From assembly GCA_044229975.1 (NCBI GenBank), contig JBGARZ010000003.1:448001-512000 (forward strand): DNA of 64,000 nucleotides, written 5' to 3'. The DNA comes from Polyangiales bacterium. GTDB taxonomy: Bacteria > Myxococcota_A > Polyangia > Polyangiales > Ga0077539. Position 1 is the stretch's first letter. Each line of letters starts with the position of its first letter. The position numbers were made by a program, and so were the translations under genes. The notes under the pieces are model-generated. The model was not told the DNA's origin, ran no database searches, and saw nothing but the letters and a program-made list of their open reading frames with translations. Shown piece by piece: positions 1-64,000 of this stretch.

Positions 1-157
1 GGGTGAGGGCCGCGACGACGAGCGGCGAACCGTCGGCGAGGCCGCGCATCTCGTGCGCGTCGCGCAGCAGGTCGCGGGTCGAGAACTCCTCGACCGAACC
101 ATCGAGTCGCTCTGCGGGAATCCAAGGCTCGCGGGTCAGGTCAAACGAGGGTGTCAT
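1..157 (-). CDS. cas8e: Type I-E Cascade large subunit Cas8e/CasA (Cse1), 5' part; continues past the window edge
   Basis: Not in the ORF track. The minus strand from ATG at 157 reads MTPSFDLTREPWIPAERLDGSVEEFSTRDLLRDAHEMRGLADGSPLVVAALT, matching the CasA N-terminal F(D/N)L..EPWIP motif. GGAGG RBS at 162-166; 12 bp downstream of the cas3 stop. Confidence 0.85.
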   Translation of the reverse strand, partial: MTPSFDLTREPWIPAERLDGSVEEFSTRDLLRDAHEMRGLADGSPLVVAALT

Positions 158-169
158 CGGGCCTCCGGT

Positions 170-2935
<2,766 letters not shown>

Positions 2936-3173
2936 GGGTGCTCGGTGTGCGAAAGGCGCCGCGCTGTCGTTGGTGTGTTGTGCCGCGATGTTGTTCGAGT
3001 GGTGTTGTTGATGCCTCTCCCCATGTCGGCAACGTAGACAGAGGGAGGGTTCACCCGCAACCAGCGCGCGGACATAACCCGTCACACCAAAAACCGTGTC
3101 CTTTCCTCGCGCCTGCGCCCACACCTTCGACCCGCCACATCATGCCGATGCATGCTCTCGCGCGGGAAACCCG

Positions 3174-3383
3174 ATGGACCTGATCGACTACGACGCCTAC
3201 CTCGCGCGGGAGCGCTCGACCGACCAGCGCCACGAGTGGCTCGACCCCAACGCGAGGACCAACCCGGTGGTGCTCGTCGAGGTGCTTTTTGACAGTACCG
3301 AGAGCTACGAAGTGGACCGCGTCTACGACGGCGTCGAGCTCGCCCCGGCGCCACTGCGTGGGCTCCGACGACTGGCGACCTGA
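3174..3383 (+). pseudogene. Uma2-family endonuclease remnant with internal in-frame deletions
   Basis: The 69 aa product joins three Uma2-like blocks (YLARERSTDQRHEWLD / TNPVVLVEVLFDSTESY / VDRVYDGVEL) and lacks the PD motif region. Confidence 0.65.
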
Positions 3384-3636
3384 CCGTCGCGCGCCGCGCT
3401 CACGCTGCGGCGTGGACCCGGAGGCGCCGGGGCAGTGCAAGGCGCGTGGCACGGACCGAGTGCGATGCGCTGATCGAGCGCGATCGCCTTGTCCGATCGC
3501 TTCCGGAAGCCCCGGAGGGGCGCCCGCTTTCGCTTGCCCGGTGGTGCAGGCGCGGGACGCGACCAACCCCGGCGCCGCTGCGACTGCGGTCCTGACCGCC
3601 GCGCGCCGCGCTGACGCTGCGGCGTGGGCCCCGGAG
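3379..3636 (+). repeat. Imperfect ~45 bp direct repeat pair (3379-3423 and 3591-3636)
   Basis: cctgaccgtcgcgcgccgcgctcacgctgcggcgtggacccggag versus cctgaccgccgcgcgccgcgctgacgctgcggcgtgggccccggag. Confidence 0.8.
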
Positions 3637-3686
3637 CCTGCGAGCGTCGCGGACCCGATGCGCCGACGCTTCGGCGCCGGCCCCGA

Positions 3687-6302
3687 TCAGAAGAAGTTGC
3701 CGATGGTGAACTCGAACACCGATGCCTCTTCGTAGGGCAGCCGGTTGAGGGGGAAGCCCCACTCGAAGCGCAGCAGCCCGAGCGGGCTCTGCCAGCGCAC
3801 CCCGAAGCCTGCCGAGAAGCGCAGGTTCACCGGGTTGTCCTGGAAGCGCGTGCACGGGTCGACCACCGACGCGAGCCCCGTCCCGCCCGCGCCGCAGTAC
3901 TGCCGCTCGGTGTTGAACACGTTGCCACCATCGGTGAACACCACGCCGCGGAGACCCACCGCCGTCAGGATCGGGAACTCCACCTCGATGTTGTAATACG
4001 CCTGGATGTTGCCGCCGATGACGGCGCCGTTGGAGACCAGCGGCGCGTTGGGGTCTTGCGACAAGGGGAGCTGGAGGCGCGGCGCGATGGTGCGGAGGCG
4101 GTAGCCGCGCACGTCGAAGATGCCGCCGAGGAAGAAGCGCTCGAAGATGGGCACGCCCTGCGGGCGGTGGCTGAACACCACGCCGCCCTGGAGGTTCATC
4201 TTGAAGACGACGCCGGAGAAGAGCGGGCGGTAGAAGCGGAACCAACCCGACACGCGGGTGTAGACGTTCTGGCTGCCGAAGACGCTGTCGGCCATGTCGA
4301 CGCCGAGGCGCGCGTACACGCCGTCGGTCGGCGTCAGGCGGTTGTCGCGGTTGTCGAAGGCCATCGACACGCCCAGCGAGCTCGTGAAGCCCGACTGGAA
4401 GATGTTGGCGAGCGGCAGGCTGCGGAAGGCCGACGGCAGCGTCGTCTGACCGAACAGACCCGTCGAGGTGCTGGTGTTGGCGCCCACCTGCTCGCCCGTG
4501 TAGCTCGCGAACAAGCGCAGGTTCTGCCCGAGGATGGGGTACCCGAAGGTGAGCGTGCCGCCGGTGCTCGTGCGGCTGAAGTCGGTGTACGCGCGGACCG
4601 TGTTGTAGAGGTCGATCGCGAAGGTCCAGTTGGAGTCGAGGAAGTACGGCTCGACGAAGCGCAGCGAGAAGATCTGCCGCAGGCCCGAGAGCTGCGCCTG
4701 CAACGTCAGCGACTGGCCGCGACCGAAGAGGTTGAGCTGCTGGATCTGCGCGGTCGCGATGAAGTTCTCCACCGAGGAGAAGCCCGCGCCGATCTGGAAG
4801 GTTCCCGTGGGGCGCTCGGCGACCTCGACGTTGACCACGAGCTGATCGGGGTGGCCCTCGACGGGCTCCGTGGAGAGGTCGACCCGCTCGAAGAACCCGA
4901 GCGCCATGATGCGACGGCGCGACGCCTGGTAGGCCGACTCGCTGTACCGCTCGCCCTCGATGATCTCCATCTCGCGGCGGATCACCCGCTCGCTGGTCTT
5001 CGCGTTGCCGCGCACCTCGATGCGGTGGATGTGCACGATGGGGCCACGCACGATGCGAACCGTCAGGTCGACGGTCTGCCGCGCGGTGTCGGGCTGGATG
5101 TCCGGCGTGACCTCGACGTTGGCGTAGCCCGCGTCGCGGTAGTGCGTCTGCACCGCCACGATGTCGCGGCCGATGACGCTGCGGGAGAAGTAGTCGCCCG
5201 GCACGGCGTGGACGCGCTCGCGCATCTGCCGACGGCCGCCGAGGGGATCGACCTCGTTGCCGTCCTCGTCGACCTCCTGCACGCGGAGGCGGCCGATGCG
5301 GTAGCGCGGGCCCTCGCGGATGGGGATGACGATGTCGATGAACTGCCGGTCGGGCGTGAGCGCGACGCGCGGCGTGGCGATGTCGACGGTGAGGTGCCCG
5401 CGGTCGTAGTAGGCCGCGTGCAGGAGGTCCATGTCGTTGCGGAAGGCCTCCTCGCGGAAGGTTCCGCTGGAGGTGATGAACGAGAAGAACCCGCTGGTGC
5501 TCGTGGTCATCACGCCGCGCAGCTCGGAGTCCGTCAGGCTGTGGTTGCCGATGAACTGCACGCTGCGGACCTGCACCTGCTGGCCCTCGACGATGTGGAA
5601 CACGATGTCCACCTCGTTGCGCTCGCCCGGCCGCGCCTCGACGGAGTGCGTCACCCGCGCGAGGAAGAAGCCCTTCTCCTCGTAGAGGTCGAGGAGCTTC
5701 TGGACGTTGCGCCGGATGGCCGCCTCGGAGAGCACCGCGCCGTCGCGGATGTCGATGGTCTCGCGGAGCTTGTCCTCGTCGACGTCGTCGTAGCCCTCGA
5801 AGCGCACCGCGTGGATGGTCGGCCGCTCGGTGAGGTGGAAGCGAACCTCCACGCCGCCTTCGGCGCGCTCGATGCCCACGCGGAGGTCACGGAAGAAACC
5901 CAGGTCGAGCAGCGTGCGCGCGTCGCGCGACACCCGCGCGCGATCGAGACAGTCGCCCGTCCGCACCCGCACCGACTCGCCCATCTCGTCGGCGCTCACG
6001 CGGCGCAGTCCCATGAAGCGAACACGCATCACCCGCTGGCAGGTCGGCGTGGCCGTCGTCGCCGCAGGCGTCTCGGGGGTCTCCGTCGCCGCGGGGGTCT
6101 CCGTCGCCGCGGGCGTCTCCTGCGTCGCAGGCTGATCGGCGGCGGGAGTCTCTTCGACGGGCGTCGTCGCGGGGAGCTGGAGCGCGCTCGGATCGATCTG
6201 GAGTTGCTGCCCCTGGGGGCGTGGCTGCGCCTCGACTCGCCACGAGACGAGCGCGATCACCCACGCCAAAAGACACGCCAGCCGCCAACGCTCAAGAACC
6301 AT
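3687..6302 (-). CDS. bamA: Outer membrane protein assembly factor BamA
   Basis: POTRA repeats (GNAKTSERVIRRE), VRGY motif, SPLGLLRFEWG and C-terminal FEFTIGNFF. Signal peptide from ATG 6302; short ETPAAT repeat at 6079-6120. Confidence 0.97.
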   Translation of the reverse strand: MVLERWRLACLLAWVIALVSWRVEAQPRPQGQQLQIDPSALQLPATTPVEETPAADQPATQETPAATETPAATETPETPAATTATPTCQRVMRVRFMGLRRVSADEMGESVRVRTGDCLDRARVSRDARTLLDLGFFRDLRVGIERAEGGVEVRFHLTERPTIHAVRFEGYDDVDEDKLRETIDIRDGAVLSEAAIRRNVQKLLDLYEEKGFFLARVTHSVEARPGERNEVDIVFHIVEGQQVQVRSVQFIGNHSLTDSELRGVMTTSTSGFFSFITSSGTFREEAFRNDMDLLHAAYYDRGHLTVDIATPRVALTPDRQFIDIVIPIREGPRYRIGRLRVQEVDEDGNEVDPLGGRRQMRERVHAVPGDYFSRSVIGRDIVAVQTHYRDAGYANVEVTPDIQPDTARQTVDLTVRIVRGPIVHIHRIEVRGNAKTSERVIRREMEIIEGERYSESAYQASRRRIMALGFFERVDLSTEPVEGHPDQLVVNVEVAERPTGTFQIGAGFSSVENFIATAQIQQLNLFGRGQSLTLQAQLSGLRQIFSLRFVEPYFLDSNWTFAIDLYNTVRAYTDFSRTSTGGTLTFGYPILGQNLRLFASYTGEQVGANTSTSTGLFGQTTLPSAFRSLPLANIFQSGFTSSLGVSMAFDNRDNRLTPTDGVYARLGVDMADSVFGSQNVYTRVSGWFRFYRPLFSGVVFKMNLQGGVVFSHRPQGVPIFERFFLGGIFDVRGYRLRTIAPRLQLPLSQDPNAPLVSNGAVIGGNIQAYYNIEVEFPILTAVGLRGVVFTDGGNVFNTERQYCGAGGTGLASVVDPCTRFQDNPVNLRFSAGFGVRWQSPLGLLRFEWGFPLNRLPYEEASVFEFTIGNFF

Positions 6303-6392
6303 CTGGGATTGCCGCGCGGCGCTATAACCCGCCCCCGCCGACAGCGGCAAGGACGACCGGCAGTTCGTACCCAACCGGCTACGGGGCGGCGC

Positions 6393-6884
6393 TCAGCGCA
6401 GCGAGGCCGAGCGATCGTGCGGATCGCGGCGGCGTCGCATCGCTCCCGGCGCGAGCGGCCACCCGGCGCGCTCGTGCACCCTCTCGACGAGGCGCGCGGC
6501 GTACTCGGCGGTGTAGCCCCGGTCGGGCCGCGGGCGACACGCGCACAGGCCGCATCGAAACCGCGAGATGGCACCCTGCCAGGTGCGGCAGACACGGAAG
6601 CTGGTGGCGAGCGCGACGGCGGCGTGCCGGGGCGTCCCCGCAGTGAGGCGATGGGTCGGGTCGATGGGCGCACCCCAGCAGCCGCCGCTGCGGGCGGCGC
6701 ATCCGTAGTGGGACTCCAGCATGCCGACGACGAGGAGGACGGCGGGCGGCACACCCTGCGCGAGGGCCGCGTAGTGAATCTGCTGCACGATGTCGTGGCG
6801 GCGCTGCTCGATGCACCCGCGCATCGGCTCGGGGACGCGCGGCAGGATCGCGAGGAGGGCCGCGAAGAGGAGTTCGATGTCCAT
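6393..6884 (-). CDS. Hypothetical protein, divergent lytic-transglycosylase/lysozyme-like
   Basis: GVPPAVLLVVGMLESHYG resembles SLT motif I (catalytic ES); WQGAISRFRCG resembles motif III (ALAAYNAG). Confidence 0.5.
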   Translation of the reverse strand: MDIELLFAALLAILPRVPEPMRGCIEQRRHDIVQQIHYAALAQGVPPAVLLVVGMLESHYGCAARSGGCWGAPIDPTHRLTAGTPRHAAVALATSFRVCRTWQGAISRFRCGLCACRPRPDRGYTAEYAARLVERVHERAGWPLAPGAMRRRRDPHDRSASLR

Positions 6885-7042
6885 GGCGCGGCAGTGCATG
6901 GTGCCCCGACGGCCGAAGCGCACGTCCCCCCTTTCCGGGGGCTCGACCTGGCCAGCCGCACAGACTCGTATTGTCGGCGGGGAGGCGTGTTAGCGTCCGC
7001 GCCAGGGACCCCGCCGCGCGGGGCTCCGATGGAGGCGATCAG

Positions 7043-8287
7043 GTGCTTCGACGAGAACCCCCCCGATGGGTCGACTTCGACCACGCGCGCCTTGAGCTCG
7101 CGCGCCTGAAGCTGTCCGACAGCGGAACCGTCGACGTGCTCTTCGCCCGCGCGGTGGAGATCTGCTCGCGCGCGCTCAACGTCGATCGGGTCGGCGTGTG
7201 GTCCCTCGACCCGTCCATCCCGGGCCTGTGTTGTGTTCATCTGCTCGACCGCAAGGAGCCCGCGTCCCCTGGCGATCGCCTCCGCCAGAGCGACCTCGGT
7301 CGCTACGCCCACGCCCTGATGGAGCGCCGCTTCATCGCGTCGTCCGACGTCCGCGCCGACGCGACCATGGCCGACCTCGTCGCGGAGTACTTCAACCCGC
7401 GCTCCATCGTGTCGACGCTCGATGCGCCGCTCTACCGCGACGGCGAGGTGGTCGGCGTGCTCTGCCACGAGCACCGCGGCTCGCCCCGCGTCTGGACCGA
7501 CGAGGAGGGCGACTTCGCCATCTCCGTCGCCGACATGCTGGCGCACGCGCTCACGACCTCCGACCTCGTCGCAGCCCTGGAGCAGCTCCGAGAAGAGGAG
7601 CGCGCCCGCCAGGACGCCCTGCGCGCCGAGGCCCTCGGTCGCGTCGCGCGCGGCCTCACCCACGACCTCGGCAACTCGCTCCAGTCCATCCTCCTCCAGG
7701 CCGAGTACCTCCTGCGCGTCGCCGACGACCCCGAGCGGGTGCGCGAGGCCACCCACACCATCCGCGACCTCGCGGCGCACGCGGGGCGCCTCACCACCGG
7801 CATGAGGGAGTTTGCCCGCGGCGTCGACGCGAAGCCCGCGCTCGTCGGCATCGACGCGCTGGTGGGGCGCACCGCCGACGCCCTGCGCGCGCTCGCCGGC
7901 GCCGACCGCACGCTCGCCGTCTCTCTCGACGCGGGCGACGCGACGGTGCTCGTCGACCCGATGGGCTTCGAGCGCGCGCTCGCCAACCTCGTCGTCAACG
8001 CCCGCGAGGCCACGCAGCCCGGCGGCGCCATCACCGTGTCTACGACGGCCGATGCGACCACGGCGCACGTCGCCGTGAGCGACGACGGTCATGGCATGGA
8101 CGAGGCGACGCGGGCGCGGGCCTTCGATCCGTTCTTCTCGACGCGCGACGAGGACGCGCAGCGCGGCTTCGGGCTCTCCATCGTGGCGGCGGTGATGCAC
8201 GCGGCGCGGGGCGAGGTGAGCGTTCGGAGCGCGCCGGGTGCGGGTGCGCGCTTCGAGATACGCCTCCCGCGGGTGAGCACACCGTAG
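7043..8287 (+). CDS. GAF-domain sensor histidine kinase (cytoplasmic, no receiver domain)
   Basis: GAF (DRVGVW, STLDAPL, GVLCHEH), H-box HDLGN, N-box NLVVNAREA, DDGHGM, FDPFFST, GFGL. GTG start preceded by GGAGG. Confidence 0.92.
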   Translation: MLRREPPRWVDFDHARLELARLKLSDSGTVDVLFARAVEICSRALNVDRVGVWSLDPSIPGLCCVHLLDRKEPASPGDRLRQSDLGRYAHALMERRFIASSDVRADATMADLVAEYFNPRSIVSTLDAPLYRDGEVVGVLCHEHRGSPRVWTDEEGDFAISVADMLAHALTTSDLVAALEQLREEERARQDALRAEALGRVARGLTHDLGNSLQSILLQAEYLLRVADDPERVREATHTIRDLAAHAGRLTTGMREFARGVDAKPALVGIDALVGRTADALRALAGADRTLAVSLDAGDATVLVDPMGFERALANLVVNAREATQPGGAITVSTTADATTAHVAVSDDGHGMDEATRARAFDPFFSTRDEDAQRGFGLSIVAAVMHAARGEVSVRSAPGAGARFEIRLPRVSTP

Positions 8288-8331
8288 CGCGTGACGGCGC
8301 GCGGGCGATGGGTGCACCATCCTCGGCGACC

Positions 8332-10521
8332 ATGATCGACGTATTCGAACTCGCCCGATACGGCCACGCGCTGCCCGCCCCGGCGCAGGCTCAGCGCCCC
8401 TTCGACCAGACCCTCGGAACCCTCGCGAAGGCGCTGGGCGCCTGGTTCCAGGACGCCTCCGGACGCATCGCCGAGGCGCGCAACGGCGCGGCCGAAGACC
8501 AGGCCGTCATCGCCCGCGAGTGGGACGAGTTCGAGCGGCGGGCGCGCGACGCCCTCAAGCGCTTCGCCGAGAGCGTCGAGCGGCAGCCCACCGCGGCCAC
8601 CATGGGCAAGGTCAACGCCGGCAAGACCCTGATGCTCTCGCGCTGGTACGGCGACCTCGAAGAGCTGCGCGAGCTCCCCGTCGGCGACGCCGACACCACG
8701 GGCTGCCTCACCCGGCTCACCCGCAAGGGCGGCGCGAAGCTCGACGGCGCCATCCGGGTAAAGACCCTGGACAACGCCAGCTTCGAGCGCGAACCCAAGG
8801 CCGCGGAGGAGGCTGCGGCCCTCGATGAGTTTCCTTCCAACCTCTACGTGAGCTTCGAGCCCGGCAACCGCGACGAGTTCGCGCGGGCGCTGCGGGTCTG
8901 CCGCTTTCCGACGGCCGACGACGCGAGCTACGAGCTCGAAGAGGTCCGGCGCGGGGAGTTTCACGTCACGCGGCTCAAGACGGGCGAGTACCGGCTGCGC
9001 TCGCTCCAGCTCCGCGCGAGCGAGGTGACGCTCCGGGTGCGCCCGCTGGCCGAGACCCGCGCGTCGCGCATCTTCGAGGTGCTCGACCTCGTCGACTGCC
9101 CCGGCGCCGATCCGCAGATCGAGGCCGACGCCGCCCGCCACCTCAAGGCCGCCAAGAACCACCTCGTCTTCCTCCAGGCCGTCAACGACCTCGACCTGCT
9201 CATCCTCGTCTGCTCCTCGCAGCCGAGCGCCATCCGCCCCGGAACGCAGCTCCTGCGCGGCCCGTGGCGCCATTGGGTCGAGCGCTGCGAAGGGCAGATG
9301 CGGGGGCGCGTGGTGCTCGGTCTCACCTACGCGGGCGAGGCCATGAAGCAGTGCGCCGAGCGCCTCCGTGAGCTCGATCGCCCCGAGCACGAGCGCCAGC
9401 TCAACACCCTCCAGTCGCTGCCGCAGTCGGTGTTCGGGTCGGTCATCCAACCCCTGCGGGGGGCGCTGGATGGAGCGCTCGCGGGCGCCCTCGACCCCAA
9501 CGACATCACCGCGTGGCCGCCCTTCGTGCTGCTCGAAAACCGCGGCGTCGACCCCGACCTGGAGATCGACCCCGCGCAGATCGCCGAGGCCCGCGCCGCC
9601 GTCGTCGCCCACGTCGACGAGGCGTCCATGCCCGCCGAGACGCCCTTCGCGTGGCGCGTGGTGCACCTCTTCGCGCGGAGCTGGATCGACGACGTCGCCC
9701 GCGTTCGCGCCGCCGACCCGGAGGCCCGCAAGCGCTTCCTGGCGTGGATGGTCGACGTCGCCCTCGCCGTCGTGAACCGCGACGACCGCGGCCACGAGCT
9801 GCTCACGCGGTTGATGCTCTACCTCGGTCACCGCGGCGAGCTGCGACGCGCCCGCTGCGCCGAGCTCGTCACCCTCGCCGAGCGCGCCCGCGACGCGATG
9901 ATCGACCTGCACGAGCGCATCACCCGCGAGCCCCGCGCCGACCAGTCGGCCCTCGACGCGATGGACCAGCTCGTCGCGCGCCTGCGCGAACTGCTCCCAC
10001 GCGAGGGCGTGGCGATTCCGTTTCCCGCGGCGCTGCGGCAGCGCGCGCTCAAGCACCACGACGCCCCTCCCCTCACCTGGGACCTGCTCGTCGCCGAGTG
10101 CATCCGTGCGGCGTGCGGCGCCGTGCAGACGACCGCCCGCGCGCCCGACCTCGCCCTGGAGCTGCGCCCCGTCCTCGAACGCATGCTCGACGCCGACGTC
10201 GCCGCCCGCGCCCTGCGCGCCGACGAGGAGCGCTACCTGGGCGACGAACCCGCCAACGCCGTTCATTGCGCGCACTTCCTCCTGGCGCGGCTCGCGGCCT
10301 CCATCGACTGGTTGCTGCACGCCTCGACCGAGGCACGCGGGGAGTACGCGGCGCGCACGCTGGGCGTCGACCCGCGGCGCACGGAGGTCTATCGAAGACT
10401 GCGGAGGGTGGTGGGCGACCTGCTGGCGCCCGAGGAGGTCGACCCGCTGCTGGCGACCGCGCGCACGCAGCTCGACGCGCTGCTGGCCGAGCTCTCGACC
10501 CCGGAGGCGCCCTCATGCTGA
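8332..10521 (+). CDS. Dynamin-like/SrfC-like P-loop GTPase, ~729 aa
   Basis: G1 GKVNAGKT (8605-8628), G2 DTTGCLTRL, G3 LVDCPG, degenerate G4 (LTYAG) and a long helical C-terminus. Alternative start at 8308. Confidence 0.8.
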   Translation: MIDVFELARYGHALPAPAQAQRPFDQTLGTLAKALGAWFQDASGRIAEARNGAAEDQAVIAREWDEFERRARDALKRFAESVERQPTAATMGKVNAGKTLMLSRWYGDLEELRELPVGDADTTGCLTRLTRKGGAKLDGAIRVKTLDNASFEREPKAAEEAAALDEFPSNLYVSFEPGNRDEFARALRVCRFPTADDASYELEEVRRGEFHVTRLKTGEYRLRSLQLRASEVTLRVRPLAETRASRIFEVLDLVDCPGADPQIEADAARHLKAAKNHLVFLQAVNDLDLLILVCSSQPSAIRPGTQLLRGPWRHWVERCEGQMRGRVVLGLTYAGEAMKQCAERLRELDRPEHERQLNTLQSLPQSVFGSVIQPLRGALDGALAGALDPNDITAWPPFVLLENRGVDPDLEIDPAQIAEARAAVVAHVDEASMPAETPFAWRVVHLFARSWIDDVARVRAADPEARKRFLAWMVDVALAVVNRDDRGHELLTRLMLYLGHRGELRRARCAELVTLAERARDAMIDLHERITREPRADQSALDAMDQLVARLRELLPREGVAIPFPAALRQRALKHHDAPPLTWDLLVAECIRAACGAVQTTARAPDLALELRPVLERMLDADVAARALRADEERYLGDEPANAVHCAHFLLARLAASIDWLLHASTEARGEYAARTLGVDPRRTEVYRRLRRVVGDLLAPEEVDPLLATARTQLDALLAELSTPEAPSC

Positions 10522-13358
10522 TTGATCACGGAGTGCTGCGGCTGCGCGCGGGCCTCGACCCGGCGCTCATCACCGTTCCCCTCGGGGCTTCCTCGCGACG
10601 CGGAACCTTCGCGCGCGACGGCGACCTCGCGAAGTTCACCCTCTACGCCAGGACCTTCCCCACGGAGGAGAACACCGGCGAGTGGCTGCGCGTCGAGGCC
10701 GACGAGCTCCACTGGATCTCCGGCACCGCCCTCGCCCACGCGCTCGGTCGCACCGACGCGCGCGGCAGCGCCACCGTCGCCGCGCACGACCGCCCGGCCC
10801 TCGCCCGCCTCCACGTCGCGGTGCGCGTCTACAAAAACGCCTCCAACTTCGAGCTCGCCCTCACCCTCGCCTGGAACCCCCTCAACGAGCGCACCGCCCT
10901 CATCGTCGGCACCGCCTCGGCCGCCGAGCGCGCGATGCGCCGCCTGGGTCAGCGCTCGTCGGTGGAGGAGGCCATCGTGCTCGACCCGCACCGCCTCGTG
11001 CTCGCGCCCGAAGCGTACGAGAGCGCCTCGCCGCCGTGGGACAACGTCCTCGGCAAGAGCTCGGCGCGGCTCGCCATCACGCCGTCGCCCGACGCGCCGC
11101 TGGTGATCGTCGCCGAGCGTCCGGCGCGTCGTGAGGGAGAGACCGGCGCCACCGTCGCCATCGACTTCGGAACGCACGAGACCTCCGTGGTGACCCAGCG
11201 CGAAGGACAGCGCGACGTCACCGTGGCGGGCGGCCTCGCGCCGTGGTCGTTTCACTGCGTGTCGGTGTCGCTGCAAGGCGCCGCGTGGCACGCCGAGCTG
11301 GTCGCCCCGCCACGATCGTTCGAGGACCGTACGACCCTGGGCAACCCGGTCATGCCGCGTCCGCTCGCCGAGCGGTGGAGCGTCATGGCGAGGCGCGACG
11401 CCGTTCGCAACCGCGAGGACTCAGGCATTCCCAGCGTGCTCATCCCGCGACGTGCGGTGCCCGACGGCATCGACGGTCACCCCTTCGACGAGCGACGCGA
11501 TCCCATCCTCGGGCACCGCGCGCTGCGCCTCGTCCGCAAGGCCATCGAGCGCGGCCCCGACCCCGAGCCCGCCGCACGCGAAGCCGACGCCGAAGTGGAG
11601 GAGAACGTCGACGTGAGCGTCGAGGTCGACGCGCTGGAGCCCGCCCCGAAGCTCCAGATCGCTCGCAACCGCGCGCTCACCGACGAGTTTCTACGCGGCC
11701 TCTTCGACGAGCTCGCCGCGCGCGAGATCGTCAAACCGCTCGACGGCGGCCTCGGCTCCGTCGGTCCCATCCTGCTCAGCTACCCGGTAGCCTTCCTCAA
11801 GGACGACCGCGACCGCCTCGAAGCCGCCGCCCGCGAAGCCCTCGCGGGGAGCGCCCTGCGCGGCCTCTGCGCCGAGCCACCCGACCAGCCGCTCACCTTC
11901 CTCGACGAGGCCACCGCCGCGTCGCTCGGCGCGCTCTATCACCGCTTCGGCTCGCTCTCCCTCGACCGACTGCTCGACGCGTTTCAGCCCTTCGCCGTCG
12001 AAGGAACCGCCCCCGCTCCTCGCGCCGTGCGCGCGCTCACCTTCGACTGCGGCGGCGGAACCACCGACCTCGTGCTTCTCCGCCTCCGCGAAGACGGCGA
12101 CCGCATCGTGTCGGAGATCGAGGACTTCTACGGCCTGCCCTTCGCGGGCGTGGAGATCACCCGGCGCCTGGCCCGCGAGCTGAAGCGGCGCCTCCGACCT
12201 TCTCTGCCGCCCGACCAGCAGGAGAAGCTCCGCACCCGCTTCGCACGCGACGACGACCCGCCCGGCACCGCGCGCTCCGAGGCCGACCGCCTCCGTCACA
12301 AGCGAACGCTGGGCTTCTTCTACTTCGGCGAGGCGCTGAAGATGGCGCTCGCGGCGACGCCGCCCACCGAGCCGAAGGCGCTGCGCGCGGCGATGGCCGT
12401 GCGGGCGCAGCAGTTTCTCCCGGAGCTCGACGTGACGCGCGTGCTCGACGCGCTGCCCGATCGCGCGTGGCTGGAGGAGTGCGCCGCGACGGTGCTCGCC
12501 CCGGCGCTGGAGACCGCCGAGCGCTGGCTCTCGCGCGAGGACGCTCCGGTGCAGGTGGTGCTGGCGAGCGGTCGATCGAGCCAGCTCCCCGGCGTCGGTG
12601 AGCGCTTGCGACTGGCGTGCGCCCGCGCGCCTCGCCCGGTGCTGGCGCAGCACTTCCTGTCGCCGCGGGAGTTCGCGTCGGCCGACCTCGGCTTCGGCGT
12701 GCTCGACCTCCACGCCGCCCGCAGTGGCAAGCCCCGCGCGGACCTCTCCAAGCTCGGCGTCGCCCTCGGCCTCGCGCACGGCTACGTGCTCACCACCAAG
12801 ACCGGCGAGGGCCGACGGCTCGTGGTCGAGCCCGCCGACGAGCACAAGCGAACGCGCTTCGTGGGCATCCTCCGGCAGGAGGGTCGCGGGGTGCAGTTCG
12901 TGATGCCCGAAGACCGGCTCGTGGTGCGCGCCGACAACAAGCCCGTACAGCTCGACGAGATCGTCTGGATCGATGAGCAGCCCTTCGCCATGCGAGCCGT
13001 GCTCGGCCAGAACTTCCGCGGCCCGCCGAAGCCTGGCGCCGTGGGCAGCGTCGACCCGCCGATCCCCTTCGCGCAGGTGCGCTTCACGCCGGCGTCCATC
13101 CCCGAGCGCGAGCGCCTCGGCATCCGCAAGGTGCAGGTGGGCTTCGCGCAGCGCTCGTCGAGCGAGGTGGTGATGGTGGGCCTGCGCGTCGAGCGGGCCG
13201 ACGCCACGGAGACGGCGCTGTTGCCGCCCGATCACCCCATCGGTGCGCCGGTGTCGCTCACCGCGGGTGGACTCACGGCGCACTTCGAGACACGGCGATT
13301 GGAGTTCGACTTCCGTCGCAACGGCGCCATCGACCCCGAGGACCTCGATCGTGAGTGA
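10515..13358 (+). CDS. Hsp70/actin-fold ATPase, SrfB-like, ~947 aa
   Basis: VAIDFGT, SYPVAF, LDEATAA, FDCGGGTTD, FAGVEITRRL, GEALKMAL, SGRSSQLPGV and KLGVALG occur in Hsp70 order. The ATG overlaps the upstream stop (ATGCTGA) and has a GGAGG RBS. Confidence 0.85.
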   Translation: MLIDHGVLRLRAGLDPALITVPLGASSRRGTFARDGDLAKFTLYARTFPTEENTGEWLRVEADELHWISGTALAHALGRTDARGSATVAAHDRPALARLHVAVRVYKNASNFELALTLAWNPLNERTALIVGTASAAERAMRRLGQRSSVEEAIVLDPHRLVLAPEAYESASPPWDNVLGKSSARLAITPSPDAPLVIVAERPARREGETGATVAIDFGTHETSVVTQREGQRDVTVAGGLAPWSFHCVSVSLQGAAWHAELVAPPRSFEDRTTLGNPVMPRPLAERWSVMARRDAVRNREDSGIPSVLIPRRAVPDGIDGHPFDERRDPILGHRALRLVRKAIERGPDPEPAAREADAEVEENVDVSVEVDALEPAPKLQIARNRALTDEFLRGLFDELAAREIVKPLDGGLGSVGPILLSYPVAFLKDDRDRLEAAAREALAGSALRGLCAEPPDQPLTFLDEATAASLGALYHRFGSLSLDRLLDAFQPFAVEGTAPAPRAVRALTFDCGGGTTDLVLLRLREDGDRIVSEIEDFYGLPFAGVEITRRLARELKRRLRPSLPPDQQEKLRTRFARDDDPPGTARSEADRLRHKRTLGFFYFGEALKMALAATPPTEPKALRAAMAVRAQQFLPELDVTRVLDALPDRAWLEECAATVLAPALETAERWLSREDAPVQVVLASGRSSQLPGVGERLRLACARAPRPVLAQHFLSPREFASADLGFGVLDLHAARSGKPRADLSKLGVALGLAHGYVLTTKTGEGRRLVVEPADEHKRTRFVGILRQEGRGVQFVMPEDRLVVRADNKPVQLDEIVWIDEQPFAMRAVLGQNFRGPPKPGAVGSVDPPIPFAQVRFTPASIPERERLGIRKVQVGFAQRSSSEVVMVGLRVERADATETALLPPDHPIGAPVSLTAGGLTAHFETRRLEFDFRRNGAIDPEDLDRE

Positions 13359-13367
13359 CCCCGCACC

Positions 13368-14207
13368 ATGGACCTCCTGCGCGTTTGGAGACGACTCATG
13401 GCCTGGCTGCGCCGTCGCCCGGCGGTCCCTCAGCTTCCCACCGCGACCGCGGACCCTCTCCCCGAAGCGGGAACCCTCGCCTTCATCGGCCTCGACCCGG
13501 GCGGTGATCCGATGAGCGACCTCAAGGACTTCGGCTGGATCAAGCACCTGCAGGCGGAGGTTCCGTACCCGCAGCCTTCGTATGGTCGGGTGGAGCCGCC
13601 GTCGACGCCCGCCGAGCTGCGCGAGCGGCTCGCCGAGTGCCACCGCGCGTTGAGTGAGGCGGTGACCCTGGCCGCGTCGCGCGAGCGCCCGACCGACGAC
13701 GACGGCGAGCCCGAGTGGTTCGTGGTGCTGGCCGACCAGCTTGTTCCGTTGATGTGCTGGTACGTCGGGTTGGGATTGCCACCGACGGCCGTCGCGATTC
13801 CGCAGGGCCTCATCGACCTCGTGCAGCGCGTGAAGAAGCTCCCGCTCAACCTCTTCGAGGGTCGCGTCGGCGACAGCATCGAGAACTTCCGCGAGCAGCT
13901 CGAACGCTCGAAATCCCGCCACGCCGAGATGCAGGCGGCCAACCTCGCCATCTGGCGCGTGCAGCTCGAAGCGGTGCTCGCCCCGCTCGTCGACCGCGAG
14001 CGCGGGAGCGTCACCGTGAGCTTCGACTTTCCTCCGTTGGGCGCGCGCATCGCTGACCTCGTCCCGCCGCCGAGCCCCGGCTCACCCACGCACGGCAACG
14101 TCTCGCGGGTGCTCGTCCCCGCGCTCTCGGTCACGCTGCAATCGCCGCTCGCGGGCGTCACCTCGGCCGACCCCTCGCAGCTCTCGCGCGGCGCCCACCT
14201 GCAATGA
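13368..14207 (+). CDS. Hypothetical protein; helical core with a possibly GrpE-like C-terminus
   Basis: 9 bp after the Hsp70-like gene. Amphipathic N-terminus, coiled-coil-like middle, and tail FDFPPLG...GNVSRVLVPAL. Confidence 0.6.
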   Translation: MDLLRVWRRLMAWLRRRPAVPQLPTATADPLPEAGTLAFIGLDPGGDPMSDLKDFGWIKHLQAEVPYPQPSYGRVEPPSTPAELRERLAECHRALSEAVTLAASRERPTDDDGEPEWFVVLADQLVPLMCWYVGLGLPPTAVAIPQGLIDLVQRVKKLPLNLFEGRVGDSIENFREQLERSKSRHAEMQAANLAIWRVQLEAVLAPLVDRERGSVTVSFDFPPLGARIADLVPPPSPGSPTHGNVSRVLVPALSVTLQSPLAGVTSADPSQLSRGAHLQ

Positions 14208-14992
14208 CCCGCTCGCTCCTCCTGGTCTGCGCGCTCGCGGTCGCCTGCCGACCCGTCAACGACCCGCCGCCGTCGCCGCCTCGCGCGACCGTTGCTCCGC
14301 CCCTCACTCCACCCGTTGCCCCGAGCGTCGCCGTGCAGCCGGTCGTGTCCCGCTCCCTCGCCCCGATGCCGTCGCTCGGCCCGTCGTCGGGGCGCGCGCC
14401 CACGTCGGTCTTCGTCCTCATGCACGGCTTCGGCGCCAACAGCGCCGACCTGCGGCCCATCGCGCAACGCCTGTCGCAGTCGTTGCCCGACACGGTGTTC
14501 CTGCTGCCCGACGGCTTCGAGCCGGTGCCCGGATCACCCGACGGGCGGCAGTGGTTTCCCTTCGCCGGAGCCGACGACCGCGCTCGCCTCGCGGGCGTCC
14601 GTCAGGCGTCGACGCAGCTCGTCGCGTGGATCGACGATGAGCTGCGCGCCCGTCACCTCAGCCGCGATCGCCTCGCGGTCGGTGGCTTCTCGCAGGGCGC
14701 CATGATGGCCCTCGACCTCAGCCTCCACATGAGCCCCGCACCCGCTGGTGTCGTCTCGCTCTCCGGCCGCCTCGTCGACGACGCCAACCCCTCCGCCGCG
14801 CCCGCCCCCGTGCTCGTCGTCCACGGAACCAGCGACGCCCGCATCGACGTCTCCTCGGCGCGCCACGCCATCACCCGCCTCGGCGAGCTCCACGTCCGCG
14901 TGGAGTCGCTCATCCAGCCCGGCGTCGGGCACACCATCACGCCGGAGGGCATCGCAGCGGCCGAGCGTTTCCTCCACGGGCTGTGGCCGTGA
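14204..14992 (+). CDS. Phospholipase/carboxylesterase (alpha/beta hydrolase), probable lipoprotein
   Basis: MHGFG, GFSQG nucleophile elbow, HGTSD, GVGH; lipobox-like AVAC. ATGA overlap with the upstream gene. Confidence 0.9.
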   Translation: MTRSLLLVCALAVACRPVNDPPPSPPRATVAPPLTPPVAPSVAVQPVVSRSLAPMPSLGPSSGRAPTSVFVLMHGFGANSADLRPIAQRLSQSLPDTVFLLPDGFEPVPGSPDGRQWFPFAGADDRARLAGVRQASTQLVAWIDDELRARHLSRDRLAVGGFSQGAMMALDLSLHMSPAPAGVVSLSGRLVDDANPSAAPAPVLVVHGTSDARIDVSSARHAITRLGELHVRVESLIQPGVGHTITPEGIAAAERFLHGLWP

Positions 14993-15576
14993 GCGACGAC
15001 CGGACGCCCGACGAGCACCTCGTGGTGCTCACCACCGAGCGGCTCCTGCTGTCGATCATGCCGGCCTCCCACGCGGAGCAGTTCCTCACCTACTCGCAGC
15101 GCAACCACGAGCACCACGCCCCGTGGGCACCCCCGCCGCGCGACCCGGTGGAGACCGTGGAGACGGTGCGTCGGCGCCTCGACGAGAGCCGCCGCGACGC
15201 GATCGCGGGCACCGCATTCCGCTGGCGCCTGCGATGGCGCGACGACCCCGATGGACCGGTCGTGGGCAACGTCTCGCTCACCCGCATCGAGCGTGGCCCG
15301 ATGGAGCGCGCGGGCCTGGGCTTCGCGCTCGACGTCGATCAGCAGGGCAAGGGGCTGGTGGTGGAGGCCGTCGAGGCGGTCATCGACCACGCCGCCAACG
15401 TCCTCAAGCTGCGCTTCCTCGAAGCGGGTCACGCGCCGCAGAACCTCCGCAGCGCTGCCACGCTCCGACGCATCGGCTTCGTCCCCTACGGCTACGCGCG
15501 CGACTACCTGCACGTCGGCGGCCGCGTGCAGGACCATGTGCTGTTGCAGTACGACCTCCGCCCGCGCCGTCGGTAG
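14989..15576 (+). CDS. RimJ/RimL-family GNAT N-acetyltransferase
   Basis: LTTERLLL, QGKGLVVEA, NLRSAATLRRIGF, GYARDYL..GGRVQDH. GTGA overlap with the upstream gene. Confidence 0.9.
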   Translation: MSDDRTPDEHLVVLTTERLLLSIMPASHAEQFLTYSQRNHEHHAPWAPPPRDPVETVETVRRRLDESRRDAIAGTAFRWRLRWRDDPDGPVVGNVSLTRIERGPMERAGLGFALDVDQQGKGLVVEAVEAVIDHAANVLKLRFLEAGHAPQNLRSAATLRRIGFVPYGYARDYLHVGGRVQDHVLLQYDLRPRRR

Positions 15577-15587
15577 ACTGCCTCGTC

Positions 15588-16439
15588 GTGATCACCCAGG
15601 TACAAGCGGGCCCGTACACCGTCCGGGGCGTTTCGGTCGGCGGCGTCTACACGACGCTGCACGTGCCCGAGCTCGACGTCGTGCTCGACGCGGGGCTGTC
15701 GCTCCGGTCGTTTGCCACGGTGGGCCGCTTCTTCCTGAGCCACGGGCACCTCGATCACATCGCCGGCCTCGCGGGCCTGCTCAACATCCGCGGCCTCATG
15801 GGCGCCGGTCGCGCGACGATCCACCTGCCCGCCGAGATCGAAGCGCCCGTGCGCGACCTGCTGCGCGCGCACGCCCCGCTGTCTCGCGCTGAGTTCGCGG
15901 TCGATCTGGTGCCCATGCTCCCGGGCGACGAGCGGTCTCTCGGGCACGGGCTCTTCGTGCGCGCTCTCCGCACGCACCACCCGGTTCCATCGCTCGGGTA
16001 TCAGTTCATCCGGCGGGTCTCGAAGCTCCTGCCCGAACACCAGGGCAAAGCCTCCGAGGAGATCGCCCGGCTTCGCAAGGCGGGCACCGCGGGTGTGTTC
16101 GAACAGCGGGAGAGCCTCGAACTGGCCTACGCCACGGACACGCTCTCGCGCGTACTGGAGACCGAACCATCGCTGCTGGAGAGCCGCGTGCTGGTGATCG
16201 AGTGCACCTTCGTCGACGCCGATCGCAGCGTCGAAGAGGCCCGCCGCAAGCACCACCTCCACCTCGACGAGCTCATCGCGCTCGCGCCGCACTTTCGCAA
16301 CGAGGCCATCGTGCTGATGCACTTCGGCCAGGCCGCGTCGCCCGCGCGGGTGCGCGATGTGTTGCAGCAACGCCTGCCGCCGGGCCTGCGCGAGCGCGTC
16401 GTGGTCTTCGCCCCGGAGGGCGACCGCTGGTTCGGGTGA
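15588..16439 (+). CDS. Metallo-beta-lactamase-fold hydrolase, short-form tRNase Z-like
   Basis: SHGHLDH, THHPVPSLGY, AYATDT, IECTF, HLHLDE, LMHF. Confidence 0.85.
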   Translation: MITQVQAGPYTVRGVSVGGVYTTLHVPELDVVLDAGLSLRSFATVGRFFLSHGHLDHIAGLAGLLNIRGLMGAGRATIHLPAEIEAPVRDLLRAHAPLSRAEFAVDLVPMLPGDERSLGHGLFVRALRTHHPVPSLGYQFIRRVSKLLPEHQGKASEEIARLRKAGTAGVFEQRESLELAYATDTLSRVLETEPSLLESRVLVIECTFVDADRSVEEARRKHHLHLDELIALAPHFRNEAIVLMHFGQAASPARVRDVLQQRLPPGLRERVVVFAPEGDRWFG

Positions 16440-16443
16440 AGGG

Positions 16444-17292
16444 TCACTCCTCGCGATGCACCGCGGGCAGCCGTCCACCCAACCACACGAACCACTTCAT
16501 CCGCGCGTGCACCCGGCCGAGCACCGCGAGGTGTCTCACCACCAGCAGCGTCAGCACCGCCGCGGGCGCCGAACGCCACTCCAGCACGCCCGCGACGAGC
16601 GCCGCCGCACCGACCCACGACCACCCGAGCAGCCCGAAGAGCCCTCCCGCCGCCACCGTCGCGAGGGGCTCGCGCACCATCTGCAACGCCGCCGCGCCCG
16701 ACGCCTGGAGGGCGGTCTTCCCTCGCGCCATCGCGTAGACGCGCGCCACGTCGTGCCAGACCGAGAGCAGCGCCGCGAGCAACGCCACCACGCCGTAGCC
16801 GACGAGGCCCAGCAGCGTGACCGATCGCACGTCGTAGCGGTGCAGCGCCGCGCGCCCCGCCGAGGTCGCCGCCGCGTACCCGGCCACGCCCGACAGCGCG
16901 AGCCCGAGGACCATGATGGCCCCGAGGCCCAGCAGCGTCGGCGCCCTGCGCAACGACTCCGCCGCCGCGCGATGCCAGCGCACGCCGGCGCTCGCTCCGA
17001 GCACGGGAAACATCCCCCCGAGCAGCGTCCACACCGCCGCGTACGCGAGCACCACCACGACGACGACCGCGCCCGCTCCCTCCAGCGCGCGACCCTGCGT
17101 GGCGATGAGCTCACCCAGCAGCCGACCGCCCTGCGCGTCGATCGCAAACGCGCCCCGCGGGTGGTGCGACAGCGCCGACGTGAGCGGCAGCGACGCGGCG
17201 AGCCCCAACAGCCACGCGAGCGCGACCTCGACGAGCGTCACGCCCACGACCGCGCCCCAGCGACCGCCCGTGGAGAGCCAGCGACCGATCAT
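16444..17292 (-). CDS. Multi-pass membrane protein of unknown function
   Basis: Several hydrophobic helices; ATGA overlap with the M1 peptidase gene. Confidence 0.7.
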   Translation of the reverse strand: MIGRWLSTGGRWGAVVGVTLVEVALAWLLGLAASLPLTSALSHHPRGAFAIDAQGGRLLGELIATQGRALEGAGAVVVVVVLAYAAVWTLLGGMFPVLGASAGVRWHRAAAESLRRAPTLLGLGAIMVLGLALSGVAGYAAATSAGRAALHRYDVRSVTLLGLVGYGVVALLAALLSVWHDVARVYAMARGKTALQASGAAALQMVREPLATVAAGGLFGLLGWSWVGAAALVAGVLEWRSAPAAVLTLLVVRHLAVLGRVHARMKWFVWLGGRLPAVHREE

Positions 17293-19133
17293 GGCCCGAC
17301 GCTCCCGAGCGCGACCGCGACCCACCAGGCGACGCGTGCGATGAGCGGGAGGGTCGGCGCCGACTGGTCGACGGCGAGGCGGGCGTTGTCGAGGCGACGC
17401 AGCTCCAGCGGGAGCGTCTCTTCCGGGTCGACGCTCACCGAGCGCAGCGCGGCCGAGCCCTCGTAGGGCACGACGGTGAGCGCCCGGTCGTTGGCGATGC
17501 GAACCACCGACCGCCGCCCCTGCACATCGACGAACGCGACGTTGACCGGCAGGTCGAAGGGCCCTTCGCGATCGATGATGGCGTGGCCGCGCCAACGACC
17601 GTCGGGATCACGCGCGCTGACGGCCGCGGTGACCGCGAGGTTGTAGCGCCACGGCGTCGAGAGGGCGGTGCGCGCGAAGGACTCCCACGAGGCGCCGAGG
17701 CGCTCACGCACGACGGCGTAGAAGACCTCGGGCGTGGGATGCGTGTAGCGGGCGCGGTCGACGTACGCGCGGAGGGTCTCGGTGAAGAGGCGCGTTCCGA
17801 GGCGGCGCTCCATGGTGCGAAGGACGATGGCCGCGCGCGGGTAGACGTGCTCGCCGTAGCGACCGAAGGAGGGGTACTCGTCGGCGCCGAGGTCGACCGG
17901 GAGCGCATGGGCGATACCCGCCGAGCCGAGGGCTTCGAGGGTCCAGGTGTCGAAGCGCGGGCCGAGGAGCGGGAGGTCGAGGAGCGGGCCGCCGCGACCG
18001 TAGAGGTCTTCCATCAGCCGCGCCGTGGCGTACTCGCAGAAGCCCTCATCGAGGAAGGGATGGCGGTGCTCGTTGGAGGCCACCATCCCGTAGAAATACT
18101 GGTGCCCGAACTCGTGGATCGTGACGTACTCGACGTCGCGCATGCGCCGCGGCGCCCACCACATCGCGCCGGTGGTGATGAGCGTCGGGTACTCCATTCC
18201 CCCGGTCGCTTCGCCGCCCTGCGGCGGAAGGACGACGGTGAGCACTGGGTACGGGTACGCCCCGAAGCGTCGCTCGAAGGCCGGGAGGGCGCCCGCCATC
18301 AGGTCGAGCGTACGCACCGCCGCCCGCTCGTCGCCCGGCGCGTGGAGCACCGTCACGGTGACGCCGCGGAGGTCACGCTCGGCGCGGCGGAAGTGATCCC
18401 ACGCGGTGAAGGCGAAGTCGTGGACCCCTTCGATGACGTGCCGCTCTTCCATGAGCCCGTCGACGAGCGCGGGCCCTTCGGTGCGCGGTCCCGTGGCGCC
18501 GACGACGTAGCCGCGCGGGTAGCGCAGGCGCACGTCGTAGCGGCCGAAGTCGGCGTAGAACTCGCTGTGGGCGTGGAAGGGGAAGTGCGCCCAGGTGCCA
18601 TCGCGCTCCAGCACGGCGACCTTGGGAAACCACTGCGCCACGAGGTGATACGAGCCGTTGTAGCCGGTGCGGGCGACGGTCTCGGGGAGCGTCGCCGTGA
18701 AGCGCACCGCGAGCGTGATGGACTCACCCGGCGCGACCGAGCGCGGGAGCGTCACATGGAGCTGCGAGGTGTCACCGGGCACCGCGGGGTCGGCGGTGGC
18801 GGTGGCGAGCAGGTCGGTGTCGCCCTCGCGCAGCGACTCGATGACGAGGCGGCCCCAGTGCGGCGGATGGGCAGCCCAGGCGTCGGGCGGGCTCGTCCGC
18901 ATGAAGAGGGTGCGCGGGCCCGAGAACGCGTTGAGGTACTGGTGCAGCCAGAGCTCGGAGACGGCCGCGGTGGAGGGGTTGGTCCAGCGGATGGTTCCGT
19001 CGGCGCGAACGGTGTGACGGGCGGGGTCGAGGGTGGCGGTGAGCGTGTAGTCGGCCACCCGCGGCGCGGTCTGCGCGGACGCCGTCAGCGGGAGGAGCAG
19101 GGACGCGACGCCCGCCGCGCGCGCGAAGTTCAT
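17289..19133 (-). CDS. M1-family zinc aminopeptidase, exported with a C-terminal membrane anchor
   Basis: GGMEYP and HEFGH-x18-E (FLDEG); signal peptide from ATG 19133. Confidence 0.92.
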   Translation of the reverse strand: MNFARAAGVASLLLPLTASAQTAPRVADYTLTATLDPARHTVRADGTIRWTNPSTAAVSELWLHQYLNAFSGPRTLFMRTSPPDAWAAHPPHWGRLVIESLREGDTDLLATATADPAVPGDTSQLHVTLPRSVAPGESITLAVRFTATLPETVARTGYNGSYHLVAQWFPKVAVLERDGTWAHFPFHAHSEFYADFGRYDVRLRYPRGYVVGATGPRTEGPALVDGLMEERHVIEGVHDFAFTAWDHFRRAERDLRGVTVTVLHAPGDERAAVRTLDLMAGALPAFERRFGAYPYPVLTVVLPPQGGEATGGMEYPTLITTGAMWWAPRRMRDVEYVTIHEFGHQYFYGMVASNEHRHPFLDEGFCEYATARLMEDLYGRGGPLLDLPLLGPRFDTWTLEALGSAGIAHALPVDLGADEYPSFGRYGEHVYPRAAIVLRTMERRLGTRLFTETLRAYVDRARYTHPTPEVFYAVVRERLGASWESFARTALSTPWRYNLAVTAAVSARDPDGRWRGHAIIDREGPFDLPVNVAFVDVQGRRSVVRIANDRALTVVPYEGSAALRSVSVDPEETLPLELRRLDNARLAVDQSAPTLPLIARVAWWVAVALGSVGP

Positions 19134-19182
19134 GGGGCCCGGACGATACCACCGACGACGCGCGGGCCGTCGAGCGGGGATT

Positions 19183-19671
19183 TCAGTCGTGCCCGGCGCC
19201 GCCGTCGTGGGGAGTGCACTCGGCGATGCACTCGGCCTCGCGCGCGGCGCACATCGCGGCGTTGTTGGCGTGCCCGAGGAGATGGCACGCCTCGCCGACG
19301 GTCGTCGTCGACGCGTGGCAGAGGGAGCCGAGCCGTTGGCAGAGCGTTCCAGCGTCGGCCGCGCCGGAGTCGGTGTCGGGCGCGTCGGTGGTGCTCGCGT
19401 CGGGAGTGCCAGCATCGACGGTTCCGGCGTCGGTGATCACGGGACAGGCGGCGAGACACTCGGCCTGGCGGGCAAGGCACACTGTCGGGTTGTTGGCGTG
19501 GCCGTAGCGGTGACAGTCCGACCCGACCTGCGAAACGCTCTCGTACTCGTGGCAGCGCTCACCGATGAGCGTGCACGCGGCGAGGCCCGCGGCGGTGTTG
19601 GTCGACGAGTCGTCCGAGCAGGCGACGAGCACGGTCACCAGGAACATTCCGAGGAGCTTCTTCACGGTCAT
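19183..19671 (-). CDS. Lipoprotein with two tandem 6-Cys/3-His domains
   Basis: Lipobox LVAC. Repeated C-x6-CH-x9/11-CH-x2-GHANN-x3-C-x6-C-x3-C units separated by a DAG-rich linker. Confidence 0.8.
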   Translation of the reverse strand: MTVKKLLGMFLVTVLVACSDDSSTNTAAGLAACTLIGERCHEYESVSQVGSDCHRYGHANNPTVCLARQAECLAACPVITDAGTVDAGTPDASTTDAPDTDSGAADAGTLCQRLGSLCHASTTTVGEACHLLGHANNAAMCAAREAECIAECTPHDGGAGHD

Positions 19672-19700
19672 TCTCCAGAGGGCATTGCGGGCACCGGGGA

Positions 19701-20576
19701 CTAGCGGCTCCAGACGAGCGAGACGCCTGCGCGAAACTGCGTGGTGACGTTGCGATCGAGGCCGGGAATCGGCACGTCGGTGCTGACGGAGAGCATGGAG
19801 CGGAGGTGCTCCGTCCAGCGGGCGCTCGCCCCCATCGCGAGGAGCGTGCGGCGCGTGTCGCTGCCCTCCACCGACTGCCCGCGCTCGGTCGCCTCTCCCT
19901 CGATCACCTCCGAGAGGGCGACCGTCCATCCAAAGCGCGCCGTCGTCTGGTGCGCCACCGCGACGCCGGCCATCCAGCGAACACCCGGCCGCACGTCACC
20001 GAGCGGCGCGACCCTCACGCCGACCTCGGAGAGCGCGAGCAGGGTCAGCGGCTCCGACACACGCCATCGCAGTTCGGCGCCGAGCGATGGCTCCCACGCG
20101 CCGAGCCCGAGCCCCGTCACGGCCGCGAGCGACCCGTTGCCCGTGCTCCCGGTCGGCGCCCGCAATCCGCCCCACAGCCCCAGCTGCGGAACAACCCTCC
20201 GCAGCGGCGCCGCCGCCTCCCAGCGCGCGCGCACCGAGAGGTCACCCGCCGTCGCTCCTGCGCTCGACGCACCGGGCAGCGTCACGGCCGTGTACGCCGC
20301 GCTCCACTGCGCGGCGAGCTCCAGCGAGGGGATCACCCGCCACGCCGCCGCGAGGTCGAGCAGCGCGCGGTGGGTCGCCACGCCCGGCGGCGTCGACCAC
20401 GCGCGACCCTGCGTATCGACAGAGCCCAGCTCCTCCTGCCACGAGAGCGTCGCCGCCCACGCCACGGTCTCGGCCGGCTGTGTCCACGGCGCGACCGGTC
20501 CGAGCGAAGCGCCGCACGGGCAGGCCATGGCCGACCCGGACGCGAGGCCCACCGAGAGCAGCACCGCGAGGCGCAT
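19701..20576 (-). CDS. Putative outer-membrane beta-barrel transporter with N-terminal CxC
   Basis: Signal peptide followed by CPC; GDLSVRARW, GLRAPTG and GLGLGAW motifs; amphipathic strands ending GVSLVWSR. Confidence 0.7.
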   Translation of the reverse strand: MRLAVLLSVGLASGSAMACPCGASLGPVAPWTQPAETVAWAATLSWQEELGSVDTQGRAWSTPPGVATHRALLDLAAAWRVIPSLELAAQWSAAYTAVTLPGASSAGATAGDLSVRARWEAAAPLRRVVPQLGLWGGLRAPTGSTGNGSLAAVTGLGLGAWEPSLGAELRWRVSEPLTLLALSEVGVRVAPLGDVRPGVRWMAGVAVAHQTTARFGWTVALSEVIEGEATERGQSVEGSDTRRTLLAMGASARWTEHLRSMLSVSTDVPIPGLDRNVTTQFRAGVSLVWSR

Positions 20577-20977
20577 CAGCGGAGAACGGGAGAGAGCAAC
20601 ACCTGGTCGCGCTCGCCGGGGCGGGAGAGCTGGAGGGTGATTTCCCAGCGGCCCGGCATGGTGAGGAGCAGGTCGCTCACGCGGCACGCGCCGTCGGCGC
20701 AGTCGATGCGCGGCGGATCGAAGCCGTGGTCGTGGCCAGGCATGCGAGCCGTGACACCGACGACCGAGGCGGGGCTCCCGCCGGCGTCGGTGGCCCGCAC
20801 CACGAAGCTGTTGCTGCCGCGGCGAAACATCCCGTCGTCGTGTGCGATGTCGAGCGCGAAGGTGCCCCGCTCGGAAGCCGTCGGGAGGGCGTCGTCGGGC
20901 AGCGGGCCAGGGTCGCCACAACCCGTCAGGGCGGCGATGAGCATCAGCGAAAGGAGTCGGGCCACCGCGGGGAGCAT
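20576..20977 (-). CDS. YtkA/FixH-like lipoprotein (putative Cu-binding)
   Basis: Lipobox LTGC; VTARMPGHDHG and LTMPGRWEITL motifs typical of YtkA-like Ig folds. Confidence 0.8.
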   Translation of the reverse strand: MLPAVARLLSLMLIAALTGCGDPGPLPDDALPTASERGTFALDIAHDDGMFRRGSNSFVVRATDAGGSPASVVGVTARMPGHDHGFDPPRIDCADGACRVSDLLLTMPGRWEITLQLSRPGERDQVLLSPVLR

Positions 20978-21029
20978 TGTTTCGGGGCGGACCATGCGAC
21001 CTCGCGCCCGTCGGCTCAAGTGCGCGCGC

Positions 21030-21046
21030 TGCGGCATGATGTCGCA
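21030..21046. promoter_or_regulatory. RegA/PrrA/RegR binding box
   Basis: tGCGGC-atgat-GTCGCa matches the GCGGC-N5-GTCGC consensus and lies in the divergent gap next to regA. Confidence 0.7.
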
Positions 21047-21096
21047 CGCGCAAACCCCTATCGGGCAAGGCGATCGTGGTAGCGATCGAGGGACCG

Positions 21097-21645
21097 ATGG
21101 CGCCCTCCGCCGAGCCCCGCGCGATGCTTCTCTGCGACGACGACCTCCCATTTCGCGCGGCGCTGGGCGCGGCCTTCACCCGGCGCGGCTGGATGGTCCA
21201 CCTCGCGGGCTCTGGGGAAGAGGCCCTCGCCGTGGCCGCGCAGGCCCACCTCACGCGCGCCGTCATCGACCTGCGGATGCCGTCCATGTCGGGGCTGGAC
21301 CTCTTGCGCGAGCTGCTGCGCCGGCAGCCCACGCTCCAGGTGGTGGTGCTCACGGGGTACGGCTCCATCCCGACGGCCATCGAGGCGGTGAAGCGCGGCG
21401 CGGTGAACTACCTCACCAAGCCGGCCGAGCCCGCGGAGATCGACGCGGCCTTCGACGAGCACCCCGACGAGCCCGACGCCCCGGGGCCCGACGTCTCCGT
21501 GCCCTCCCTCGATCGCGCGCAGTGGGAGCACCTCCAGCGTGTTCTCACCGACACCCAGGGCAACATCTCCGAGGCCGCGCGCCGGCTCGGGATGCACCGC
21601 CGCTCGCTGCAACGGAAGCTCCAGAAGCTCCCCCCGCGGCGGTAG
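21097..21645 (+). CDS. regA: RegA/PrrA/ActR-family response regulator
   Basis: Receiver domain (CDDD, IDLRM, LTGYGSI, YLTKP) plus canonical tail WEHLQRVL...GNISEAARRLGMHRRSLQRKL. Confidence 0.92.
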   Translation: MAPSAEPRAMLLCDDDLPFRAALGAAFTRRGWMVHLAGSGEEALAVAAQAHLTRAVIDLRMPSMSGLDLLRELLRRQPTLQVVVLTGYGSIPTAIEAVKRGAVNYLTKPAEPAEIDAAFDEHPDEPDAPGPDVSVPSLDRAQWEHLQRVLTDTQGNISEAARRLGMHRRSLQRKLQKLPPRR

Positions 21646-21654
21646 CTTCGCGCC

Positions 21655-22914
21655 ATGAACGACCACGCGGCACCCCTCGACGCCCGGTGGCTGGTGCGCC
21701 TCCGCTGGGCCGCCATCGCCGCGCAGGTGGCCAGCATCGCAGGCACCCGCTACCTCCTGCACGCGCCCTTTCCCATGGGGCCGCTGATCGGCATCGTCGG
21801 GGCGCTGGTGGTGGTCAACCTCGTGCTCTCGCTTCGCCTGAGGCGCGGCGGGGCGCTGCCCGATGCCGTCATCGCGGGCAACCTCATGCTCGACGCCGCG
21901 GGCCTCACCGCGCTGCTCATCTTCACCGGCGGCGCGATGAACCCCTTCACCACGCTCTACCTTCTCCAGGTGGCCATCGCGGGGATCATGGTTCCGCGGC
22001 GGTGGAGCCTCGCGGTGACGGTGGGCGCAGTGGCCGCTTTCGGGGGGCTGCTCCTCGCGAGGCCCGAGGCCATCCATGTGTGGCACTCGGCGGGGATGTT
22101 CGAGCTGCACGTCAACGGGATGTGGCTCGCCTTCGCGCTGACGGCGGGCGCCCTGTGGTACTTCGTCGACCGCGTGTCCGAGTCGCTGCGCCGGCGCGAG
22201 TCCGAGCTCACCCGCGCGCGCCTCGACCGCGAGCGCGCCGTCCGCCAGAGCGCCCTCGGTACCGTCGCCGCCGGGGCCGCCCACGAGCTCAACACCCCGC
22301 TCGGCACCGTGGCCATCCTCGCCTCGGAGCTCTCGGAGATTCTTTCTGAGTTGCCCGAAGCGAAGGCGCAGGCCGATCGCATCCGCGAGGAGGTGCGCCG
22401 CTGCAAGGCCATCCTCGGCCGCATGCGCCGCCCCGCCGAGGCCGGAGCGGGCGAGCGCGAGACCGTCGTCGTGGTCCGCTGGCTGCGCGCGTTGGTGGAG
22501 CAGTGGTCGGCCGGAGAGAGTGGGTTTCCCGTCACCCTCGACCTCGGCGCGGAGGGCGCCGAGCGCGCCATCGACACCGAGGCGATGCGCCAGGCCGTGG
22601 TGAGCCTGCTCGACAACGCGCGCCACGCCACCGAGGCCGCCGATCGACGCGACCCCATCGTGGTCTCGCTCGCGGCGGACTCCACCGGGTCGCTCACGTT
22701 GCGCGTCGTCGACCGCGGCGTAGGCATCACCGCCGAAGACCTCGCCCACGTCGGCGAGCCCTTCTTCTCCACGCGCGAACCCGGCCAGGGCATGGGCCTC
22801 GGCGTCTACCTCGCGCAGGGCACCGCCGCCCTCCACGGCGGCGCGCTCACGCTCGGCTCCGACCCGACCGGAACCACCGCCACCCTCACCCTGCCGCCAT
22901 CGGGAGACACTTGA
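21655..22914 (+). CDS. regB: RegB/PrrB/ActS-family redox sensor histidine kinase
   Basis: LRWAAI, quinone-site GGAMNPF, AAHELNTPL, redox Cys in RRCKAIL, EPFFST, GMGLG. Confidence 0.9.
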   Translation: MNDHAAPLDARWLVRLRWAAIAAQVASIAGTRYLLHAPFPMGPLIGIVGALVVVNLVLSLRLRRGGALPDAVIAGNLMLDAAGLTALLIFTGGAMNPFTTLYLLQVAIAGIMVPRRWSLAVTVGAVAAFGGLLLARPEAIHVWHSAGMFELHVNGMWLAFALTAGALWYFVDRVSESLRRRESELTRARLDRERAVRQSALGTVAAGAAHELNTPLGTVAILASELSEILSELPEAKAQADRIREEVRRCKAILGRMRRPAEAGAGERETVVVVRWLRALVEQWSAGESGFPVTLDLGAEGAERAIDTEAMRQAVVSLLDNARHATEAADRRDPIVVSLAADSTGSLTLRVVDRGVGITAEDLAHVGEPFFSTREPGQGMGLGVYLAQGTAALHGGALTLGSDPTGTTATLTLPPSGDT

Positions 22915-22944
22915 AGCACAGACCCAATCGCACGCCACAGTCTA

Positions 22945-22973
22945 TTGCAATGCTGTTGCATCAACTGTATACG
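22945..22973 (+). promoter_or_regulatory. Sigma70-like promoter overlapped by a TGCAA-N5-TTGCA palindrome (candidate Fur/Zur operator)
   Basis: TTGCAA-N17-TATACG; perfect inverted repeat at 22946-22960 in an AT-rich patch just upstream of the TonB-dependent receptor. Confidence 0.65.
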
Positions 22974-22981
22974 TCGGGCGG

Positions 22982-25261
22982 ATGGACGGCGGGTTCAGCG
23001 GTCGGAGGCGGTACGTAACAGGGCGAGCGATCGCCGCGTGCCTCTGTGCGAGCGCCACGGCCTCCGCCCAGACGCCACCGGCCGAACCCGCGGCGACGTC
23101 TTCCGAGCCCCCGGCCCTCGCCACCCCGCCGGTCACGGTCGAAGCCCCACCTGCGGATGGCGGAGCGGGCGAGGCGGTGGTCATCGGGCGAGGCCAGCCA
23201 CCGCGCGGTGCCGGTGACGTCAACATCACCCTCGGAGCGCTCTCGCAGGTGCCCCGTTCGAGCGCGGGCGACATCCTGCGATTGGCGCCGGGGATGTTCC
23301 TGTCCAACGGGCTCGGCGAGGGTCACGCCGACCAGGTGTTTCTGCGCGGCTTCGACGCGCGCAGCGGGCAAGACCTGGAGTTCACCGTCAACGGCGTCCC
23401 CATCAACGAGCCCGCGCATCCGCACGGCCAGGGCTACGCCGACACGCACTTCCTCATCCCCGAGCTCGTCGAGTCGGTGCGCGTGCTCGAAGGCCCCTTC
23501 GACCCGCGGCAGGGCGACTTCGCCGTCGCCGGGTCGGCCCAGTACACCCTCCGCCTCCCCGCGCGCGGCGCGCACATCCAGTACCGCTTCGGGTCCTTCA
23601 ACACGCACCGCGCGCTCGCGATCTGGGGGCCCGACGGCGAGAGCGCGGGCACCTTCGGCGGCGTCGAGCTCGGCACCAGCGACGGCTACGGGCAAAACCG
23701 CAGCTTCGAGCGCGCCACCGCCAACGCGCAGTACGAGGGCCACTCGGGGTCGCTCACCTGGCGGGTGCTGCTGGCCTCCTACGGCATCCGCTACCGCTCG
23801 GCGGGCGTCATTCGCGAGGACGACTACCGCGCCGGTCGCATCGGCTACTACGACACCTACGACCCGACGCAGGGCAGCGAGGTGTCGCGCCACCTCGTGT
23901 CCGCCGAGCTCGAAAGCACGCGCACCGCGGCGGTGCTGCGGGCGCAGGTGTGGGGCTCGCTACGCAGCTTCCGCCTGCGCGAGAACTTCACCGGCTCGCT
24001 GCTCGATGTGCAGCAGGCGTGGCAGTCGCCGCACGCCCAGCGCGGCGACGCCATCGACCAGTCGGCCTCCACCCTCGACGTCGGGATGCGCGCCTCGGCC
24101 CGCCTCCGCACGACGTGGCGCACGCGTGTGCAGTCGCTGGAGTTCGGCGCCTACGGTCGGCACAACGCCGTCGACAGCGCCCAGCAGCGGCTGCGCTCGA
24201 CCACCAACGTCCCCTACCTCACCGACTACAGCCTCGGTAACAGCGTCTCCAACCTCGCGCTCTACGCCGACGCCGAGTTTCGCCCGTGGAGCTGGCTCGT
24301 GGTGCGCGGCGGCGTGCGCGCCGACCTCTTCCAGTACGACGTGCTCGACCGCTGCGCCGTCCACGGCGTCGTGGTGCGCGGCGCGCCGCTCGACACCGAG
24401 TGCCTCTCGGCCGACCGCGCGGGCTACCGCAGCCCCACCGAGCGGCGCACCTCCGGCGGCGTCGCGTGGCAGCCGCGCGGCTCCGTCTTCGTCGGCCCGT
24501 GGAAGGGCTTCACCGTCGCGATGAGCGCGGGCCTCGGCGCCCGATCAGCCGACCCGGTGTACCTCGGCAACGACCAGCAGTTGCCGTTCAGCCCCATCAC
24601 GGCGCTGGAGGGCGGCGTGGTCTTCAACCGTCGCCTCGGGCCCTTCGCCCTCAACGCCCGCGCGCTCTACTACCGCACGCACGTCGGGCAGGACCTCATC
24701 TTCAACGAGGCCGAGGGCCGCAACTCCCTCGCCTCGGGCACCACCCGCCAGGGCGCCCTCATGGCCGCGCGCGCGACCAGCACGCAGTTCGACCTCGCGG
24801 CGCACGTGACCTTCGCGCGGGCGACCTTCGACGACGACGGATACCTGGTGCCGTATGTTCCGTCGTGGGTGGCGCGCTTCGACGGGGCCTGGCATCGGCC
24901 GCTCCCGTGGCGCATCCGCGGCCGCGCCATCACCGCCACGGCGGGCGTCGGCGTGTCCTACGTCTCACCGCGCCCGCTGCCCTACTCCGAGCAGGGCGAG
25001 TCCATCTTCACCGTCGACGCGCAGGTCGGCGCGCGCTGGGCCTACTTCGAGCTCGGCTTCGCCGCGTCCAACCTCTTCGACGCTCGCTACGCCTGGGGTC
25101 AGTACAACTTCGCCAGCGACTTCGGCGGCCGCGACTTCCCCACGCTCGTCCCCGCCCGCCACTTCACGCCCGGGCCACCGCGACAGCTCTTCGTCACCTT
25201 CACCCTCCACCTCGGCGCCGAAGCCGCGCGCCACGGCGCCCCGACGGAGCCACCCCGATGA
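22982..25261 (+). CDS. TonB-dependent receptor
   Basis: Plug motifs (LRGFD, NGVPIN, LIPELVESVRVLEGPF, AVAGS), barrel, and C-terminal NLFDARY...PGPPRQLFVTFTLHL. Confidence 0.92.
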   Translation: MDGGFSGRRRYVTGRAIAACLCASATASAQTPPAEPAATSSEPPALATPPVTVEAPPADGGAGEAVVIGRGQPPRGAGDVNITLGALSQVPRSSAGDILRLAPGMFLSNGLGEGHADQVFLRGFDARSGQDLEFTVNGVPINEPAHPHGQGYADTHFLIPELVESVRVLEGPFDPRQGDFAVAGSAQYTLRLPARGAHIQYRFGSFNTHRALAIWGPDGESAGTFGGVELGTSDGYGQNRSFERATANAQYEGHSGSLTWRVLLASYGIRYRSAGVIREDDYRAGRIGYYDTYDPTQGSEVSRHLVSAELESTRTAAVLRAQVWGSLRSFRLRENFTGSLLDVQQAWQSPHAQRGDAIDQSASTLDVGMRASARLRTTWRTRVQSLEFGAYGRHNAVDSAQQRLRSTTNVPYLTDYSLGNSVSNLALYADAEFRPWSWLVVRGGVRADLFQYDVLDRCAVHGVVVRGAPLDTECLSADRAGYRSPTERRTSGGVAWQPRGSVFVGPWKGFTVAMSAGLGARSADPVYLGNDQQLPFSPITALEGGVVFNRRLGPFALNARALYYRTHVGQDLIFNEAEGRNSLASGTTRQGALMAARATSTQFDLAAHVTFARATFDDDGYLVPYVPSWVARFDGAWHRPLPWRIRGRAITATAGVGVSYVSPRPLPYSEQGESIFTVDAQVGARWAYFELGFAASNLFDARYAWGQYNFASDFGGRDFPTLVPARHFTPGPPRQLFVTFTLHLGAEAARHGAPTEPPR

Positions 25262-26043
25262 AGCGACTCGCCCTCGCCCTCGCGTTCACGCTCGCCGCAT
25301 GCGGCGACACCACCGGATCACAGCGCGTGACCTTCGCGGTCGAGGCCGCGGGCCCCGAGCGCGACGCCGCCCAACCGCTCGCCTTCGACAACGACCAGGG
25401 CTGGTCCATCACGCTGAGCGAGGCGCGCGTGGCGCTCGGTCCCGTCTACCTCAACACCATCGCCCCGTTGGAGGGCGGACTCTGGCGACGCCTCGGCGAC
25501 GCGCTGCTCCCGAGCGCCTACGCCCACGGCGGGTCGCACCTCTCGGCGGGCCGCATCGTCGGACAGGTGACCACGCAGGTGGAGGTCGACGTGCTCGCTC
25601 CCGCGATGGTCGCCATCCCCGGCGGCGGTGATGGTGTCGGCGACGCGGCGCTCACCGCGGAGGTCTGGCTCTACAACCGCGACGGCGTGCTGGGCGGCGC
25701 GGCGATGCGCGTGGCGGGCGTGGCGCGACGCGGGGCCGAAGAGGTCACCTTCGAGGGCTCGCTGGTCATCGATCAGGACCTCGTGGCCACCGGCGGAACC
25801 ATCGATGAAGCCCGTCGGGTGCGCGGCATCCCGGCGCCCGTGACGCTCGTCGACGGCGGATCGCTGCGCGTTCGCGTCGACCCGCGCGGGTGGTTCAACG
25901 GAGCGGACTTCAGCGAGCTCGCCCGGGGTACGGCCCGCGACGGCCGCTACCGCTTCTCCAACACGGACAACGTGGGCAGGGCCTTCGCGGCGCACGCCCG
26001 CTCTCGCTCGGCCTTCTCGATCTCCTTCGCTCCGCCGCGCTGA
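25258..26043 (+). CDS. TBDR-associated lipoprotein
   Basis: Lipobox LAAC; internal AYAHGGSH motif; ATGA overlap with the receptor gene. Confidence 0.8.
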   Translation: MKRLALALAFTLAACGDTTGSQRVTFAVEAAGPERDAAQPLAFDNDQGWSITLSEARVALGPVYLNTIAPLEGGLWRRLGDALLPSAYAHGGSHLSAGRIVGQVTTQVEVDVLAPAMVAIPGGGDGVGDAALTAEVWLYNRDGVLGGAAMRVAGVARRGAEEVTFEGSLVIDQDLVATGGTIDEARRVRGIPAPVTLVDGGSLRVRVDPRGWFNGADFSELARGTARDGRYRFSNTDNVGRAFAAHARSRSAFSISFAPPR

Positions 26044-26088
26044 CCGCGCGCCACATCTCCGCTGCCTCCTCGAAAGGAACGGTCTTCC

Positions 26089-27324
26089 ATGAAGTCACCC
26101 GTGAAGGGATACGCTCGTCTTTCGTCCATCACGCTCACCCTCGCGGCGATGCTCGGCGCTTGCAGCGATCCGGCGCCCGCGACCAACGACGCCGCCGTCG
26201 CCGATGCGGGCTCCATCTCCGACGTCGTGCTGCCGACGGGTGACGCCGCGGTGCTCCCGCCCTCCTTCGCGACGCCCGTGGCGGCGGCGTTCACGGCGAC
26301 CAACCGCGACCCGCGCACCATCCAGGTGAGCATCTCCACCGAAGACCTCGGGCAGTCGGGCTTCGACTACTCGGCCACACCCGCGAGCGGCGCGGTGGTC
26401 TTCGTCGACGGCTGGGAGGTCCGCTTCTCCCGCATCATCGTCACCGTTGGAAACATCCGCCTCAACCGGCCCGGCTCGACGCCCTCGGACCAGTCGTCCG
26501 TCGGTGCGGCCGTCGCCGCTGTGCCCGGGGTCTTCGCCGTCGACGCGCAGAAGGCTGGGCCCCTCACGGGCGCCGGCGGAGCACCCGAGACCGCCATTCC
26601 CCTCGCCGTGATTCGCGCGCCCTCCGCGGGCGGAACCCTCGACCCGACGGTTCGCTACGCCTTCAGCTACGACGCGGTGCCCGCCTCTCCGAGCGCGACC
26701 AACGTCAACCTCGACGCGTCCGGTGTCGCCCTCTACGAGCAGATGATTCGCCGCGGGTGGACCCAGTACGTGGAGGGCGTCGCGACCTACCGCGGGACCA
26801 CCACCGGACTGCCCGCCGTCTTCGCGGACTACCCCACCGCGGTGACCTTCCGCCTCGGGTGGGCGTCGCCCGCGCAGTACCTCAACTGCAACAACCCCGA
26901 CAACGGCGGCGACGACATGCCCGGCGTCCAACCCTCCGCGAGCAACGCCGCGCGCGCGCAGATCACCTTCCACATGGACCACCTCTTCTGGGGCGCCCTC
27001 GGCGTCGAAGACCCGCCTCCGCACTTCGATCAGTTCGCGGCGCGCTCGCAGCTCGTCGACGGCGTGAGCGTCGTGACCCTCGACGACCTCCAGGGGGTTG
27101 TTCCCACCAACCTCGTCGACCGGATGATGCGCCCGGTGCCCGACCGCGGCGGTCAGACCATGGGCTACACCCCCCGCAACGCGGCCGCCCTCAGCCTTGA
27201 GCTCGGAGGGACTTCGGGCATCCGCGACCTGCGCGACTTCGCGACGTACTCGGCGCGAGCGGGCGGTCACCTCAACGCCGATGGGCTGTGCTTCGTCCGC
27301 CCGTCGGGGGCGATCATGTACTGA
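26089..27324 (+). CDS. TBDR-associated lipoprotein
   Basis: Lipobox LGAC; FVDGWEVRF, ITFHMDHLFW and GHLNADGLC motifs. Confidence 0.8.
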   Translation: MKSPVKGYARLSSITLTLAAMLGACSDPAPATNDAAVADAGSISDVVLPTGDAAVLPPSFATPVAAAFTATNRDPRTIQVSISTEDLGQSGFDYSATPASGAVVFVDGWEVRFSRIIVTVGNIRLNRPGSTPSDQSSVGAAVAAVPGVFAVDAQKAGPLTGAGGAPETAIPLAVIRAPSAGGTLDPTVRYAFSYDAVPASPSATNVNLDASGVALYEQMIRRGWTQYVEGVATYRGTTTGLPAVFADYPTAVTFRLGWASPAQYLNCNNPDNGGDDMPGVQPSASNAARAQITFHMDHLFWGALGVEDPPPHFDQFAARSQLVDGVSVVTLDDLQGVVPTNLVDRMMRPVPDRGGQTMGYTPRNAAALSLELGGTSGIRDLRDFATYSARAGGHLNADGLCFVRPSGAIMY

Positions 27325-28338
27325 TCAGCGAGCGGGCTTCGGGTGGGCGAGCAGCCAGTCGAGCGCGAGCGTCGACCACTGCCCGTTGAGCGCCGGGAGG
27401 TGCGCGCCGCCCGTGATGGTCCAGAGCTCGGCCGCGCCGCCCATGCAGCCGTCGTGGCGCTCGACGCGGGTCTCGGCGCCCGCGAGGGCGGTGTCGAGGT
27501 CGATCGAAGACACCATCGTGCGCGTCGTGTTGCAGCGGTTGTTGGTCGCCCAGCGCGCGACGCTGGTGATGGCGCTCGGGTACATGAAGCCCGCGTTGGA
27601 TCCGCCTTCGTAACGGATGGTCATGTCGGCGGTGCCGTGCACCTGGAGCACGGACACGGGCTCGGTCGGCGTGCACAGGCTCGCGGTGTTGTTGGTGGCG
27701 CCCGCGAGGCTCACCACCGCGGCGATGCGGCCCGAGCGATCGCACGCCATCCGGTGCGCCATGAAGCCGCCGTTGGAGTGACCGATGAGGAAGATGCGGC
27801 GCGGGTCGACGGCGTAGCGCGCCGAGACGTCGTCGATGATCGCGTCGAGGTAGCCGACGTCGTCGATGTTGGCGCGGGCGAAGTCGCAGCAGGCGTCGGT
27901 GGCGTTCCAGAAGCGGCGGGCCGACGCGTCGAGGGTGCCGTCGGGGATCGCGTACAGGACGCCCCGGCCGCGCGTGATGCGCGACATGCCGAAGTAGAGG
28001 TCCTGGATGGAGCCCGTGGTGCCGTAGCCATGGAGGAGGATGAGCAGCGGCGCGCCCGTCGGGGCGACCTCGTCGGGCACCACCAGGCGGTATGGGCGCT
28101 CGGCGATGCGGCGCGCGACCGCCTCGGGGACGTCCACCGCGCGGCCCACGTCGACGGGCTCGGGCGGGACGTCTTCCACCACCGGGACATCCACGGCGGT
28201 GCCAGCATCGGGAGTGCGACCGAGGTCGGCGACCGTTCCGACGTCGACGGCGGGGGTGCCGGCGTCGGCGTCGAAGGGTGACTCGGACGAGCAGCCCGCG
28301 GCGACGAGGAGCATGAGGGCGGCGGACGAGAGCTTCAT
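27325..28338 (-). CDS. LpqC/PHB-depolymerase-family esterase lipoprotein
   Basis: LHGYG, WNATDACC, DDVGYL, GHSNGG, HGTAD, GGAH; lipobox AAGC. Confidence 0.9.
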   Translation of the reverse strand: MKLSSAALMLLVAAGCSSESPFDADAGTPAVDVGTVADLGRTPDAGTAVDVPVVEDVPPEPVDVGRAVDVPEAVARRIAERPYRLVVPDEVAPTGAPLLILLHGYGTTGSIQDLYFGMSRITRGRGVLYAIPDGTLDASARRFWNATDACCDFARANIDDVGYLDAIIDDVSARYAVDPRRIFLIGHSNGGFMAHRMACDRSGRIAAVVSLAGATNNTASLCTPTEPVSVLQVHGTADMTIRYEGGSNAGFMYPSAITSVARWATNNRCNTTRTMVSSIDLDTALAGAETRVERHDGCMGGAAELWTITGGAHLPALNGQWSTLALDWLLAHPKPAR

Positions 28339-28364
28339 GGGCGGCGAATCCTTGGCGCGAGGCG

Positions 28365-30194
28365 TCAGTGGGAGTGGTTGTGATGCGAGGTGTCGTCGAC
28401 GGGGCTCATGGTCGCGAGCCACGCCCGGGGACCAAGACGGAGAACGGTACCCGCAAGCAGCAGCGCCAGCACCACCGCCGCGCCCCATTCCCAGGCGTGG
28501 TGGTCGTGCGCCGCGAGCGTGTGGATCTCCGGCAGCGTCGCCGCCGAGACGAAGCGGTTGGCGAAGAACCCGAGCGCGATGGCGCCCACGAGCGACGCCG
28601 CCGCGAAGCTCCACGCGACGCGCGCGCCGAGGCTGCGACGGAGCATTCCCCACGCGGCCACGTTGGTCGCCGGACCCACGAGGAGAAACGCCAGCGCCGC
28701 GCCGGGTGACAGGCCCTTGTGGACCATCATCGCGGCGAGCGGCGTGGCCCCTTGGGCACACACGTAGATCGGAACCGCGGCGAGAGCCATGAGGGCTACG
28801 TCCCACCCGCCGACGAAGCGCGCGAAGGTCGACGGCGCGACGGCGGCTTCGAAGGCCGCGGCGAGGACGAGGCCGAAGACGTACCAGGCCGCGACGTGAT
28901 CGAGGCTCTCGCTCGCGGCCCGCAGCACGCCAGTCAGCGAGCGTTCGGGCGGGGGTGGCGCCTCGTCGGGCTTCGGCGCGGCGTGGGGGCGAGCCGGCGC
29001 AGTGAGCAGGCCGTGGCGCCGAACCACCTTCGGGGGAATGCGCAGCGGGACGCGCTTCGCCACGGCCGCGACGATCAGGGCCACGACCAGCGCGAGCACC
29101 GCGCCCGCGAGCACCCGCGTGACGGCGAGCGGCGCGCCCAGCAGGCGCCACGAGAGCACGAGGCCGCCCACGTCGAGCTCGGCGGTCGCCACGAGGAAGG
29201 CCGTCACCGCCGCCACCGGAACCGACGCGCGCAACATCCCCTGCGCCACGGGCACGACGCCGCAGGTACACAAGGGCAGCGGCATGCCGAAGACCATGCC
29301 GCGCAGCGCCTGCGACAGCGCCCCACCGCCGCGCAGCCACGCCTCGATCTTCGCTGGGAAGACGGTGCGCAGCGCGCCCGCCGCGAGCACACCGAGGAGC
29401 ATCGACGGGGCCGTCTCGATGAAGAGCGGCACCAGCGCAGCCTGCACCGAGAGCTCGGCGGGGTGGGCCAGCCGCAGGAGACCGCCAGGGTCAGGGATGG
29501 CCAAAGCCAGCGCGACACCACCGAGGAAGGCCGCGCCCGCGAATCCTCGGGCCACGCCGTTGGGCGGCGGCGGAGCGTGCGAGTGCATCGCGAGGCGGAG
29601 CATCGCCCCCACGCCCAGGGCGAGCGCTCCATCGAAGAGCTCTTCGGGGATGGCGTCGAGCAGCACCTGACCGAGCGCCGCGCCGACCACCGTCGAGAGC
29701 GCGAGCGCGAAGAGGGCCACCGTCGTCTTGCGGGCGCCCGATCGCGGCAGCATCGACGACGCGATGAAGAGCCCCTCGGGCATGCGGTGCAGGATGAGCG
29801 CCGCCGCGAGGCTCACCCCCACGCCGCGAGAAGAGAGCGCCACCGCGAGGGCCGCGCCGTCGCTCATGCCGTGGAGCGCGAGCATGGGGACGAGCAGACC
29901 GGCGCCAGCGCCCGCCTCAGGGTGGAAGGGGTGCGCGGCGGCGTGGTTGCTCGCGTGCGTCCGGCGATCGACCCACCAAAGGGCGCCGTACGCGGCGGCG
30001 GCGAGGACGATGGCGCGCGCACCGAGCGATCCCATCGCGTGGGGCAACATCTGGAGCGCCAGCACCGCTGGAACAAACCCCAGGCAAAACCCATCGAGGG
30101 CCGCCGAGGCAAGGGCCTGGCGGCGTCCGAGGGTGACCAGGGCCGCGCCGAGGAGCAGGCCGATCACGGAGAGCGCAAGCGCGGGGAGCAGCAC
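28365..30194 (-). CDS. Fusion of a ZIP-family metal transporter domain and a DUF318/ArsP-type permease
   Basis: N-half has ZIP motifs LHGMSDG and LHRMPEG. C-half has PLPLCTCGVVP, PIYVCAQGATP and GPATN. His-rich loops and an HHNHSH tail. Confidence 0.85.
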   Translation of the reverse strand: MLLPALALSVIGLLLGAALVTLGRRQALASAALDGFCLGFVPAVLALQMLPHAMGSLGARAIVLAAAAYGALWWVDRRTHASNHAAAHPFHPEAGAGAGLLVPMLALHGMSDGAALAVALSSRGVGVSLAAALILHRMPEGLFIASSMLPRSGARKTTVALFALALSTVVGAALGQVLLDAIPEELFDGALALGVGAMLRLAMHSHAPPPPNGVARGFAGAAFLGGVALALAIPDPGGLLRLAHPAELSVQAALVPLFIETAPSMLLGVLAAGALRTVFPAKIEAWLRGGGALSQALRGMVFGMPLPLCTCGVVPVAQGMLRASVPVAAVTAFLVATAELDVGGLVLSWRLLGAPLAVTRVLAGAVLALVVALIVAAVAKRVPLRIPPKVVRRHGLLTAPARPHAAPKPDEAPPPPERSLTGVLRAASESLDHVAAWYVFGLVLAAAFEAAVAPSTFARFVGGWDVALMALAAVPIYVCAQGATPLAAMMVHKGLSPGAALAFLLVGPATNVAAWGMLRRSLGARVAWSFAAASLVGAIALGFFANRFVSAATLPEIHTLAAHDHHAWEWGAAVVLALLLAGTVLRLGPRAWLATMSPVDDTSHHNHSH

Positions 30195-30202
30195 CGATCA
30201 GT

Positions 30203-30658
30203 TCACGCGCAGCGGTCGCAGAGGCCCTTGACCTGGATCTCCACCGTGCCGCCCTTGAGCGACTTGGGGAGGCCGCGGCCACCGGTGACATGGACGGTGT
30301 CGAGCGGCAGGCACTGCACCTCGCCGCAGTCGCCGCAGACGAAGTGCGGGTGCCTCGCGTCGGCGTGCTCGTCGCTCTTGCTCTCGCGGGCCAGCTCGAA
30401 TCGCCAGACGTGATCGCCCACGTCGGTGCGCTGCACCAACTTGGCCTCGGTGAGGTCGGTGAGGTTGCGGTAGATGGTCGCGCGGTCCCACCCCTGCGAA
30501 GCCAGCGTCGCCGCGAGCTCGGCGTGCGTCACCGGCGCCTGCGCGCCCTGGAGCTGCTGGATCACCGCCACCCGCGGCGCCGTCACCCGCAGACCCGTCG
30601 CCCGTATCCGGTCACGGATCTCGTCCGCAGTGTGGGTCACTGCCCTTCGCACCGTCAT
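30203..30658 (-). CDS. Fur-family transcriptional regulator (Zur-like)
   Basis: GLRVTAPR, DRATIYRNL, HPHFVCGDCG, C-terminal CDRC; GAGG RBS. Confidence 0.92.
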   Translation of the reverse strand: MTVRRAVTHTADEIRDRIRATGLRVTAPRVAVIQQLQGAQAPVTHAELAATLASQGWDRATIYRNLTDLTEAKLVQRTDVGDHVWRFELARESKSDEHADARHPHFVCGDCGEVQCLPLDTVHVTGGRGLPKSLKGGTVEIQVKGLCDRCA

Positions 30659-30680
30659 CAACCTCACCTCGGCCGTGATG

Positions 30681-32078
30681 CTACTGCAATTCCGTCGCAA
30701 TCGAAACACGCCTTCGACGGCGCATCGCGAGCGCGGCCAGGGCGAGCGCCCACGGTGCACCGACCGCGCGTGTGCCGCCGACGTGGCAGCCACAGTCACT
30801 GACCACGGGAGGACGCACGACGCCCGCATCGATGGGAGCGGTGCCTGCGTCGATGGGGGCGGTGCCCGTGTCGACGACGACGGGGCGATCGGTGACGGGC
30901 GCGGCGACATCGGTCGCGACGGTCGCGTCGGTGCGGGTGCCTGCGTCGGGGCGACGCGGCGGTTCGAGCGTGGAGCGGAAGCCGGCCCACCGGTCGGAGC
31001 AGATGGACGTTCCGGCGGAGGGGGTGGCGCAGACGGGCGGACCGAGGACGTCCTCGAAGCGAAGGACTCCCTCGAAGTGTTCGCCTCCATCCATGGAGCG
31101 ACCGAGCGCCCATGGTTGGGAGGTCCAGTCGGTGACGATCCAGAGGGCGCCGCCGTGGTAGCGCAGGCCGTTGACGGGGATGGTCGAGACCTGGGTGAAG
31201 TGCATCCCTCGGTCGGTCGAGCGGTAGAGTCCGTCCTCGGCCGAGCCGTACCAGACCGTGGCCCCGTCGTCGGAGATGGCGAAGCCGAGCATCGGGTCGG
31301 GGAGGCGAGCGACGATGTCGAAGTGGGTTCCGCCGTCGCTGCTACGGAGCAGGCGCGTGGCGAAGACGTCGAGCACGCGGAGGTACACGACGTCGGCGTC
31401 GGTGGGGTCGATGCCGGAGACGAAGGCGCGGTCGCCGAGGGACTGGTCGGGCGAGAGGCCGCGGAGGGTCACGCCGCGGTCGTCGCTCCGAACGAGTCGC
31501 GGAGTCTGCGACGCGGTGGTGTCGTACCCGGTGGCGTAGACGCGATCGGTGCGCGAGGGGGCGACCTCCAGCGTGACGAAGAGGAGGCGTTCGAGCCCTT
31601 CGCCCATGCGCTGGAAGGAGAGCGTTGTGTCAGCGCGGAGCACATAGGCACGCGAGCCCGTGGTGCTCTCGGTCGCGTAGAGGACGTTGCCGTCGGGGGT
31701 GCTGGTGAGGTCGGTGATCTCGTGGCCGGAGACGCTGCCGAGGTTGGGTGAGTCGCAGCCGTCCGTGAGCGCGTGGGCGCCGACCTCGAAGCCGACGACG
31801 ATCTCGCCGTTGGCGTTGATCTCGACGGAGGGGTCGAGGTTTCCGCCCGGGATGTAGTCGTAATAGAGCAGGTCTTCGCAGAACCAATAGAAGGTGCGCC
31901 CGCCGTCGCGGCTCACCAGCAGGCCGAAGGTGGTGCGCAGCGCGATGATGTCCGAGCGGACGCCGGGGCCGAGGACGACCTGCTGCGCCGTGGGGAAGCG
32001 ACCGTTGGCGAGCGCGGGGGGAGCGCCGAGCGAGAGGGCCAACGCGAGGAGGAGACCGTGACCGAGAGAGCGCTTCAC
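30681..32078 (-). CDS. Exported BNR/Asp-box beta-propeller protein with MYXO-CTERM-like tail
   Basis: ANGRFP mature start; repeated SxDxG.TF Asp-boxes; CGC..GG + hydrophobic stretch + RRRRR tail. Confidence 0.85.
   Translation of the reverse strand: MKRSLGHGLLLALALSLGAPPALANGRFPTAQQVVLGPGVRSDIIALRTTFGLLVSRDGGRTFYWFCEDLLYYDYIPGGNLDPSVEINANGEIVVGFEVGAHALTDGCDSPNLGSVSGHEITDLTSTPDGNVLYATESTTGSRAYVLRADTTLSFQRMGEGLERLLFVTLEVAPSRTDRVYATGYDTTASQTPRLVRSDDRGVTLRGLSPDQSLGDRAFVSGIDPTDADVVYLRVLDVFATRLLRSSDGGTHFDIVARLPDPMLGFAISDDGATVWYGSAEDGLYRSTDRGMHFTQVSTIPVNGLRYHGGALWIVTDWTSQPWALGRSMDGGEHFEGVLRFEDVLGPPVCATPSAGTSICSDRWAGFRSTLEPPRRPDAGTRTDATVATDVAAPVTDRPVVVDTGTAPIDAGTAPIDAGVVRPPVVSDCGCHVGGTRAVGAPWALALAALAMRRRRRVSIATELQ
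30685..30699. promoter_or_regulatory. Second copy of the TGCAA-N5-TTGCA palindrome (1 mismatch) upstream of the Fur-family gene
   Basis: TGCAA-ttccg-TCGCA, about 27-41 bp upstream of the fur start. Confidence 0.55.
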
Positions 32079-32152
32079 GTTGGTAGAGGTGACGCGTACG
32101 GGAGATCCGCGTCACTCGCAAGGCGCGACCCGACGGCGATACCATCACGCCC

Positions 32153-32923
32153 ATGCACTCCCCCCTCGCGCTCGACGACGTCGGCCACGGCGACCCCTGG
32201 GTGCTCCTGCACTCCTTCCCCATCGACCGCCGCATGTGGTCGGCGCAGTCCGTCGCCCTCGCCGCCGCGGGTCATCGCGTCATCGCGGTCGACCTGCCCG
32301 GCTTCGGCGCCTCCCCTCCCCTCGTCACCGACGCGCCTTCGCTCGACGGCTACGTCGACGCCGTGCTCACCACGCTCGACCACCTCGCGCTCGACCGCGT
32401 CACCGTGCTCGGCCTCTCGCTCGGTGGGTACGTCGCGCTGCGCCTCGCCGCCCGCGCCCCCGAGCGACTCCGCGCATTGGTGCTCGCCGACACCCGCGCG
32501 GCCGGCGATAGCCCCGAGACGCGCGCGAGCCGCGTGCTCAACCTGGGACTCGTTCGCTCCAAGGGTCCGGCGGCGCTCATCGAGAAGATGCTCCCGCACC
32601 TGCTCGCGCCGGGCGCGCCCGAGGCGTTGCGATCGACGCTGCGAGCGTGGGCCGCCGAGCAGTCCGCGGAGGGCGTCACCCACGCGCTGCTTGCCATGCG
32701 CGACCGGCCCGACGCGTCGGCGGTGCTCCCGACGCTGCGCGGCCCGACGTTGCTCGTGGTCGGAGAGCACGACGGCATCACGCCACCGAGCGAGCACGGC
32801 ACCATGGCGACGGCCATCGCGGGAGCGCGGGTGGAGGTCATCGCGGGCGCGGGGCATCTCTCCAACCTGGAGCGCCCCGATGAGTTCAACCGGGCGGTGA
32901 TCCAGTTCGCGCGGCCGTCTTGA
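32153..32923 (+). CDS. Alpha/beta hydrolase (PcaD-like)
   Basis: DLPGFG, GLSLGG, GEHD, AGHLSNLE. Confidence 0.92.
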   Translation: MHSPLALDDVGHGDPWVLLHSFPIDRRMWSAQSVALAAAGHRVIAVDLPGFGASPPLVTDAPSLDGYVDAVLTTLDHLALDRVTVLGLSLGGYVALRLAARAPERLRALVLADTRAAGDSPETRASRVLNLGLVRSKGPAALIEKMLPHLLAPGAPEALRSTLRAWAAEQSAEGVTHALLAMRDRPDASAVLPTLRGPTLLVVGEHDGITPPSEHGTMATAIAGARVEVIAGAGHLSNLERPDEFNRAVIQFARPS

Positions 32924-33218
32924 GCGCGCGCTCCATGCGGTCGATCTGGCCGTCGATGGCGTCGAGGCGGCGCGGAGCGAACTCCCGGTCGAGCCACTTC
33001 CCGCTCAGCAGCACGAAGCCCACCGCAGCCAGATATCCGGTCGCCGCGGGCCAGCCCAACCACAGGTGCACCAGCCACCCGAGGCCATAGCCCGCGCCGA
33101 AGCAGACCAGCACCGTCGGGATGAGCGCGTCGTGGCGGTGCGCCTCCCACCACGAGATGCGATCGAAGAGCTGCTTGCGCTGACGGCGGAGGTCATCGAG
33201 GGAGGGCGGTGCGGCCAT
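32886..33218 (-). CDS. Small two-TM membrane protein
   Basis: ATG start and two hydrophobic segments flanked by helical ends. Confidence 0.6.
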   Translation of the reverse strand: MAAPPSLDDLRRQRKQLFDRISWWEAHRHDALIPTVLVCFGAGYGLGWLVHLWLGWPAATGYLAAVGFVLLSGKWLDREFAPRRLDAIDGQIDRMERALKTAARTGSPPG

Positions 33219-33356
33219 GTCGGGGATGGCGGCACTCTATCCAGCTCGGGCACCGGGGCAACGCCCCATCGCGCATGGGCTTGTCGCGCGTCTCCCATCG
33301 CGGGCACCATCGTCGGCCGACGGGCTCAACGCCTCCCAGACAAAGGACGACAGACG

Positions 33357-34160
33357 ATGGCCGACGCGACGCTGGTGAAGCCGGGCAGCAAGGTGAAGCT
33401 GAAGGACCACGACCCGGGCGACACCCGCGGCGTGAAGGACAAGGACGACGCGCTGGAGCAGCTCGACAAGTGCCGCGTCCAGATGTGCGAGTTGCAGGAG
33501 CGCCTCTACGCCGAGAACAAGCGCGCGTTGCTGGTGGTGCTCCAGGCGATGGACACGGGCGGCAAGGACGGGACGGTCAAGAGCGTGCTGTCGGGGGTCA
33601 ACCCGACGGGCGTGGAGATCGTCAGCTTCAAGGCTCCGTCCGAGGAGGAGCGCGACCACGACTTCCTCTGGCGGGTGCATCAGAAGGTTCCGCGGCGGGG
33701 CAACATCGGGATCTTCAACCGCTCGCACTACGAGGACGTGCTCATCGCGCGGGTGCACGAGTTCGCGCCCGCCAAGGAGATCGAGAAGCGGTACGAGGTC
33801 ATCAACCGCTTCGAGGAGAACCTCGCCGACACCGGGACGACGGTGCTGAAGTTCTTCCTCAACATCTCCAAGGACGAACAGAAGCGGCGGCTCGAAGAGC
33901 GCCTCGCCGACGAGGAGAAGATCTGGAAGTTCGACCTCGGCGACATCCGCGAGCGCGAGAAATGGGCGGAATACCAGCAGTCCTACGAGATCGCCCTCTC
34001 GCGGTGTTCTACGAAAGCCGCCCCCTGGTACATCGTTCCCGCAGACCGGAAGTGGTACCGAAACCTCGTGGTGGCAAAGGCCATCGTCGACACGCTGCGG
34101 AACATGGACCCCAGGCCCCCGAAGGCCACCTTCGACCCCTCCACGATCAAGATCACCTGA
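33357..34160 (+). CDS. ppk2: Polyphosphate kinase 2 family protein (class III-like)
   Basis: QAMDTGGKDG, HDFLWR, FNRSHYEDVL, PWYIVPADRKWYRN. Confidence 0.95.
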   Translation: MADATLVKPGSKVKLKDHDPGDTRGVKDKDDALEQLDKCRVQMCELQERLYAENKRALLVVLQAMDTGGKDGTVKSVLSGVNPTGVEIVSFKAPSEEERDHDFLWRVHQKVPRRGNIGIFNRSHYEDVLIARVHEFAPAKEIEKRYEVINRFEENLADTGTTVLKFFLNISKDEQKRRLEERLADEEKIWKFDLGDIREREKWAEYQQSYEIALSRCSTKAAPWYIVPADRKWYRNLVVAKAIVDTLRNMDPRPPKATFDPSTIKIT

Positions 34161-34267
34161 GCCCTTCACCGACGCTGCGGTGCGTCGCGTGTGTCTGGTA
34201 GTGTCGGCCCACCGCGCGGCGCGTCGGGTCATTCGAGGCCCCGCTGCCCGCCCGTCGGAGGTGTCTC

Positions 34268-35320
34268 GTGCAGCGTTCGTGGTTGGCCCCGCTGGTGTTG
34301 TTCGGTGCCCTGTCGATCACCCGCGCAGCCAGCGCGCAGGTCCCCCCGGAGGGAGGGCCCTCGGTCGCCGATCGCGCCGAGGCGCGCCGACACTTCCAGC
34401 TCGGCGTCGCGGCCTACACCGGCAGCCGCTGGGCCGCCGCGCTCGAAGAGTTCCAGCGCGCCTACCGCCTCGCGCCGCACCCGTCGGTGCGCGTCAACAT
34501 CGCCAACTGCTTCGTGCACCTCGACCGCCCCACCGACGCGCTCTTCCACTTCGAGCAGTTTCTCGCCGAGAGCCCCTCCGCCCCCGACGCGCAGGTCACC
34601 GAGGTCGAGTCGCAGATCAACCAGCTCCGCACCCGCGTCGGTGAGCTTCAGCTCGTCGTGACGCCCGCCAACGCCGCGGGCCTCGCGGTCACCCTCGACG
34701 GGCAGGCCGTCTCGCTCGGCCGCCCCCTCCACGTCGCGCCTGGCCATCACGTCGTCGAGGCGCTCGCCGAGGGCCACACGACCCTCCGCCGCGAGATCGA
34801 CGCCGCCGCGGGCCAGGCCCAGGTGCTCACCCTCGCGCTCGAATCCACCGCCCCGCCGACCCCGCCGCCGACGCCGGTCCCCATCGTCGCGCCGCCGCCG
34901 ACGCCCGTCGTCGTCGCGCCCGACCCCGTGCCGCCACCCGTCGCCGCGCCCGTCGACACCACCCGCCGCGGTCCGCCGCCGGCGGTCTTCTACGCCGTCG
35001 CAGGCGTGACCGGCGTCGCCGCCATAGGGTGGATCACCGCGGGCGCCCTCGCCCTCTCCGCCGACTCGGACTTCAACGCCACCGTCAACGAGGTCCAGAC
35101 CGGCAGCGGCAACCTCGCGACCCTGCAAGCGCGCGGGCGGGACGAGGCCGCGCGGGCGTCGCAGCTCGCGACGTGGTCGGATGTCGCGATGGGCGTCACG
35201 CTCGTCGGCGCCGCCGCCTCCGTGGTGCTCTTCCTGAAGACGGACTTCCGTAGCCCCGTGACCGTCGGCGCCTCGGCCTCGGCTGGGCGTGGTCTTCTCA
35301 CCGTCGGAGGGAGTTTCTAG
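34268..35320 (+). CDS. Exported TPR + PEGA domain protein
   Basis: Signal peptide, TPR (ARRHFQLG...EEFQRAY), PEGA (VTLDG..VAPGHHVV), Pro-rich linker and C-terminal hydrophobic segments. Confidence 0.85.
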   Translation: MQRSWLAPLVLFGALSITRAASAQVPPEGGPSVADRAEARRHFQLGVAAYTGSRWAAALEEFQRAYRLAPHPSVRVNIANCFVHLDRPTDALFHFEQFLAESPSAPDAQVTEVESQINQLRTRVGELQLVVTPANAAGLAVTLDGQAVSLGRPLHVAPGHHVVEALAEGHTTLRREIDAAAGQAQVLTLALESTAPPTPPPTPVPIVAPPPTPVVVAPDPVPPPVAAPVDTTRRGPPPAVFYAVAGVTGVAAIGWITAGALALSADSDFNATVNEVQTGSGNLATLQARGRDEAARASQLATWSDVAMGVTLVGAAASVVLFLKTDFRSPVTVGASASAGRGLLTVGGSF

Positions 35321-35322
35321 CC

Positions 35323-37263
35323 ATGCAGCGCTCCTGGTTGGTCGCCTGCGCGACCCTGCTCTGTTCGTGCTCGGTGCTCGTCGACCCCGACAACTCGCGC
35401 CTCGACCGCTTCAGCACCGTCGTCGACTCGGGCACCACCGTCGACCGCCCCGCGCCCGTCGATCGTGCCGAGGACGTCCCCGCCCTCGACGTCGTCGCGA
35501 TCGATGTGCCCGACGCACCGCCCGTCGACGTGGTCACCCCCGACGCGCCCGACGTGCCCGCGCCCGACGTGCCCGCGCCCGACGTGGTCACCGCCGACAC
35601 GCCCGACGCGCCGATAGGTGACGTCCCGACCTCGCGCTGCACCACCTCCTGCGACGACGGCGTGGAGTGCACCGCCGACTCCTGCAACGAGGCGACCGCG
35701 ACCTGCGTCCACCGCACCGACGACACCGTCTGCGGCGCGCGCGAGCGCTGCGACGCGACCATGGACTGCGTTCGCGTGGACTGCACCGGCGACGCCGACT
35801 GCCAGGACGACACGCTCTGCAACGGCCGCGAGCGCTGCATGGCCAACCGCTGCGTGCCGGGCACCGCGGTCGAGTGCGGCGACGCCGTGGAGTGCACCGT
35901 CGACGCGTGTGATCCGGCCACCGGCATGTGCTCGCACACCGCCGACACGGCGCGCTGCGACGACGGCACATTCTGCAACGGCGCGGAGACGTGCAACCCC
36001 ACCATGGGCTGCCAGTCGGGCGCCGCGCCGGTGTGCGACGACCGCATCGAGTGCACGGCCGACCGCTGCGACGAGACCATGCGGCGCTGCGTGTACGCGC
36101 CCAACCCCTCGGCGTGCGCGGCGCCGGGCCCGTGCGTCACCGCGACCTGCGACCCGATGATGGGTTGCCGCAACACCCCCATCGCGGACTACTGCACCAG
36201 CTTCTGCGGCGGCGGCGCGGCCTGCGATACGACCACCGGGCGCTGCGGCACGGGCGTCCCCCGCGATTGCAGCGACGGCACGGCGTGCACCACCGACCGC
36301 TGCGACCCGACGGCGATGATGTGCCGCTCGACCCCGGTCGACGCCGACGGTGACGGCTTCGCCGCGGCCGCCGTGGGCGGGACGACGTGTCCCAGCGGCA
36401 ACGACTGCAACGACGCCGACCCGGCGATCAACCGCTCGGCCACCGAGCGCTGCAACATGATCGACGACGACTGCGACGGCGCCGTCGACGAGGACGGCGT
36501 CTGCATCGTGCCGGGCGAAGACTGCGCCCACGCCATCGCGCTCGCCCTCACGGGGACGACCACCACGCTCACGCGCACCGGCACCACGCTCGGGAGCACC
36601 AGCGACTTCACCAGCTCGTGCAGCGGCGCGGGGCCCGACCTCGTGTACGCCGTGACGCTACCCGGCGACGCCGACCTGCTCATCGAGGCGACGCCGACCG
36701 GTGGCAGCGACCCGGTGGTGTCGGTGCGCGACACCTGCGGGGGGCCTGAGCTCGGGTGCAACGACGATGCGACCCAGCGCGCCAATGACGCGCGGGTGTT
36801 CTTGCGGGCGAGGCCGACGAGCGGGACGCGCACCGTGTTCGTGGTGGTCGACGAGGTGGGCACCCGCGGCGGGCCCTTCACGCTTCGCCTCTCCCGCAGC
36901 ACCGCCGTCGCACCGGCCACGTGCAACACCAGCGGCCTCTTCAACGTCACGGCGGGCGGAACGGTCATCGGCCGCACCTCCACCGGCAACGGCAGCCACT
37001 ACGCGACCTGCGGCGGCTTCGGCAACGGCGAGGACGTGATGTTCTTCAACGCCACGTCGCGCATGGCGGTCAACTTCCTCCTGGTGACGGGCAACCAGGT
37101 CGCCTACGTGCGACAGAACCAGTGCGCCGGCATCCAGGCCAGGCAGCTCGCGTGCTTCACGGGCTCGTCGCGCACCACGCTCGACGCGGGCTCCACCTGG
37201 ATCATGGTCGACGCCACGAACAACTCGGGCGAGGGCTTCTACATCTTCCGGGTGCAGCCGTGA
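35323..37263 (+). CDS. Cys-rich repeat surface lipoprotein
   Basis: Multiple CDDG..CT.D.C repeats, a MopE-related motif (DADGDGF...DCNDAD...ERCNMIDDDCDG) and C-terminal beta domains (GPDLVY). Confidence 0.85.
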   Translation: MQRSWLVACATLLCSCSVLVDPDNSRLDRFSTVVDSGTTVDRPAPVDRAEDVPALDVVAIDVPDAPPVDVVTPDAPDVPAPDVPAPDVVTADTPDAPIGDVPTSRCTTSCDDGVECTADSCNEATATCVHRTDDTVCGARERCDATMDCVRVDCTGDADCQDDTLCNGRERCMANRCVPGTAVECGDAVECTVDACDPATGMCSHTADTARCDDGTFCNGAETCNPTMGCQSGAAPVCDDRIECTADRCDETMRRCVYAPNPSACAAPGPCVTATCDPMMGCRNTPIADYCTSFCGGGAACDTTTGRCGTGVPRDCSDGTACTTDRCDPTAMMCRSTPVDADGDGFAAAAVGGTTCPSGNDCNDADPAINRSATERCNMIDDDCDGAVDEDGVCIVPGEDCAHAIALALTGTTTTLTRTGTTLGSTSDFTSSCSGAGPDLVYAVTLPGDADLLIEATPTGGSDPVVSVRDTCGGPELGCNDDATQRANDARVFLRARPTSGTRTVFVVVDEVGTRGGPFTLRLSRSTAVAPATCNTSGLFNVTAGGTVIGRTSTGNGSHYATCGGFGNGEDVMFFNATSRMAVNFLLVTGNQVAYVRQNQCAGIQARQLACFTGSSRTTLDAGSTWIMVDATNNSGEGFYIFRVQP

Positions 37264-37282
37264 TGCAGGCTGTTCGTGCGCC

Positions 37283-38248
37283 TTGCACCCCTCTGTTCAG
37301 CGGGCTATCAACGTTGCGATGACCGCGGCGGGCACAGGCGACGAGCTCGATACCCTGCGCGCTCGCGCCGAACAGGCGCTCCAGCGCGACCTCCCCAAGG
37401 AGCATGTGAGGGGCCTCCTCGAAGCCCTCGCCGCGCGGGCGAGCGACGACAGCCCCGAGGCGTGCTTCGCCAACCGGCACCTCGCCGAGAGCCTCCTCGA
37501 AGAGAGCCCGTGGCGAGCCGCGCTGCACCTGAGGCGGCTGCTGAAATCGTCCCCCGAAGACGACGCGGCCCACGCCCTCATGGGGCTCTCCCAGGCGCTC
37601 CAGGCCAACTACCGCATGGCGGTGTCGTCGTTTCGCAGAGCCGTCGCCATCTCGCCTTCCAACCCCTGGTACCACCACAACCTCGGTCACCTCCTCGACG
37701 TCGCGCTCAGCCAGCCGGCGAGCGCGCTGCCGCACCTCCAGCGCGCCTTCAAGGCGCAGCCCTCGCAAGAAGAGGTGGGCGCCTCGTACGCGCAGTGCCT
37801 CGGCCGCCTCGGGCGCTGCGCCGAGGGCCTCGACGTGGTCATCGCGCTCCTACAGAAGCACCCGCGTCACAGCGATCTGCTCGCCCTCCGTAGCTGGCTC
37901 GAACGTGGTGCCCCGGCAGGCACCCGCAGCGCCTCCAAGACCCCTGGCCGGCGGCGCACCGAAAACGCCGACGACTCGGCGCGCGAGATGATCCGCGCGA
38001 CCTTGAGCAAGCTCGCCCGCCCGGTCGCACACGTCGACGAGGCCCTGCGGGCGTGGGCGTCGTACGCGGCCGCCTCGACCGGCGAAGCGATGCTCGATCG
38101 CCCCACGCTCGCGGCGCTCGACTACATCGCGGCGCGGCGACTCGGGCAGCGCGTGACGCAGAAGCATGTGGCGCTGGAGCATGACGTGACGGCCAACGCG
38201 CTCTCCGCGCGGTACTCGCGCATCCGACTGCGTCTGCTCGGCGCCTAG
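37283..38248 (+). CDS. TPR protein with a C-terminal TFIIB-like HTH segment
   Basis: TPRs (AHALMG, PSNPWYHHNLG); tail LAALDYIA...VTQKHVALEHDVTANALSARYSRI. Start may be at 37319. Confidence 0.75.
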   Translation: MHPSVQRAINVAMTAAGTGDELDTLRARAEQALQRDLPKEHVRGLLEALAARASDDSPEACFANRHLAESLLEESPWRAALHLRRLLKSSPEDDAAHALMGLSQALQANYRMAVSSFRRAVAISPSNPWYHHNLGHLLDVALSQPASALPHLQRAFKAQPSQEEVGASYAQCLGRLGRCAEGLDVVIALLQKHPRHSDLLALRSWLERGAPAGTRSASKTPGRRRTENADDSAREMIRATLSKLARPVAHVDEALRAWASYAAASTGEAMLDRPTLAALDYIAARRLGQRVTQKHVALEHDVTANALSARYSRIRLRLLGA

Positions 38249-39462
38249 CGGCAGCGCATCCGTAGTCGGTCGACGTCTTCGTGGCAGACGGCGCACGGTC
38301 GCTCGGACGCCCGCAGCAGCGCACCGCAGCGCGACAGAAACGACGGCGGATGCGGCGAGAACCCGCCGCCGCCGCGCCCCAGGGTGGCGTGGCAGGTCAC
38401 GCAGTCCTGCTCGCTGTGACAGGAGGTGCAGGTTCGCATCGCGCGTCGCGCTTCGACGCCGTGGTGCCGCAGCGTGACGGGCCCCGTCGACCACACCTCC
38501 GCGGGCGGGTGGAAGCGACCGAGCGCGCGCGAGGCCGTGGGCGACGAAGTCGCGACACCGGCCCGCTGATGACAAGCCACGCAGAACGTCGACGCGCGAT
38601 GACACGACCCGCAGCGGTCGCTGTTCATGCGGGCGTCGACGGGGTGCATGGTGAGGTAGTCGTTGGGGTGCGTGCGGCGATCGCGCACGCGGCCGTCGTG
38701 GCAGGCCGCGCACTCGCCCTCGGTGTGACAGACGGCGCAACGACTGCCGTCCTGGGCCGCGCTCGTGCGGTGTGTGAACCAGAAGTCCGCGTCGTGGTGG
38801 AGGCCGTTCATCCAGCGCGGCGGGTTCATCCACTCGTCGCCGAAGCGGGTTTGCAGTCGACCGTCGGGCTGCGTGAGGTGGCAGGTCGCGCAGCGGTCGG
38901 GCGCGCCGCCCGGTCGATGACAGGTGAGGCAGCTCGACATGCGCGGGAGTTCGAGACGGGTGGCGAGACCGACGCCCCGCACTCCCTCATGGCAGCGCTC
39001 GCACGACATCCCCTGGGCCATGTGACGCGCATGGGAGAAGCGCAGGTTGGCGGCCGGAACCTCCGCGCGCGCCACCCGCATCGGCGCCTCCGGGCGCCAC
39101 CCGTCGTGGCAGAGATCGCATCCGCCGAGCGGGTTGGCCGCGGCGGTCGTCGGGTGCGCGCGGTCGACCGAGTGGCAGGGCGCGCACGAGGCCTCGGTCG
39201 GAAGGAGGCTGTCCTCGACGCGGGCGCTGCTGCTCGCCGAAGCATGACAGCGCACGCAGGTCATCCCCGGCATGGCGAGGTGCCGGTCGTGCTGGAAGTG
39301 CAGCGGCAGACGTTGCGTCGGGTAGATGAGGTGCGACGGCCCGTCGTCGGACGACGACGAGCGCGCGGGCGAACGCGTCTGCGCGAACACGGCACCCGCG
39401 GTGGCAGCCAGCGCCAGCGCGAGCGCGAGCGCCGCGCGAAACCAGGCAGAGACGCGCGTCAC
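38245..39462 (-). CDS. Exported multiheme c-type cytochrome (13 CxxCH)
   Basis: 13 CxxCH motifs counted; FQHDRH and FSHARH c3-type motifs; signal peptide from GTG 39462. Confidence 0.93.
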   Translation of the reverse strand: MTRVSAWFRAALALALALAATAGAVFAQTRSPARSSSSDDGPSHLIYPTQRLPLHFQHDRHLAMPGMTCVRCHASASSSARVEDSLLPTEASCAPCHSVDRAHPTTAAANPLGGCDLCHDGWRPEAPMRVARAEVPAANLRFSHARHMAQGMSCERCHEGVRGVGLATRLELPRMSSCLTCHRPGGAPDRCATCHLTQPDGRLQTRFGDEWMNPPRWMNGLHHDADFWFTHRTSAAQDGSRCAVCHTEGECAACHDGRVRDRRTHPNDYLTMHPVDARMNSDRCGSCHRASTFCVACHQRAGVATSSPTASRALGRFHPPAEVWSTGPVTLRHHGVEARRAMRTCTSCHSEQDCVTCHATLGRGGGGFSPHPPSFLSRCGALLRASERPCAVCHEDVDRLRMRCR

Positions 39463-40907
39463 GGTGGCGCCCTCAGCTGGAGCACGGCGACGGCGCGCAG
39501 GCGGTGACCCACCACGGCGTTGAGGTCGTCTTCGAGGCTCACGCTCACCTGCGCGATGCGGCCGAGGACGGCGGTGGCGCCGAGCACGAGACCGAGCCCG
39601 TCGAGGCTGCGATCGGCGCGCAGGGCATCGCGCACGTGGGCGTACGACACGAGCGCGTCGAGGCGCAGCACGCGCCGCAGCACCCACGCCTGGAGTGACA
39701 CGTCGGCGTTGGCGCGTAGCCCGAGCTCACCTCCCTCGACGCTGCCTCGTGCGGTCGTCTCCCAACGCGAGCGGCGCACGCGCAGCGAGGCCGAGCCGCC
39801 GGTGTTGAGGGGCGTTCCGAGGGAGGCGGCGGAGTTGGTGGGGGTCTCGCTGTCGAGGAGGTAGCGGCGCACCCAGGCGCCCAGCGAGAGGTCGACGGCG
39901 CGGGCGATGGGATACGAAAACGACCCGCGCGCCTCGTCCGTCGGGTCGACCCAGAACGACGCCCAGATGGACGTCAGGTCGAACATCGGCCGCACCCGCA
40001 GCACCTCCAGCGACCATCGTCCGGCGCGCCTGGGCAACCCTTCGACGCCCGCCGCGGCCGTGGTCACCGTCGACATGGGAACCATGTACACCGCCTCGGC
40101 GAAGACCCGCACCGTCGACGTCACCTGGAGGTCCGTTCGCGCCGCGAGAACCTCCTCGACGACGCCGTCATCGCCCCACAGGCGACGCCACGACACCCGC
40201 GCATCGAAGCGGGACGACGGGTGTAGCTCCAGCGCCGCACCGACCACCGCAGCGGCGGCGCGGTCGACGACGGCGGTGGCGATGGAGCGGTCCCACCCGG
40301 TGCGATCGGCGCGAAGCAGACCGTCGCGCTCGTAGCGGCCGTTGGAGAGGGGGAAGCCCGCGCGGGTCTCCCATCCGCCGTACGCCTCGATGGAGGCGGT
40401 GGTACCGAGGTTGAGCCGCGCGAGCGCGCCGTCGAAGAGGAAGAAGCCCACCGGGTCGACGATGAGCTGACGACCCGCGCGCAGGTCGAGTCGGCCGCGC
40501 CCGATGCCCGCGACCTCGACGAAGCCAAAGGGCAGGTCGACGGCGCGGCGCGCGAAGAGCGGCGCAAACTCGGCCGCGCGGGAGCGGTTGAGCTCGTCGA
40601 GGCAGCGGTCGGTTCCGGGGTCGCAGGCCGAGCCGAAGTCGCTGTCGATGCGCAGGCGGGCGCGCACACGCACAACAGGGTCGCGCCGATCTTCGGGGTG
40701 GGAAGCGCCCGCGAGGCTGAGGGTCTGGGTGTAGCGACGGAGCGAGAGCACCGCGGCGCCGGCGGGGCCGCGCACCTGCCACGACGAGAGCGTGGACTCG
40801 GCGCGCACCTCGGCGTCAAACGCGTGCGAGCGCGCCGGAAACGACAGCCCCCCCAGGGCGAGAGCGATCGCGAGGAGACTACGAGCGGTCGGTGATGCGG
40901 GTGCCAC
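39459..40907 (-). CDS. Putative outer-membrane beta-barrel, cytochrome-associated
   Basis: Signal peptide, LRAGRQ and FDGA barrel motifs, amphipathic strands; GTGA overlap with the cytochrome gene. Confidence 0.7.
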   Translation of the reverse strand: MAPASPTARSLLAIALALGGLSFPARSHAFDAEVRAESTLSSWQVRGPAGAAVLSLRRYTQTLSLAGASHPEDRRDPVVRVRARLRIDSDFGSACDPGTDRCLDELNRSRAAEFAPLFARRAVDLPFGFVEVAGIGRGRLDLRAGRQLIVDPVGFFLFDGALARLNLGTTASIEAYGGWETRAGFPLSNGRYERDGLLRADRTGWDRSIATAVVDRAAAAVVGAALELHPSSRFDARVSWRRLWGDDGVVEEVLAARTDLQVTSTVRVFAEAVYMVPMSTVTTAAAGVEGLPRRAGRWSLEVLRVRPMFDLTSIWASFWVDPTDEARGSFSYPIARAVDLSLGAWVRRYLLDSETPTNSAASLGTPLNTGGSASLRVRRSRWETTARGSVEGGELGLRANADVSLQAWVLRRVLRLDALVSYAHVRDALRADRSLDGLGLVLGATAVLGRIAQVSVSLEDDLNAVVGHRLRAVAVLQLRAPP

Positions 40908-41409
40908 CGAAGCGCGCGATGAGCTCGTCGTCGTAGTGGTCGCCCACGGCGCCCACGCGGTGGATGAGAAACTCCACCTCCGAGCGTTCGAGGTCGAGGG
41001 TGCGACGCTCGGCGACGACCACCACGCGGTCTTCCTGGAGGCCGAAGGACACCGCCCCGAGACCGCCCGCGTTGAGCTCTAGCAGCATGCGGAACATCGG
41101 CAGCGGATCACCCGACGCCACGCGCACGATGGGCGCCACGACGCGGAGCTGCGGCGAGTCCTCGCCCTCGCGCGCCGGGCGAAGAAACACGGCGACCGCG
41201 GCGCTGCCGCGCAACAGCGACCACCCGCGGCTGGGCTCCGGGACGCTGATGCGAACGCGGTCGGGGTCGAGCCCGAGACGACGGATGACGTCCTCGATGA
41301 GGGTCGCGGCGTGTGTGAGGTCTTCCTGCGATTGCGACTGGTCCACGGCGCGGGTGCTCCTACGGGCTGACGTGCTCTTGGCGGGATTTGGAACCCGCGG
41401 ATTCGGCAT
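40879..41409 (-). CDS. YbjN/CesT-like chaperone-fold protein
   Basis: WSLLRGSA, LRVVAPI, RMLLELN, DHYDDELIARFG. Confidence 0.75.
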   Translation of the reverse strand: MPNPRVPNPAKSTSARRSTRAVDQSQSQEDLTHAATLIEDVIRRLGLDPDRVRISVPEPSRGWSLLRGSAAVAVFLRPAREGEDSPQLRVVAPIVRVASGDPLPMFRMLLELNAGGLGAVSFGLQEDRVVVVAERRTLDLERSEVEFLIHRVGAVGDHYDDELIARFGGTRITDRS

Positions 41410-41474
41410 CGCCGGGGGTCGCGTTGTCAAGCGCGGCGCCGCGGCGGCGGCGGTGGTACACACCGGGGCCTGCG

Positions 41475-42311
41475 ATGCCTACGGTGCGATTGATCGTCCG
41501 CTATGACGGAACCGAGTTCTCCGGCTGGCAGCGCCAGCGGGGCGTCCCGACGGTGCAGGAGGCGATCGAGATCGCCGCGAGCGCCATGGCCTGCGAGCGG
41601 GTCACCGTCCGAGGCGCCGGGCGCACCGACGCCGGGGTGCATGCCCACGGTCAGCTCGCGGCGTTCCAGACGCTGGCGACCATCCCCGAATATGGCTGGC
41701 GCCTCGGGCTGACGGGTCGCCTCCCGCGCACCATCGCCATCACCGACGCGCGCTACGTGCAGGACGACTTCGACCCGCGGCGCGCCTCGGCGGGCAAGCG
41801 CTACCGCTACCTCATCCTGTCGTCGCCCGACCGCGACCCGCTCCTGCGCGACCGCGCCTGGCACCTCTGGGGCGACCTCGACGTCGAGCTCATGCGCCGC
41901 GAGGCCGAGGCCCTGGTGGGCACCCACGACTTCGCCGCCTTCCGCGCCGCCGACTGCGAGCGCCTCACCACCACGCGCACGCTCTTCCGCATCGACGTTC
42001 GCCCTGGCTGGCAGGGCCGAGACGACCTCATCGCCGTCGAGGTCGAAGGCACCGCCTTCCTCAAGAACATGGTGCGCGTCATCGTCGGCACCCTGGTCGA
42101 CGTGGGCCGCGGACGGCTGCCGCCAGGCACCACCGCCGCGCGCCTCCTCGACCTCGATCGCACCCGCTCGGGCATGACCGCGCCGGCACAGGGTCTGTAC
42201 CTCGACGAGGTGTTCATCAAGGACGAGTGGCGCGTCGACAACGACCCGCTGCGCCCGTGTCCGCCGTACGCCGCCCAGCACTTCCCCGCCGCGCCGGGAG
42301 AGCCGTCGTGA
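41475..42311 (+). CDS. truA: tRNA pseudouridine(38-40) synthase
   Basis: YDGTEFSGWQRQ, GAGRTDAGVHA, GTHDF, FLKNMVR, TAPAQGLYL. Confidence 0.97.
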   Translation: MPTVRLIVRYDGTEFSGWQRQRGVPTVQEAIEIAASAMACERVTVRGAGRTDAGVHAHGQLAAFQTLATIPEYGWRLGLTGRLPRTIAITDARYVQDDFDPRRASAGKRYRYLILSSPDRDPLLRDRAWHLWGDLDVELMRREAEALVGTHDFAAFRAADCERLTTTRTLFRIDVRPGWQGRDDLIAVEVEGTAFLKNMVRVIVGTLVDVGRGRLPPGTTAARLLDLDRTRSGMTAPAQGLYLDEVFIKDEWRVDNDPLRPCPPYAAQHFPAAPGEPS

Positions 42312-43006
42312 CAGCGCCCCACCGCCTCGCCCTCTCGCTCGCCTTCGCCGTCTGTGCCTTCGCGACGACGGCCTCGGCCGACCCGCCGCCCAAGGTCTGC
42401 ATCGCCGTCGCGGGCGACCCCGACGAGGCCGTGCGCACCCTCGCGCGCGAGACCGAAGCGCTGCTCTCGGCCTCCACCACCTGGCGCGTGGTCGCTGACG
42501 CCAGCACCCGCGACGCCCTCCGCGGCGAGTCCGGCGCACCCGCCGAGCAGGCCGACCGCGCCGCCGCACGCCGCACCCTCCGCTCCGCCGACGCCGACGC
42601 CGCGACCCTCGACTCGGTGGGCGATGCGCTCGGCTGCGCGTGGTTCATCACCCTCGCGGCTCGCTCGGCGGGCATCGCGCCGCGCGTCTACGACCTCGGC
42701 CGACACGCCTTCGTCGCAACACCCGCGGCCGGATCATTTGACGCTCCCGCCGTGGTGCACCTGTTGGACGGCACCGTGACCTCCCAGACCGCCTCGACCC
42801 CCTCCCCCGCCGCGGCCGCCGCGACGCCCGCCCCGGCGCGGCCCGCCGTGACCGCCCCTAGCCGCAGTGTCCCCCTCTTCTCGCGCGTCTGGCCCTGGGT
42901 CGTTGTCGGCGCCCTCGTGGCCGGCGCCGTCGTCGCCGCCGTCGTCCTCCAGGACGAAGGAACGCCCCGCACCACCATCTCGGTCTTCCACCGGGGCGCC
43001 CAATGA
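42308..43006 (+). CDS. Exported/membrane-anchored hypothetical protein
   Basis: Signal peptide and C-terminal WPWVVVG TM; overlaps truA and the next gene by 4 nt each. Confidence 0.7.
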   Translation: MTAPHRLALSLAFAVCAFATTASADPPPKVCIAVAGDPDEAVRTLARETEALLSASTTWRVVADASTRDALRGESGAPAEQADRAAARRTLRSADADAATLDSVGDALGCAWFITLAARSAGIAPRVYDLGRHAFVATPAAGSFDAPAVVHLLDGTVTSQTASTPSPAAAAATPAPARPAVTAPSRSVPLFSRVWPWVVVGALVAGAVVAAVVLQDEGTPRTTISVFHRGAQ

Positions 43007-44037
43007 TCCGCGTCCGCGCGTGGCTCGTGGCCCTCGCGTTGACGCTCTGGACCGCCCTCTCCCTCGCCCAGCCCGCTGCCGCGCACGTCCACGCCGACGA
43101 CGCCCTCGCGCGCCGCGACATCGCCCTCTCCATCCCTTCGGTGCCCGCGAGCTACGTCACCGAGCAGCTCGGGCCGCTCGCGGTGAGCTACCCCCGCGCG
43201 ATGCGCCCGGTGTTCGAGAGTGCGCTCGCCCGCGCCGCGCAAGACGCCCGCGCTGTCGGCGTCCCGGTGGGCCTCCCGGAGCTCCCTCGGCTCTCGGTGC
43301 GGCTCGTGCCCGACTTCGACGCGATGCGCGCGCTGAGTCCGCTGGAGATGCCTCCGCCCGCGTACGCCTCCGGGGTCGCGTACCCGACCATCGGGCTCAC
43401 GCTGGTGTCGGCGCGGGCGCCCGCGACGGGCGAGGCCACGCGCGTCGCCCAGGTGCTGCGCCACGAGCTCTCGCACCTCGTGTGGGGTGCGGCGACCAAT
43501 CAGGCCGAGGGGCCGCGGTGGTTCACCGAAGGGCTCGCGGTGGAGCAGTCCGGGGAGCAGAGCTTCGAGCGCTTCCAGTCGATGGCGCAGGCCAGCTACA
43601 CACGAGGATTGGTCCCCTGGTCACAGCTCGACGGGCGCTTCGCCGGGAGCAACGCGCAGGTCGAGATGGCCTACGCGCAGGGCGCCGACATCGTCGGGTG
43701 GCTGCTGCGTCGCGACGGCCCCGGGCGCTTCGCCGTGCTCTCCGAGCGACTGCGGCAGGGAGCTCCGTTCCCCGAGGCGATGCGCGTGGCCTTTGGTCGC
43801 ACGCTGACGGGCCTCGAAGAGGAGTGGCGCGACGACGTCCGTAGCCGCTTTGCGCTGGCGCCGCTCTGGGCTGGCTCGGGCCTGGTGACGGTGGTGTTCC
43901 TGGTGATGATGGGGGCCGCGGCGCTGCGTCGCTGGCGCCGGTCGTCGAAGACCCGCGCGCGCTGGGCAGCCGAGGAGCGGGCGCGCCGACAGCCACCGCG
44001 CTGGGTGGTGATCACGCCGGGTCTACGAGGGGATTGA
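43003..44037 (+). CDS. Peptidase MA-family zinc metallohydrolase
   Basis: LRHELSH and PRWFTEGLA; signal peptide and C-terminal TM. Confidence 0.85.
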   Translation: MIRVRAWLVALALTLWTALSLAQPAAAHVHADDALARRDIALSIPSVPASYVTEQLGPLAVSYPRAMRPVFESALARAAQDARAVGVPVGLPELPRLSVRLVPDFDAMRALSPLEMPPPAYASGVAYPTIGLTLVSARAPATGEATRVAQVLRHELSHLVWGAATNQAEGPRWFTEGLAVEQSGEQSFERFQSMAQASYTRGLVPWSQLDGRFAGSNAQVEMAYAQGADIVGWLLRRDGPGRFAVLSERLRQGAPFPEAMRVAFGRTLTGLEEEWRDDVRSRFALAPLWAGSGLVTVVFLVMMGAAALRRWRRSSKTRARWAAEERARRQPPRWVVITPGLRGD

Positions 44038-44084
44038 GCGGAGGGAAGGACCCGCAGCCCGAGAGGGCTGCGGAGGGCGGACAC

Positions 44085-45029
44085 TCACGGACCGATGCGC
44101 GGCGACGTCGGCAGGAAGATGCTGACGCCGAGGCTGACCATCTGGTTGAAGGCGAGCGAGCGGTCGTCGGAGTTGATGCGCGCGACACGCTGGCTCGCGT
44201 TGGTCGCGAAGTACGTCGACACGATGTCGGAGAAGCCCTCGCACGAGGCGTTGCCGGCGGCGCCGCAACGGTTCTCGGTGGAGTTCTCGTCGGTGCCCGC
44301 GCGGTTCCAGGAGAAGGGCGTGGCGCGGTACTCGAGGTTGACCGACACGAAGCGGTTGACGAAGAAGTTGAGGCCGAAGCCGAAGGTCGGAGCCACCGCG
44401 ACGCGGCTCTCGCGAGCCGTCTGGGAGCTGGCCCACGACGCGCGGAGCTGGTTGGCCTGCACCGAGTCGAGGCCCGCGGTCTGCGAGCGGAGGCCCGCGG
44501 TCGGCGTCTCGGCGCGCTCGGAGAGGCCCACGAACGCGACGCCCGCGACGAGGTAGAAGTCGACGTCGGCGACGAGGTTCTGGAAGAGCGCGAACTTCCC
44601 TCGCAACGGGATGAACGTCGCGTAGAGATCGATCATGTAGTTGCGCCGCCCGATCTGCTGCGGGAAGTTCGTGCGACTGGCGATGTTGGGCGTGCCGCCG
44701 GGAGCGCGCTCAGCGATCTGGGTGGTGAGCGAGGTGTCGAAGCCCGCCGCGCCCATGAAGCCCGCGCCCACGCCGATCCAGTCGGTGAAGTGGTACTGCG
44801 CGCGCAGACCGAAGAAGAGCTCCCGGGAGAACTCGTCTTGCAGCGTGATGCCGACGGTGGGGGTGAGGGCGAGGCGACCCTCGCGGTACCGCACCAGGCG
44901 AGCCACCGAGCGAGCCCCGGCGAGCGGGCCTCGGATCTGGATGTCCTGCGCGGCGGCGGTGCTCGTGACCAGCGTCGCCCCGGCGAGGACCAGCGTTCCA
45001 AACAAGCGCTTCATGGATGCCATCGTCAT
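44085..45029 (-). CDS. Myxobacterial outer-membrane beta-barrel protein (GltA/GltB/GltH-like family)
   Basis: GRLALTP...LQDEF, PLRGKFALF, DFYLVAG and terminal strand VSIFLP. Confidence 0.75.
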   Translation of the reverse strand: MTMASMKRLFGTLVLAGATLVTSTAAAQDIQIRGPLAGARSVARLVRYREGRLALTPTVGITLQDEFSRELFFGLRAQYHFTDWIGVGAGFMGAAGFDTSLTTQIAERAPGGTPNIASRTNFPQQIGRRNYMIDLYATFIPLRGKFALFQNLVADVDFYLVAGVAFVGLSERAETPTAGLRSQTAGLDSVQANQLRASWASSQTARESRVAVAPTFGFGLNFFVNRFVSVNLEYRATPFSWNRAGTDENSTENRCGAAGNASCEGFSDIVSTYFATNASQRVARINSDDRSLAFNQMVSLGVSIFLPTSPRIGP

Positions 45030-45043
45030 TCGCTCCGCAACGC

Positions 45044-46030
45044 TCACTTGGGCAGGTGGTACGTGACGCTGAACGGAAGGAACACCGTCAGCCCCACGGA
45101 GAGCATCACGTTGTCCGTGAGCGCGCTCTCGCTCGTCCAGTTGGCCGGATTACGCCGACACCGCGCGCACGTCGTCGTGAGCTGCCCGTTGGCACCCATG
45201 CCCGTCTCGGGGAGGTTGGTGCTCGTGTTCTCCAGCAGCTCTGGATAGATGAAGTTTCGCAGCTCGGTGGTGATGGCCACCGAGGGCGACACGAACACCC
45301 GGAACCCGATGCCCGCATCGAAGAGGATGCGGGTGTTCCAATCGAAGGACCGCACCTCCGGGTCGACCGCGGCGATGGGGCGCGTGCGCATGATGCCCAC
45401 GCCCGCCGTCAGGTACATGTCCCAGTGGAAGATGAAGCGGTTGAACATCGAGAACTTCCCGTACAAAGGCACGTACGAGAAGTTCACCGCCGCCGCGAGC
45501 TGGTACTCGTTGATGGGCACCACGAGCTCGGCCGAGCGACCCACGAAGTAGTTCACGTCCGAGGTGGTGTTGAGCCCCTGGAAGAACACCCCGGTGAGGC
45601 CCACCGCGAGCACGTTGGAGATCCAGTAGTTGAGCGACAGGCCGAAGCCCGTGTGCTGCACGTACGGATCGTTGAGCGAGAAGTTGGCCGAGGGGTTGAT
45701 CTCGAAGCGGTGGTTGCGAAGCGCGTAGATGCGCTGCACCGCGTAGATGTCCTCGACGAGGCGGTGTCGCTGCGCAGCGACCTCACCTCCCGGCACCGTC
45801 AACGACGGCAGCGGCGAATCACCCGAGCCGCTCGGCGTCGGCGTCGCGGGCTCCGTGGGTTGTGCGGCGGCCTCGTCCGCTCCGAACGTCATCGCTCCAT
45901 CGTCGCCGCCCGCGGGCGGTGTCGGTTGAGCGTTGCGAGGCTGCGCGAGCAGCTGCGACGGTGCGCCCAGAAGTGCTGCGGTGAGCAGCGCCCGGACGAT
46001 CTTTCCTCGACCCATCGTCACCCCTGTCAT
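45044..46030 (-). CDS. Myxobacterial outer-membrane beta-barrel protein (GltA/GltB/GltH-like family)
   Basis: AVQR..LRNHRFEINP...LNDPY, PLYGKFS, DMYLTAG and terminal strand LTVFLP. Confidence 0.8.
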   Translation of the reverse strand: MTGVTMGRGKIVRALLTAALLGAPSQLLAQPRNAQPTPPAGGDDGAMTFGADEAAAQPTEPATPTPSGSGDSPLPSLTVPGGEVAAQRHRLVEDIYAVQRIYALRNHRFEINPSANFSLNDPYVQHTGFGLSLNYWISNVLAVGLTGVFFQGLNTTSDVNYFVGRSAELVVPINEYQLAAAVNFSYVPLYGKFSMFNRFIFHWDMYLTAGVGIMRTRPIAAVDPEVRSFDWNTRILFDAGIGFRVFVSPSVAITTELRNFIYPELLENTSTNLPETGMGANGQLTTTCARCRRNPANWTSESALTDNVMLSVGLTVFLPFSVTYHLPK

Positions 46031-46103
46031 GGTGCCTGACCAGTGCCCTTGCCTGCGACTCTAAGTGGTTGAAATCGCAGAGAATTCCGCCAACCTCGGA
46101 CCG

Positions 46104-46133
46104 ACTATATCACGCGCTCTTTCCGCGTCGCAA
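46104..46133 (-). promoter_or_regulatory. Sigma70-like extended -10 promoter for the barrel pair; IHF-like site at 46062-46074
   Basis: Minus strand TTGCGA-N18-TATAGT with TGn before the -10. TAAGTGGTTGAAA has 1 mismatch to YAANNNNTTGATW. Confidence 0.5.
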
Positions 46134-46158
46134 CAGCATTGTAGGGGCTTGTAAGCCC

Positions 46159-47550
46159 TCACGCGTCGGCGCCCTCTCCGCGTGCGAAGAGCGCCTCGAC
46201 GAACTCGCCTGCGTCGAAGTCGCGCAGGTCGTCGGCCTTCTCGCCGACGCCGATGAATCGCACCGGGAGCTTGAACTCATCGGCCACCGCGAGGATGACC
46301 CCGCCCTTGGCCGTGCCATCGAGCTTGGTCAGCACCACGCCGGTGACGTCGAGCGCCTCGCGAAACTCCTTGGCCTGGCTCAGCGCGTTTTGCCCGGTGA
46401 CGGCGTCGAGCACGAGCAGGATCTCGTGCGGCGCACCCGGACACGCCTTGCCCGCGGCGTCGCGCGTCTTGCGCAGCTCTTCCATCAACGGCGCCTTGTT
46501 CTGGAGGCGGCCGGCGGTGTCGGCGATGACCACGTCGAAGCCCTCGGCCACCGCGTGCGCCACGGCCTCGTACACCACGGCGCTCGGCTTCGCGCCTTCC
46601 TTCGTCGCCTTGTGCACGGTGACCCCGATGCGCGTGCCCCACATCTCGAGCTGCTGCACCGCCGCCGCGCGGAAGGTGTCCGCCGCCGCCAGCAGCACCT
46701 TCTGCCCCGCGGCCTTGTAGCGACCCGCGAGCTTCGCCGTCGTGGTCGTCTTGCCCGCGCCGTTGACGCCCACCATCAAGATGACCAGCGGCGACTGCGG
46801 GGCCGTGGACCCGAACGCCGGGGCCGACACGTCGAGGATGCGACGCGAGTCGTCGCGCAGCGCGTCCCACACCTTGTCGGCGTCGGCGAGCTCGCTGCGG
46901 TCGAGGCGCTCGCGCAGGCCGTCGACAAAGCGCTTCGTGGTCGACGTACCCACGTCACCCGTGAGGAGCGTCTCCTCGATCTGTTCGAGCAGCGCGGGGT
47001 CGATCTCCTTCTTGCCGCTGAACACGGCGAAGAGGCGCTGCATGAAGCCCCCGCGCGTCTGCGCGAGGCCGCGCTTCACGGCGGCGACGTCCTTCGGAGA
47101 CGAGAGCGGCGCCGGGGCATTGCGTGCGGCCGGGACCACCACCGCGACTTCGGCGGGCACGGACTTCTCGACGGCGGGCGCGGTCTCCGCGGCGGTGGCC
47201 GTGGTGGGCGCAGGCTCCGCCACCGGAGCGACGGCGGGCTCGACCTTCGGCTCGACGACCTTCTCGACGGGCGCCTCGATCTTCGCTGCGACGGGCTCCT
47301 TGGCGACCGCAGGCTCCTTCGCTGCGACGGGCTCCTTGGCGACCGCGGGCTCCTTCGCCGCGACGGGCTCCTTGGTGACCGCGGGCTCCTTCGCCACCAC
47401 GGGCTTCGCGGGCTTTTCGTCCTTCGACGGGAGCCGCTCCGGGACCTTGTCTTCAGCGGCCGGGAGCTGCGGTGCCTTGCGCGTCAGCAGGTACGCTGCG
47501 ACCCCCGCGATGACGACCACCAGCAGTAGAACGATGACCCAAGAATCCAT
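46159..47550 (-). CDS. ftsY: SRP receptor FtsY with N-terminal TM and repeat linker
   Basis: GVNGAGKTTT, DTFRAAA, DTAGRLQ, TKLDGTAKGG, GVGE. Confidence 0.97.
   Translation of the reverse strand: MDSWVIVLLLVVVIAGVAAYLLTRKAPQLPAAEDKVPERLPSKDEKPAKPVVAKEPAVTKEPVAAKEPAVAKEPVAAKEPAVAKEPVAAKIEAPVEKVVEPKVEPAVAPVAEPAPTTATAAETAPAVEKSVPAEVAVVVPAARNAPAPLSSPKDVAAVKRGLAQTRGGFMQRLFAVFSGKKEIDPALLEQIEETLLTGDVGTSTTKRFVDGLRERLDRSELADADKVWDALRDDSRRILDVSAPAFGSTAPQSPLVILMVGVNGAGKTTTTAKLAGRYKAAGQKVLLAAADTFRAAAVQQLEMWGTRIGVTVHKATKEGAKPSAVVYEAVAHAVAEGFDVVIADTAGRLQNKAPLMEELRKTRDAAGKACPGAPHEILLVLDAVTGQNALSQAKEFREALDVTGVVLTKLDGTAKGGVILAVADEFKLPVRFIGVGEKADDLRDFDAGEFVEALFARGEGADA
47281..47406. repeat. Seven in-frame 18 bp tandem units (36 bp higher-order period) within ftsY
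   Basis: Alternating cttcgctgcgacgggctc / cttggcgaccgcgggctc units encoding KEPVAA / KEPAVA. Confidence 0.9.
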
Positions 47551-47620
47551 CCCGAACCTCGGCCTCCTCGTGCTGCGACGCACGCGCCCCTTTGTTCGGG
47601 GAGCCGCACCATAGAGCCCA

Positions 47621-49324
47621 TCAATTCACGGCGTCAACGGCGTCGGAGGCTTCATCGTTCGCCGCGTTGCTCGCGGTGAGAGCGCGCTCCACAGCCCGCA
47701 CCACATCCTCATCGGGCGCGGCGGGACCGTAGGCGCCGTCTTCGAGCAGCCCGACCCACGGCGCCCCCGTGCCCCCCGGCAGCGCCGACCGCGCGGCCTC
47801 GCGGGGCGTCGGCATCGCCGCCCCATCCGCGCGAGCGGACGCCAGCGATGGTCGCGCGCGATCGAAGAGGGCCTCGCGCCATCCCATCAAGCCGACGCGC
47901 ACCCGGTGTCGACCCGGGCCGAGCCGCGACAGCTCGACCCGCCGGGGCTCGTAGCCCGCGAGCGCGACCACCACGAAGGCGGACTTCCCCCGCCCCACCG
48001 GAACACTCACCGACGACGGGTTGGCGGGCGCGTCCGAGGCATCGGTCAGGCGCCATGTCGCCGCGGGAAGCGAAGCCCCGGTCGATCGATCGAAGGGCTC
48101 GATCATCACCTCGACAGCGCCGTCGGGCGCAGCGCCCGTTCGCACTACGACACCTTCGGGCGCGGCCTCGATCGGGGCGCTGACCGCGGCGGCGGGCGTC
48201 GCGCGACGACGCAGCGCAGCCGCAACACCGATGAGCCCGAGGACGAGCCACGGGACGATCGTCCAGGCCCAATGGATCGGAGCAGCGGGTGACTCGCCGA
48301 TCACGAAGGCCGTGCTCTCCGAAGCGCCGAACCACGGATCCGTCGGGTCGAAGCGCACCCGCACGGCGGACCCCTGGAGGTTCGTTCGATCGAGGTCGAC
48401 CTCGAAGACGAACTCACCCGCGGCGTCGGTCTGCCCCGCGACGATGGTGTCGTCGCCCCGCATCAGCCGCACCGGCGCGCGGGCCAACGGCTCGTTGGTC
48501 GCCGAGCGGAGCTGTCCACGGACGCGCGCGCGCAGGTCGTCGGGCTCGGACACCAACGCAGCGGTGAGCACAGTGTCGACCCGGACCACCACGCGACGAC
48601 CGGTTCCTTCGACGTAGCGCTGCGGGCGCACCTCGACGCGCGGGCGCAGCGTATAGGCCCCCGCGCTGGGAAACGCGTCGGGGCGCACCACGAAGGACAC
48701 CTGCCCCGAGGCGTCACAGACCCCGGCCGCGATCACGCGCGCGCTGCGCGGCTCGACCACCGTCAGCGCGACCGGGAGGCCGTCGGCGTTGAGGCCGACG
48801 ACGTGGCCCGTGTTGACGCGGGCGATGAAGATCGGAGGCGCGGCGCCGAGAGCGATGGGCGTCGCGGGCGCGAGGAGCTCCACCGTGACGTACGGCGCGT
48901 CGAGCTCCACCTCGGCGTGGGCGTGCGCGGAGGCGAGTCGATCGGTGCCGGCGAAGTTGGCGTCGAGGGTGACCACACGCGTCTGCGCGTCGAGCGGGGC
49001 CTCGATGGCCGCGCTGCCATCCGCTTCGGTGAGCACGTCGTTGGTGACGGCCAGGCCCGATGGGCTCGCGACGCTGACGGACACGCGGCTCCGGCCGACG
49101 CCGATGCCCTGGTCGTCACGGAGCCGCACGGTGAGCCTGATGTGCTGGCGGTCGGGCGAGAGCTCGGGGTCGAGCACGAGCTCCGTCGCGGTGCTCACCC
49201 GGATGGGGAACGCCGTCGCAGGGAGACCAGCGGAGAGGATCACGGCGCCACCGAAGAGCGCCCACAGCACGCGCACCGCGACGCAGGGTGGACCGACACC
49301 GACCGCGCTGGCAAGGCCGCACAT
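47621..49324 (-). CDS. Membrane-anchored protein with Ig-like/carboxypeptidase-regulatory-like domains
   Basis: TDAAGEFVF-type beta-sandwich motifs, central TM and cytoplasmic tail. Start uncertain. Confidence 0.65.
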   Translation of the reverse strand: MCGLASAVGVGPPCVAVRVLWALFGGAVILSAGLPATAFPIRVSTATELVLDPELSPDRQHIRLTVRLRDDQGIGVGRSRVSVSVASPSGLAVTNDVLTEADGSAAIEAPLDAQTRVVTLDANFAGTDRLASAHAHAEVELDAPYVTVELLAPATPIALGAAPPIFIARVNTGHVVGLNADGLPVALTVVEPRSARVIAAGVCDASGQVSFVVRPDAFPSAGAYTLRPRVEVRPQRYVEGTGRRVVVRVDTVLTAALVSEPDDLRARVRGQLRSATNEPLARAPVRLMRGDDTIVAGQTDAAGEFVFEVDLDRTNLQGSAVRVRFDPTDPWFGASESTAFVIGESPAAPIHWAWTIVPWLVLGLIGVAAALRRRATPAAAVSAPIEAAPEGVVVRTGAAPDGAVEVMIEPFDRSTGASLPAATWRLTDASDAPANPSSVSVPVGRGKSAFVVVALAGYEPRRVELSRLGPGRHRVRVGLMGWREALFDRARPSLASARADGAAMPTPREAARSALPGGTGAPWVGLLEDGAYGPAAPDEDVVRAVERALTASNAANDEASDAVDAVN

Positions 49325-49383
49325 CACGCTCCGTGCGCGCCGGGCGAGCGGGTACGATGGCGTCATCGGAGCCACTGATCGCC

Positions 49384-50229
49384 ATGGAACCCACCGCCGC
49401 CCCGAAGCCCCCGCCCCGCTCCATCGCCCCCGGCGCCAAGCCCCGTCGACGGCTGCGAAACTACCTGTTGGAGCCGCGGTTCCAGCTACGGTACGCGGGC
49501 CTCCTCGCGGGCGTCGCGCTGTTGATCTTCGGTGCGCTTGGAGCGGTCATCATCCGCAGCGGGCGCGTCGCGGCGGAGGTGTCCAACGGAGCCGTCGACA
49601 TCGCCGGCGTGGCCGCCGACCAGGCCGAGCGGGCGCTGCGGGAGAGCCGGGCGAGCGCACAGCTGCTCCAGCTCCAGCAGCTCACCAACAGCGGCGGCGA
49701 TCCGGCCGTGGCCCGCGCGATGGAGGCCCAGCTCGCGCTCGACGAGGCGAGCGGCCAGCGGGCGCTGCACGCCGTTCAGCAGCAGCGGGAGCAGGCGCGC
49801 AGGCAGCGCGTGGAGATCGAGCGCATCCGGCGGCGCACCGTGGGCTTCGTGCTGGGCGCGGGGCTCATCCTCGGCCTGGCGCTCTTCGCCGTGGGCATCG
49901 TGCTGTCGCACCGGGTGGTGGGCCCCTCGTACCGGCTGAAGCAGCTCTTCTGGAAGGTCAGCCGCGGCGACCTCGCCATCACCGAGAAGCTGCGCGACGG
50001 CGACGAGCTGGTGGACCTCTTCGAGGCCTTCACGTCGATGGTGGCGGCGCTGCGGGCGCAGCAGGCCCGCGACCTCACGGCCCTCGACGGCGCGCTGCGG
50101 GTGCTCGCGAAGGATCACCCCGACGACGCGGGCGTGAAGGCGCTGCGCGAGGCGATGGAGGGGATGCGTCAGCGCCGCGGGGCGGCGGACGACACGGCCC
50201 GGTTCAAGCCCGTCGCCCCGGACCCTTGA
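49384..50229 (+). CDS. Two-TM coiled-coil protein with HAMP domain and no output domain
   Basis: RRRLRNYLLEPRFQLRY, TM, coiled coil, TM, then HRVVGP...GDL...LRDGDEL. Confidence 0.8.
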   Translation: MEPTAAPKPPPRSIAPGAKPRRRLRNYLLEPRFQLRYAGLLAGVALLIFGALGAVIIRSGRVAAEVSNGAVDIAGVAADQAERALRESRASAQLLQLQQLTNSGGDPAVARAMEAQLALDEASGQRALHAVQQQREQARRQRVEIERIRRRTVGFVLGAGLILGLALFAVGIVLSHRVVGPSYRLKQLFWKVSRGDLAITEKLRDGDELVDLFEAFTSMVAALRAQQARDLTALDGALRVLAKDHPDDAGVKALREAMEGMRQRRGAADDTARFKPVAPDP

Positions 50230-50956
50230 GGGCCCCGGCGGCGTCGAGCGAGTACGGCCCGGTGGGGATGCGAACGATCGCAGCGGCGACCTTCTCGCGC
50301 AGATCGTCCGGGCAGGGCCACGCCTTCTCGGTGAGCCCCTCGGCGAGGTTGGTGCGGATGCGCATCGAGTCGTCGCGGACGAGCAGCGCGAACATGGGCG
50401 CCGCGCTCTTCGGGTCGTCCTGCGCCAGCAGCGTGCGCAGGGCGTGGAAGCGGGTGTCTTCGCTCACGTCGTCGAGGAAGGGCGCCACCGCGTCGGCCAC
50501 GCGCGGATCGGGGCAGTCTTCGAGCGCGATGATGGTCTGGTTCTTCCGCTCGGCGTTTTTCTGATACGTGGTCTCCTCGCCGGAGAGCACGTCGATGAGC
50601 TCGCCCACGAAGGCCTCGGTGGGGAGCAGCGCGCGCAGCATCTTCAAGGGCCAGTTGACCGCCTGGGACTTCCGCAGAAAGTCCTTCACCGGCTCGACCG
50701 CCGTCTCCTTCGCCTCGGAGATGTGCTCGATGATGAACTGCTTCTCCTCGCGGTCGGTGATGGTGGGGTCGACCACGAAGTTGAAGCGCGGGAGCAGCGC
50801 CCTCCACGCCTCATCCGTACCCACCTTGCAGAGGTACTCGATGGAGGCGAAGCGGTCGGGGCTCATGGCCCGCTTGTCGAGCACCCGCTCGGCGTGCTTC
50901 TGCAGAGAATCAGGCCCGCTGGAGCCTCGCCCACGAAGGAAATCGAAGAGTCCCAT
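50204..50956 (-). CDS. HEAT-repeat protein
   Basis: MGLFDFL start; DPRVADAVAPFLDDVSEDTRFHA HEAT motif. Confidence 0.85.
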   Translation of the reverse strand: MGLFDFLRGRGSSGPDSLQKHAERVLDKRAMSPDRFASIEYLCKVGTDEAWRALLPRFNFVVDPTITDREEKQFIIEHISEAKETAVEPVKDFLRKSQAVNWPLKMLRALLPTEAFVGELIDVLSGEETTYQKNAERKNQTIIALEDCPDPRVADAVAPFLDDVSEDTRFHALRTLLAQDDPKSAAPMFALLVRDDSMRIRTNLAEGLTEKAWPCPDDLREKVAAAIVRIPTGPYSLDAAGALKGPGRRA

Positions 50957-51012
50957 GACGGCGCGGACCTATACTCCAGACCCGCGCGCCACGCACGTCT
51001 TCGCGCGAACGA

Positions 51013-52140
51013 TCAACCCTCGCCGCTGCCCTCGTCGCCTTCGCCCGTGAGCGAGGCCACGAGCTGGTTGATGCGGTACACGATGCCACCGAGCTCGGCG
51101 TGCTCGACGTTGATGCGGTGCTGGGTGTTGCCGTTGACGATCGTGAGGAGCCCCTCCTCGATCTGCTCGATGGGCTTCTCGAAGTACTGCGCCACGAAGA
51201 GGTTGTACCCGACCACCAGGAACAGCCCGAGCAGCATCGCGATGAGCGCGGGCATCGCCACCGACCCGGCGGGCGCCTGCGCGTCGGTGAGGCTGCGCAG
51301 CACGATGGCGCCCTGCGGAGTCACCGAGCCCGGCATCGGCATGGTGCGGGCGATGTAGTCCTCGCCGCCCAGCGAGAGGCGCACCTCGCTGCGAGCGCGC
51401 ACAAGCTGCTCGCCGCCCGCGGCGGGCGAGTTGGCCCACGCCACGAGCTCTTCCTTCTCGCGCTGCGAGCCCACCGACAACGACTGCACCGTGTAGCGGT
51501 TGCCCTCGCGGAAGATGTAGCCGACACCCACACCGAGACGCGTGCCGTCCGCGCGCGCCGCACTGTCCGAGACCGAGAAGCCCGCGAGTACGCCGCCGCG
51601 GACCGTTCCGCCGACGACCACCGGGACGACCACGACCTCCATCCAGCCCTGATCGCCGTAGCGGATGAAGTCGCGCACGCCATGACCCGTCGCGCCCGCC
51701 TGGATGGCCTGGCGCACCGCCGGAAACTCCGCCGCGAGGTTGCGGTCGGCGTCGAGGTTGCGCTCGGTGTTGCGCGCGAGCACGTGGCCCTCGGCGTTGA
51801 GCAGCGCCACGAGCTCGGCCGGGCGCTCGCGGTGGGCCAGGTCGGCGAGCTGGCGCGAGAACGACTGCGCCACCGCGAAGGCCGCGTCGCGCTGGGCGCT
51901 CTGGCTCTCGCCGGCGAACACCGCGGCCACCGTCGGCTGCGCGGCGAGCTCCTCGACCTTGTCGACGAACTGGTCACCGTCACGGACGCGGATCGCTTCA
52001 AGCGCCGTGACCGCACGCTGCGTCGAGGGCCCGGCGTCCTGCAAGAGCGCCTCGGTGGCCTCCCGCTTCACGAGAAACCAACCGATGACGCCGATCAACA
52101 AGACCGCGACGACGTTACCGACCAGAAGCTTCCAGCGCAT
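51013..52140 (-). CDS. Two-TM Cache-like sensor with terminal HAMP and no output domain
   Basis: TM, periplasmic domain (LLNAEGHVLAR, VVPV...GGV), TM, then KPIEQIEEG...ELGGIVYRINQL and stop. Confidence 0.75.
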   Translation of the reverse strand: MRWKLLVGNVVAVLLIGVIGWFLVKREATEALLQDAGPSTQRAVTALEAIRVRDGDQFVDKVEELAAQPTVAAVFAGESQSAQRDAAFAVAQSFSRQLADLAHRERPAELVALLNAEGHVLARNTERNLDADRNLAAEFPAVRQAIQAGATGHGVRDFIRYGDQGWMEVVVVPVVVGGTVRGGVLAGFSVSDSAARADGTRLGVGVGYIFREGNRYTVQSLSVGSQREKEELVAWANSPAAGGEQLVRARSEVRLSLGGEDYIARTMPMPGSVTPQGAIVLRSLTDAQAPAGSVAMPALIAMLLGLFLVVGYNLFVAQYFEKPIEQIEEGLLTIVNGNTQHRINVEHAELGGIVYRINQLVASLTGEGDEGSGEG

Positions 52141-52310
52141 CGTAGGCTCCACCCATCTGGAGAGACTGCCCACGCCTCGCGAACCCGCACAATCTCAGGG
52201 CGGAGTCGCGACGACCCCTTCCGCGCGCGACGCTCGTTGGCGATACTTTCCCGGAGGTATCACCCCGGCGAGAGCCCGGTCAAGACGCTCTGAGAAAGCC
52301 AACACCCGCG

Positions 52311-53402
52311 ATGTCCGACGCTTCCGCCACGACGCCTCCGCTCACCGTGTGGTCCGACCCGCGCTTCCAGGCGCACCAGTCCAGCGGCTACCACGCCGAG
52401 CGCCCGGCCCGCCTCGACGCCGCGCTGCGAGGCGCCCGCGCCGTGCTCGCCGAGACCCACGGCGTCGAGCGCACCGTCCCCGCGCCCGCGCCGCGTGACG
52501 CCCTCGCCCGCGTCCACAGCGGCGAGCACCTCGACCGCCTCGACACCCTCGCCGCGCGCGGCGGGCGCACGCAGCTCGACCCCGACACCTACTTCGGTCC
52601 CGGTAGCCTGGAGGCCGCCACGCTCGCCGCCGGCGGCGCCATCGCCCTCGTCGACGCCCTCATGTCGGGCTCCATCGAGGTCGGCGCGCTGCTCGCGCGA
52701 CCGCCGGGGCATCACGCCACGCGCGACCGCGCCAGCGGGTTCTGCCTGCTCAACAACGTCGCCGTCGGCGCCGCGCACGCACGCTCACTCGGCGCACGCC
52801 GCGTGGCCATCGTCGACTGGGACGTTCACCACGGCAACGGAACGCAGGACATCTTCTGGCGCGACCCCTCGGTGCTCTTCATCTCGCTCCATCAAGCGCC
52901 GCTCTACCCCGACAGCGGCTGGGTCACCGAGACCGGCGCCAACGGCGGCGAGGGCGCGACGCTCAACCTCCCCTTCCCCGCAGGCGGCGACGGCGCCCTC
53001 TACGCCGCGGCCTTCGAGCGCGTCGTGCTGCCCGTGCTCGAAGAGGCCGCGCCCGACCTCATCCTGGTGTCCGCGGGCTTCGATGGCCACGCGCGCGACC
53101 CGCTCGCCAGCATGCTGCTCCAGGACGGCGACTACGCCTGGATGGCCGCGCGCCTGCGCGAGACGGCGCGTCGCTGCTGCGGCGGGCGCATCGGCTTCGT
53201 CATGGAGGGCGGCTACGACCTCACCGCGCTCGAGACCAGCGTCGCGGCCATGCTGCGCGGCGCCGCCGACCCGGCCGCGTACCCGACGCCCATCGCCCGT
53301 ACGCCGTCGCCCGGAGCCGATCGCATCATCGACGGCGTCGTGAAGGTCGCCTCCCCGTGGTGGCGCTGCCTGCGCGCGCCCACCTCCGTCAGCGCTGCGT
53401 GA
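52311..53402 (+). CDS. Histone deacetylase/acetylpolyamine amidohydrolase family protein
   Basis: RPPGHHA, GFC, DWDVHHGNGTQ, SAGFD, EGGY. Confidence 0.95.
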   Translation: MSDASATTPPLTVWSDPRFQAHQSSGYHAERPARLDAALRGARAVLAETHGVERTVPAPAPRDALARVHSGEHLDRLDTLAARGGRTQLDPDTYFGPGSLEAATLAAGGAIALVDALMSGSIEVGALLARPPGHHATRDRASGFCLLNNVAVGAAHARSLGARRVAIVDWDVHHGNGTQDIFWRDPSVLFISLHQAPLYPDSGWVTETGANGGEGATLNLPFPAGGDGALYAAAFERVVLPVLEEAAPDLILVSAGFDGHARDPLASMLLQDGDYAWMAARLRETARRCCGGRIGFVMEGGYDLTALETSVAAMLRGAADPAAYPTPIARTPSPGADRIIDGVVKVASPWWRCLRAPTSVSAA

Positions 53403-54270
53403 CCGTCACCCCCGACGCGCGCTCGATGAAAAACGCCACCGCCGCCCCGACCGCCAGCGCCGCCCCGGTGCCCAGGAAGATGTCCGATCGGTGCGCCGCC
53501 TCCCACTGCGCGTTGCAGCCCGCGCAGTCTTCCGTCGCCGCGCTCACCGCGAAGTAGCCGCTCACGCCCAGCGCCACGACGCCGAGGCCGCCCAGCACCA
53601 CGCTCGCGATGTGCGGCGCGGCGCGCGTTCGATAGACCGTCGCCCGCGCCGGGTTGGCGAACACCGCCGCCGCCTCCCCCGAGCGCACCCGCACGCGCGC
53701 CACCCACGGCTGCATGCCCGGTCGCGTGACCTCCACCCGATGCACACCCTCGGTCGCCGACGTCGGGGTCGTCAGCGCAGACGCCTGCTGCGCCCGACCG
53801 TCGAGCGACACCGTCGACGACGCGGCGTCGCCCTCGACCTCCACCCGCAGCGTCTGGCCAACCGCCTGACGCGCCTGGGACGCGCGACGGATCTCGTCGA
53901 GGCGTTCGAGCTCCGCGATGTGGCGCTCGACCTGCACCCGGTCGGGCGGATCGACCTTGTCGCGCAGGTAGCGACGGAGGTCGTCCACGGCACCGCGGTA
54001 GTCGGTGAGCATCTCCCTCGCCCGCGCGATGTTGAACCACAGCTCCGGCGTCGGAACCGCCGCGTTGGCCAGCTCGAACTCGTGGATCGCCCCGCTGTAG
54101 TCCCGCTGCCTGAAGCGCTGAAACCCCTCGGTGATGTGCCGCTGCGCCTCGTCGATGCGCGACCCGCCCGCCGTCGCAACACCCGCGTCGGTCTGCGCCA
54201 CACACTCGGCCGCAAGCCCTCCGCACGCGAGACCGATGGCGAGGGCAGCGAGCGGCCGTCGCACCGTCAC
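53389..54270 (-). CDS. Exported TPR + PEGA-like protein
   Basis: Signal peptide, TPR (AIHEFELA..PELWFNIARA), SLDG..GVHRVEV, C-terminal TMs. Confidence 0.8.
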   Translation of the reverse strand: MTVRRPLAALAIGLACGGLAAECVAQTDAGVATAGGSRIDEAQRHITEGFQRFRQRDYSGAIHEFELANAAVPTPELWFNIARAREMLTDYRGAVDDLRRYLRDKVDPPDRVQVERHIAELERLDEIRRASQARQAVGQTLRVEVEGDAASSTVSLDGRAQQASALTTPTSATEGVHRVEVTRPGMQPWVARVRVRSGEAAAVFANPARATVYRTRAAPHIASVVLGGLGVVALGVSGYFAVSAATEDCAGCNAQWEAAHRSDIFLGTGAALAVGAAVAFFIERASGVTVTQR

Positions 54271-55562
54271 ACCCCGCGGAGGAGGTTGCGCAGCCAGACG
54301 ATCTTCCACGACCCCGCGAAGCCCGCCATGAGCCACGGGTCGCGCTCCATGAGGCGGCGGGTGATCCAGCCCGCGCGGTTGTAGTCCGAACCCCCGGTGA
54401 GCATCACCACGCTGCCGCCGCCGGGCTGCGCCACGACGTCCCAGCGGTGCGAGGCGCCCGCGAAATCACCGCTCAATCCCTCGTGCCACACGACGTTGTC
54501 GCCGAAGCGCGCGCGCTGGTCGCCCTCCAGGCGGCTCAACGGGTTTTCCACCACGTTGTGGAAGCGCACCGCCCCCTCCGGGTCGTCGCCTGCGCGCGGC
54601 AGCACCGTGACCTCGCGCATCGATCCCCACACCCGCGTGTACGCCGCGACGTCGCGCAGACGCGTCATGACGGCGGCCGGTTCGGCGGGGGTCCACGCCG
54701 CGACGGTGACCTGCCGGATGGAGCCCTCGTCGGTGAGCTGCATCGAGAGCACCGTCCCCTCGCGGGCCAGCGCGACCCACTCACCGGGCGGCGGCGGCGC
54801 GAGCTCACCCGCCGCGACGCTCCCCTCCGCCGGGCGCATCGGAACCTGCCGCCCACCGAGGATCTCCGCGCGACGCACGGCGCCCAGTGCGAGCACGCTG
54901 TCGGTCGCGATGTTCATGCCCGCGATGGACGAGGGCGAGCGCCGCGCGAGCTGTCGCAGGAGCCAGTGGCCCTCGGAGGGATCACCCCAGGTCGTGAGCG
55001 ACACGATGCTGCGACCGTCGCCGTCGGGGTAGAGGTCCCAGCGTGATCCGCCGGGGCCCGTCTCGGACTGGGTCACGATGACGTCGACGCGGCGCTCGCC
55101 CACCTGGCGCATCTCGCAGAGCGCGTTGACGTTGAAGAGCGGCGCGGCCACCTCGAAGCGAAACCCGATGCGCGACTCGTGCTGCGAGAGCACCTCCACG
55201 GTGCGCAGGATGGGCATGAACGTCGGGTACTCCGACGGCGTCGTCACCACGTGGCGCACCTGATCGAGCGGCACCGCGGCGCGTGTCACCAGCGTGATGC
55301 GCGCGTCACGCCCCGCATCGGCATCGCGCACGATGAACGCCGGGCCGCGCGTCAGCAGCGGACGCAGCGCATCGAGCGTGGCGGCCGAGGGCGCTTGCAG
55401 CGGACGGGTGGCGCCGACCGCGGGACTGGCCGCGGCCGGGGTGCCCGCTTCCGCGCCAGGAGCGGTGGTTGGGGAAGCGGGAGCGGGCGGCCGGGTGGAC
55501 GCGCAACCGAGGTGGAGACTCAGGAGCGCTGCGAGCGCCTTGACGACACGGGCCTTGTGCAT
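54267..55562 (-). CDS. Lipoprotein with tandem SRPBCC/START-like domains
   Basis: Lipobox LGC; two units with YPTFMP / YTRVWG and GSRWDL / HRWDV motifs. Confidence 0.65.
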   Translation of the reverse strand: MHKARVVKALAALLSLHLGCASTRPPAPASPTTAPGAEAGTPAAASPAVGATRPLQAPSAATLDALRPLLTRGPAFIVRDADAGRDARITLVTRAAVPLDQVRHVVTTPSEYPTFMPILRTVEVLSQHESRIGFRFEVAAPLFNVNALCEMRQVGERRVDVIVTQSETGPGGSRWDLYPDGDGRSIVSLTTWGDPSEGHWLLRQLARRSPSSIAGMNIATDSVLALGAVRRAEILGGRQVPMRPAEGSVAAGELAPPPPGEWVALAREGTVLSMQLTDEGSIRQVTVAAWTPAEPAAVMTRLRDVAAYTRVWGSMREVTVLPRAGDDPEGAVRFHNVVENPLSRLEGDQRARFGDNVVWHEGLSGDFAGASHRWDVVAQPGGGSVVMLTGGSDYNRAGWITRRLMERDPWLMAGFAGSWKIVWLRNLLRGV

Positions 55563-55576
55563 GGCAACTCCGAGCC

Positions 55577-57250
55577 ATGGTGATGGAAGCGCTGCGGGAT
55601 GTCACGGGTTGGGCGCGGGTGTTCGCGCGCGTCGGCCGAGGGTCCGAGCTGGTGCAGGGCGCGAGCCCGCAGGCGTCGCTGCTCGCGGCGAAGCTGTTGA
55701 GCTCGGGGCGCGCCGGGCTGTCCACCGCGCTCCGGGTGCGCGCGGTGGGCGACGCGCATCGACCAGCCTTCGTGTGGCGCGGACGCAGCATCGACTTCGC
55801 CACCGTCGACGACCGCGTCGATCGCCTCGCCGCGGGCCTCCGTCGCAGGGGCCTCGGGCGTCGCGAGGCCGCGGCGCTGGTGCTGCGCAACCGCCCCGAG
55901 TTCTTCGAGATCGAAGCAGCAATGGCGCGCATCGGGGCCTCGGCCGTGAGCGTCTCGTGGCGCAGCACCGCGGCGGAGCTTCGCTACCTCCTCGGCCACT
56001 CCGGGGCGAAGGCCGTCTTCTTCGAGCACGACCTCGCCCCCGTCGTGCAGGAGGCCGTGCGCGAGCTCCCGGCGCTCAAGGCCGAGCGACTCTTCGCGGT
56101 GGACGGCGACGTCCCCGGCGCGGCCCGCTACGACGACCTCCTCGACTCGGTGAAGAACACCACGCTCGACGAAGAAGACGGCGCGGTGGTGATCTACACG
56201 TCGGGCACCACGGGGCGGCCGAAGGGCGCGGTGCGGCGCTTCGGCGTCGGGCAGGTGCTGGGCTTCGCGGCGTTCATGGAGCGGGTGACGCTGAAGCGGA
56301 GCGACCGGCACCTGTGCGTGTGCCCGCTCTACCACTCGACGGGGCTCGCCTTCGCGGGCATGTCGCTGATGGTCGGCGGGTGCGTGGTCATCGAGCCGGA
56401 GTTCGAGCCGCTGCGCTTCCTGCGCGCCATCGAGCGCGAGCGCATCACCACGACGGCCATCGTTCCGACCATGCTGCATCGGTTGATGGCACTCGACCCG
56501 GTGGTGCTGCGCGGGCACTCCACCCGCTCGCTGCGGGTGATGCTGTGCGGCGGCGCGCAGCTCCCGGCGCCCCTCGCCACGCGCACCCTCGATGCCTTCG
56601 GCGACGTTCTCTACAACTTCTATGGCGCCACCGAGACGGGCCTCGTCACCGTCGCCACACCCGACGACCTGCGCGCTGCGCCCGGAACCATCGGGCGCGC
56701 ACTGCACGGCGTCTCCATCCGCCTGCTGGGCGCGTCGGGCGAGGAGGTTGCGCCGGGTGCCGTCGGGGAGCTCTACGCCCGCAGCTCGATGCTGGTGGAG
56801 GGCTATCACGCCGACGATGAGGCCACGCGGTCGTCGATGCGCGACGGGCACTTCAGCGTCGGCGACCTCGCGACGGTCGACGCGGCGGGCCGCTACACCA
56901 TCTGCGGGCGGCAGCGCGACATGGTCATCAGCGGCGGCGTCAACGTGTACCCGGCGGAGGTCGAGGGGACCATCGACGCGCACCCGAACGTCGCGCAGTC
57001 GGCGGTGATTGGTGTGCCCGACGAGGAGTGGGGTGAGCGGCTGCGGGCCTTCGTGGTGCTGCGCGCGGGCGTCGACGCGACGGATGCGCGAGGGGTGGCG
57101 CAGGAGCTCAAGCAGTGGTGTCGGGCGCGGTCGTCGGGGGCGAAGGTTCCGCGCGAGTGGGTGTTGGTGGAGGGGCTGCCGAGCAACCCGACGGGCAAGG
57201 TGCTGAAGCGCGAGTTGAAGGATTGGAGGGGTGAGGTGATCGCGGTGTGA
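55577..57250 (+). CDS. AMP-dependent acyl-CoA synthetase
   Basis: YTSGTTGRPKG, FYGATE, GDL, GRQRDMVISGGVNVYP, PTGKVLK. Confidence 0.95.
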   Translation: MVMEALRDVTGWARVFARVGRGSELVQGASPQASLLAAKLLSSGRAGLSTALRVRAVGDAHRPAFVWRGRSIDFATVDDRVDRLAAGLRRRGLGRREAAALVLRNRPEFFEIEAAMARIGASAVSVSWRSTAAELRYLLGHSGAKAVFFEHDLAPVVQEAVRELPALKAERLFAVDGDVPGAARYDDLLDSVKNTTLDEEDGAVVIYTSGTTGRPKGAVRRFGVGQVLGFAAFMERVTLKRSDRHLCVCPLYHSTGLAFAGMSLMVGGCVVIEPEFEPLRFLRAIERERITTTAIVPTMLHRLMALDPVVLRGHSTRSLRVMLCGGAQLPAPLATRTLDAFGDVLYNFYGATETGLVTVATPDDLRAAPGTIGRALHGVSIRLLGASGEEVAPGAVGELYARSSMLVEGYHADDEATRSSMRDGHFSVGDLATVDAAGRYTICGRQRDMVISGGVNVYPAEVEGTIDAHPNVAQSAVIGVPDEEWGERLRAFVVLRAGVDATDARGVAQELKQWCRARSSGAKVPREWVLVEGLPSNPTGKVLKRELKDWRGEVIAV

Positions 57251-57439
57251 AGAGACTCCGTGCGTGGGTGGCGGATGGGCGCGCAAGGCACGTCGACAGG
57301 TCCACCCAATGCGTCCTTACCCGGGCCGTACGACGCCTGCGATCGGGGTTGGGAAGACGAAGCGGGCGGGGCGGTGATCGATACCGGGGGGTATGGATTT
57401 CGGTACCGGGCGAGCGGTGCACCGCCACGCGGGAAGGGA

Positions 57440-57862
57440 CTACTTCTCGGTCGGCTTCTTGCGCGGCCCGGTCGCCATGAACTTCTCGAAGGACTCGATG
57501 GCGCTGGCGACGGCGCGGTTCTTCGGCGCGGCGGCCTGCGCCCGCTTGTAGATCTCGAGCATGCCCGACCACGCGCGGGCGGCGTGTAGCAGGCGCGTCT
57601 CGGTGGCCATCTCGGCGTGCTTGATGGCGGCCTGCTCGACGGGACCGAGCGCGTGCCACGCGGCGAGGTCTTCGCGGATCGCCGTGGTCGACGTCTCGAC
57701 CTCACCGAGAATCGCGGCGTGCTTCTCGTAGAGCGCGACGAGGTCGGCGGCCTGATCGGCGAAGCCCTCGCGCGGCTTCGGCAAGGCGCGCATCTCGTCG
57801 GCAGAGAGATCGATGAGCGTGGGGGCGGGCTTCTTCTTCGGAGACTTCTTCGCCGTGGCCAT
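57440..57862 (-). CDS. Conserved-type helical hypothetical protein
   Basis: GGAGG RBS; IDLSADEMRALPK...LEIYKRAQ pattern; Lys-rich termini. Confidence 0.75.
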   Translation of the reverse strand: MATAKKSPKKKPAPTLIDLSADEMRALPKPREGFADQAADLVALYEKHAAILGEVETSTTAIREDLAAWHALGPVEQAAIKHAEMATETRLLHAARAWSGMLEIYKRAQAAAPKNRAVASAIESFEKFMATGPRKKPTEK

Positions 57863-57942
57863 TGGGCATCCTCCCGGTCGTAAGCGACCAGTCGGCGATG
57901 ATCGCGGCGCGATCTGGATGCGTCAACGTGGATGGGAGGCGG

Positions 57943-58374
57943 TCAGCGCTCGATCTTCGCAACCCGTCCGGTGTGACGGCCGCCCTCGAACTCCGTCGCC
58001 GCGAAGGCCGCCAACGCACCCTCCGCGACGCCCTTGCCGATGACCCGCCCGCCGAACGCGATCACGTTGGCGTCGTTGTGCTGCCGCGACGCGCGCGCCG
58101 TGAACTCGTCGTGACACAGCGCCGCCCGCACGCCCGCGTGGCGATTGGCGGCGATGGAGATGCCGATGCCCGATCCGCACACCAGCACGCCGCGGTCGGC
58201 GCCGCCCGCGACGATCACCTCCGCGAGCCGGTGTCCCCAGTCGGGGTAGTCGGTGGAGTTCGTGTCGTGCGTTCCGAGGTCGTCGACGGTCTCGCCGCGC
58301 GCGACCAGCCACGCCTCCAGGTGCTCCTTCAGCTCGAAGCCCGCGTGATCACTCGCCAGCACCCATCGCATCAT
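57943..58374 (-). CDS. rpiB: Ribose-5-phosphate isomerase B
   Basis: SDHAG, DYPD, CGSGIG, HNDANV, FEGGRH. Confidence 0.96.
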   Translation of the reverse strand: MMRWVLASDHAGFELKEHLEAWLVARGETVDDLGTHDTNSTDYPDWGHRLAEVIVAGGADRGVLVCGSGIGISIAANRHAGVRAALCHDEFTARASRQHNDANVIAFGGRVIGKGVAEGALAAFAATEFEGGRHTGRVAKIER

Positions 58375-59621
58375 GGACCTCCTTCGACGCGGCGAAAGAC
58401 GAGCGCCACGTTGGTTCCGCCAAAGCCGAAGGCGTTGCTGAGGGCCACGCCCACCCGCGCGTCGCGCGCCGCGCCGCGCACCAGATCGAAGGTCACCGCC
58501 GGGTCGACCTCCGTCACGTTGAGCGTCGGAGGCACCCGCTGCCGCGCCACCGCGAGCGCCGTAAACACCGCCTCGATGCCGCCCGCCGCGCCCAGCAGGT
58601 GACCCGTCGCGGCCTTCGTCGCGCTCACCATCACCCGCGCCGCGTGCTCGCCAAACACCGACTCGATCGCCTGCGCCTCGGCGCGATCGCCGAGCGACGT
58701 CCCCGTCGCATGCGCGTTGAGGTGATCGACCGAGTCCACCGCGAGCCCCGCGTCGTCGAGCGCCAGCTTCATCGCGCGCGCCGCCCCTTCGCCGCCCTCC
58801 GCGGGGTGCGTGAGGTGGTGCGCGTCGTCCGTCGCGCCGTACCCGACGAGCTCGGCGTAGATGCGCGCGCCGCGAGCAACGGCACGCTCCATCGACTCCA
58901 GCACCACCACGCCGGCCCCCTCGCCCATCACGAATCCGTCGCGCGCGGCGTCCCAGGGGCGCACCGCGCCGGTCGGGTCGTCGTTGCGCTGGGACATCGC
59001 CAACATCGCATCGAAGCCCGCGAGACCGAGGGGAGTCACCGACGCCTCGGCGCCGCCCGCGAGCATCACGTCGGCCTCGCCGCGCTGCACCCGGCGCATC
59101 GCTTCGCCGAGGGCGTGGGCACCCGACGCGCAGGCGCTGGTGGTGCAGTAGTTCACGCCGCGCAGACCGAAGCGCATCGCCACCTGGCCGGGCGCCATGT
59201 TGGCCACCACCTGCGGAACAAAATACGGCGTCACCTTCCCCGGGCCGCGCGTACGCAGCGTCTCCATGGTGCGTTCGAGCGACGCGAGCCCTCCCATCCC
59301 CGAACCCAGGATCACCCCCGCCCGCGTGGACTCCTCGCCCTCCAACACATCGGGCAGACCCGCGTCGCGCCACGCCTCGCCCGCGGCCACCCACGCGAAA
59401 TGGGCGAAGCGGTCCATCTCGCGGGCTTTGCGTTTGCCGATGAGAGCGTCGGCGTCGAAGTCGGTGACCTCGGCGGCGATCTGGCAGCGGTAGGCGGAGG
59501 TGTCGAAGGAGGTGATGCGCGCGACGGCCGAGCGCCCCGCACACAGGGCATCCCAGGATGCATCGACCCCGACGCCGAGCGGCGTGACCAGACCGAGGCC
59601 GGTGATGGCGACGCGGCGCAT
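58371..59621 (-). CDS. fabF: Beta-ketoacyl-ACP synthase II
   Basis: SACASG catalytic Cys, NAHATGT, GHLLGAAG, NAFGFGGTN. Confidence 0.95.
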   Translation of the reverse strand: MRRVAITGLGLVTPLGVGVDASWDALCAGRSAVARITSFDTSAYRCQIAAEVTDFDADALIGKRKAREMDRFAHFAWVAAGEAWRDAGLPDVLEGEESTRAGVILGSGMGGLASLERTMETLRTRGPGKVTPYFVPQVVANMAPGQVAMRFGLRGVNYCTTSACASGAHALGEAMRRVQRGEADVMLAGGAEASVTPLGLAGFDAMLAMSQRNDDPTGAVRPWDAARDGFVMGEGAGVVVLESMERAVARGARIYAELVGYGATDDAHHLTHPAEGGEGAARAMKLALDDAGLAVDSVDHLNAHATGTSLGDRAEAQAIESVFGEHAARVMVSATKAATGHLLGAAGGIEAVFTALAVARQRVPPTLNVTEVDPAVTFDLVRGAARDARVGVALSNAFGFGGTNVALVFRRVEGGP

Positions 59622-59647
59622 GACGACGGGGTGGTGGGGGCGGAGGC

Positions 59648-59905
59648 TCAGGCCTTCGCGGGGACGCGGGTCACGATGTAATCGATGGCGTCCTGCACGG
59701 CGCGGATCTTCTCCGTCGCCTCGTCGGGAATCTCGACCCCGAACTCCTCTTCGAGCGCGAGCACGAGCTCGACGATCGCCAGCGAGTCGGCCTGGAGGTC
59801 GTCGATGAACGACGCCTCTGGCCGCACCTGCTCAAGGGGAAGGTCGAGGTTGTTGGCGATGAGCGCCCGAACCCGCTCCGACACGTCGCTGCCCGTCATC
59901 TGCAT
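59648..59905 (-). CDS. acpP: Acyl carrier protein
   Basis: DDLQADSL phosphopantetheine Ser; [10 protein letters not shown]. Confidence 0.96.
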
Positions 59906-59935
59906 TGCCTCCGCTTTCTCGATTGAGCGTTCCGC

Positions 59936-60682
59936 TCACATCCGCAATCCGCCGTTGACCCCGAGCACCTGTCCGGTCACCCAGGACGCTTCGCTCGACG
60001 CGAGATACACCACGGCGGCGGCCACGTCTTCAGGCCGCCCGAGCCGTCCCGCGGGGGTCATCTCTACCACCTTCTTCCGGACCTCGTCGCTCATCCCGAC
60101 GGACATGTCCGTCTCGACGTAGGCCGGCGACACCACGTTGGCCGTGATGCCCCGCGAGCCGTACTCCCGCGCGATGGACCGCATCATCCCGACCATCGCC
60201 GACTTGCTCGCGGCGTACATCGACTGCCCCGCGTTGCCCATCGCCCCGACCACCGACGACACCGCGATGATGCGCCCGTAGCGCGCCTTCATCATCGAGC
60301 GCACGGCGGCCTTCGCGACGAAGAGCGTTCCCTTCACGTTGGTCGCCAGCATGCGGTCGAAGTCCTCCTCCTGCGCGCGCAGCAGCAGCGAGTCGACGTT
60401 GACGCCCGCGTTGGCCACCACGATGGCCAGGTGCCCCTTGCGCTTCACGAGGCCCTCGATCGCCGTCGTCACCGCCTCGGCGTTGGACACGTCGAAGGGC
60501 AGGAGCTCTCCATCGCCACCGGCAGCGCGAATCGCGGCGAGGGTCTCCTCCGCCGCGGTGGCGTTGCTGGCGTAGTTGATGGCAACGAAGGCACCGCGAG
60601 AGGCCAGCGCCTCGGCGGTCGCGCGGCCGATGCCCCGCGATGCCCCGGTCACCAACGCGAGACGCCCGCTCAGGTCAAACAT
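59936..60682 (-). CDS. fabG: 3-oxoacyl-ACP reductase
   Basis: TGASRGIG, NAG, GNAGQSMYAASK. Confidence 0.95.
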   Translation of the reverse strand: MFDLSGRLALVTGASRGIGRATAEALASRGAFVAINYASNATAAEETLAAIRAAGGDGELLPFDVSNAEAVTTAIEGLVKRKGHLAIVVANAGVNVDSLLLRAQEEDFDRMLATNVKGTLFVAKAAVRSMMKARYGRIIAVSSVVGAMGNAGQSMYAASKSAMVGMMRSIAREYGSRGITANVVSPAYVETDMSVGMSDEVRKKVVEMTPAGRLGRPEDVAAAVVYLASSEASWVTGQVLGVNGGLRM

Positions 60683-60712
60683 CGCTCTCCATCGTGGCGT
60701 CGTACGGCGGAC

Positions 60713-60765
60713 GTGACGAGGCCGCGCTCATGGCCCCGGAGGATCACAAGCGCGGCGGTCGTCAC
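60713..60765. other. Intergenic stem-loop between rpmF and fabG
   Basis: GTGACGA-g-GCCGCGCT [20 nt loop] AGCGCGGC-gg-TCGTCAC. Confidence 0.55.
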
Positions 60766-60781
60766 ATGACTCCGACGGGTT

Positions 60782-60985
60782 TCAGCTCTCGGGGGTCGTC
60801 GCGGGCGCGGGCTTCGCGACGACGGACTGGCCATCGTAGAAGCCGCAGGCGGGACACACGCGGTGCGGGCGCTGCACTTCGCCGCAGTTGGAGCAGCGGG
60901 TCAGCGCGGGGGCCGACACCTTGTCGTGATTGGCGCGGCGCATGGCGCGAGCGGTGCGTGAGGTTCTCCTCTTGGGTACTGCCAC
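60782..60985 (-). CDS. rpmF: 50S ribosomal protein L32 (zinc-ribbon form)
   Basis: MAVPKRRTS, CSNC, HRVCPACGFY. Confidence 0.97.
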   Translation of the reverse strand: MAVPKRRTSRTARAMRRANHDKVSAPALTRCSNCGEVQRPHRVCPACGFYDGQSVVAKPAPATTPES

Positions 60986-60990
60986 GGGAC

Positions 60991-61521
60991 TTACTCCTTC
61001 TTCAAAAAGCGCGCGAGCGGCGCCAGCCTCGGATCAATGGTGTCATGTGCCGACTGCGGGGTCGGCATCGCGATGAGCGTCGGGCAGACCTCATGACGAG
61101 GGTGCAGCGGCGCCTCCAACAGGATCGCCTCGCGCAGCCAGTGCGCCAGGTCGATGCGGTCTTCGGTGTAGACGTCGACGTCGAGCTCGTCGCGCGTGAG
61201 CTCGACCTCCTCGTGCGGGCCGCGGCCGGGCTTCGCCGTCGCGGCGGGCTCGAGGTGCAGCGTGATGTCGGCGCGCAGATCGATGGTGACGGGGTCGAGG
61301 CACGCCACGCAGGTGGCCTGCACCGGCGCCTCGAAGCGGCCGCTCACGTAGACGTTGCGCTCGCTCAGGTCGAGGCGCAGCGAGGCGTGACCCACGCCGC
61401 CCGGCGTCGTGCTCAACTCCGCGGTGCCCAGCACCTCATCGAGCCACGCCGTGTCGAGGACGAGCTCCAGCGGGAGCCCCTCTTCGGGGATGCGATCGAT
61501 GTAGATGACGGGGGGTGCCAT
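60991..61521 (-). CDS. yceD: YceD/DUF177 family protein
   Basis: CVACL, IDLAHWLREAILL, IDPRLAPL; canonical position upstream of rpmF. Confidence 0.92.
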   Translation of the reverse strand: MAPPVIYIDRIPEEGLPLELVLDTAWLDEVLGTAELSTTPGGVGHASLRLDLSERNVYVSGRFEAPVQATCVACLDPVTIDLRADITLHLEPAATAKPGRGPHEEVELTRDELDVDVYTEDRIDLAHWLREAILLEAPLHPRHEVCPTLIAMPTPQSAHDTIDPRLAPLARFLKKE

Positions 61522-61647
61522 GGGCGTGCGACCAGCGATTTCCCAGGGGTGGGGATCGGCAGGGCGCGCGAACCTAGAGAATGACCCTCGCATGTGTCAA
61601 GCGACGCCGGGCGAGTATGGTGGACTCCCGCACGAAGGACGGAACCC

Positions 61648-62457
61648 ATGCCGAGACTCCTTGGATACTTCGCCAGCCAGATCGACCGCGTGCGCTGCGT
61701 GCTCGCCGCCGAGCCCGGAGCGCGCCTCGACCCCGACACCCGCGAGGGCTTCGGCGTCGGCAGCCACCAGGGCCGCGAGGTGCTGCTGCGCCGATCACCC
61801 ACCGGCACCGCGCAGCCGCTCGACCTCGCCTCCGTCGTGGGCGACCTCCGCACCGGGTCGCTCATCGCCCACGTCCGACGGGCGCGCGTCGGCGGGCGCA
61901 CCCCGGACAACACCCAGCCCTTTCGCCTGCGACAGTGGCTCTTCGCGGCCCTCGGCACGCTGCCCCTCGGCGCCGACGGGCGCGCCGCGCTGCTCGCCGA
62001 GATGCCGGGCTTCCTCGCCACGAGCCTGCGCGGTGAGACCGACAGCGAGCTGCTCTTCCATCACCTCCTCGGCGCGCTCTTCCGCGCGGGGCTGCTCGAT
62101 GATCCGTCGCCCGATCGCACCGCGATTCGCGACACCCTCACCGCCAGCCTGCGCGCCCTCGACGCGACGCTCGGCGCCACGGCGCCGCTCGCCATCGTCC
62201 TCAGCGACGGCGAAGGCGCCGTCGGGTACGCGCGCGAGACGCCCATGCGATGGATTCGTCGGCACGGCATCCAGCGCTGCGCGGTGTGCAGCCGCCGTGA
62301 CCTTCCCGTCGACCACGACACGCTCCGCTACACGCTGCTCACCGACGGCGAACCCGAAGGGTCGTGGAAGCCGTGGGGCGGCGAGGACGGCGGCTCGTTT
62401 GTCGTCGTCGATCGCAACCTGGAGGTGCGTGAGGCGCGGTGGTCCGACCTGCCCTGA
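61648..62457 (+). CDS. Class II glutamine amidotransferase-like protein lacking the N-terminal Cys
   Basis: MPRLLGY start, IAHVRRA, NTQPFR, WLFA, GETDSE. Confidence 0.85.
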   Translation: MPRLLGYFASQIDRVRCVLAAEPGARLDPDTREGFGVGSHQGREVLLRRSPTGTAQPLDLASVVGDLRTGSLIAHVRRARVGGRTPDNTQPFRLRQWLFAALGTLPLGADGRAALLAEMPGFLATSLRGETDSELLFHHLLGALFRAGLLDDPSPDRTAIRDTLTASLRALDATLGATAPLAIVLSDGEGAVGYARETPMRWIRRHGIQRCAVCSRRDLPVDHDTLRYTLLTDGEPEGSWKPWGGEDGGSFVVVDRNLEVREARWSDLP

Positions 62458-63032
62458 CCTTCGCGCTGTGGACGCTCGCGGGGTGCGCCTCGGCCCCGCT
62501 GCCCGCGGCCCAACGCGTCGAGCCGGGTCGTGACCTCGCGCCCTCTGCGCGCAGCGACGAGACGCACGTCCTCGACGATCACCGCGAGGCCGTGCTCGCC
62601 CTGACCGCGCGGTATCGCGAGGCGCTGCTCGCGCGAGACGTCGTCCGCCTGCGGGCGCTGCTCGCCCCCTCGCTCGGCGGGATGCAGCGGTCCGATCTGG
62701 TGATGAGCCGCGAGGCGTGGCTGGCCCTCGGGGACGAACTCTTCACTGCCGCGAGCGCGGCGCGGGAGACGCTCGCGGCCGCCCCGACGCTGGCGCCGTC
62801 CGGAGCTTGCGCGGGGCAGTGCCCGGTGATGCTCGGCCCCGGCGAGTGGCTGGTCGCGTGGGCGGACGTTCCGCGCGTGCGGCGGCTCGGGCTCGCTCGC
62901 GGCGTGACGCAGGTGCTGCCGATGGCGTTGCGGGTGGCGGTGGTGGAAGGCGTGGCGACGGTGGTCGGGATGGACGACGCCGTGGTGGGGAGCCACGGGC
63001 CGGTGCGCCCTACCGGTTGGCCCCGACCGTAG
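62439..63032 (+). CDS. Hypothetical lipoprotein
   Basis: Lipobox LAGC; YREALLARDV motif; fills the gap between neighbouring genes. Confidence 0.55.
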   Translation: MVRPALTFALWTLAGCASAPLPAAQRVEPGRDLAPSARSDETHVLDDHREAVLALTARYREALLARDVVRLRALLAPSLGGMQRSDLVMSREAWLALGDELFTAASAARETLAAAPTLAPSGACAGQCPVMLGPGEWLVAWADVPRVRRLGLARGVTQVLPMALRVAVVEGVATVVGMDDAVVGSHGPVRPTGWPRP

Positions 63033-63888
63033 GCGCCGAGAGCTGGAAGAGGTAGTTGCGCGCCTCGTTGGCGACGGTGCCGTAGGGGAAGCGGCGGAGG
63101 AGCGTTCGGAGGGTAGTGCGCGCGTCACCGAAGAGCTGGAGGTCGACCTGGCACTGCGACATCTTGAGGAGCGCGTCATCGGCGGCCTCGCGGTCGTTGC
63201 CGTCGGCGACGGCCTGGAGCATCACGATGGCCTCGCGCTGACGACCGAGGTGGCGCAGGGCGTCGGCCTGGGCGATGCGAACGAAGGGGATGTGCCCGGC
63301 GTCGTCCTTCAGGCGCAGCGCTTCCTCGTAGGACTCACCGGCCTCGGCGTAGCGGGCCATGCGGGCGTGTTCGAGGCCGCGCTGGTAGGCGATGACCGAG
63401 AGGTTGGTGCGAAAGCGGTCGACCACGTCCTGGAACATCGCCAGCTCCACGGCCGTGAGCCGCTCGCGCCGGAGCTGCTCCCACGACTCGACGACCTCCT
63501 GCTGACGGCCGTCGCGCACGAGGTCGTAGAAGGCCTGGGCGCGGGCGTCGAGGGCGGCGCGCTCGTCCTTCTCGCGCACGGCGACGGCCAGCTCGCGGCG
63601 GCTCTGCTCGTCGGTTCGGCGCAGGGCGCGCAGCTCGGCGTCGCGCTCACGCAGCGAGGCGTCGAGCCAGAGCTTGATGCCCGCGAAGATCACCACCACG
63701 AAGAGCACGTACGCGGTGGCGCTGTTGACGGTGATGCGCCGCTCGTAGCCGGCCTGGCGGCGGGCGATGCTCTTCACGTCGGCCGAGAGGGCGCTCGTGA
63801 GGTTGCTCGACTTGATGATCAAGCCGCGGCTCTCGATAATCTCGCGCTTGATCTCCCGAAACTCCTCCTCGACGTCCCGGCTCGACAT
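63010..63888 (-). CDS. Membrane-anchored coiled-coil TPR protein (CpoB/YbgF-like C-terminus)
   Basis: N-terminal helix, single TM, coiled coil and TPRs ending ADDALLK...LLRRFP...A.EAR. Confidence 0.8.
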   Translation of the reverse strand: MSSRDVEEEFREIKREIIESRGLIIKSSNLTSALSADVKSIARRQAGYERRITVNSATAYVLFVVVIFAGIKLWLDASLRERDAELRALRRTDEQSRRELAVAVREKDERAALDARAQAFYDLVRDGRQQEVVESWEQLRRERLTAVELAMFQDVVDRFRTNLSVIAYQRGLEHARMARYAEAGESYEEALRLKDDAGHIPFVRIAQADALRHLGRQREAIVMLQAVADGNDREAADDALLKMSQCQVDLQLFGDARTTLRTLLRRFPYGTVANEARNYLFQLSAPTVGANR

Positions 63889-64000
63889 GGCCCCACCGCC
63901 TTAGTCCAGCGGACTCCGGGCTGGCAAGCGTTCGGCCGGACTCCCCTGCTTGCCCGATGGGGCGCACTCTGGTAATCGCCGCGGCCGAAGGGATCACGCG

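Follow-up and report, generated by a model that had tools for sequence, protein, structure and literature searches.

A co-inherited triad of dynamin-like, SrfB-type Hsp70-fold and candidate anchor genes in the Polyangiales, resembling SrfABC

Three adjacent genes of a Polyangiales bacterium, here called A, B and C (Table 1), are one dedicated, co-inherited unit, and sequence comparisons indicate that this triad is a real conserved module and a SrfABC-like variant, which by family tests is not a member of SrfABC. We propose, with a probability of about one half, that it is a membrane-tethered SrfABC-like machine with an anchor other than SrfA, in which the Hsp70-fold protein B likely controls how the dynamin-like A assembles, with A in turn remodelling the membrane. 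A published description of the triad was not found in a search of titles and the beginnings of abstracts, in which few subscription journals were covered, and the available passages of the ParA preprint (10.64898/2026.10.19.760177) and of the CoCoNuT paper (PMC11090510) do not describe such an arrangement.

Gene layout and inheritance within the family

Table 1. Features of the triad in the window (the whole analysed stretch of DNA, 64,000 nucleotides).
Gene	Position	Strand	Length (aa)	Features
A	8332..10521	+	729	Dynamin-like TRAFAC NTPase; G1 92-99, G2 T122/T123, G3 255-258, degenerate G4 T332-Y-A-G
B	10515..13358	+	947	SrfB-type Hsp70-fold ATPase; beta-rich N-terminal domain ~1-200; nucleotide-binding domain ~212-755; C-terminal beta domain aligning to SrfB
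C	13368..14207	+	279	No known family; amphipathic helix ~3-16; helical bundle 50-207; beta domain 214-274

The tight coupling of three genes in the original prediction was reproduced together with its coordinates, with a 7-nt overlap between A and B (10515-10521) and a 9-nt gap between B and C (13359-13367). GC3 in the three frames is of coding type (0.89-0.94), and the GC of the A-B-C region is that of the remaining window. For A, B and C nothing scored above cut-off in Pfam, NCBIfam or PADLOC, and a promoter scan found no site. The claim that the proteins lack transmembrane (TM) segments and signal peptides stood in that no clear TM helix was found in any of them (no 19-residue window above 1.65 on the Kyte-Doolittle scale), and it has to be amended in that C opens with an amphipathic helix. 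The database copy of C begins ten residues later; the homologues align from the first Met.

The plus-strand run goes on past C with an esterase, which overlaps the stop of C by 4 nt, and GNAT and metallo-beta-lactamase-fold genes, with overlaps, at 14204-16439 of the window. The esterase follows C in only 4/14 loci (L002-L005), and the downstream esterase and GNAT genes were rejected as parts of the module, being present in the closest relatives only. The upstream histidine kinase was rejected as well, with no match upstream of A in 14 loci.

Co-occurrence was surveyed in 60 relatives, with three weak Hsp70-type matches (~1e-4) left out of the count for B. A, B and C were each present in the identical 22 of the 30 same-family genomes, essentially as one locus per genome, and in none of the 30 genomes from other families, which agrees with the dedicated system suggested earlier. 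The conserved triad expected of a gene-neighbourhood survey was also found, as B, wherever a close full-length copy of it was present (14 loci), is preceded by A and followed by C; contig ends truncate A in L009 and L013, and in L012 and L013 either A or B is broken into two pieces. Some copies are split or contain stops (G005, G006, G018, G021 and G023). Relatives come from Polyangiales, Myxococcaceae or Deltaproteobacteria MAGs, and in a sample of the phylum, scored at two candidates per genome, matches were found in 4/401 genomes, all of the same family and including the source genome itself.

The distance matrices of A, B and C correlate at 0.78-0.85 and their trees are largely congruent (11 loci, L001 left out). 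Compared with the three closest loci, dN/dS lay at 0.12-0.17 in A and B, with C higher at 0.23-0.26; it climbs at greater distances, at which dS has probably reached saturation. Conservation of A and B is about that of BamA (80/78 vs 80% in L005 and 90/88 vs 84% in L003). Since related genomes are not independent, these results show a shared history, not a function.

Distribution outside the family and genomic neighbourhood

Outside this one family the spread of the A and B pair is sporadic. The profile of B collected 41 clusters at 50% identity, 20 of them at E <= 1e-30, and A and B were adjacent in a Thiomargarita record (L015), in a finished genome of the same order (G074), in the metagenome loci L084-L086 and in a planctomycete genome (G1215), while in G314 B lies behind a weakly A-like fragment. 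The frequencies were 2/55 genomes in the order of Thiomargarita, 1/401 and 1/331 in two planctomycete samples, and 1/48 in the order of G314, namely G314 itself. With the queries used, plasmids, viral contigs and phages were all without a match. A third gene after B was not found in the metagenome loci L085 and L086, and in the incomplete genomes G1215 and G314 the search for it gave chance-level matches only. Separately, many planctomycete and Lachnospiraceae/Selenomonas records (L016-L077) have the two core Hsp70 motifs of B in large ORFs, which were open frames of 828-890 aa in the three checked and belong to a separate Hsp70-like family.

A conflict system would account just as well for the scattered distribution of the pair beyond a single family, and the main rival to the membrane-tethered machine is thus a dedicated anti-phage or conflict system, fixed early in the family, in which B would sense or switch and A would be the effector. 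We regard this as unlikely, and still as the strongest of the rivals. It is favoured by the occurrence across phyla at the low frequencies given above and by the loss of the triad, absent as a block from 8/30 family genomes; dynamin pairs have been reported to protect against jumbo phages (bioRxiv 10.1101/2022.05.11.491447) and Hsp70-like domains to occur in CoCoNuT systems (PMC11090510). In addition, the triad of G074 is immediately preceded by three tandem, nearly identical genes of the PD-(D/E)XK family (L122:7522-10013). On the other hand, the conservation like that of BamA, the vertical inheritance and the host-like GC speak against it, as does the lack of matches in plasmids, viral contigs and phages, and A, B and C themselves have no PADLOC match. 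In the flanks PADLOC (2023) matched 12/87 proteins (a raw count) through generic domains (kinase, methyltransferase, OmpA, protease etc.) and found no complete defence system among the 87. These comprised 79 of 88 picked proteins (without three triad frames and six from L009, a near-duplicate of L008) and eight from L122 and L086. Pfam, run on 57 proteins, five of them from SrfB regions, gave varied metabolic and surface genes.

The nearness of the triad to cas3, pointed out earlier along with a possible role in defence, is incidental. cas3 ends 5.2 kb from A, with bamA and a histidine kinase in between, and it is part of a CRISPR locus of its own to the left of the window; none of 14 loci had a cas3 match, and with the PADLOC results for the triad and its flanks a link to cas3 or to a defence island was not borne out. 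In L005 metabolic genes follow bamA. As for the CRISPR locus, cas3 heads a run of minus-strand ORFs that ends at a CRISPR array, whose period is 61 nt and in which one 24-mer occurs 59 times (G000:C11:433821-451139; window 170-3124 and left), and this period suggests an ordinary type I-E locus. Two further genes were seen in other loci. In a myxobacterial relative, a gene some 3 kb upstream of A carries the shoulder domain of the Major vault protein (PF11978; L012:2299-4740), and in G906 an AMP-binding enzyme comes next after a SrfB gene, beside which no SrfC lies within 13 kb (L165:3631-8654).

Protein A

The assignment of A as dynamin-like was upheld, as the motifs G1 (GKVNAGKT), G2 and G3 (DCPG) are invariant in 21 close rows, G1 and G3 are kept in three distant rows as GKxxxGK[TS] and DxPG, and Atlas features group A with Dynamin_N clusters (0.96). 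The homologue of A in G074 reached 26.2 bits on Dynamin_N (E 9.4e-6), just below the cut-off of 27, while a PDB sequence search with A returned nothing meaningful. A and its homologues had no match to PF10139 (SrfC), on which two SrfC controls score 1131 and 728 bits, and hhalign of A against two SrfC sequences gave 67% over G1-G2 only. The regions N- and C-terminal of the NTPase core are presumed to be a helical stalk.

What had been missed in the earlier assignment is the degenerate G4. The motif [NT]KxD is absent in A, and at its position, set from strand order and not from a structure, 19/22 rows have T-Y-A-G and 3/22 T-H-A-A, the latter also found in G1215. One of two SrfC sequences has TKFD there. 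The Asp of G4 sets guanine specificity and its loss goes with ATP preference in SpoIVA (PMC7952092). Because A is without the guanine-specifying G4, use of ATP is possible, and A may use ATP or have relaxed nucleotide specificity. SpoIVA belongs to the TRAFAC GTPases, has an altered G4, prefers ATP and forms polymers (PMC7952092); its likeness to A is by analogy only.

Protein B

By its sequence, B is best read as a relative of SrfB and not as a DnaK. On PF07520 (SrfB) it scored 15.2 bits against a cut-off of 27.1 (E 0.005), and two distant homologues reach this cut-off with 30.4 and 27.1 bits. With hhalign it aligned to four SrfB sequences at 98.1% over residues 374-861, into the start of the C-terminal beta domain and thus beyond the ATPase core, which supports the kinship with SrfB proposed before. 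Against three DnaK sequences the alignment reached 94.6% over residues 422-705 only, ending short of the DnaK substrate-binding domain, and PF00012 gave no match. The AlphaFold model of B is poor (pLDDT 54.5); its Foldseek matches are Hsp70s, as are the PDB sequence matches of a deep B profile (best E 8e-11).

The Hsp70-like nucleotide-binding motifs seen in the original prediction turned out to be conserved in an alignment of 45 rows, with D217 and G219 in 43 (two gaps) and E465, D511, G513, G686 and G752 in 45. Nearly invariant residues of catalytic type are D217, K379, E465, D511, T516, E606, K609 and G686, which presumably correspond to DnaK residues, K379 lying outside the aligned range. 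From this conservation it is likely that B is an active ATPase of the SrfB type. B thus shares with DnaK the Hsp70 nucleotide-binding fold and conserved catalytic motifs, but differs from it by an extra N-terminal domain. It had also been claimed that B is not the housekeeping DnaK, and indeed the genome carries a separate, canonical pair of adjacent grpE and dnaK on contig C19. The same genome has 13 HSP70 Pfam matches, of which four or more are nearly full-length genes resembling DnaK, and a single GrpE (contigs C13, C19, C20, C27, C32 and C38).

Protein C and the third protein with a TM segment

C represents a protein family without a family match or a clear fold match. In its model (pLDDT 75.5) a helix at the N-terminus is followed by a helical bundle and then a small beta domain; the best fold matches were generic helical bundles at Z 4.4 (rmsd 3.7, 93 aligned) and Z 3.8, and Foldseek returned none at E <= 0.001. 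Ranked by hydrophobic moment, this helix comes first among the 14-mers in 7/10 family sequences and holds ranks 4 and 10 in two more, while the C of L005 is without it. C is a candidate membrane anchor or adaptor, which the original prediction had missed.

In G074 a gene of 335 aa starts 3 nt after B, and its product has a signal-like hydrophobic N-terminus, a TM segment (KD 2.67) and a C-terminal domain. A homologue is present in the Thiomargarita genome unlinked to A and B, and the domain of this TM-type protein occurs in exactly the same 2/55 genomes of the order as B. The tail of the G074 protein resembles that of C in register, hhalign of C against the TM-type protein gave 4%, with 13 and 29 of 300 shuffles reaching the score, and among 6048 decoys only three outscored L008/L009, whereas most C rows ranked poorly or were unreported, the C of the window among the latter. 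Taking these comparisons together, we lean towards C being homologous to the TM-type third protein.

C could instead be a divergent nucleotide exchange factor of the GrpE type, serving B in a private DnaK-GrpE-like cycle with A as the client, a reading that is compatible with a membrane-tethered machine and that we hold to be quite improbable. The layout of C, helices followed by a small beta domain, is in its favour, and the C-terminal G-x-V-x-R-V-L-x-P...R-G-A-H-V resembles the GrpE tail by eye, with one hhalign of the tail alone in register (1.2%, P 0.04). The window's C also beats 300/300 shuffles on the GrpE HMM, at 1.1 bits, where four other C sequences do not. Against the full GrpE family, however, hhalign gave 0.2% and there was no Pfam match (PF01025); an HMM of the GrpE tail reported 9/21 C rows, in every case behind at least 132 of 6048 decoys. 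GrpE was not among the listed rows of Foldseek and two VIA structure searches with C, and no usable Atlas match was obtained. The GrpE-like third gene of the original prediction is therefore not supported. Neither was a J protein seen, in which the triad likewise differs from a DnaK-GrpE system.

Discussion

The triad resembles SrfABC in that a gene for a large Hsp70-fold protein and one for a dynamin-like protein are adjacent, with a third partner that has a membrane-binding feature, and in that B aligns to SrfB through and past the ATPase domain. It differs in the order of the genes (GTPase, Hsp70, anchor in the triad versus srfA, srfB, srfC), in the score of B below the PF07520 cut-off and in A, which lacks both a PF10139 match and the TKxD of one of the two SrfCs. 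C is also unlike SrfA as this protein is described, with kinase-like, TM and lipocalin-like domains. No TM segment or kinase match was found in the 279 aa of C by Pfam, NCBIfam, the model or hydropathy, in agreement with the earlier statement that srfA is absent.

Myxobacteria are predators, and a complex exported as a toxin against prey or competitors would suit such a life; this further rival follows what has been proposed for SrfABC of Xenorhabdus, and we consider it very improbable. B is related to SrfB, and SrfABC is described as cytotoxic to cultured cells (PMC6950479). The triad, in turn, has no kinase-like or lipocalin-like partner of the SrfA kind, the conserved domain of the third protein of G074 and G061 lies after the TM segment, which would put it on the cytoplasmic side, the pair is also found in sulfur bacteria and planctomycetes, and export genes do not recur in the flanks (Pfam, 57 proteins).

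Bacterial dynamin-like proteins such as LeoABC/Eleos and DynA share with A the G1-G3 motifs and the Dynamin_N neighbours in the Atlas. In contrast to these systems, the triad pairs one dynamin with an Hsp70 and not two dynamins, and A has a degenerate G4, no detected TM segment and no PADLOC match. In DynA, protection has been attributed to membrane integrity (cited in 10.1101/2022.05.11.491447), so that the defence and membrane readings can merge.

In the membrane-tethered machine that we prefer, C would hold the complex at the inner membrane, the ATPase cycle of B would drive the assembly, disassembly or recycling of A, and reshaping or repair of the membrane would fall to A, possibly with ATP rather than GTP. 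Cells could also gain protection from phage lysis as a side effect, which has been reported for DynA. That A, B and C would form a complex is suggested by analogy, as SrfA, SrfB and SrfC co-immunoprecipitate (PMC6950479) and TM-anchored SrfA has been modelled as a platform for SrfB and then SrfC (bioRxiv 10.64898/2026.09.18.752743). Likewise, we infer membrane binding by C, action of B on A, use of ATP by A and a role in envelope maintenance. Points against this reading are the poor model of B, the weak homology between C and the TM-type protein, the alignment of A to SrfC over G1-G2 only, the helix-less C of L005 and the third gene missing at L085/L086.

More broadly, and tentatively, since we think it somewhat unlikely, bacteria might generally use the pair of Hsp70 and dynamin as an engine for membrane remodelling whose anchor can be exchanged, SrfA in one case and the C family in the other; in the triad the dynamin would have turned ATPase and be cycled by an Hsp70 of its own, much as the membrane coats of eukaryotes are by Hsc70. 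The complete operon in the finished genome G074 opens tests of whether an Hsp70 regulates a dynamin on membranes and whether a dynamin without G4 runs on ATP. SrfB and SrfC have been labelled 'virulence factors' without a mechanism, and if the reading as a general engine is true, they would be recast as cell-biological machinery.
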